DNA of 31,974 nt from Sphingomonadales bacterium (GTDB lineage: Bacteria; Pseudomonadota; Alphaproteobacteria; Sphingomonadales; SMXR01), in NCBI GenBank assembly GCA_036445535.1, contig JAZFRG010000042.1, positions 1 through 31,974 of the forward strand. Reading direction: 5' to 3'. Below are positions 1-31,974 of the stretch, piece after piece. Numbering within the stretch: the stretch's first letter is position 1; each line of letters opens with the position of its first letter. The position numbers were made by a program, and so were the translations under genes. The notes under the pieces are model-generated. The model had not been told where the DNA came from. It was given only the letters and a program-made list of their open reading frames with translations, and ran no database searches.

Positions 1-2
1 AC

Positions 3-380
3 GTTGAAGGCGGAACGCTGGTTATTTTTCATGCCATCCGGCCCGGTGAGTACCAGCATTGGAAGGCCGTAAAAGAAGCCATGGCTGAAGAAAATAAAAA
101 AGAAGCCCGTGATTTGATGAAATCGGTTGCCAGCTTTGTTGAAGAGGAATATGGCCTGGAACCGGAAATAGTCATCCGCGAAGGCAACCCCAAAGAGGAA
201 TTGCAGGCTTATATGGAAAAAACCCGCGATCTATTTGCCCTCTTTTTGGGGGCCCACTCTGAGGGCGAACCGGGCCCGCTGGTGGATTATTTTTCAGGCC
301 CCTTATGTGGGTGTCTGGAATGCCCGGTGGTGATTGTTCCGGGCTGCATGACCGATGAAATAATAGATGAAATTGCTTAA
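3..380 (+). CDS. Universal stress protein (USP), 5'-truncated by window edge
   Basis: Frame 3 is open from base 3 (VEGGTLVIFHAI...) through the listed ORF. It has IREGNPKEEL, LFLGA and PVVIVPG USP motifs and the usual position before the Nfu gene. Confidence 0.8.
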   Translation, partial: VEGGTLVIFHAIRPGEYQHWKAVKEAMAEENKKEARDLMKSVASFVEEEYGLEPEIVIREGNPKEELQAYMEKTRDLFALFLGAHSEGEPGPLVDYFSGPLCGCLECPVVIVPGCMTDEIIDEIA

Positions 381-394
381 ATTTTAGAAAGCTT

Positions 395-946
395 ATGATG
401 TTTATAGAAACTGAAACGACCCCCAACCCGCTAAGTTTGAAATTTATTCCCGACCGCCCGGTTTTGGAAAAAGGCACCCGCCATTTCACCAACGCCGAGG
501 ACGCTGGTGCATCGCCTTTGGCTCAGGCGCTGTTTTCCCACGGCAATGTTGCCGGCGTTCTTTTAGCGCCGGGATTTTTATCCGTGACCCTTAAAGAGGG
601 TGATTGGGGGGACATGAAACCCAAGGTTTTAGGGGCAATTATGGATCATTTCACCTCTGGCCAGCCAGTGCTTTTGGAGGAAGCCGCCGAGGAAACCAAA
701 GAGCCTGCAGGCGAAGACAGCGAGCTGGTTAAGCAGATAAAAACCCTTCTGGATGAAAAAGTTCGCCCCGCTGTAGCGCAAGATGGCGGCGATATTATTT
801 TCCAAAGGTTTGAAGAGGGGGTTGTTTACCTGACCATGCAGGGATCCTGCCAGGGATGCCCCAGTTCGGTGGTTACCCTGAAAAATGGCATTGAGAATCT
901 GCTTAAGTATTATATTCCTGAGGTCGAAGAAGTCCGCCAAGCTTAA
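395..946 (+). CDS. nfu: Nfu/NifU-like Fe-S cluster carrier protein
   Basis: N-terminal FIETETTPNP..LKF domain; C-terminal VRPAVAQDGGDI and GSCQGCPSS (CxxC). The start could be ATG 398. Confidence 0.93.
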   Translation: MMFIETETTPNPLSLKFIPDRPVLEKGTRHFTNAEDAGASPLAQALFSHGNVAGVLLAPGFLSVTLKEGDWGDMKPKVLGAIMDHFTSGQPVLLEEAAEETKEPAGEDSELVKQIKTLLDEKVRPAVAQDGGDIIFQRFEEGVVYLTMQGSCQGCPSSVVTLKNGIENLLKYYIPEVEEVRQA

Positions 947-961
947 AATCACGAGGATAAA

Positions 962-1555
962 ATGAAAAAACCGCTGGATGATGCCGGATTAGATTTAATT
1001 TTCCGCGAGGCCCGCTCCTTTAACCGCTGGGCGCAAGAGAAAGTTTCAGACGACACCCTAAAAGCCATTGTTGATTTGATGAAATGGGGCGCAACCAGTG
1101 CCAATTGTTGGCCAATGCGTCTGGTATTCGTCAAATCTGCTGAAGCCAAAGCCCGGCTGAAGCCCCATCTTGATGAGTTTAACGTTGAAAAGGTCTTAAC
1201 CGCCCCGGCGGTAGCTATCATTGCCTATGACAGCAAGTTTTATGATCGAATTCCCGAACTTTTCCCGCATAATCCGGGTGCCCGCGACTGGTTTGCCCAC
1301 GATCAGGACGTTGCCTTTACCACCGCCTTTCGGAACGGCACCCTTCAGGGCGCTTATTTGATGATTGCCGCCCGCGCCTTAGGGTTGGATTGCGGGCCGA
1401 TGTCGGGTTTCAATAACGAAGGGGTTGACCAGGAGTTTTTCCCCGACGGCCAATTCAAGTCGAACTTTCTTTGTAGTTTGGGGGTTGGCACCACGGAAGA
1501 ACTATTCGGCCGAAGCCCGCGCCCGGCCTTCGATTCCGTAGCAGAAATTCTTTAG
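962..1555 (+). CDS. RutE-like nitroreductase / malonic semialdehyde reductase family
   Basis: IFREARSFN, WGATSANCWPMR, RNGTLQGAYLMIAARALGLDCGPMSGF and GRSPRPAF motifs. Confidence 0.85.
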   Translation: MKKPLDDAGLDLIFREARSFNRWAQEKVSDDTLKAIVDLMKWGATSANCWPMRLVFVKSAEAKARLKPHLDEFNVEKVLTAPAVAIIAYDSKFYDRIPELFPHNPGARDWFAHDQDVAFTTAFRNGTLQGAYLMIAARALGLDCGPMSGFNNEGVDQEFFPDGQFKSNFLCSLGVGTTEELFGRSPRPAFDSVAEIL

Positions 1556-1561
1556 GAACCC

Positions 1562-2260
1562 ATGCGCCTTGCCCTAGATACTGCATTTTCCGCCTGCTCG
1601 GTGGCTTTGTCAAACCTGGACGGAAACCTGGTAGGTCATGCCCACCTTGACCAACGTCGTGGTCAGGTGGAAACCCTGGTGCCGATGGTCGAAGAGGTTT
1701 TAAAAAAGGCCGGGATAAAACCCCAGAATATCACCGAAATTGTCGTTAACATTGGTCCCGGGACCTTTGCCGGGGTCAGGATTGCGACCTCTTTTACCAG
1801 GGCTCTGGCTTTATCCACTGGGGCAAAAACCGTTGGACTTACTGCCTTTGAAGCCCTGGCGGGGACATTTATTTTGAAGAAAAAAGCTAAACCCGGGGAC
1901 AAGATCCTTAGTTTGGTGCCGGGAAAGCGGGGGGAAGTGTCCGGGGAGCTATTTTTGGTTGAAGAGTGTGCTTTGAAATCCTTGAAAGGGCCGGAAACGA
2001 TTTCCATTAAAGCCTTAAATGATTTTACCCAGTGCCAAAAGGTTTTTGTCGCAGGCCCTGACCTGGAAAATTTCCTGAAAGAAGCAACCGGGCTTTCGCC
2101 ATTAGAAACCCTCTCTTTTTGGCCCAGCGCCACAGATTTACTGGATTTAGCGGCCAATTTAGGCCCTGAACGGCGCTCTGTAACGGTTTCACCGTTTTAT
2201 TTGCGTCCGCCCGATGCTAAAACCCAGGATCCAAGCCCGTTTTCCCGGGAAAATGGTTAA
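1562..2260 (+). CDS. tsaB: tRNA threonylcarbamoyladenosine biosynthesis protein TsaB
   Basis: LALDTA..CSVAL, VNIGPGTFAGVRIA and PFYLRPPDA motifs; upstream of rimI. Confidence 0.92.
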   Translation: MRLALDTAFSACSVALSNLDGNLVGHAHLDQRRGQVETLVPMVEEVLKKAGIKPQNITEIVVNIGPGTFAGVRIATSFTRALALSTGAKTVGLTAFEALAGTFILKKKAKPGDKILSLVPGKRGEVSGELFLVEECALKSLKGPETISIKALNDFTQCQKVFVAGPDLENFLKEATGLSPLETLSFWPSATDLLDLAANLGPERRSVTVSPFYLRPPDAKTQDPSPFSRENG

Positions 2261-2720
2261 AATAATCAAAGATTCTGATCTTGAGGGGGTTAAAGAAGCC
2301 TACCGCATCCACGCCGCTTCTTTTAACCCTAAAAGCGCAGATTTCTTAAGCTTTGAGGGGTTTAAAGACCTTTGTTCTTTAGAAAACGCCAGTCTTTTGG
2401 TTCTAAACAGCGCCGAAAAACAGATGGTTGGCTATGTTTTATTCCGGGATCTTGGGCAAGAAGCCGAGATTTTGTCGCTGGCAGTGGAAAAAATCCATAA
2501 AAAACAAGGGTTTGGCAAAAAATTAATCCAAAAAATGATAACCAGCCTTAAAAAGAGGGGTTGTCAGGCGATTTTCCTTGAGGTTGGAGAGAAAAACCAG
2601 GCTGCAAGGGCCCTTTACCGGTCTTTTGGGGCCAGGCAGATCGGGTCTCGAAAAGCTTACTACACCAGTCCAAATGGCAGCAAGGAAGATGCTCTGTTAA
2701 AAATAATTCCGCTTCGTTAA
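2253..2720 (+). CDS. rimI: RimI-like GNAT N-acetyltransferase
   Basis: EAEILSLAV, QGFGKKL, IFLEV..N..A.ALY..FG....G.RK.YY. Start moved to ATG 2253, which overlaps the tsaB stop by 8 nt. Confidence 0.85.
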   Translation: MVKIIKDSDLEGVKEAYRIHAASFNPKSADFLSFEGFKDLCSLENASLLVLNSAEKQMVGYVLFRDLGQEAEILSLAVEKIHKKQGFGKKLIQKMITSLKKRGCQAIFLEVGEKNQAARALYRSFGARQIGSRKAYYTSPNGSKEDALLKIIPLR

Positions 2721-2770
2721 CTAAATTTACACTAAATACATTTATATATTAGCGAATATTAAAGATTTAC
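2721..2770. promoter_or_regulatory. Very AT-rich mucR upstream region (likely promoter / MucR autoregulatory site)
   Basis: CTAAATTTACACTAAATACATTTATATATTAGCGAATATTAAAGATTTAC is far more AT-rich than its flanks. MucR/Ros proteins bind AT-rich DNA and commonly autoregulate. Confidence 0.45.
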
Positions 2771-3259
2771 TTGCCGATAAGGGGATTGAAAGCAGGGTTA
2801 GCAGGAAATGGAAAAGTAGTGAAAAACGCAGATTTGGAAATTGGAAAAGCAGGAACCTCTGCCTTAAACGGCAAGGGGTCGGATCTTTTAGAACTCACCG
2901 CCCAAGTTGTTTCGAACCATCTTTCAAACAATAGCGTTGATGCTACGGATATTCCTGCCTTGATCCGTGAGGTCCACACAACCTTGCAATCCCTGAACGG
3001 TGTTGAAGCCAATGGCCATACAAAATTAAGCCCTGCGGTCCCGGTCGACGAATCGATCCAACCAGATTTTATTGTCTGCCTTGAAGATGGCAAAAGATTA
3101 AAAATGCTAAAGCGCTACCTTCGAACCAAATATGGTTTGAGCCCCGAGGAATATAAAAGGCGCTGGTCCCTGCCCCCGGATTATCCGCTGGTTGCCCCCA
3201 ATTACGCCAAACGGCGCCATGAGCTGGCAAAATCAATTGGCTTAGGCAAAAACCGATAG
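2771..3259 (+). CDS. mucR: MucR/Ros family transcriptional regulator (H-NS-like)
   Basis: LTAQVVSNHLSNN, PAVPVDESIQPDFIVCLEDGK.LK.LKR and YPLVAPNYA..R..LAKSIGLG. The TTG start is uncertain; the true start may be downstream (e.g. GTG 2819). Confidence 0.93.
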   Translation: MPIRGLKAGLAGNGKVVKNADLEIGKAGTSALNGKGSDLLELTAQVVSNHLSNNSVDATDIPALIREVHTTLQSLNGVEANGHTKLSPAVPVDESIQPDFIVCLEDGKRLKMLKRYLRTKYGLSPEEYKRRWSLPPDYPLVAPNYAKRRHELAKSIGLGKNR

Positions 3260-3275
3260 CAAAAGATCCCCCCTA

Positions 3276-3311
3276 AGAAAGACCGTGAGTATCTCGCGGT
3301 CTTTTTTTTTA
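3276..3311 (+). terminator. Rho-independent terminator after mucR
   Basis: AAAGACCGTGAG-TAT-CTCGCGGTCTTT stem with one G-U pair, followed by a T run. Confidence 0.85.
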
Positions 3312-3314
3312 CTT

Positions 3315-3343
3315 TTGTGCGGCCCTGTGAAATATGCTAGGCG
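3315..3343 (+). promoter_or_regulatory. Candidate sigma70 promoter for fur
   Basis: TTGTGC-N17-TAGGCG, 38 nt upstream of ATG 3381. Confidence 0.35.
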
Positions 3344-3380
3344 AAAGACGTCGAAAAACCCCAAACCTAGGGACAGGAAA

Positions 3381-3839
3381 ATGACCAAAGGTTCTAAACC
3401 CGAAGACCAGGGACAAAATCTCAGTGATATTGAGCGGGTATGTTTAGAAAAAGGCATGCGCATGACCGACCAACGCCGAGTGATTGCCAGGGTGCTTTCC
3501 AATTCCAAGGACCATCCTGATGTGGAGGAAGTTTATTCCCGCTCCACCGCTGCCGATAGCCGGATTAGTATCGCCACGGTTTACCGGACGGTTAGACTTT
3601 TTGAGGAAGCGGGTATTCTTGAGCGCCACGATTTTCGCGATGGCCGCTCCCGGTATGAACTCATAACCGAAAACCACCATGATCACCTGATTGATCTTGA
3701 TAGCGGGGAAGTGGTGGAGTTTCAAAACCTGGAGATTGAGAAGCTGCAGGAAGAAATTGCTAAAAAACTGGGCTACCGTTTAGTGGACCACCGCATGGAA
3801 CTTTACGCGGTTCCGTTAGTTCGGACTAAAAAATCTTGA
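3381..3839 (+). CDS. fur: Fur family metalloregulator (Fur/Mur)
   Basis: GMRMTDQRRVI, DHPDVEEVY, ISIATVYRTVRLFEEAG and HHDHLID motifs. Start moved to ATG 3381 (SD GGACAGGA). Confidence 0.93.
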   Translation: MTKGSKPEDQGQNLSDIERVCLEKGMRMTDQRRVIARVLSNSKDHPDVEEVYSRSTAADSRISIATVYRTVRLFEEAGILERHDFRDGRSRYELITENHHDHLIDLDSGEVVEFQNLEIEKLQEEIAKKLGYRLVDHRMELYAVPLVRTKKS

Positions 3840-3864
3840 ATTTTATCTATATTTCGCCTAGGCC
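3836..3864 (+). promoter_or_regulatory. Candidate sigma70 promoter for miaB operon
   Basis: TTGAAT-N17-TAGGCC overlapping the fur stop codon. Confidence 0.35.
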
Positions 3865-3903
3865 CTCAGTCCCTTAAGGGTGCAAGTTGACCGGACAAAG
3901 AAA

Positions 3904-5319
3904 ATGGCTAAAAAAGTTTATATAAAAAGCTACGGCTGTCAGATGAATGTTTATGATTCTGAACGCATGGGCGATATTTTAGAGGAAGAAGGGTTTGAGC
4001 CTACCCCGGTTCCGGATCAGGCCGATCTGGTGATCCTGAACACCTGTCATATCCGCGAAAAAGCAGCCGAGAAGGTATATTCTGACATTGGCCGTCTAAG
4101 GGGTATCAAAGAAAAAAAGGCGGAAAGAGGCAAAGACATGGTGATTGCCGTGGCCGGTTGCGTGGGCCAGGCAGAGGGGGCAGAAATTATGCGCCGCGCC
4201 CCTTCCGTGGAACTGGTTTTTGGTCCCCAGACCTATCACCGCCTGCCCGGGCTTCTTAAAAAAGTTGGTGAGGATAAAAAGACCGCTGGCAACGCTAGGG
4301 TTCTTGATACCGATTTGCCGGTCAATGAAAAATTTGAATTTTTGGCAAAAGGGCCCCAGAAATCAGGCCCCTCTGCGTTCCTGACCATCCAGGAGGGTTG
4401 CGATAAATTTTGCACCTTTTGTGTGGTTCCCTATACCCGCGGCGGTGAGTTTTCGAGGCCCGCCAGCGACATCTATAAGGAGGCCAAGGCGCTGGTTGCC
4501 CGCGGCGCTGTTGACATCACTCTGTTGGGCCAAAACGTTAACGCCTATCACGGTGGTGATAATGGCTTGGCGGGGTTGATCCGGGGGCTGGCAACCATCC
4601 CGGGGCTGCACCGGATTCGCTATACCACCTCGCACCCGAGAGACATGGAGGATGACCTTGTAAATGTACACGCTGAGGTTCCCCAGTGTATGCCCTATAT
4701 GCATTTGCCGGTTCAATCGGGCTCTGATAAAATATTAAAAAGTATGAACCGGCGTCACACGGTCAGCGAATATATGGTCTGGATTGAGAAAATCCGAAAA
4801 GTCCGCCCCGACATCGCTCTATCCAGCGACTTTATTGTTGGTTTTCCGGGAGAGACCGATGCTGATTTTTCGGCCACGCTTGAATTGGTGAAAGAGGTCG
4901 AATATGCACAAGCTTATAGTTTTAAATACAGCCCCAGACCGGGCACGCCCGCTGCCACTTCAGAGGATCAGGTTCCCGAGCCGGTTAAAGCCCATCGACT
5001 TCAGGAACTTCAGGAACTTTTAAACACCCACCAACGCGCCTTTAATAATAAAACGGTGGGCCGGGGAGTAGATGTTTTGTTTGAGCGGGCCGGAAAATTC
5101 CCCGGCCAGATTGTTGGTCGCAGCCCCTATATGCAGGCGGTCCATGTTTCGCTTGGTGATAGCCATGAAGGGGCTTATGATAAGGCCAGGGAGGATATAA
5201 GCGCCTTGAACACCAAAAATTACATGGGTCGATTAGTCAAAGTGGAAATTACCAAAGCCGGCCCCAACAGTCTTGAGGGCAAATTAGTCGTGCCGTCAAA
5301 AACCAGGACAGCGGCTTAA
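3904..5319 (+). CDS. miaB: tRNA-2-methylthio-N6-dimethylallyladenosine synthase MiaB
   Basis: YGCQMNVYDS, NTCHIREKA, AGCVGQ, radical-SAM CDKFCTFC motif and a C-terminal TRAM domain. Start moved to ATG 3904 (GTG 3880 possible). Confidence 0.96.
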   Translation: MAKKVYIKSYGCQMNVYDSERMGDILEEEGFEPTPVPDQADLVILNTCHIREKAAEKVYSDIGRLRGIKEKKAERGKDMVIAVAGCVGQAEGAEIMRRAPSVELVFGPQTYHRLPGLLKKVGEDKKTAGNARVLDTDLPVNEKFEFLAKGPQKSGPSAFLTIQEGCDKFCTFCVVPYTRGGEFSRPASDIYKEAKALVARGAVDITLLGQNVNAYHGGDNGLAGLIRGLATIPGLHRIRYTTSHPRDMEDDLVNVHAEVPQCMPYMHLPVQSGSDKILKSMNRRHTVSEYMVWIEKIRKVRPDIALSSDFIVGFPGETDADFSATLELVKEVEYAQAYSFKYSPRPGTPAATSEDQVPEPVKAHRLQELQELLNTHQRAFNNKTVGRGVDVLFERAGKFPGQIVGRSPYMQAVHVSLGDSHEGAYDKAREDISALNTKNYMGRLVKVEITKAGPNSLEGKLVVPSKTRTAA

Positions 5320-5328
5320 GAGGCAAGC

Positions 5329-6357
5329 TTGAAAACCAGAACCCGCAAAACTCCAGAGAAAACCCGGCTAATTCTAGAATTTGAAGACAATGCGTTGCTG
5401 CCCTCTCTTTTTGGCCAGCACGACCAGCACCTTGCCCGTTTGGAACAGGGTTTGGGGGTTCAGGTTGCAAGCCGGGGCAACCGGATTGTTTTGAAAGGCG
5501 AGGATGGGGCTTGCCGCCAGGCCAGAAAAGTACTCCGCCAGCTTTATGCAAACTTGGAAAAAGGTGAGCCTCTAACATTGGGCGATGTTGATGGGGCGTT
5601 ACGCCTTTCAGGAGAGCCAACAATCACGATGACCAAATCCCGAAAAGAAAAAAATAACCAAAGCAACCACCCGGTTGGTGAGATTATTAAAATTGCTACC
5701 AGAAAACGTATCATCACACCCCGAACACCAGCTCAGAACCATTACCTTAAAGAACTGCTTTCAGCCGACCTAATTTTTGCTGCCGGGCCGGCAGGCACCG
5801 GGAAAACCTATCTGGGGGTGGCGATGGCGGTGGCCGAGCTGATCAAAGGTTCGGTTGACCGGATTATTTTATCGCGGCCCGCGGTTGAGGCTGGGGAAAG
5901 CTTAGGTTATCTTCCCGGTGACATGAAGGAAAAAGTCGACCCTTATCTCAGGCCCCTTTACGATGCCCTGCACGATACCATGCCCGCCGAGCAGGTCGCT
6001 AAATGTATTGAAATTGGTGAGATTGAAATTGCCCCTGTGGCGTTTATGCGCGGTCGCACCTTATCGCATTCCTACGTTATTCTGGACGAGGCGCAAAATT
6101 CCACCCCAGGCCAGATGAAAATGTTTTTAACCCGGCTCGGTGAAAACAGTCGCATGGTGGTCACCGGCGATCCAAGCCAGGTTGATTTGCTACCCGGTGT
6201 GGATTCGGGACTTGATCATGCCATGGGTGTTTTGGAAGGCGTCGAGGGGGTGTCGGTGGTTCGTTTTACCGAAAAAGATGTTATCCGCAATCCCTTGGTG
6301 CGGCGGATCATAAATGCCTATGATGCCCCAGAGAAAACCAAGGGTGCGAAAAAATAA
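5329..6357 (+). CDS. phoH: PhoH family ATPase (YbeZ)
   Basis: GPAGTGKT Walker A, RPAVEAGE.LG.LPGD, FMRGRT, ILDEAQN and RNPLV motifs. Confidence 0.95.
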   Translation: MKTRTRKTPEKTRLILEFEDNALLPSLFGQHDQHLARLEQGLGVQVASRGNRIVLKGEDGACRQARKVLRQLYANLEKGEPLTLGDVDGALRLSGEPTITMTKSRKEKNNQSNHPVGEIIKIATRKRIITPRTPAQNHYLKELLSADLIFAAGPAGTGKTYLGVAMAVAELIKGSVDRIILSRPAVEAGESLGYLPGDMKEKVDPYLRPLYDALHDTMPAEQVAKCIEIGEIEIAPVAFMRGRTLSHSYVILDEAQNSTPGQMKMFLTRLGENSRMVVTGDPSQVDLLPGVDSGLDHAMGVLEGVEGVSVVRFTEKDVIRNPLVRRIINAYDAPEKTKGAKK

Positions 6358-6887
6358 TGGCTGAAGACTCATCTACTGAAGCCGCTCCGCCGGATTTAAC
6401 CCTGGACATAATTCTGCAGGATCGTGCTTGGCTTGAAGGATTGCCAAACCTGGAAGTTTTGGTTCAAGGGGCAGTTGAGGGGGCCCTGAGGGAGTCCCGG
6501 GTTTGGGGCCATTTTAAAACCCTTCGGAAATTTTCACTTGAGATCAGCTTTTGCTTTGCCGGCGACGAATTTGTCAGGGAATTAAACGCCAATTTCAGGG
6601 ACAAAGATAAAGCGACCAACGTTTTGTCGTTCCCTTCCGACAACGGGGATTTTCCCAAGGGGTCCCCAACCTTGCATCTGGGTGATGTGGTTTTGGCCAG
6701 GGGTGTTGTTGAAAAAGAGGCGGTTGAGCAAGGTAAGACAGTTTCGGATCATACGATGCATCTTGTACTGCACGGCCTTCTGCACCTTTTGGGGTTTGAT
6801 CATGATGAAGAAAATTCTGCCGAAGAAATGGAAGCCCTGGAAGCAAAACTTTTGAAAACATTTGGCATTGCAAACCCTTACGAATAG
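6357..6887 (+). CDS. ybeY: rRNA maturation endoribonuclease YbeY
   Basis: LNANFRDKDKATNVLSFP, LGDVVL and HGLLHLLGFDH (H3xH5xH). Confidence 0.95.
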   Translation: MAEDSSTEAAPPDLTLDIILQDRAWLEGLPNLEVLVQGAVEGALRESRVWGHFKTLRKFSLEISFCFAGDEFVRELNANFRDKDKATNVLSFPSDNGDFPKGSPTLHLGDVVLARGVVEKEAVEQGKTVSDHTMHLVLHGLLHLLGFDHDEENSAEEMEALEAKLLKTFGIANPYE

Positions 6888-6896
6888 ATTGGCTTT

Positions 6897-7781
6897 ATGA
6901 ACGATCATAAAAATGAACGCCCCAGTTGGCTCAAAACCCTTTTTAGAAAATTAAAAGGGGGTGGGGATTCATCGCTCCGGGAAAGCCTTGAGGAGGTCAT
7001 CGAAGAACACGAAGAGGCCAGCGATGAAGAACCCTTAGGGGCGGAGGGCCGTGAAATGCTTATGAACGTGTTGACCTACAATGAGCAGCGCGCTGATGAT
7101 ATTATGGTGCCCCGGGCTGACATTGGTGCCTTCGAAATTTCGGGGAGTTTTTCTGATCTGGTAGAAACCTTTCGCGAGGATGGACATTCGAGACTGCCGA
7201 TTTACCGGGGCTCGCTGGACGATGTCATCGGTATGGTTCACGTCAAGGATGTCATGCAGATTTTGGGCGGGAAAGAAGTTGGCCAAAACCCTCCGGCGCT
7301 TGAGGATATTATCCGTGATGTGATTGTTGTGCCGCCTTCGATGCGACTCATCGATCTACTAAAGCGGATGAAAACCCAGCGCACCCATATGGCCATTGTT
7401 GTTGATGAATATGGCGGGGCTGACGGATTGATAACGATTGAGGATTTGGTCGAGCAGATCGTTGGCGAAATTGAAGACGAATACGATGACACAGGCGAGC
7501 CCGCGCTAACTTTTATTGGGGCAGGAATTTATGAGGCCGATGCCAGGGTAGAAATTAAAGAATTGGAAAAGGTTTTGGGGGCCGACCTTTTAAGCGATGC
7601 CCTGGATGAGGCCGTCGACACCCTTGGTGGGTTGGTATTTACCTTGGAGGGCCGGGTCCCGGAAATCGGCGAAGTGGTGGAACATTCGCAAGGATTTCAG
7701 TTTGAGATCATCGATGCAGATCCCAGAAAAATTAAACGGATCAGAATTCATCTCCCCAGGAAATCTGAGGGGCAGGAGTAA
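6897..7781 (+). CDS. corC: HlyC/CorC family CBS-domain transporter-associated protein
   Basis: DIMVPRADI, GHSRLPIY, HMAIVVDEYGG..G.ITIEDLVEQIVGEIEDEYD and a C-terminal CorC domain. Confidence 0.92.
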   Translation: MNDHKNERPSWLKTLFRKLKGGGDSSLRESLEEVIEEHEEASDEEPLGAEGREMLMNVLTYNEQRADDIMVPRADIGAFEISGSFSDLVETFREDGHSRLPIYRGSLDDVIGMVHVKDVMQILGGKEVGQNPPALEDIIRDVIVVPPSMRLIDLLKRMKTQRTHMAIVVDEYGGADGLITIEDLVEQIVGEIEDEYDDTGEPALTFIGAGIYEADARVEIKELEKVLGADLLSDALDEAVDTLGGLVFTLEGRVPEIGEVVEHSQGFQFEIIDADPRKIKRIRIHLPRKSEGQE

Positions 7782-7784
7782 TTT

Positions 7785-9371
7785 ATGTTGGAAAAGTTTG
7801 CTGAAGTTGGGCGTTTTTTTGAAAAGGCCAGAGGTTTTTGGGCCTATGGATATTGTATCTTTTTGGGGGTTGTTTCGGCCCTGGCCTTTCCCCCTTATCC
7901 GTTCATCCCGCTGTTTTTTGTTGCCATTGTTTTGGTTCTGCTTTTACTTTCCGGGGAGGAAAGGGTGTCCAAGGCCTTTCATTATGGGTTTTTCTTTGGC
8001 ATCGGGCAGTTTGGCTTTGGCTTAAGCTGGATCTCAAATTCGTTTGCCGCCCAAGGAGATGTTCCTACCTGGATGGCCCCTATAATGGTGTCGTTTTTGG
8101 TCGTTGCTCTAAGTTTTTTCCCGGCGCTGGCGTTTATGATTACCCGGCTTTTATGGCACAACAACTGGTTCCAGCGGGCTATGGCCTTTGCCGCTCTTTA
8201 TGGCCTTTTTGAATTTCTTCGGGGCTGGGATTTTATTTTTGCATTTCCCTGGAATCCAACGTCGTTAATTTGGTGGCCCAGCGATATCATGCTCCAAAGT
8301 CTTTCCCTTGGTGGCAGCTATGCGCTTGGTTTGCTGACGATTTTGGCGGCAGGTTTTTTTACCGCCCTGTTTGATGGCAAAGCCTCGCTTAGGCATCGCC
8401 TGGTTACCCCTGCCCTTGGCCTGGTAATTCTTTTTGGCCTGGCGGGGTTTGGGGCCCTTAAGTTAAATAATAATCCGACTTCCTATAAAGATGACCTGGT
8501 GATTCGACTGGTTCAGCCAAATATTCCGCAAGTCGAAAAATGGGAACGTAGCCTAAAACAGCGCAATCTTGAAAGACATATCGCCCTTAGTATCGCCCCG
8601 GCGGGGCCTTTGGGTCGTCCCGATATAATTATTTGGTCAGAAACTGCGGTCCCCTATAATTTGGAAGAGGCACAGAACCGGCGTGCTATTTTAAGCTATT
8701 TTCCGGATCAGATATTGTTAGCAGGCGCGTCCCGAAGGGTTCTGGAGCCCACCCCTGAATTGACCAACAGTCTTTATGCGCTGGAGGGTGAAGGGGATAT
8801 TCTGGGGCGTTACGACAAAAGCCATCTGGTTCCTTTTGGAGAATATTTGCCCTTAAGGGCCACCTTCGAGTTTTTTGGCCTTGATACTCTGGCTCCGGGT
8901 TCGACGGATTATGATTCAGGACCAGGGATTAGAACCCTGACCATTGATGGAGTGCCAAGCTTTAGTCCGCTGGTTTGTTATGAAATAATTTTTTCTGGAA
9001 AGGTTATGATTAGAGAAGAAAGGCCCGATTGGATAATAAATATTACCAACGACGCCTGGTTCGGGGATAGCCCCGGCCCGCGGCAGCATTTTCAAATGGC
9101 CAGGGCCCGTGCGATAGAAGAGGGTATACCCGTTTTGCGGGTGGCAGGAACCGGAATTAGTGCGGTTATTGATCCATATGGGCGGGTTTTAAGCAAAATT
9201 GAGTTGGGGGAAGAGGGATTTCTGGATACCAGGCTGCCTGAAAAAACCCAAGGGTTGTCAGTATTTGCAACGTTTGGGGTGATACCGGTAGGGGCCCTTG
9301 CTCTGCTTTTCTTTATTATCGGGGCTCCGTCCGGATTGTCTGAGCGCTCAAGAAAAGAAGAAAACACCTAA
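7785..9371 (+). CDS. lnt: Apolipoprotein N-acyltransferase
   Basis: Multi-TM N-terminus; catalytic triad motifs WSET, YDKSHLVPFGEY and VCYE; NITNDAWFG. Confidence 0.95.
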   Translation: MLEKFAEVGRFFEKARGFWAYGYCIFLGVVSALAFPPYPFIPLFFVAIVLVLLLLSGEERVSKAFHYGFFFGIGQFGFGLSWISNSFAAQGDVPTWMAPIMVSFLVVALSFFPALAFMITRLLWHNNWFQRAMAFAALYGLFEFLRGWDFIFAFPWNPTSLIWWPSDIMLQSLSLGGSYALGLLTILAAGFFTALFDGKASLRHRLVTPALGLVILFGLAGFGALKLNNNPTSYKDDLVIRLVQPNIPQVEKWERSLKQRNLERHIALSIAPAGPLGRPDIIIWSETAVPYNLEEAQNRRAILSYFPDQILLAGASRRVLEPTPELTNSLYALEGEGDILGRYDKSHLVPFGEYLPLRATFEFFGLDTLAPGSTDYDSGPGIRTLTIDGVPSFSPLVCYEIIFSGKVMIREERPDWIINITNDAWFGDSPGPRQHFQMARARAIEEGIPVLRVAGTGISAVIDPYGRVLSKIELGEEGFLDTRLPEKTQGLSVFATFGVIPVGALALLFFIIGAPSGLSERSRKEENT

Positions 9372-9378
9372 TCTTTAC

Positions 9379-9407
9379 TTGCACACCTTCCGGTTTACTC
9401 GTAAACA
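9379..9407 (+). promoter_or_regulatory. Candidate sigma70 promoter for XRE gene
   Basis: TTGCAC-N17-TAAACA in the lnt-XRE spacer; SD GAGG before ATG 9448. Confidence 0.5.
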
Positions 9408-9447
9408 GATGAAATTACAAATAACCAATAATAATTGAGGCAATAAA

Positions 9448-9849
9448 ATGTCAACACCAGATCCAATTGATATCCATGTCGGCTCAAGAGTGAGGATGCG
9501 CAGGACCCTTCTTGGCATGAGTCAAGAGAAATTGGGGAATGCCCTTAGTCTTACTTTTCAGCAGATTCAGAAGTACGAAAGAGGTGCTAACAGGATAGGT
9601 TCTAGCCGGTTGTTTAAGTTGTCTCAAATTTTAGATGTTCCGGTTAATTATTTTTTTGATGATATGCCTGACGCCTCGGGAAAACGTTCCAAAGGGTTTG
9701 GCGAGAGCGGCCCTAAGCACTTTGAAGCCGATCAACTTTCGAAACGTGAAACCCTTGAGTTGGTTAGGGCCTATTACAAGATTACCGATGAAAAGATTCG
9801 CAAACGGACCTTCGAATTGGTAAAGGCGATTGCCCATGCCGGGAAATAA
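9448..9849 (+). CDS. XRE-family HTH transcriptional regulator (conserved between lnt and metK)
   Basis: D.HVG.RVRMRR.LLGMSQEKLG..L..TFQQ.QKYE.G.NR motif and the C-terminal E..ELVRAY..I..R helix. Confidence 0.92.
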   Translation: MSTPDPIDIHVGSRVRMRRTLLGMSQEKLGNALSLTFQQIQKYERGANRIGSSRLFKLSQILDVPVNYFFDDMPDASGKRSKGFGESGPKHFEADQLSKRETLELVRAYYKITDEKIRKRTFELVKAIAHAGK

Positions 9850-9878
9850 TTTTTCATAATTTGTATTTATTTGTATTT

Positions 9879-9906
9879 AAAAGGGCCAGTTTTTCTGGCC
9901 TTTTTT
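9879..9906 (+). terminator. Rho-independent terminator after XRE gene
   Basis: AAAAGGGCCAG-TTTTT-CTGGCC-TTTTTT. Confidence 0.85.
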
Positions 9907-9950
9907 ATTACGCCACAACCAAGGCTTTCCGAAGATTTTGGTTTCTTTTC

Positions 9951-9979
9951 TTGTAACCCCCCGGCCCTTGGGCTAAACC
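9951..9979 (+). promoter_or_regulatory. Candidate sigma70 promoter for metK-trmB
   Basis: TTGTAA-N17-TAAACC downstream of the terminator; SD AGGAG before GTG 10042. Confidence 0.5.
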
Positions 9980-10041
9980 GTCCGGGTTTATTAGAAATTT
10001 TCCCCGTGGTTGAGAAAAATCCGGGACGATAGGAGAAACAA

Positions 10042-11208
10042 GTGTCCTTAAAAAATTATCTTTTTACGAGTGAATCGGTCTCAGAGGGCCACCCGGATAA
10101 GGTTGCTGACAGGATTTCCGACAGCGTCCTCGATGCTTACCTGAAAGAAGACCCCCATTCCCGCGTAGCGGTTGAAACCATGGTCACCACCAACCGGATT
10201 ATTTTGGCTGGTGAGGTTCGGGGCTCTGAAAAAATTGATAACACTGTTTTGGAAAAAGTTGCCCGGGCCGCCGTAAAAGACATTGGCTACGAACAAGAAG
10301 GCTTCCATTGGAAACATGCAAAATTCCATTCCTATGTTCACAATCAGTCAACTGATATTTCGAGGGGGGTGGATGCTGGCCACAACAAAGATGAAGGTGC
10401 CGGTGACCAGGGCATCATGTTTGGCTATGCTTGCCGTGAAACCGAGGTTTTAATGCCGGCTCCGATTCAGTTTTCGCACGAAATTTTATCTTCCATGGCT
10501 GAGGACCGCCATGCCGGCAATGCCCCTGGGCTTGAGCCCGATTCTAAAAGCCAGATAAGCTTACAATACGAAAATGGGAAACCTGTCAGGGCAACTTCTG
10601 TGGTTGTTTCTACCCAGCATTCTCCCGATTTTTCCGGGACTGAGCTTCGTGAATATATCCGGGGCCATGTCGAAAAAGTTTTACCCGATGGTTGGATGTG
10701 CCCGGAAGAAGAATTTTATGTAAACCCGACCGGCCAGTTTATTATTGGAGGCCCGGATGGTGATAGCGGTCTGACGGGGAGGAAAATTATTGTCGATACA
10801 TACGGCGGCGCAGCGCCCCATGGTGGGGGGGCTTTTTCAGGCAAGGACCCGACCAAGGTTGATCGCTCAGCCGCTTATATGGCCCGCTATTTGGCCAAAA
10901 ATGTCGTTGCCGCTGAAATGGCAGAAAACTGCACTATCCAACTTTCCTATGCCATTGGGGTTTCAAAACCTTTGTCCGTATATGTCAATTTAATGGGTAC
11001 CGGGCAGGTCGATGAGGACAAGCTTTCCGAACTTTTCCGGGACATGATTGATCTTAGCCCCCGGGCGATCCGCGAGCGGCTTCAATTAAGCCGCCCGATT
11101 TACGCTAAAACGGCTGCTTATGGCCATTTTGGTCGCCAACCCGAAGCGGGCGGCGCCTTCAGTTGGGAAAAAACCGATTTGGTAGACACGCTTAAAAAAT
11201 ACTTCTAA
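10042..11208 (+). CDS. metK: S-adenosylmethionine synthetase
   Basis: [40 protein letters not shown] and [19 protein letters not shown]. Confidence 0.98.
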
Positions 11209-11219
11209 ATCCTTCCCCT

Positions 11220-11918
11220 ATGACCAGGGACAACCATCCGACAGAGAAGTTCTATGGGCGGCGCATGGGCCAAACCCTTTCCGCCCGAAAACGCCGCCTG
11301 CTTGAGGAGGTGTTGCCTAAGGTTTCTATAGCCCCGGATGATTTTTCCAAGAAACCTCTGGATCCTTTGAACCTTTTTGATTTCCCCCCAAAAGAAACCT
11401 GGCTTGAGATTGGCTTTGGCAAGGGTGAACATTTAGCTGCCCAGGCCAGGGCAAACCCGGATGTAGGTTTTATTGGTTGTGAGCCGTTCATTAATGGCGT
11501 CGCCGGTCTGGTTACAAAAATTTATGAGGAGGGGCTAAAAAATATCCGGATATTAGCGGATGATGCCCGGCCTTTAATAGACGCTCTTCCTGACAAGTCA
11601 ATTGCCCGGGTTTTTTTGCTGCACCCAGATCCCTGGCCCAAAACGCGGCATGCCAGACGTCGGTTTGTCTCACCTCCGAACCTTGATCGTCTGGCGCGGA
11701 TCATGAAAAAGGGTGCTGAACTCAGGATCGGAACCGATCACCCGGTTTATAAGACATGGACCATGCGCCAGATGCAAAACAGACCTGATTTTAACTGGAC
11801 CGCCAGGCGCGCAAGCGATTGGCAAACCCAGCCCGAAGATTGGCCCGATACCCGCTATCAAGCAAAAGCCCACGCTTCAGAAGTGAAATGTGCCTATTTT
11901 ACCTTTTTAAGAGTTTGA
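11220..11918 (+). CDS. trmB: tRNA (guanine-N7)-methyltransferase TrmB
   Basis: LEIGFGKGEHL, GCEPFINGV, PDPWPK.RH.RRR, TD...Y and TRYQ.K motifs. Confidence 0.95.
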   Translation: MTRDNHPTEKFYGRRMGQTLSARKRRLLEEVLPKVSIAPDDFSKKPLDPLNLFDFPPKETWLEIGFGKGEHLAAQARANPDVGFIGCEPFINGVAGLVTKIYEEGLKNIRILADDARPLIDALPDKSIARVFLLHPDPWPKTRHARRRFVSPPNLDRLARIMKKGAELRIGTDHPVYKTWTMRQMQNRPDFNWTARRASDWQTQPEDWPDTRYQAKAHASEVKCAYFTFLRV

Positions 11919-11947
11919 TTTTTTCCCCAAAAAAACCACTAAAAGGC

Positions 11948-11977
11948 TTGATTAAATAAAGCTTTTCCGTATATATA
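11948..11977 (+). promoter_or_regulatory. Candidate sigma70 promoter for rimP-nusA-infB operon
   Basis: TTGATT followed 16 or 18 nt later by TATATA. Confidence 0.5.
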
Positions 11978-12005
11978 GGCCATCTTTTCACGACAGACTA
12001 ATCGC

Positions 12006-12033
12006 GGAGGGTGGGCCTGGGCCCACTTTTTTT
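12006..12033 (+). terminator. rimP leader hairpin (attenuator-like terminator)
   Basis: GGAGG-GTGGGC-CTGG-GCCCAC-TTTTTTT lies between the promoter and rimP. It matches the known rimP-leader position and shape. Confidence 0.75.
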
Positions 12034-12079
12034 ATACGCGCGAAAGCCTGTAGGGATAAATTTTGGCGGAGATGCTTTA

Positions 12080-12568
12080 ATGCCATCGCCTTTGGAAGAC
12101 AAGCTGGCAAGGCTTTTGGAACCAGCCATTGAAGGCTTAGGGTTCGAGTTGGTGCGTATTTCGGTGCAGGGCACTGGAAAACCAACCATCCAGGTGATGG
12201 CAGAGCGCCCGGACCGGACCATGGTGGTCGAAGATTGTGCGAAATTAAGTCGTGAAATTTCGACGGTCATGGAGGTTGAGGACCCGATTTCGAGCGAATA
12301 CGTTCTTGAGGTTTCCTCGCCAGGGATTGATCGGCCCTTAACCCGGCTCAAGGACTTTGAAGACTTCAAAGGGTTTGATGCTCGGGTGACAACCCGGGAT
12401 CTGGTTGATGGCCAACGCCGGTTTAAGGGCAAGCTCTTGGGTGTTAGCGGGGAAATAATTACCCTTAAAACCCAGGAGGGTGAAAAGGAATTGGAATTTA
12501 AGAGCATCGAAAAGGCCAAACTTGTCCTGACCGATGCTTTGGTAGCGGCCTCCCTAAAGGGCCATTAA
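12080..12568 (+). CDS. rimP: Ribosome maturation factor RimP
   Basis: GFELVRI, VEDCAKLSREIS, DPI..EY.LEVSSPGIDRPL and G.RRFKG motifs. Start moved to ATG 12080. Confidence 0.96.
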   Translation: MPSPLEDKLARLLEPAIEGLGFELVRISVQGTGKPTIQVMAERPDRTMVVEDCAKLSREISTVMEVEDPISSEYVLEVSSPGIDRPLTRLKDFEDFKGFDARVTTRDLVDGQRRFKGKLLGVSGEIITLKTQEGEKELEFKSIEKAKLVLTDALVAASLKGH

Positions 12569-12604
12569 AATTAACGACAACTACGTCTTGGATGGAGAAA
12601 AAAA

Positions 12605-14257
12605 ATGACGGCGGCAGTCGGCGCTAACAAACTGGAAATCCTTCAAATCGCAGATGCGGTGGCCAAGGAAAAGGCTATTGATCGGGAAATTGTGATCGAG
12701 GCCATGGAAGAGGCTATTCAAAAAGCGGCGAAAGCCCGCTATGGGAGCGAAAACAATATCCGTGCCCAGATTGATCGCGACAGCGGTAACCAGGAATTGT
12801 TCCGGATTCTTGAGGTTGTTGCAGAAGTGGAAAACCCCAGCACTGAAATCACCCTCGAGGAAGCACGGATGGAAAAACCTGAGGCTGAGGTCGGCGAATT
12901 TATTGCCGAGCGCTTACCGCCCATTGATTACAGCCGGATTTCTGCCCAAACTGCCAAACAGGTCATTGTCCAGAAGGTTAGAAGTGCTGAGCGGGAACGC
13001 CAGTTTGAAGAATTTAAGGACCGGGTTGGCGAAATTATCACCGGGATTGTCAAGCGCGTTGAATACGGCAACGTAATTGTTGATCTGGGGCGTGCCGAGG
13101 CGATTATTCCGCGCGACCATGTAATACCGCGTGAACACCTCCGAAATAATGAGCGCATCCGTTCCTTTATTCGTGAGGTCAGGCGCGAAAATCGTGGCCC
13201 GCAAATTTTCTTATCTCGGACCGTGCCTGAATTTATGGCGCAAATGTTTGCCCAGGAAGTTCCCGAAATTTATGATGGCGTGATTGAGATCAAGGCCGTC
13301 GCCAGAGATCCCGGCAGCCGTGCTAAAATTGCCGTCATTTCCCACGATAGCGGGATCGACCCGGTTGGCGCCTGCGTTGGTATGCGCGGTTCGCGGGTTC
13401 AAGCGGTAGTCAGCGAACTTCAGGGTGAGAAAATTGATATTATCCAATGGACCCAGGATGTAGCGACCTTGGTGGTCAACGCTTTGGCTCCGGCCCAGGT
13501 CGTCAAAGTGGTTCTGGACGAAGACGAAACCCGGATCGAAGTTGTTGTCCCCGATGACCAGCTTTCCCTTGCCATTGGTCGGCGCGGCCAAAACGTCCGT
13601 CTGGCTTCCAAGCTAACCGGTTGGACCATTGATATTTTGACCGAAGCTGAGGAATCTGAGCGCCGTCAGGAAGAATTTAAAACCCTGACCAAAATGTTCA
13701 TAGAAACCCTGGACGTTGATGAAACCCTGGCCCAGCTTTTGGCTGCAGAGGGCTTTTCTGATTACGAAGAAGTGGCTTACATTGAGGCCGAGGAACTTAT
13801 CTCTATTGAAGGTTTTGATGAAGCGCTTGTCGCGGAACTGCAAAGCCGGGCCATGGATGCCATTGAAAACAAACGCAAAGAGGCCGACAAAAAGCGCAAA
13901 AAACTTGGCGTGACCGACGATTTAGCCAAGCTGATCAAGCTTGAGCCCGCTTTGTTGGTAATTTTGGGTGAAAACGATGTAAAAACCATAGAGGATTTTG
14001 CCGGGTTTGCCGCTGATGAGCTGGTTTCACCGTTTGATGGGATCCTTAAGGGAAGCGATCTTTCGGAAGGTGAGGCAAGTGAACTGATTATGGCTGCCCG
14101 CGTTAAAGTTGGCTGGATCACTGCGGCTGAGCTTAAAGCTGCCAAAGCAGAGGCAAAAGCCGCTGAGGAAGCCCTCGCCGCTGAGGCTGCTGCAGCCGAA
14201 GAAGCCGAAGCCAAACCAGAGGACGAAGCGGCTACGAAAGAAAAACCCGAAGTTTAA
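12605..14257 (+). CDS. nusA: Transcription termination/antitermination factor NusA
   Basis: [13 protein letters not shown]1 and KH domains, [34 protein letters not shown]; Ala/Glu-rich tail. Confidence 0.98.
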
Positions 14258-14296
14258 AGGGTTGGCTTGAGAAAACGGAAAAAAAGAGGTAAAGCC

Positions 14297-14329
14297 TTGG
14301 CCAGCCTTAATGTAGGAAGATTTGAATGA
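14297..14329 (+). other. Candidate 10-codon mini-ORF ([10 protein letters not shown]) overlapping infB start
   Basis: SD GAGGT (14286-14290), then 6 nt, then TTG; its TGA overlaps the infB ATG as ATGA. Translation is unproven. Confidence 0.3.
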
Positions 14330-16869
14330 GCGACGATCGCAAACTAACATTATCCGACAAACCTGCTGCTCCGGCGACCAAACCGGTGGAGACCGGCAAG
14401 CCTCGCCTTGGCATGGGTGCCCGGCGGACAAAGCCCGTGGTCGTTGAACGCAAACGTCGCAGAATCTTGCGAAAAGATGGCAACACCCCTGAAGCAAAGC
14501 CGGTGGTTGAGGAAAATCTTTCGCTAAAGCCAAAGCGCCCTGCGACAGAGACTAACCAGGAGCCTGAAAACCATTTAACGTCAACCGAGCGCGATGCCCG
14601 GGTTGAGGCCTTGCAGGAAGCAATCCGTCAAGCCGAAGAAGCGCGCATGGCAGCTGCGGAAGAAAAACGCCAGCGTGACGCCATGGCTGCTAAAGCCAGG
14701 CAGGCCGACGAAAAACAGAAAACCAAGACCAACAAAGAAGATGAGGCGCTCCTAAAGGTCGAGGCCGATGCCAAACGCAAGGCTGAAGAAGAAGCCCAGA
14801 ATAAAATTGAAGCCGAAGCCGAAGCCCAAAAAGCCCTTGAGGAAGAGGCCAAGATTAAGGCATCTGAAAAATCCCAGGAAGAAACCAAAAAAGAACGCCG
14901 CATCGAAGAAGAGAAAGCACACAAAAAACAATTAGAGAAAAAACGTCACGCCAATCTGAAAAAAGTTGGCGGGGAACGCCGTCGCGGCGGTAAACTAACC
15001 GTTGCCCAGGCCTTAGGGGGTAGAGATGATTACCGCGGTCGCTCATTAGCTGCTTTAAAGCGTGCCCAGGCCAAACAAAAAAGAATGCTCGGCGGTGAAG
15101 TAGAAAAGCCCAAAAAATCGCGCGAAGTGACTGTTCCTGAAACGATCACTGTCACCGAACTTGCAAATCGGATGGCCGAAAAGGTTGTTGCGGTTATCAG
15201 GGTTCTGATGAACATGGGGGTTACCGCCACCATTAATGAAAACCTTGATCAGGATACTGCCGAACTGGTGGTTGAAGAATTTGGCCACACCATCAAACGG
15301 GTTGCTGAATCGGATGTTGAAATTGGCCTTAAGGGCGAAGAAGACGACCCCAAGCTTTTGAAACCACGGCCCCCTGTTGTTACCATTATGGGCCATGTTG
15401 ACCACGGCAAAACCTCGCTTTTGGATGCCATGCGTGAGACCAATGTTGCCGCCGGAGAGGCCGGCGGGATTACCCAGCATATTGGTGCCTACCAGGTTAC
15501 AACCAAGGCCGGAAACGTGATTACTTTCCTCGATACTCCGGGCCACGAAGCCTTTACCCAAATGCGTGCCCGGGGTGCCCATGCCACGGATCTAGTGGTT
15601 CTTGTCGTCGCCGCCGATGACAGCGTAATGCCGCAAACCATTGAGGCGATTAACCATGCCAAGGCCGCGGGGGTTCCGATGATCGTTGCCATCAACAAGA
15701 TGGACAAGGCCGGCGCGGATGCCGGCAAAGTTCGCCAGGAACTACTGCAGCACGAAGTTATTGTTGAGGCGATGTCGGGCGATGTTCTGGACGTTGAAGT
15801 TTCAGCAACTACCGGGGCTGGTCTCGATAAACTGGAAGAGGCCATCCAATTACAGGCCGAACTTTTGGACATCAAAGCCAACCCGGACAGACCAGCCGAG
15901 GGAACGGTTATTGAAGCCGAACTTGATAAAGGCCGCGGTCCAATGGCCACCCTTCTGGTACAACGCGGAACCTTGAAAGTTGGCGATATTCTTGTTGCCG
16001 GGGCTGAATGGGGACGGGTTCGGGCGCTTTTGGATGACAAAGGCAAAAATGTTAAAGAGGCAACACCGTCGATGGCGGTTGAAGTTTTGGGGTTAAACTC
16101 CACACCTTCTGCCGGTGATATCTTTTCAGTCGTTGAAAATGATGGCCGCGCCCGGGAGGTTTCCGAATACCGCAAGGAACAGGACAAGAAAAGACGGGTA
16201 TCACGCGATACCGTGTCCCTTGAAAACATGTTCTCCGCGCTTAAAGAAAATAAGGCTCAAGGTTTCCCGCTGATTATTAAGGCAGACGTCAAGGGCTCTG
16301 CTGAGGCGATTAGCTCAGCACTGGAGAAAATTGGCAACGAAGAAATTCAGGCCCAGGTGATCCATTCAGGTGTTGGTGCCATCACCGAATCCGATGTGAC
16401 ATTGGCCGCTGCCTCTAAAACTTTCATTATAGGTTTTAATGTCAGGGCCAACAAACAGGCCAGAGAAGCCGCCGCAGTCGAGAAAATCGAAATTCGCTAC
16501 TACTCGGTTATTTATGACGTTGTTGACGAGGTAAAAGCGGCGATGGAGGGTGAATTGTCGCCCGCGATTGAGGAAACTATTATTGGCCTGGTAGAGATCA
16601 AGGATGTCTTTAGCGCCGGTAAAAAAGGCAAAGCTGCGGGCTGTATAGTCCAGGACGGGGTTGCCAAGGCCCATGCAAAAGTCCGGCTGCTTCGGGATGA
16701 CGTTGTTGTTTATACCGGAAAATTAGAATCCCTAAGGCGTTTCAAGGATGAAGTTAAAGAGGTCAAGGCCGGGACCGAGTGCGGGATCTCGCTTGAAAAT
16801 TATATAGACTTCAAAGCCGGGGATACCATTGAGGTTTTTGAGACCACCGAGAAGCAAAAGAAGCTTTAA
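14326..16869 (+). CDS. infB: Translation initiation factor IF-2
   Basis: [13 protein letters not shown] and NKMD G-motifs; [10 protein letters not shown]; [16 protein letters not shown]. Confidence 0.98.
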
Positions 16870-16887
16870 ACCTAAAAGTAGCCAACC

Positions 16888-17274
16888 ATGTCAAAATCCA
16901 AAACCAACGGACCCAGTCTCCGGCTTCTTCGCGTCAACGAAAGTTTACGTCACGCCCTGTCAGCTGTTTTGATGAAAGAAGACCTCCATAACCCGGTTTT
17001 GGAAGAAACCTCAATTACCGTGTCGGAAGTCAGATGCAGCCCAGACCTTAGAAATGCGACCGCCTTTGTCATGCCGCTAGGCGGGGATAATCTGGAAGAA
17101 ATTCTAGAGGGCCTGAACCAGGCGGCTCCTTATTTGAGTGGGATTTTATGCCGCAGTGTCCATTTGAAATATTCGCCCAAACTAAAATTCAAGGCCGATG
17201 AAAGTTTTGATGAATCGAAAAAAATTGATCAACTTCTTTCCCACCCCAAGGTCGCCCGCGACCTCAAGGAATAA
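16888..17274 (+). CDS. rbfA: Ribosome-binding factor A
   Basis: R.LRV.E.LR, VSEV..SPDLR.A..FV and LKY.PKL.F..DESF motifs; operon position. Confidence 0.95.
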   Translation: MSKSKTNGPSLRLLRVNESLRHALSAVLMKEDLHNPVLEETSITVSEVRCSPDLRNATAFVMPLGGDNLEEILEGLNQAAPYLSGILCRSVHLKYSPKLKFKADESFDESKKIDQLLSHPKVARDLKE

Positions 17275-17282
17275 GCTCAAAA

Positions 17283-18182
17283 ATGGCTAAAAAAGGTAAT
17301 CCCATCCACGGTTGGTTTATCATTGATAAAACCCCGGACATGACCTCGGCAGATGTCGTGCGGGCCATCAAGCGGATTGTTCAGCCAAAAAAAATAGGTC
17401 ATGCCGGAACGCTTGATCCTTTGGCGACCGGGATTTTACCCATTGCGCTCGGCGAGGCGACCAAAACCATCCCCTATATTGTCGACCGTGAAAAAGAATA
17501 CACCTTCACGGTAAAATTTGGTGAGGAGACGACCACCGATGACACCGAAGGCGAGGTAGCCGAAACCAGTGATTCGCGTCCAAGCGAGGCCGAAATTTTA
17601 GCTGCCATGGAAGACTTTAAAGGCGAAATTCAGCAAATTCCCCCTAAATTTTCCGCCGTCAAGGTAGATGGCAGGCGGGCCTATGAACTGGCCCGCGCCG
17701 GGGAGGCCGTGGAATTAAAGGCCAGAACTGCCCATATTATGGAATTCACGCTGAAAAGTGTGGCTAAACAAGGAAACCAAGCCAGCTTTTCCGTGGTTTG
17801 CGGAAAAGGCACTTATATTCGCTCAATTGCACGCGATTTAGGGCGGAAACTAAGGTGTTTCGGGCATGTTACAAGCATAAGGCGAGGCCGCGTTGGTCCG
17901 TTTTCCGAAAAAAGCGCAATTTCACTGGAAAAGCTAATTGATTTGGGCCATAGTGCGCGCGCTTTGGAGGCCCTACACCCAATTATGACCGCCCTGGACG
18001 ACATCCCGGAGCTGGCCATAACCAGAAGCGAAGCCAAAAGAGCCAGAAATGGCCAGGCTTTGCAGCTTCCAACAAGCCGAAGCGGAACGGTCCGCTTGAC
18101 CCATGAGGGCGAATTAATTGCCCTGGCAAGGGTCGAAAATAAACGGGCCAAACTGCTTCGGGTATTTAATCAGACAAACTAG
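17283..18182 (+). CDS. truB: tRNA pseudouridine(55) synthase TruB
   Basis: [30 protein letters not shown] and C.KGTYIRS motifs. Confidence 0.97.
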
Positions 18183-18196
18183 TAAAGGAGAAACCG

Positions 18197-18466
18197 ATGT
18201 CGATTACACCTGAGAAAAAACAGGAGATCGTAAAGAAATACGCGATCAACAAAACCGATACCGGCTCGCCCGAGGTTCAAGTTGCCTTGCTGACCGAGCG
18301 CATTGTAAATCTTACGGATCACTTTAAAGAGCATCGCAAAGACAATCATTCCCGTCGTGGACTGATGAAGATGGTAGATAACCGTCGCCGGTTGCTCACC
18401 TATTTAAAAAATCAAGACGAAGAAAGGTATGCACAGCTGATCAAAGCTTTGGGCTTAAGGAAATAA
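18197..18466 (+). CDS. rpsO: 30S ribosomal protein S15
   Basis: [24 protein letters not shown] and LGLR motifs. Confidence 0.98.
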
Positions 18467-18539
18467 TCTGTTTTCCGGGAATGAGCCCGGTTAGCCCGAT
18501 GTTTAATTTGATCGCACCTAAGTGCAAACAAAAAAACAC

Positions 18540-20684
18540 ATGTTTAATATTCATAAAAAAGAAATAACCTGGGATGGCAGGCCGCTCACAATTGAGACCG
18601 GTCGTATAGCCCGCCAGGCCGACGCCGCGGTTCTAGTAACCTACGGTGAAACAGTAGTCCTGGCGACCGTCGTTGCTGCTAGGAAATCAAATCCGGAGTT
18701 GGATTTTTTCCCACTTACGGTCCACTATGTAGAAAAAACCTATGCCGCAGGGAAAATTCCTGGTGGCTTTTTTAAACGCGAAGGGCGCCCTTCCGAAAAG
18801 GAAACTTTAACCAGCCGTCTTATTGACCGCCCGGTTCGCCCCCTTTTCCCGGGAAGCTTTAAAAACGATACCCAAATTATCTGTACCGTTTTATCCCACG
18901 ACATGGAAAACGATCCGGATATTGTAGCGCTTATTGGGGCAAGTGCCGCCTTAACGCTTTCCGGCATCCCCTTCCTTGGCCCCATTGGCGCCGCCCGCGT
19001 TGGGTACAAGGATGGCAAATATTTAATCAACCCAAAACCTGAGGATTTGGAGGGCAGCGAACTTGATCTTATTGTCGCTGGCACCAAGGACGCGGTTTTA
19101 ATGGTCGAATCCGAAGCCCAGGAACTCTCTGAAGAGGTAATGCTGGGTGCTGTGATGCACGGCCATAAGGAAATGCAGCCAGTGATCGACATGATCATTG
19201 ATCTGGCCGAAGATTGTGCCAAAGATCCTTGGGATCTCGCGGAAGAAAAAGATTTATCCGAGCTTAAAGGCAAAATTGCCAAAATGGCCGAAAAAGATCT
19301 CCGGGCAGCTTATAAGATCACCGAAAAGCAAGACCGTACCAACGCTATTAGTGAGGTCCGCACCAAGGTTAAGGAAGCCTTTGCTGAGGATGAAGCCGTT
19401 GAAGACCGTGAAATTTCAGATCTTTTGAAAAAACTTGAAAAAGATATCGTCCGCGGTGATATTTTGAAAACCAAAAAGCGTATTGATGGTCGTAAACTTG
19501 ATCAGGTTCGCCCAATCGTTGGCGAAGTTGGTGTTCTTGAGCGCGCTCACGGCAGTGCGCTTTTCACCCGCGGTGAAACCCAAGCGCTGGTTGTGGCTAC
19601 CCTTGGAACCGGTGATGATGAACAATTTATCGATGCCCTAACCGGCACCTACAAGGAAAAATTCCTGCTTCATTATAACTTCCCGCCTTATTCAGTTGGT
19701 GAAACCGGCAGGTTCGGCTTTACCAGCAGACGCGAAATTGGTCACGGCAAGTTGGCTTGGCGCGCTGTTCGTGCAGTTTTACCCAGCCATGAAGATTTCC
19801 CCTACACCGTCCGGATCGTTTCTGAAATTACCGAATCGAACGGCTCCTCCTCAATGGCAAGTGTTTGCGGTGCTTCCTTGTCCATGATGGATGCCGGGGT
19901 TCCGATCACCCGGCCAGTTTCCGGTATTGCCATGGGCCTTATTAAAGAAGGCAAGGACTTTGCTGTTCTGTCAGACATCCTGGGCGATGAGGATCACCTG
20001 GGTGACATGGACTTTAAGGTTGCCGGTTCTGAAAAAGGAATCACCTCCTTGCAGATGGACATCAAAATCACTGGGATTACTGAAGATATCATGGAACAGG
20101 CTCTGCAACAGTCCAAGGCCGGTCGCGATCATATTTTGGGTGAAATGAATAAAGCCCTGAAAACCGCCCGCGAAGATGTCAGTACCCATGCCCCCCGGAT
20201 TGAAACCATTCAGGTTCCAAAAGACAAAATCCGTGAGGTTATTGGTACCGGCGGCAAGGTTATCCGTGAAATTGTTGAAACCACGGGTGCCAAGGTTGAT
20301 ATCGATGACGATGGTACGATTAAAATCGCCAGTTCCGATATGGAAGCCATCGAGGCGGCCAAAAAATGGATCATCGGGATTACCGCTGAGCCTGAGCTGG
20401 GTGAGCTTTATGACGGCAAGGTCGTCAAGGTTGCGGACTTCGGTGCGTTCGTAAACTTCTTCGGTGCCAGAGATGGTTTGGTGCACATCAGCGAGATGTC
20501 ATCCGAGCGCGTTGAGAAGGTTTCCGACGTTGTTAAAGAAGGCGATCAAGTTAAAGTTCGGGTTCTAGAAATTGACGACAGAGGAAAAGTCAGGCTTACT
20601 ATGCGGGTAGAGGAAGATCGCCCGATAGGTTCCCGCCCCAAAGGGGGTAAACCTGGTGGCGGTCGCGGGCCGAAACGGAACTAG
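18540..20684 (+). CDS. pnp: Polyribonucleotide nucleotidyltransferase
   Basis: [48 protein letters not shown], then KH and S1 domains. Start moved to ATG 18540. Confidence 0.98.
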
Positions 20685-20698
20685 GGTTTGGACCCTAG
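20682..20698. repeat. 17-nt stop-codon-anchored palindrome, copy 1
   Basis: TAGGGTTTGGACCCTAG starts at the pnp stop and is 15/17 identical to 22131-22147. Confidence 0.6.
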
Positions 20699-20735
20699 GG
20701 TTTCAACCCTTAAGGAAAAAAAGAGGTAACTCCGC

Positions 20736-22133
20736 TTGAAAACATTAAACGCTATAAAAATGGGTGGCCGAGAGGTCCTTCCCCTCGTTGAAGGGGGAAA
20801 GGGTATTTCGATTACCAGCGGGGCCTCTGCCGGGCCTTGGGCCTATGCCGGTGGCGTAGGTACTGTTTCTGCTGTTAATGCTGACAGTTATGACAAACAG
20901 GGCAACCTGATCGAGCAAATCTTCAAAGGCCGAACCCGCAAGGAACGCCACGAAGAACTGGTCGATTTTGGCATTATGGGGGGGGTTTACCAGGTTAAGG
21001 AAGCCCACGAACTTCGCCAAAACCAGGGCGCTCTTAATATCAATATCCTTTGGGAAATGGGCGGTGCCGAGCGCATATTAAAGGGCGTTTTGGACAAAAC
21101 CAAGGGCCTTGTTAATGGCGTTACCTGCGGCGCCGGTATGCCCTACAAGCTGGCGGAAATCGCCGCCTCTTATGGGGTTTATTATTATCCGATCATTTCA
21201 TCGGCGCGCGCTTTCCGGGCGCTGTGGAAGCGGGCTTATATTAGATTTGCTTCCTTTCTTGGTGCCGTGGTTTACGAGGACCCCTGGTTGGCCGGTGGCC
21301 ATAACGGGTTATCGAACAGCGAAGACCCACTGGTGCCCCAAGACCCCTACCCGCGTGTGGTTGAACTGAGGCGGATGATGCGCGAAATGAATTGTCCTGA
21401 GGTTCCCATTATTATGGCCGGGGGCGTTTGGTATTTAAGGGATTGGTCTGATTGGGTCGACAATGACGAGTTGGGGCCAATTGCTTTCCAGTTTGGCACC
21501 CGTGCCTTGTTGACCAAGGAAAGCCCTATTTCCGAAGAATGGAAACGCGCATTGCTGACCCTGAAGGAAGGCGATGTTGTTTTACATCGTTACAGCCCAA
21601 CCGGTTTTTATTCTTCCGCCGTAAACAACAAATTTTTGCAGGACCTGCATGCCCGGTCAGATCGGCAAATCGCCTTTACCCCGGATCGCGTTGGCGATCA
21701 CAACAGTCCGCTGGACATCAATGGCAAGGGCAACGTTTTATATGTCACCCAGGGTGATTTTTCCCGGGCCAGAAAATGGCTGCACCAGGGCTTCACCACG
21801 GTAATGCGGACCCCGGACCAGACACTGATTTTTGTCACCCCGGAAAACCGCGATCAGATCAGAAAAGACCAGATCGAATGCATGGGCTGCTTGTCCCAGT
21901 GCCGGTTTTCAAATTGGGCGGATAACGAAAAAAATTCGACCGGGCGCAAGGCCGACCCCAGAAGTTTCTGTATTCAGAAAACGCTGATGAAAATTTCCCA
22001 TAATGGCAGTTTGGAAAACAACCTGATGTTCTCAGGCCATAACTGTTACAATTTTGCCAAAGACCCGTTTTATTCCAACGGTTTTATCCCCAGGGTCGGC
22101 CAATTGGTTGAACGCCTGCAAACTGGCGATTAG
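20736..22133 (+). CDS. Nitronate monooxygenase-family flavin oxidoreductase, FabX/UfaA-like with four-Cys cluster
   Basis: EGGKG, GAGMP, PIISSARA, AGGHNG (H189), PIIMAGG, FGTR and SPTG motifs; Cys382/385/389/412; TTG start with SD GAGGT. Confidence 0.85.
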   Translation: MKTLNAIKMGGREVLPLVEGGKGISITSGASAGPWAYAGGVGTVSAVNADSYDKQGNLIEQIFKGRTRKERHEELVDFGIMGGVYQVKEAHELRQNQGALNINILWEMGGAERILKGVLDKTKGLVNGVTCGAGMPYKLAEIAASYGVYYYPIISSARAFRALWKRAYIRFASFLGAVVYEDPWLAGGHNGLSNSEDPLVPQDPYPRVVELRRMMREMNCPEVPIIMAGGVWYLRDWSDWVDNDELGPIAFQFGTRALLTKESPISEEWKRALLTLKEGDVVLHRYSPTGFYSSAVNNKFLQDLHARSDRQIAFTPDRVGDHNSPLDINGKGNVLYVTQGDFSRARKWLHQGFTTVMRTPDQTLIFVTPENRDQIRKDQIECMGCLSQCRFSNWADNEKNSTGRKADPRSFCIQKTLMKISHNGSLENNLMFSGHNCYNFAKDPFYSNGFIPRVGQLVERLQTGD

Positions 22134-22147
22134 GGTCTGGGCCCTAG
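22131..22147. repeat. 17-nt palindrome, copy 2, spanning two convergent stop codons
   Basis: TAGGGTCTGGGCCCTAG: the left TAG ends the oxidoreductase and the right CTA (22144-22146) is the stop of the SH3 gene. Confidence 0.6.
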
Positions 22148-22656
22148 TCGAAAACTTCACCAAAATAAGTGCCCCAAAGCCCCTCGGTGTTAATCCAGCC
22201 TTCTTCCGGGCCGACATCAATTTGGCACCAGGTTTCATTGCACTCAATAATTTCGCCGATCACCCCGGCCTCAACCCGGGCCACAGGCTGGGAAGTAACA
22301 TCCGGTTTTTCAAAAAGAATGCGCATGCCCCCAGTGATCAGCCCGGTTCGTTTTCCCGATAAAAGGACCACATGAATCCAGCCCTCCTCGCCCTCAAGGT
22401 CTCTGACTTTTCGCCATTGTTCGTATTCTTCAATAATCTCTAAAGGATATAATTTTTTTTCATAAACCCACATGATCGGGTATTGCTCCCCGGGCCCGGT
22501 TCTTAAGTTGGCCCGGTCGGCAGAAATTGAAACAAAGCGCGGCAACGGCAGGCCACTTTCGCCAAAGCTCACCTCACCCCGCTCAAGCGGGGCAGAAACC
22601 GCAGGTCCGGCGCTGGCAAGAGCAAACATTCCAAGGATTATGAGAAAACGTTTCAT
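22144..22656 (-). CDS. Secreted tandem SH3 (SH3_4-like) domain protein
   Basis: Signal peptide; PLPRFVS, NLRTGPG.QYP, WRKVRD..G..GW and a second repeat WC......GW. Confidence 0.88.
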   Translation of the reverse strand: MKRFLIILGMFALASAGPAVSAPLERGEVSFGESGLPLPRFVSISADRANLRTGPGEQYPIMWVYEKKLYPLEIIEEYEQWRKVRDLEGEEGWIHVVLLSGKRTGLITGGMRILFEKPDVTSQPVARVEAGVIGEIIECNETWCQIDVGPEEGWINTEGLWGTYFGEVFD

Positions 22657-22687
22657 ACTTTATTCCTGACAAAAGTTGGGGTTAGGG

Positions 22688-23458
22688 TCAAGCCCCCGAA
22701 CAACATGGACACGCTGGGTCTTTGGGCAGTTTGATGGTCTTAAAGGTGGCATCCAGGCCATTATAAAGCATTAATTTTCCAGCAAGGCTATCGCCAATAC
22801 CTAAAATTTCCTTGATTACCTCTGTGGCCTGAAGCGTTCCCATGACGCCGGCAATGGTTCCTAAAATGCCGACCTCGGCACAGGTTTGCCCTTCTATTTG
22901 GGGGGCTTGTGGCACCAGGCACTGGTAACAGGGCAGGGGGTTGCCATCGGGTCCAATATCATCGGGCCTGAAGGTGGCCAGCTGACCATCAAATTTCATC
23001 AGGGCCGCCGAAACCAGCGGAACCTTTTCCTTAAAACAGGCGGCATTTACCGCCAACCTGGTTTCAAAATTATCGCAGCCATCGGCGACGATGTCGTAGT
23101 CTTTAATAAGGGCCGGGGCGTTTTCTTCGGTAAGTCTGATTTGGTGAAGAATAATTTTGGTATCGGGGTTAATTTTCAGGAGGGCTTCTTTGGCGCTTAG
23201 CGTTTTGGCTTGGCCAATGTTTTCAGAGGAATGGATGATCTGTCGCTGCAAGTTAGAAAGGCTGACCCCATCATCATCAACAATGCCAATGGTGCCCACC
23301 CCGGCAGCGGCCAGATACATTAAAACCGGAGAGCCAAGACCCCCGGCACCAATCACCAGAACCCTGGATTTAAGAAGTTTCTTTTGCCCGGGGCCGCCAA
23401 TTTCTTTTAAAATTATATGGCGGGCATAACGGTCTAGTTGGTTATCATCCAGGGTCAT
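22688..23458 (-). CDS. moeB: MoeB/ThiF family adenylyltransferase
   Basis: [33 protein letters not shown] and CYQC/CPCC zinc motifs; ATGA overlap with dut. Confidence 0.9.
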
Positions 23459-23919
23459 TTCTTGCCGGTCGAGCCGAACCCCCCGGCCCCGCGTTCGGTT
23501 TCACCCAAAGCGCTCACCACTTTGAAATTTCCAACCGTGATGGGCGCAATGATCATTTGCGCAATGCGTTCCCCGCGCGCAACAACAAATGCCTCTTTGC
23601 CAAAATTGACCAAAATAACTTTCACCTCACCGCGGTAGTCGGCATCGATGGTGCCGGGCGTATTTAAAACGCTGACCCCATGTTTGGCTGCAAGGCCAGA
23701 CCGGGGCCTAACCTGGGCCTCAAAGCCAATCGGCAATGCCATGGCAAAACCGGTGGGTACCATTGCCTTTTCTCCGGGGGCCAGGGTTAAGGGCTGATCA
23801 TCCGGAACCGCTGCGCGGAGGTCCATTCCGGCACTGGCCGGGGTTTCATAAACCGGGTGGGGAAGACCCACACCGTGTTCCAGGTATAAAAATTCAATGT
23901 CGACTTGTCCCCCACTCAT
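23455..23919 (-). CDS. dut: dUTP diphosphatase
   Basis: [26 protein letters not shown] and [10 protein letters not shown] (the dUTPase motifs). Confidence 0.97.
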
Positions 23920-25133
23920 GCGCTTTTCAACTCCATAAATTCACTTATTTTTTCTGCAAGTTTATTGGCCACATCAACTTTGGTCGTGGTTGGCCAGCTT
24001 TCGACCTTATCGCCGGTTATGACCTGGACGGTGTTTTCATCGCCGCCCATCACGCCGCCCTCTTTCGATACATCATTGGCAACCATCCAGTCGCACCGTT
24101 TTCGGGCCAATTTGCGTTTTGAATTTTCAATAACATTTTCGGTTTCCGCCGAAAATCCGACCACCAGATGGGGCCGTTGATTACTGGGCGCGGAAAGGGC
24201 GGCCAAAATATCCGGGTTTTCCTTAAAGCGGAGCATCTGGTCGGCCCCGCCGCGTTTTTTAATTTTTTCACCGGCGATCTTATCGACGCTCCAGTCGCTG
24301 ACCGCGGCAGCACAAACCGCCACATCAACCGGCAAGTTTTCTTCGGTTGCTTGCCACATTTCCTTAGCGGTCTCAACGTTTAGGCGCTCAACGTTTGTCG
24401 GGGTTTCAAGATTGGTCGGGCCACTGATGAGAATGGTTTTTGCGCCAAGGCGGGCCAGGGCCCCAGCAATAGCATATCCCTGTTTGCCGGACGAACGATT
24501 GGCGATATACCTGACCGGATCAATCGGCTCATACGTTGGGCCCGCGGTTACCAGGGCCTTAAAACCGGAAAGCTTGCCTTGATGGCCTTTAAAAAAATTT
24601 GCCACCTGGTCCCTGATAAATTCTATATCTGCCAGGCGACCCATGCCCACTTCACCGCAAGCCAGCTCACCTGTCGCAGGTTCAATAACATGAAAACCGT
24701 CGGCTTTTAGCTGGGCAATATTTCTCATGGTTTGGGGTTTTTGCCACATTTCCACATTCATGGCAGGCACCACCATCACCGGTTTGTCGGTGGCAAGCAG
24801 GGTGGTGGAGGCCAGATCGTCGGCGATTCCATTTGCAATCTTGGCCATCAAATTGGCGGTTGCCGGGACAACCAGCAACAAATCTGCTTCGCGGGACAAT
24901 CTAATGTGCCCCATCTCGGTTTCGTCTTTAAGGGAAAACAGATCGGTGTACACCTTCTCCCCGGTCAGGCTGGCAACCGATAAAGGGGTAATAAATTCGG
25001 AGCCACCCCTGGTCAGGATGGCGCGCACCTCGGCACCCTCTTTTTTCAAGGCCCTGATCAGCTCAAGCGCCTTGTAGGCGGCAATGCCGCCGCCGATGAT
25101 CATCAGGATCTTCTTATGCTTTAAGTTGTTCAT
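23916..25133 (-). CDS. coaBC: Bifunctional phosphopantothenoylcysteine decarboxylase/synthetase
   Basis: GGIAAYK, HI.LS, PAMN..M, LACGE.G.GR, TAGPT.E.IDPVRYI.N.SSGKQG and VGF.AET. ATG 25133 preferred; TTG 25151 possible. Confidence 0.96.
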
Positions 25134-25195
25134 TTCGCTCAATAAATCCAAACCACGCTTTTACAGATAAGTGCAGGAAAAGGCAATTTAAAGCC

Positions 25196-26662
25196 TTAAC
25201 TCTCCTTAGGGGCGGGATCTGGGGGCTGATAGTCGCCCAAGACCTTTAATATTTCCCTAAGTTGGGCAATAAACGCCGGCAACAGCCCGAACAGGTCTTT
25301 CAGGAAAGAAAGCAGCTCTGAAATCCTGGCCTCAGCGCCGGTTAGTTTTCTGGCCCAGCGTTCCAGTACCGGGCGCGAGACTTCCCACATATTTACATCT
25401 TTATCGATGACCATCGCCAGGCCCTCAACCATCACCATGGAACGTTGTAAAACGATTAGCTGCGGTTGGGTTTCCATGGCAAAACGCTCGGTGGTTTTGA
25501 AAAGCTGGCTCAACATATCCCCAAGCGAAACCTGATTTAAGGGTTTATCCATAATCGGTTCAACAAGCGCCCTTAAGGCCTGGGCAAAAAGTGCCCGATC
25601 CTGGTCAGCGGGAATATAGCCCGCTTCAAAATGGACTTCGGCGACACGTTCATAATTGCGCTCATGAAAGCCATAAAGAATTTCCGCCAAAAAACGGCGG
25701 CTGGGTTTATCGAGCCGACCCATAATGCCAAAGTCGACCGGAACCAACGTGCCATCGTCCTCAACGAAAAAATTGCCTTGATGTAAATCGGCATGAAAAA
25801 ACCCGTCGCGCATGGCCTGGGTTAAAAACACCCGGACCAAAGTTTTGCTGATGTCTTTGGTTGACCACTTTTTGCTTTTCAGCTTTTTGATATCATTAAT
25901 GGCCGTGCCTTTAACCCGCTCCATGGTCAGGACGCCTTTTGAAGTTCGGCTCCAGTCAATATCCGGGACCCGGTAGCCCGGCTCACCGGCCATATTTTCT
26001 TTCAATTCAGAAGCGGCGGCGGCTTCCATCCTGAGATCCAGTTCGGTCTCAATGGTCCGAGCCATGGTTTTAACAACCTCAGTGGGCTTTAGCCGGCGCG
26101 AGCGTTTCATGTATTTTTCAAAAACCCCGGCGAGCCATAAAAAGCTGTTTATGTCTTCAAAAATCCGCTCTTTAATCCCCGGCCGCAGCACCTTGACAGC
26201 CACTTCCTTGCCCTCTGGGGTGGTCGCGAAATGCACTTGGGCTATGGAAGCAGCAGCCACCGCTTTTGGCTCAAAGTGCGCAAAAATCTCACCAATCCCG
26301 GCCCCCAGCCCTGCTTCAATGGCTTCGATAATTTCCTCTGTGGGCTCGCTTGGCAGGCGGTCTTGCAGGACCGAAAGTTCGGCCGCAATATCTTCACCAA
26401 CCACATCCGCTCGGGTCGCAAAGGTTTGGCCAAGCTTGATGAAGGCGGGGCCCAGCATTTGCAGGGCCTTGGCCAGGCGTTCACCCTCATTCAATTTTTT
26501 GGCCTCATTTTTAACCGGGGTTAGAAGCGTTAGAACATCGATCAGGAAATGCAAAAGAGAATAGCTGGTGCGTTTTTTTTTGAAGAAATAAAGCGCATCA
26601 TAGCGGCCTAAAACCCAACCGACCCGGAAAAACCGAAAGCTATGTTTAAGTCCGCGAAACAT
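25196..26662 (-). CDS. ubiB: Ubiquinone biosynthesis ABC1 kinase-like protein UbiB
   Basis: LGPAFIKLGQ, AAASIAQVH, VAVKVLRPG, FFHADLHQGN and VDFGIMG motifs. Confidence 0.96.
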   Translation of the reverse strand: MFRGLKHSFRFFRVGWVLGRYDALYFFKKKRTSYSLLHFLIDVLTLLTPVKNEAKKLNEGERLAKALQMLGPAFIKLGQTFATRADVVGEDIAAELSVLQDRLPSEPTEEIIEAIEAGLGAGIGEIFAHFEPKAVAAASIAQVHFATTPEGKEVAVKVLRPGIKERIFEDINSFLWLAGVFEKYMKRSRRLKPTEVVKTMARTIETELDLRMEAAAASELKENMAGEPGYRVPDIDWSRTSKGVLTMERVKGTAINDIKKLKSKKWSTKDISKTLVRVFLTQAMRDGFFHADLHQGNFFVEDDGTLVPVDFGIMGRLDKPSRRFLAEILYGFHERNYERVAEVHFEAGYIPADQDRALFAQALRALVEPIMDKPLNQVSLGDMLSQLFKTTERFAMETQPQLIVLQRSMVMVEGLAMVIDKDVNMWEVSRPVLERWARKLTGAEARISELLSFLKDLFGLLPAFIAQLREILKVLGDYQPPDPAPKES

Positions 26663-26665
26663 TTT

Positions 26666-27460
26666 CTAAATTTTCCATCCCGAATAAAGCGTAACGATGC
26701 CGCCCGCCAAAGGGTCTGTCTTAATGCGGGTAAACCCGGCCTCTTTCATAAAGCCGGCGAAAACCTCAGGGGGGGGAAATTTCCGAATGCTTTCGGCCAG
26801 ATATTGGTAAGAGGCTTCGTCGCCGGTAATGGCTTTGCCCATTTTTGGGATCATGTGAAAAGAATACCAGTCATAAACTTGGCGCATTAAGGGCGAAGGC
26901 ACGCTGGAGAATTCCAGCACCAGATAACGGCCGCCCGGCTTTAATATTCGGTAAGCTTCGGAAATGGCCTTATCCAAATGGGTAACATTTCGAATGCCAA
27001 AGGCAATGGTAGTCGCCTCAAAACTTTCATCCGGAAAAGGCAGCGCTTCGGCATTGCCGGTCACCCATTCAAGGTTTTCCCAAAAACCCTTGTCGATGGC
27101 GCGCCCCCGGCCAACTTCCAGCATCTGCGGGTTGATATCGCAAACCGTCGCGGGCTTGCCCTTAAGCGCCCCTTTATTTTTTAGGGCTTTTAAAAAACGA
27201 AGCGCAACATCGCCGGTGCCGCCAGCGACATCCAACAGTTTCATGCCCCCCCAGGGCCGAAGCCGGTTTATTAAATGATCTTTCCAAAGCCGGTGGAAGC
27301 CACCGGACATGGCATCGTTCATCAGGTCGTATTTTCCGGCGACGGAATCAAAGACCTGATTTACAAAGCCCTGGCGCGCGTCCTCGCCCACTTCGGTAAA
27401 ACCAAAATGGTCCTGGGTTTTGGGCGTCGAGGCAGGTTTAATTTTTTTCTTGCCAGCCAT
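26666..27460 (-). CDS. ubiE: Ubiquinone/menaquinone C-methyltransferase UbiE
   Basis: VF.SVA.KYDLMND.MS.G.HR.WK, LDVAGGTGD, FGIRNV, L.PGGR and Y.YLAESIR.FP motifs. Confidence 0.97.
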   Translation of the reverse strand: MAGKKKIKPASTPKTQDHFGFTEVGEDARQGFVNQVFDSVAGKYDLMNDAMSGGFHRLWKDHLINRLRPWGGMKLLDVAGGTGDVALRFLKALKNKGALKGKPATVCDINPQMLEVGRGRAIDKGFWENLEWVTGNAEALPFPDESFEATTIAFGIRNVTHLDKAISEAYRILKPGGRYLVLEFSSVPSPLMRQVYDWYSFHMIPKMGKAITGDEASYQYLAESIRKFPPPEVFAGFMKEAGFTRIKTDPLAGGIVTLYSGWKI

Positions 27461-27535
27461 AGCTATTACCTTGCTAGATAGGGGGGGACTTTAGCCCAGC
27501 GCCGTTGCTAAGGCCAGAAATTTAACGGGAATGAT

Positions 27536-28363
27536 ATGCCGGAATTGCCAGAAGTTGAAACCGTCCGCCGCGGCCTGGAGCCGGTGCTTTTGGATCGTCG
27601 AATAATTACCGCAGAAAAGTTTTCCGCGAAATTAAGACTACCAATCCCAATGGATTTTACAACCCGGCTGGAGGGCCAAAAAGTTACCGCCCTGACCCGG
27701 CGTGCTAAATATATTCTCATTCACCTGGACAGCGCTTTAACAGTTTTGCTGCATTTGGGGATGAGCGGCCAGGTGCTGATTTTTAAAGCCCCCAGAAAGC
27801 CCGAAAAGCACGACCATTTCCGACTTCTAATCGAAGGCGGTAAAACCATCATTTATCGCGATCCCAGACGTTTTGGGTTGGTTACCTTTTGCCCAAGCGA
27901 TCAGATCGAAGATCATAAACTTTTAAAAGGATTGGGACCCGAGCCGCTATCCAATCATTTTAATGGTGCTGCCCTTAAAGGGGCGCTTAAGGGCAAAACG
28001 GTCAGCATTAAAGCTGCGCTTTTAGACCAGCGGGTGGTCGCAGGGGTGGGTAATATCTATGCCTCTGAGGCGCTTTATCGCGCGGCCATAAACCCCAAAC
28101 GAAAGGCCGGGTCTTTATCCCTTCCCCGCTGTGAAAGTTTGGCCAGTGAGGTCAGAAATGTATTAAATGATGCGCTTCAGGCTGGCGGTTCATCTTTAAA
28201 GGATTTTGTTGGGGTCGATGGTGAGCTGGGGTATTTCCAACATCGTTTCGAGGTTTATGATCGGAAAGGCACGGCCTGTACCCGGGCTGACTGCAAAGGC
28301 AGGGTCCGGCGCTTTACCCAAAATGCCCGCTCGACTTACTACTGCCCCACCTGCCAACACTAA
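27536..28363 (+). CDS. mutM: Formamidopyrimidine-DNA glycosylase
   Basis: N-terminal PELPEVET, RR.KY, HLGMSG, DPRRFG, GVGNIYASE and a C-terminal Cys4 zinc finger. Confidence 0.97.
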   Translation: MPELPEVETVRRGLEPVLLDRRIITAEKFSAKLRLPIPMDFTTRLEGQKVTALTRRAKYILIHLDSALTVLLHLGMSGQVLIFKAPRKPEKHDHFRLLIEGGKTIIYRDPRRFGLVTFCPSDQIEDHKLLKGLGPEPLSNHFNGAALKGALKGKTVSIKAALLDQRVVAGVGNIYASEALYRAAINPKRKAGSLSLPRCESLASEVRNVLNDALQAGGSSLKDFVGVDGELGYFQHRFEVYDRKGTACTRADCKGRVRRFTQNARSTYYCPTCQH

Positions 28364-28410
28364 TAAGAAATTGCCTTTATTGAGCCCATTCGGGCTGTTA
28401 GGATAATTTC

Positions 28411-28782
28411 ATGAAAACAACTCTGCTTTTTGTCCTTTTAATTTTTGCCGTCCCTGTGCTGGCTCAAGAATCGGGCTTGGCTGAACTTATCGGTATTCCG
28501 GTTCCAGAGGGATTGATCGAAGCCCCGGACGAGCGTTTGGTTTTTGACAAGCCTGAGGGGCGCATCATCCATGCCGAGTTTGGCGGTTCCATTACCGGGC
28601 AGGAAGTTATGACCTTTTACCGTGAAACTTTAGTCCAATTGGGTTGGGTGCTGGACAGCGAGGGGGTAGAAAATTACCGCGCCTCTTTTATCCGCGAAGA
28701 TGAAGGCTTAACCATTTCCATTGCCAGGGAAGAGCCCTTGAGGGTTTTACTGGACTTGGGCCCTAGGGAAGAAACTTCCTGA
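28411..28782 (+). CDS. Secreted hypothetical protein
   Basis: SD AGGA; signal peptide MKTTLLFVLLIFAVPVLA/QE; it fills the mutM-ECH gap. No family recognised. Confidence 0.8.
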   Translation: MKTTLLFVLLIFAVPVLAQESGLAELIGIPVPEGLIEAPDERLVFDKPEGRIIHAEFGGSITGQEVMTFYRETLVQLGWVLDSEGVENYRASFIREDEGLTISIAREEPLRVLLDLGPREETS

Positions 28783-28861
28783 TAAATATCCCCTTCCCTA
28801 AGACCTGGTTTAGAGGTACCAAGGGCAACGCAAAACTAAAGTAATTTGATGAGGAAAACCA

Positions 28862-29638
28862 ATGGCCTACGAAGCAATCATTGTCACCAAAGAAGACGGC
28901 GTTGGGGTTATAACTTTAAACCGCCCGGAAGCGCTAAATGCCCTGAACAAACAATTAATGGATGAAATGACTATTGCGGTCCGCGATCTTGAAGCGGATG
29001 ATGAAATTGGCTGCCTGCTTTTGACCGGTAGCGAAAAGGCCTTTGCCGCGGGGGCTGACATCAAGGAAATGTCCGGAAAAGGCTACATGGATGTTTTCAA
29101 GGAAGATTTTATCACTGCAAATTGGGAAGAAGTGACCCGGGCCAGGAAACCGGTTATCGCGGCGGTTGCCGGCTATGCCCTTGGCGGCGGCTGTGAGTTG
29201 GCGATGATGTGTGATTTTATTATTTGTGCCGATAATGCCAAGTTTGGCCAGCCGGAAATTAAACTGGGGGTTATCCCCGGTGCGGGTGGAACCCAGCGTT
29301 TGCCCCGCTTTGTTGGTAAATCGAAAGCCATGGACATGATTCTAACCGGCCGCATGATGGGCGCTGAAGAGGCCGAAAGTTCGGGTCTCGTGAGCAGGGT
29401 GTTTCCGGTAGCGGACTTGAAGGAGGAGGCGCTAAAGATTGCCAAGGAGATTGCTGCGTTGTCATTACCATCGGCAATGGTTGCCAAAGAAGCGGTGAAC
29501 AGGGCCTATGAGATTAGTTTAGCTGAGGGCATTAAATTTGAGCGCCGGACTTTCCATGCGCTGTTTTCCACCGAGGACCAAAAAGAGGGAATGGCGGCCT
29601 TTGTTGACAAGCGCCCACCCAAGTTCAAAAACAAATAA
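28862..29638 (+). CDS. Enoyl-CoA hydratase (crotonase family)
   Basis: [31 protein letters not shown] and FGQPEI.LG.IPG.GGTQRL with both catalytic Glu residues. Confidence 0.95.
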
Positions 29639-29656
29639 TAGCGTTAAAGTAAGGTG

Positions 29657-29685
29657 TTGACCTCCTCAATTAAGGTCGCTATACA
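29657..29685 (+). promoter_or_regulatory. Sigma70 promoter for rpsT
   Basis: TTGACC-N17-TATACA followed by a GC-rich discriminator (GCGGC), typical of ribosomal protein promoters. Confidence 0.7.
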
Positions 29686-29736
29686 GCGGCATCCCAACAA
29701 AGGGGCAACTTAAAACTTCGCTTTAGGAACTACAAT

Positions 29737-30003
29737 ATGGCTAATACGCTACAGGCCAAAAAAAGAATTCGCCAGACTGCCATAAAGACAGATGTCAATC
29801 GGCGTCGGGTTAGCCGCATTCGGACCTCTGTAAAGAAGGTTGATGCTGCGGTTGAAGCTGGTGACAAAAAAGCCGCCATTGCTGCTTTTGCAGAGGCTAA
29901 ACCAGAAATCGCCCGGGGCGTTTCGAAGGGTGTATTTCAAAAAAACACCGCCTCCAGAAAAATTTCCAGAATGCAAAAGCGAATCAATACCCTCGCCTCC
30001 TGA
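29737..30003 (+). CDS. rpsT: 30S ribosomal protein S20
   Basis: MAN...AKKR.RQ, N....S..RT..K and KNTASRK.SR motifs; upstream of dnaA. Confidence 0.97.
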
Positions 30004-30077
30004 TTTTTCTTTCCTTTTATTTTGATTCGCACGCCCCGGCTTATATAGCCAGAGGTAACACTCCTCTTTAGGTAGTA

Positions 30078-30153
30078 TGTGTACAAGAACCTTGTCGGGT
30101 TTTGGGGATAATATTTTTTTATCTAAATTGCTTGACCTAGATTTTGTGGTTAA
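30078..30153 (-). promoter_or_regulatory. Three co-oriented DnaA-box-like 9-mers
   Basis: TGTGTACAA (30078-86), TGGGGATAA (30103-11) and TGTGGTTAA (30145-53) are each close to TGTGGATAA. An AT-rich tract lies at 30110-30129. Confidence 0.5.
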
Positions 30154-30156
30154 TTT
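30128..30156 (+). promoter_or_regulatory. Candidate sigma70 promoter upstream of dnaA (distal)
   Basis: TTGCTT-N17-TAATTT; the -10 overlaps the TGTGGTTAA box. Confidence 0.45.
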
Positions 30157-30208
30157 TTTGCTGACCCCCAAAACCCTAAAAAAGATTATCTTTGATGTTT
30201 TGCCCCTA

Positions 30209-30242
30209 TTGTCAGTTTGGAAACCAGCCGCTATCTTGATTC
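30209..30242 (+). promoter_or_regulatory. Candidate sigma70 promoter upstream of dnaA (proximal) with GANTC site
   Basis: TTGTCA-N17-TATCTT immediately followed by GATTC (CcrM site). Confidence 0.5.
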
Positions 30243-30717
30243 AGTTATTGGGTGTTGCGGTCTAAAAAGGTTCTGACAAAAAACCTTAATTGCAACAAAA
30301 AAAGCCGGAAAACTAAGGGTTTCAATGCATCAAAACCCGCCAAAACCCCTGATTGGATAAGGGGCCGGAGGTAAGCGAAGCGTTTTCCGTCTTGGGCCCG
30401 CCTTGGGCCGGGGGATTTTTTCTAAGCCGTAGCGGCTTTGGACCAGGGCAGGAAAGTAGGCGCGGGTTGCTCGGTTTGGCAAACGACACGCCTTTTAAGG
30501 GGGATTTATCCGAAGTAAATCAGCCGCTTAACAAAGCTTTCGCAAGCAAATTTGGTTTGCATTAGTTTATCAACGGTTGGTTTAGCTGGAAAACTCTCTA
30601 AAAGGCACCTGCTTTGCCCAATTTTTAAGCAAACCGGCTCTTGGGTGCCTGGCACCATGCCGCAAGGACAAGGGTTTGAGTTAAAAATTATCAGGGGAAC
30701 CGCCGCCAGGCGGAAGA

Positions 30718-31974
30718 GTGACAAAACAGATGGAAAATAGTGAAAAAGAACTTTGGTTGCGAATCCAGGCAGTTTTAAAGGCCGAAATTGGTGAAGATGC
30801 CTATAATGCCTGGATCAGCAACCTGACATTTAAACGCATAGAAGACGGCACGGTTTTATTTTCTGCCAGAACGCCCTTTGTCCGCGATTGGGTTCGGCGT
30901 CATTATGCAGACCGAATCAGAGGTTTATGGAACCGTGAGGGTCAAAATGTTTTTGGCGTCGATATTGCCGTTGAAAAGGGTGCTGCCCAGACTCTAAAAC
31001 CTACCGGCCTAGGTTCCCACCTGGTTGGTAGCCGAGAGGGCATGATCACCGACAGCTTTGGCACGGTCCTGGATCCCCGCTACACCTTTGACAGTTTTGT
31101 TGTCGGCAAATCGAACGAGCTTGCCTATGCCGCCGCCAGCCGCATTGGGGATAGCAAAGAGGTTCCTTTTAATCCGCTTTTTCTTCATGGCGGGGTTGGC
31201 CTTGGCAAAACCCATTTGATGCACGCGATTGCCCACAAAGTGAAAGCCGATAATCCAACCCGCAAGATTATGTACATGTCTGCGGAAAAATTCATGTACC
31301 AGTTCATCTCGGCGATCAGGGGTAAAAACACGGTGGATTTCAAACGTCAGTTCCGCTCTGTGGATTTGCTGATGATTGATGACGTCCAGTTTATCGCCAA
31401 TAAAGAATCGACCCAGGAAGAATTTTTTCATACTTTTAATGCCTTGGTGGATAACCGTCGCCAGGTGGTTATTTCTGCTGATCGCTCCCCTACCGATCTG
31501 GCTGGGATTGAAGAACGGATCCGCTCCCGCCTGGGCTGGGGGCTGGTGGCTGACATCCACCCGACCGATTATGAACTTCGGCTTGGCATCTTGCAGACCA
31601 AGAGCAATAACTTTGAAGACACCACAATTCCAAAAGAGGTTTTGGAATTTCTGGCGGGTAAAATTATTTCCAACGTCCGCGAGCTTGAAGGGGCCCTGAA
31701 CCGGGTGGTCGCCTATGCAGAATTGACGGGTCAGGAAGTAACCGTTGATATGACCCGGAACGTTTTGCAGGATCTCTTGCGGGCGAATGATCGGAAGGTC
31801 ACTATCGATGAAATAATGCGCCAGGTCTCGGATTATTATAACCTCAGAATGGCTGAAATTTTGTCGGCGCGCCGCGCACGTGATATCGCCAGGCCAAGGC
31901 AGGTTGCGATGTATTTATCAAAACAAATGACCAGCCGCTCATGACCTGAGATTGGCCGAAAGTTTGGCGGCAGG
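30718..31974 (+). CDS. dnaA: Chromosomal replication initiator DnaA; 3'-truncated by window and containing an in-frame TGA at 31942-31944
   Basis: YTFDSFVVG.SN, FNPLFLHGGVGLGKTH, LLMIDDVQF, NVRELEGAL, RPRQVAMYL, then TSRS*PEIGRKFGGR. The start is GTG 30718 or ATG 30730. Confidence 0.97.

Follow-up and report, generated by a model that had tools for sequence, protein, structure and literature searches.

We propose that a 465-residue protein of the nitronate monooxygenase (NMO) family, here called P0001, is a long-form FabX-type FMN/[4Fe-4S] acyl-ACP dehydrogenase-isomerase that stands in for FabA and FabB in Zetaproteobacteria and most Alphaproteobacteria, its own sphingomonad lineage among them. 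We give this reading a probability of roughly 80%; it rests on computational analysis, with activity and cofactors inferred and no assay at hand. Homology, predicted fold, residue conservation, exclusion of FabA and FabB, and a common chromosomal slot were all shown. Textbooks assign the FabA/FabB route to proteobacteria for unsaturated fatty acids, and FabX is regarded as a species-restricted peculiarity found in Helicobacter and as a drug target of narrow scope. An earlier sequence-only reading of this DNA had suggested that FabA and FabB were displaced by a FabX-like enzyme, a suggestion now supported by the absence of fabA and fabB, by zero co-occurrence, by the alignment of the cysteines and by the shared slot.

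The gene, its start and its motifs

P0001 is encoded by an open frame, stop codon included, in the window, by which we mean the whole 31,974-nucleotide stretch of DNA that was analysed (Table 1). The gene begins 51 nt after pnp, and a promoter scan of this gap found nothing. Within it lies a short hairpin that is possibly an attenuator or a processing site, a suggestion resting on a pattern match only. One database entry for P0001 starts at an ATG at codon 9, which lacks a ribosome-binding site of the kind found upstream of the TTG; we preferred the TTG start because homologues conserve residues 1–8.

Table 1 Features of the pnp–SH3 interval and of the P0001 gene (window coordinates)
Feature	Position	Strand	Evidence or remark
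pnp (polynucleotide phosphorylase), upstream border of the slot	18522..20684	+	TIGR03591, 1078 bits
Hairpin with a perfect 7-bp stem at the pnp stop codon	20681..20698		Pattern match only
Ribosome-binding site AAGAGG	20721..20726	+	9 nt before the TTG start, read from the sequence
Gene of the long FabX-like flavo/Fe-S protein (P0001)	20736..22133	+	TTG start
PIISSARAFRALWKR, residues 152–166, corresponding to a strand and helix alpha7 of FabX	21189..21233	+	Alignment to FabX
His189 codon, equivalent of FabX catalytic base His182, GGH motif	21300..21302	+	Invariant in 18/18 relatives
Inserted alpha/beta subdomain, residues about 311–381	21666..21878	+	Gap in FabX and in the Hydrogenophaga short form
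CMGCLSQC with three putative ligands of a [4Fe-4S] cluster, Cys382, Cys385 and Cys389	21879..21902	+	Invariant in 18/18 relatives
Cys412 codon, putative fourth ligand, counterpart of Cys320 in FabX	21969..21971	+	HMMER alignments; invariant
SH3-domain gene, convergent, downstream border of the slot here	22144..22656	-	PF06347, 97.5 bits

The Pfam NMO model (PF03060) matches P0001 with 42 bits at a cut-off of 28, and all named homologues carry the database label nitronate monooxygenase. Every NMO-family motif listed in the sequence-only reading, His189 included, is present where it had been placed: EGGKG (residues 19–23), GAGMP (132–136), PIISSARAFRALWKR (152–166), AGGHNG (186–191), IMAGG (226–230), SPTG (287–290) and LMFSGHN (430–436).

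Exclusion of FabA and FabB, and the shared pnp–irr slot

The source genome, a Sphingomonadales metagenome-assembled genome (MAG) that is 86% complete, contains FabZ (197 bits), FabF (626 bits), FabG, ACP and FabI. As had been supposed, neither fabA nor fabB was found in this incomplete genome; the FabA model reached only 29 bits, on FabZ alone, and FabZ and FabF are its only FabA/FabZ-fold gene and its only KAS I/II, respectively. The same was seen in two further members of the order whose genomes are 100% complete. FabI is encoded elsewhere in the genome in all five of the other long-form genomes tested, which indicates that P0001 is not a FabI substitute.

The expected anticorrelation with fabA was complete, no genome in either of two samples having both genes. 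Among 401 alphaproteobacterial genomes, 234 had the orthologue, 142 had FabA and 25 had neither, while FabB was present in 139, every one of them FabA-positive. In a sample of 201 Pseudomonadota genomes, which includes Zetaproteobacteria, the orthologue was found in 114 and FabA in 73. The zero overlap rests on 602 genome searches over both samples; related genomes are not independent, however, and of the roughly 200 families in the sample of the class just 3 were mixed, so that a modest number of independent replacements lies behind it. Long forms are 57–68% identical across two classes, and the gene is retained in genomes of 0.6–1.4 Mb; this conservation and retention give it a housekeeping character.

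In the window, the P0001 gene stands alone between pnp and the SH3 gene, and FabA-positive alphaproteobacteria carry, between pnp and irr reading in one direction, fabI, fabB and fabA reading in the other; both arrangements agree with those given in the sequence-only reading. We verified the order pnp-fabI-fabB-fabA-irr in two loci (L104 and L105). Across 80 named orthologue loci, pnp was immediately upstream in 34 and an SH3 gene downstream in 30, and irr followed the long FabX directly in 25. FabA/FabB and long FabX share a chromosomal place in alphaproteobacteria, between pnp and irr, with irr often closing the slot in both states. The exchange can be seen inside two of the mixed GTDB families (f8 and f78), where the position directly after pnp is occupied either by long FabX (genomes G191 and G076) or by fabB-fabA (G006 and G371), the loci of the latter two having room for fabI in the slot.

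Likeness to FabX in fold and functional residues

Alignment and superposition of the predicted structure identified Helicobacter pylori FabX (HP0773; PDB 7E1Q, 7E1R, 7E1S and 9LT5), a decanoyl-ACP dehydrogenase and trans-2-to-cis-3 isomerase with FMN and [4Fe-4S], as the closest solved relative of P0001, which upholds the likeness first drawn from motifs. FabX was matched at E = 8e-24 by phmmer and at E = 3.4e-31 by profile search, the latter with FabX chains only below 0.001; significant phmmer matches were confined to FabX and FabK, ordinary NMOs not being among them. The AlphaFold2 (AF2) model of P0001 (pLDDT 89.6, pTM 0.89) retrieved FabX as all five of its best Foldseek matches (E about 1e-21, compared with 1e-13 for FabK). 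In VIA-align, 354 of 366 FabX residues, including the Fe-S subdomain, were aligned to model residues 1–464 (Z 39.0, rmsd 2.9); FabK reached Z 30 over about 300 residues. Identity to FabX is about 28–29% in the structural alignment and about a third over the barrel. Zhou et al. (2021) set at least 50% identity to HP0773 as their criterion for FabX homologs, which P0001 does not meet, and we accordingly treat it as a long-form branch of its own and not as an orthologue in that sense. A search of the ESM Atlas with P0001 returned only same-family clusters and weak FAS-like feature matches; a search of representatives returned mostly same-family fragments, and the full-length members were little informative.

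Six features were taken as criteria of the FabX type: an FMN-binding barrel, a catalytic His in GGH, ACP-docking and phosphopantetheine contacts, a hydrophobic acyl tunnel, a C-terminal four-Cys subdomain (C300, C304, C308 and C320 in FabX), which takes the position of the NAD(P)H site, and a host without FabA/FabB that relies on FabZ and FabF. All are met by P0001 and its host, the tunnel on residues alone and with [4Fe-4S] binding inferred. Residue roles in FabX were taken from PMC8626469, and the corresponding positions proved invariant or nearly so in 18 relatives of P0001. The FMN contacts N99, E175, Q240 and T243 of FabX correspond to N103, E181, Q252 and T255, of which the first three are invariant and T255 is kept in 17 of the 18 relatives; H189 aligns to H182. 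In FabX, the strand and helix alpha7 secure the phosphopantetheine arm with I147 and S149 and receive ACP with K152, K159 and R160 (PMC8626469). Counterparts of the phosphopantetheine contacts I147, S149, G184 and Y277 are I153, S155, G191 and F291, with I153 and S155 invariant among relatives, and those of the docking residues K152, K159, R160 and R164 are R158, K165, R166 and R/K170 (FabX R164 falling at residue 170), conserved with a few exceptions in the most divergent members. The tunnel residues L101, I321, L325 and F339 of FabX are matched by L105, I413, L417 and F432, all four invariant. Substitutions relative to FabX include T130 to Y137 and, in the GGxG loop, M24 to K22.

Of the seven cysteines in P0001, C382, C385, C389 and C412 are invariant in all 18 relatives, down to 39% identity, and their predicted spacing, C382-x2-C385-x3-C389-x22-C412, was exact. 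Their correspondence to the FabX cluster ligands was upheld, with altered spacing: C412 falls on C320, followed by the tunnel residues I413 and L417, whereas the first Cys is shifted, the motif being CX2CX3CX22C in P0001 and CX3CX3CX11C in FabX. The first three P0001 cysteines were placed on FabX by position and structural alignment, not by significant sequence alignment; C385, C389 and C412 align with three cysteines of a natural short form from Hydrogenophaga. The insertion before the cluster is likewise real, but measures about 60–70 residues (about 316–381) and not the 90 or so first estimated, and the stretch from the third Cys to the fourth is longer than in FabX by about another 11. The whole-protein AF2 model gives the insert high confidence. 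Comparison of a model of residues 300–400 (pLDDT 77.7) with 48,161 PDB representatives turned up no fold relative, the best match being an unrelated T4SS protein (Z 5.5), and this absence is no proof of a new fold. The role of this insert of roughly 65 residues beside the cluster is unassigned, which counts against a plain FabX reading.

The insert leaves room for a related function, in which P0001 acts on acyl-ACP but does a partial or shifted job, either dehydrogenating only and leaving isomerisation to FabZ or another protein, or working at another chain length. The insert and the longer Cys3–Cys4 loop do adjoin the end of the acyl tunnel, which gauges chain length in FabX, and overall identity to FabX is low; set against this are the invariant tunnel residues and the fact that no second FabZ/FabA-fold gene that could serve as isomerase was found in the source genome. 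We consider such a function unlikely.

The fold comparison also bears on a reductive role, either as a FabK-like enoyl-ACP reductase or as the enoyl reductase that serves a polyketide or PUFA synthase in trans. FabK and the PfaD/trans-AT enoyl reductases share superfamily, barrel and catalytic His with P0001, their structures and those of FAS enoyl-reductase domains are neighbours of the model (Z 25–30), and the FabK model TIGR03151 gives a weak match (32 bits). That score is far under the equivalog cut-off of 453, though, and these enzymes, which bind NAD(P)H, lack a Cys cluster, unlike P0001, whose C-terminal part matches the FabX Fe-S subdomain that replaces the FabK NAD(P)H site. With FabI present in the source genome and in the five other long-form genomes, and with the FabA/FabB exclusion left unexplained, a reductive role appears very improbable.

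Hardly credible at all is the database reading of P0001 as a nitronate monooxygenase or general NAD(P)H-flavin oxidoreductase without a lipid link, its FabA pattern reflecting phylogeny only: the label is carried by all named homologues, and shared ancestry does explain much of the pattern because the trait is fixed within most families, but ordinary NMOs are structurally more distant (Z 24–29) without a significant sequence match, the identity across two classes and the retention in 0.6-Mb genomes would be unexpected for a detoxifying enzyme, the ACP-docking and phosphopantetheine contacts are conserved, and in two families the replacement is found within exactly this slot.

Proposed reaction and relation to known systems

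The substrate, products, cofactors and electron acceptor of P0001 are inferred. If it works as a FabX-type dehydrogenase-isomerase, the ordinary FabF/FabG/FabZ/FabI cycle would make decanoyl-ACP, which would dock on the basic helix of residues 156–170, its acyl chain entering a tunnel that runs between FMN and His189 and has the Fe-S cluster at its end. Removal of two hydrogens by His189 and FMN would give trans-2-decenoyl-ACP, and isomerisation in the same tunnel would yield cis-3-decenoyl-ACP, to be elongated by FabF to unsaturated fatty acids of the cis-vaccenate type. Electrons may pass from FMN via the putative cluster (C382, C385, C389, C412) to an acceptor that remains unidentified, whereas FabX uses O2 in vitro. 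FabA, a 3-hydroxydecanoyl-ACP dehydratase-isomerase acting with the KAS I enzyme FabB, provides the same product, cis-3-decenoyl-ACP, for elongation (for P0001 the product is inferred), but is unrelated in fold and chemistry, being a hot-dog dehydratase and not a flavin/Fe-S dehydrogenase.

Beyond the shared features described above, P0001 and FabX differ in size (465 and 363 residues, a difference of 102), in the alpha/beta insert, which is absent from FabX, and in taxonomic range, the long form occurring in Alpha- and Zetaproteobacteria and FabX in Campylobacterota. Homologues in other Pseudomonadota, such as that of Hydrogenophaga (413 residues), are short forms, about 30% identical and without the insert. 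UfaA of Neisseria gonorrhoeae (NGO1024) is required for anaerobic unsaturated fatty acid synthesis. It is reported to be an NMO-family FabX homologue from a host without FabA, with an unknown electron acceptor (PMC11300592). One family with long forms about 60% identical (f220) was at one point taken for Neisseriaceae, which would have made the long form equivalent to UfaA; this was wrong, f220 being Mariprofundus, a zetaproteobacterium.

A more tentative idea, which we doubt more than we trust, is that the conserved insert and the lengthened cluster loop adapt the long form to an acceptor other than O2 (a quinone, ferredoxin or ETF), that long FabX is how Alpha- and Zetaproteobacteria ancestrally made unsaturated fatty acids without oxygen, and that FabA-FabB-FabI displaced it in situ at the pnp–irr slot several times. 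A non-O2 acceptor, if real, would also cover the unknown acceptor of Neisseria UfaA.

In the literature searched we found no biochemical or genetic test of any long-form member. Searches for FabX together with Alphaproteobacteria, with six alphaproteobacterial genera or with UfaA gave nothing relevant, although a prior listing of alphaproteobacterial homologues in Isabella & Clark 2011 is not excluded; the gene goes unmentioned in a CRISPRi paper on Zymomonas. Should the FabX-type assignment of P0001 be true, over half of the alphaproteobacterial species sampled would make their unsaturated fatty acids mainly through an enzyme of this type, among them sphingomonads, Rhodospirillales-like groups and Rickettsiales-type reduced genomes, as would zetaproteobacterial iron oxidisers, and thousands of "nitronate monooxygenase" annotations would be wrong. 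The pnp–irr slot would show cleanly how, in nature, a gene is displaced by a non-orthologous one without any change of chromosomal position, and Sphingomonas and Novosphingobium would be a tractable system for identifying the acceptor to which enzymes of this class pass their electrons in the cell. Against the proposed role, the source genome also contains a membrane FA_desaturase-family gene (C380), which could be an aerobic source of some unsaturated fatty acids.

Fold and functional residues of the long FabX-like protein

On computational evidence alone, we assign the 465-aa product of the gene following pnp (the long form) as the probable unsaturated fatty acid enzyme of its lineage (probability about 0.8), with lower confidence in the details of its chemistry and in its electron acceptor. 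In a search of all PDB sequences, strong matches to this protein were confined to entries of Helicobacter pylori FabX, both with the single sequence (E 8e-24) and with an 18-member family profile (E 3.4e-31). A confident AlphaFold model built from the 18-member alignment (pLDDT 89.6, pTM 0.89) retrieved FabX as its best five Foldseek matches (E about 1e-21), followed by FabK (1e-13). VIA-align superposed model residues 1-464 on FabX with a Z of 39.0 and an rmsd of 2.9 Å, with 354 of 366 residues aligned, and therefore the match covers the C-terminal Fe-S subdomain as well as the barrel; scores were lower for FabK (Z 30, about 300 residues) and for ordinary nitronate monooxygenases (Z 24-29).

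The motifs listed in the sequence-only reading, including His189 and C382-x2-C385-x3-C389-x22-C412, were all found at the residues given for them. Equivalents of the FabX residues, whose roles are described by Zhou et al. 2021 (PMC8626469), were taken from HMMER alignments, and conservation was judged in 18 relatives (lowest identity 39%). Invariant are the catalytic base (FabX H182, here H189), the phosphopantetheine contacts (I147, S149, G184, Y277; here I153, S155, G191, F291), the acyl tunnel (L101, I321, L325, F339; here L105, I413, L417, F432) and the Fe-S ligand C320 (here C412), as are the FMN contacts (N99, E175, Q240, T243; here N103, E181, Q252, T255) except T255 (17/18). The basic residues that dock ACP (K152, K159, R160, R164; here R158, K165, R166, R/K170) are conserved, with few exceptions among the most divergent relatives. 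Invariant Cys 382, 385 and 389 closely precede C412, in the way that C300, C304 and C308 precede C320 in FabX. MAFFT alignment to a Hydrogenophaga protein, a natural short form of 413 aa, puts C385, C389 and C412 in the columns of cysteines of the short form, the first Cys being shifted.

The protein also departs from FabX and, on these computations, forms a separate, long-form branch within the FabX type. It is 102 residues longer, with the first Cys pair as CX2C rather than CX3C and a third-to-fourth Cys loop of 22 residues rather than 11, and its identity to FabX (28-29% by structural alignment) falls under the 50% that Zhou et al. set as the limit for FabX homologues. The bulk of the extra length is a single block, about residues 316-381, which is a gap in both FabX and the Hydrogenophaga short form. 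This insert is predicted with high confidence as a compact alpha/beta unit, and searched alone against 48,161 PDB representatives it gave no convincing fold relative (best Z 5.5).

Gene start and shared chromosomal slot

The window is a housekeeping stretch, in which nfuA, a nitroreductase gene, tsaB, fur, miaB, phoH, corC, lnt, metK, nusA, infB, rbfA, truB, rpsO and pnp precede the long FabX-like gene, and an SH3-domain gene, moeB, dut, coaBC, ubiB and ubiE converge on it from the opposite strand. An AAGAGG site lies 9 nt 5' of the putative TTG start, which we prefer to an ATG at codon 9 because residues 1-8 are conserved among homologues; one database holds the protein from that ATG. The pnp stop is 51 nt ahead of the start, at a short hairpin. 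Processing of pnp transcripts at hairpins is known, and this one may be a processing or attenuation point ahead of the FabX-like gene.

Coordinates of features in the window and elsewhere in the source genome (C numbers, contigs; L numbers, inspected loci)
Feature	Position	Strand	Remarks
Long FabX-like gene	window:20736-22133	+	open frame, 465 codons, TTG start
Perfect 7-bp hairpin, CTAGGGT...ACCCTAG	window 20681-20698		overlaps pnp stop codon
Fur-like gene	window 3285-3839		
FabI piece	C355:1-504		model range 93-260, overlapping the other piece
FabI piece	C362:2-430		model range 2-144
NMO/FabK-like gene	C170 (L005:185-1219)		344 aa
FA_desaturase-family gene	C380 (L011:1-966)	-	cut by contig end

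The sequence-only reading gave fabI-fabB-fabA-irr as the content of the slot downstream of pnp in Rhizobiales. Of five complete FabA-positive genomes, four have fabA at 2-7 kb beyond pnp, and two that were annotated bear out that gene order (pnp> <fabI <fabB <fabA irr>). Among 80 named loci with a long-form orthologue, the gene comes directly after pnp, and on its strand, in 34, mostly 70-540 nt away; it is itself directly followed on the same strand by the Irr regulator (IrrA equivalog, 186 bits) in 25 (e.g. L028:7503-7946), and an SH3 gene lies downstream in 30. Most telling are two families with both states: after pnp, fabB-fabA stands in G006 and the long form in G191 (f8), and likewise in G371 versus G076 (f78), so the two are alternatives at one site, which is bounded by pnp and often also by irr. 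The slot in this window lacks irr, which is absent from 22134-22700; a search of the source MAG gave no Irr equivalog, only the Fur-like gene at window 3285-3839. Rubrerythrin follows irr in 10 of the 80 loci, a weak hint at peroxide handling nearby; neither gene is at the present locus.

Distribution and exclusion with FabA

In an alphaproteobacterial sample of 401 genomes, one per species, 234 had an orthologue (E <= 1e-20), 142 had FabA (E <= 1e-30), none had both and 25 had neither; FabB (E <= 1e-150) occurred in 139, every one FabA-positive. These tallies include two unpublished orthologue-positive genomes, G040 and G240, on which no claim depends (232/399 without them). Nearly all orthologues were full length, with identities of about 57-68%; the few that matched more weakly or only in part came from small or incomplete genomes. 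Carriers included genomes of 0.6-1.4 Mb. A sample of 201 Pseudomonadota genomes gave 114 with a homologue (E <= 1e-15), 73 with FabA, none with both and 14 with neither; of the homologues, 62 were long forms and 52 were short forms with identities of about 24-37%. Relatives do not count as independent observations, and families with both states are few (f8, f78 and f113 in the class sample, f228 in the phylum sample), so the events behind the zero overlap are modest in number.

Among the named organisms with close homologues are Iodidimonas, Rhodothalassium, Sphingomonas, Sphingobium, Novosphingobium, Erythrobacter, Caenispirillum, Zavarzinia, Desertibaculum and Rickettsiales MAGs. In the phylum sample one family (Mariprofundus, a zetaproteobacterium) carried the long form in 46 of its 47 genomes. 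We found no link between FabX and alphaproteobacteria in the literature that could be searched; earlier mention of these homologues outside it, as in Isabella & Clark 2011 or Bi et al. 2016, is not excluded. Contigs assigned to MAGs of Bdellovibrionales and Marinomonas (L045 and L102) also carry long-form genes of 61-64% identity, which could be mis-binning or lateral transfer. A 476-aa family member, P0137, has W at many invariant-G positions (e.g. GGKW, AWWH). A gene from an organism that reads TGA as Gly (code 25) would look like this if translated with TGA=Trp, so the long form may extend to Gracilibacteria or Absconditabacteria-type bacteria.

Role in the source genome

The source MAG (1.98 Mb, 385 contigs, 85.9% complete) belongs to Sphingomonadales, its GTDB order also containing Sphingomonas and Qipengyuania. 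It yielded neither FabA nor FabB, and the result was the same in two genomes from this order with 100% completeness. FabZ is the one gene of the FabA/FabZ fold in the MAG (197 bits on TIGR01750, just 29 on the FabA model), and FabF, encoded in a fabG-acpP-fabF-mltG cluster, is the one full KAS I/II. Together with the zero co-occurrence and the shared pnp slot, this absence supports the earlier proposal that in this lineage a FabX-like enzyme has displaced FabA and FabB.

Whether the long form, like FabX, performs both reactions at C10, or has a partial or shifted activity, remains open, as does its electron acceptor: in vitro the acceptor for H. pylori FabX is O2, and the Neisseria homologue NGO1024 reportedly functions anaerobically with an unknown acceptor (PMC11300592). 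An enoyl reductase role is unlikely, given that FabI is present in five of five long-form genomes tested and in the source genome, where it is split over two contig ends (probably one gene broken in assembly), that the FabK equivalog model fails (32 bits, where the cut-off is 453), and that the C-terminal part follows the FabX Fe-S subdomain, which takes the place of the FabK NAD(P)H site. NMO is the only Pfam family recognised (42 bits), and every named close homologue bears the label nitronate monooxygenase or NAD(P)H flavin oxidoreductase, but the conservation of the protein and of its ACP contacts, its retention in tiny genomes and the slot replacement do not agree with a generic nitronate monooxygenase.

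The source genome also holds a second, ordinary NMO-family gene (C170), FabK-like at 288 bits, under the cut-off of 453, and without the Cys cluster. A membrane FA_desaturase-family gene (C380, 101 bits), named by no NCBIfam model, could encode an aerobic desaturase or another di-iron hydroxylase; a desaturase could add an aerobic route, with no bearing on the role of the long FabX-like gene.
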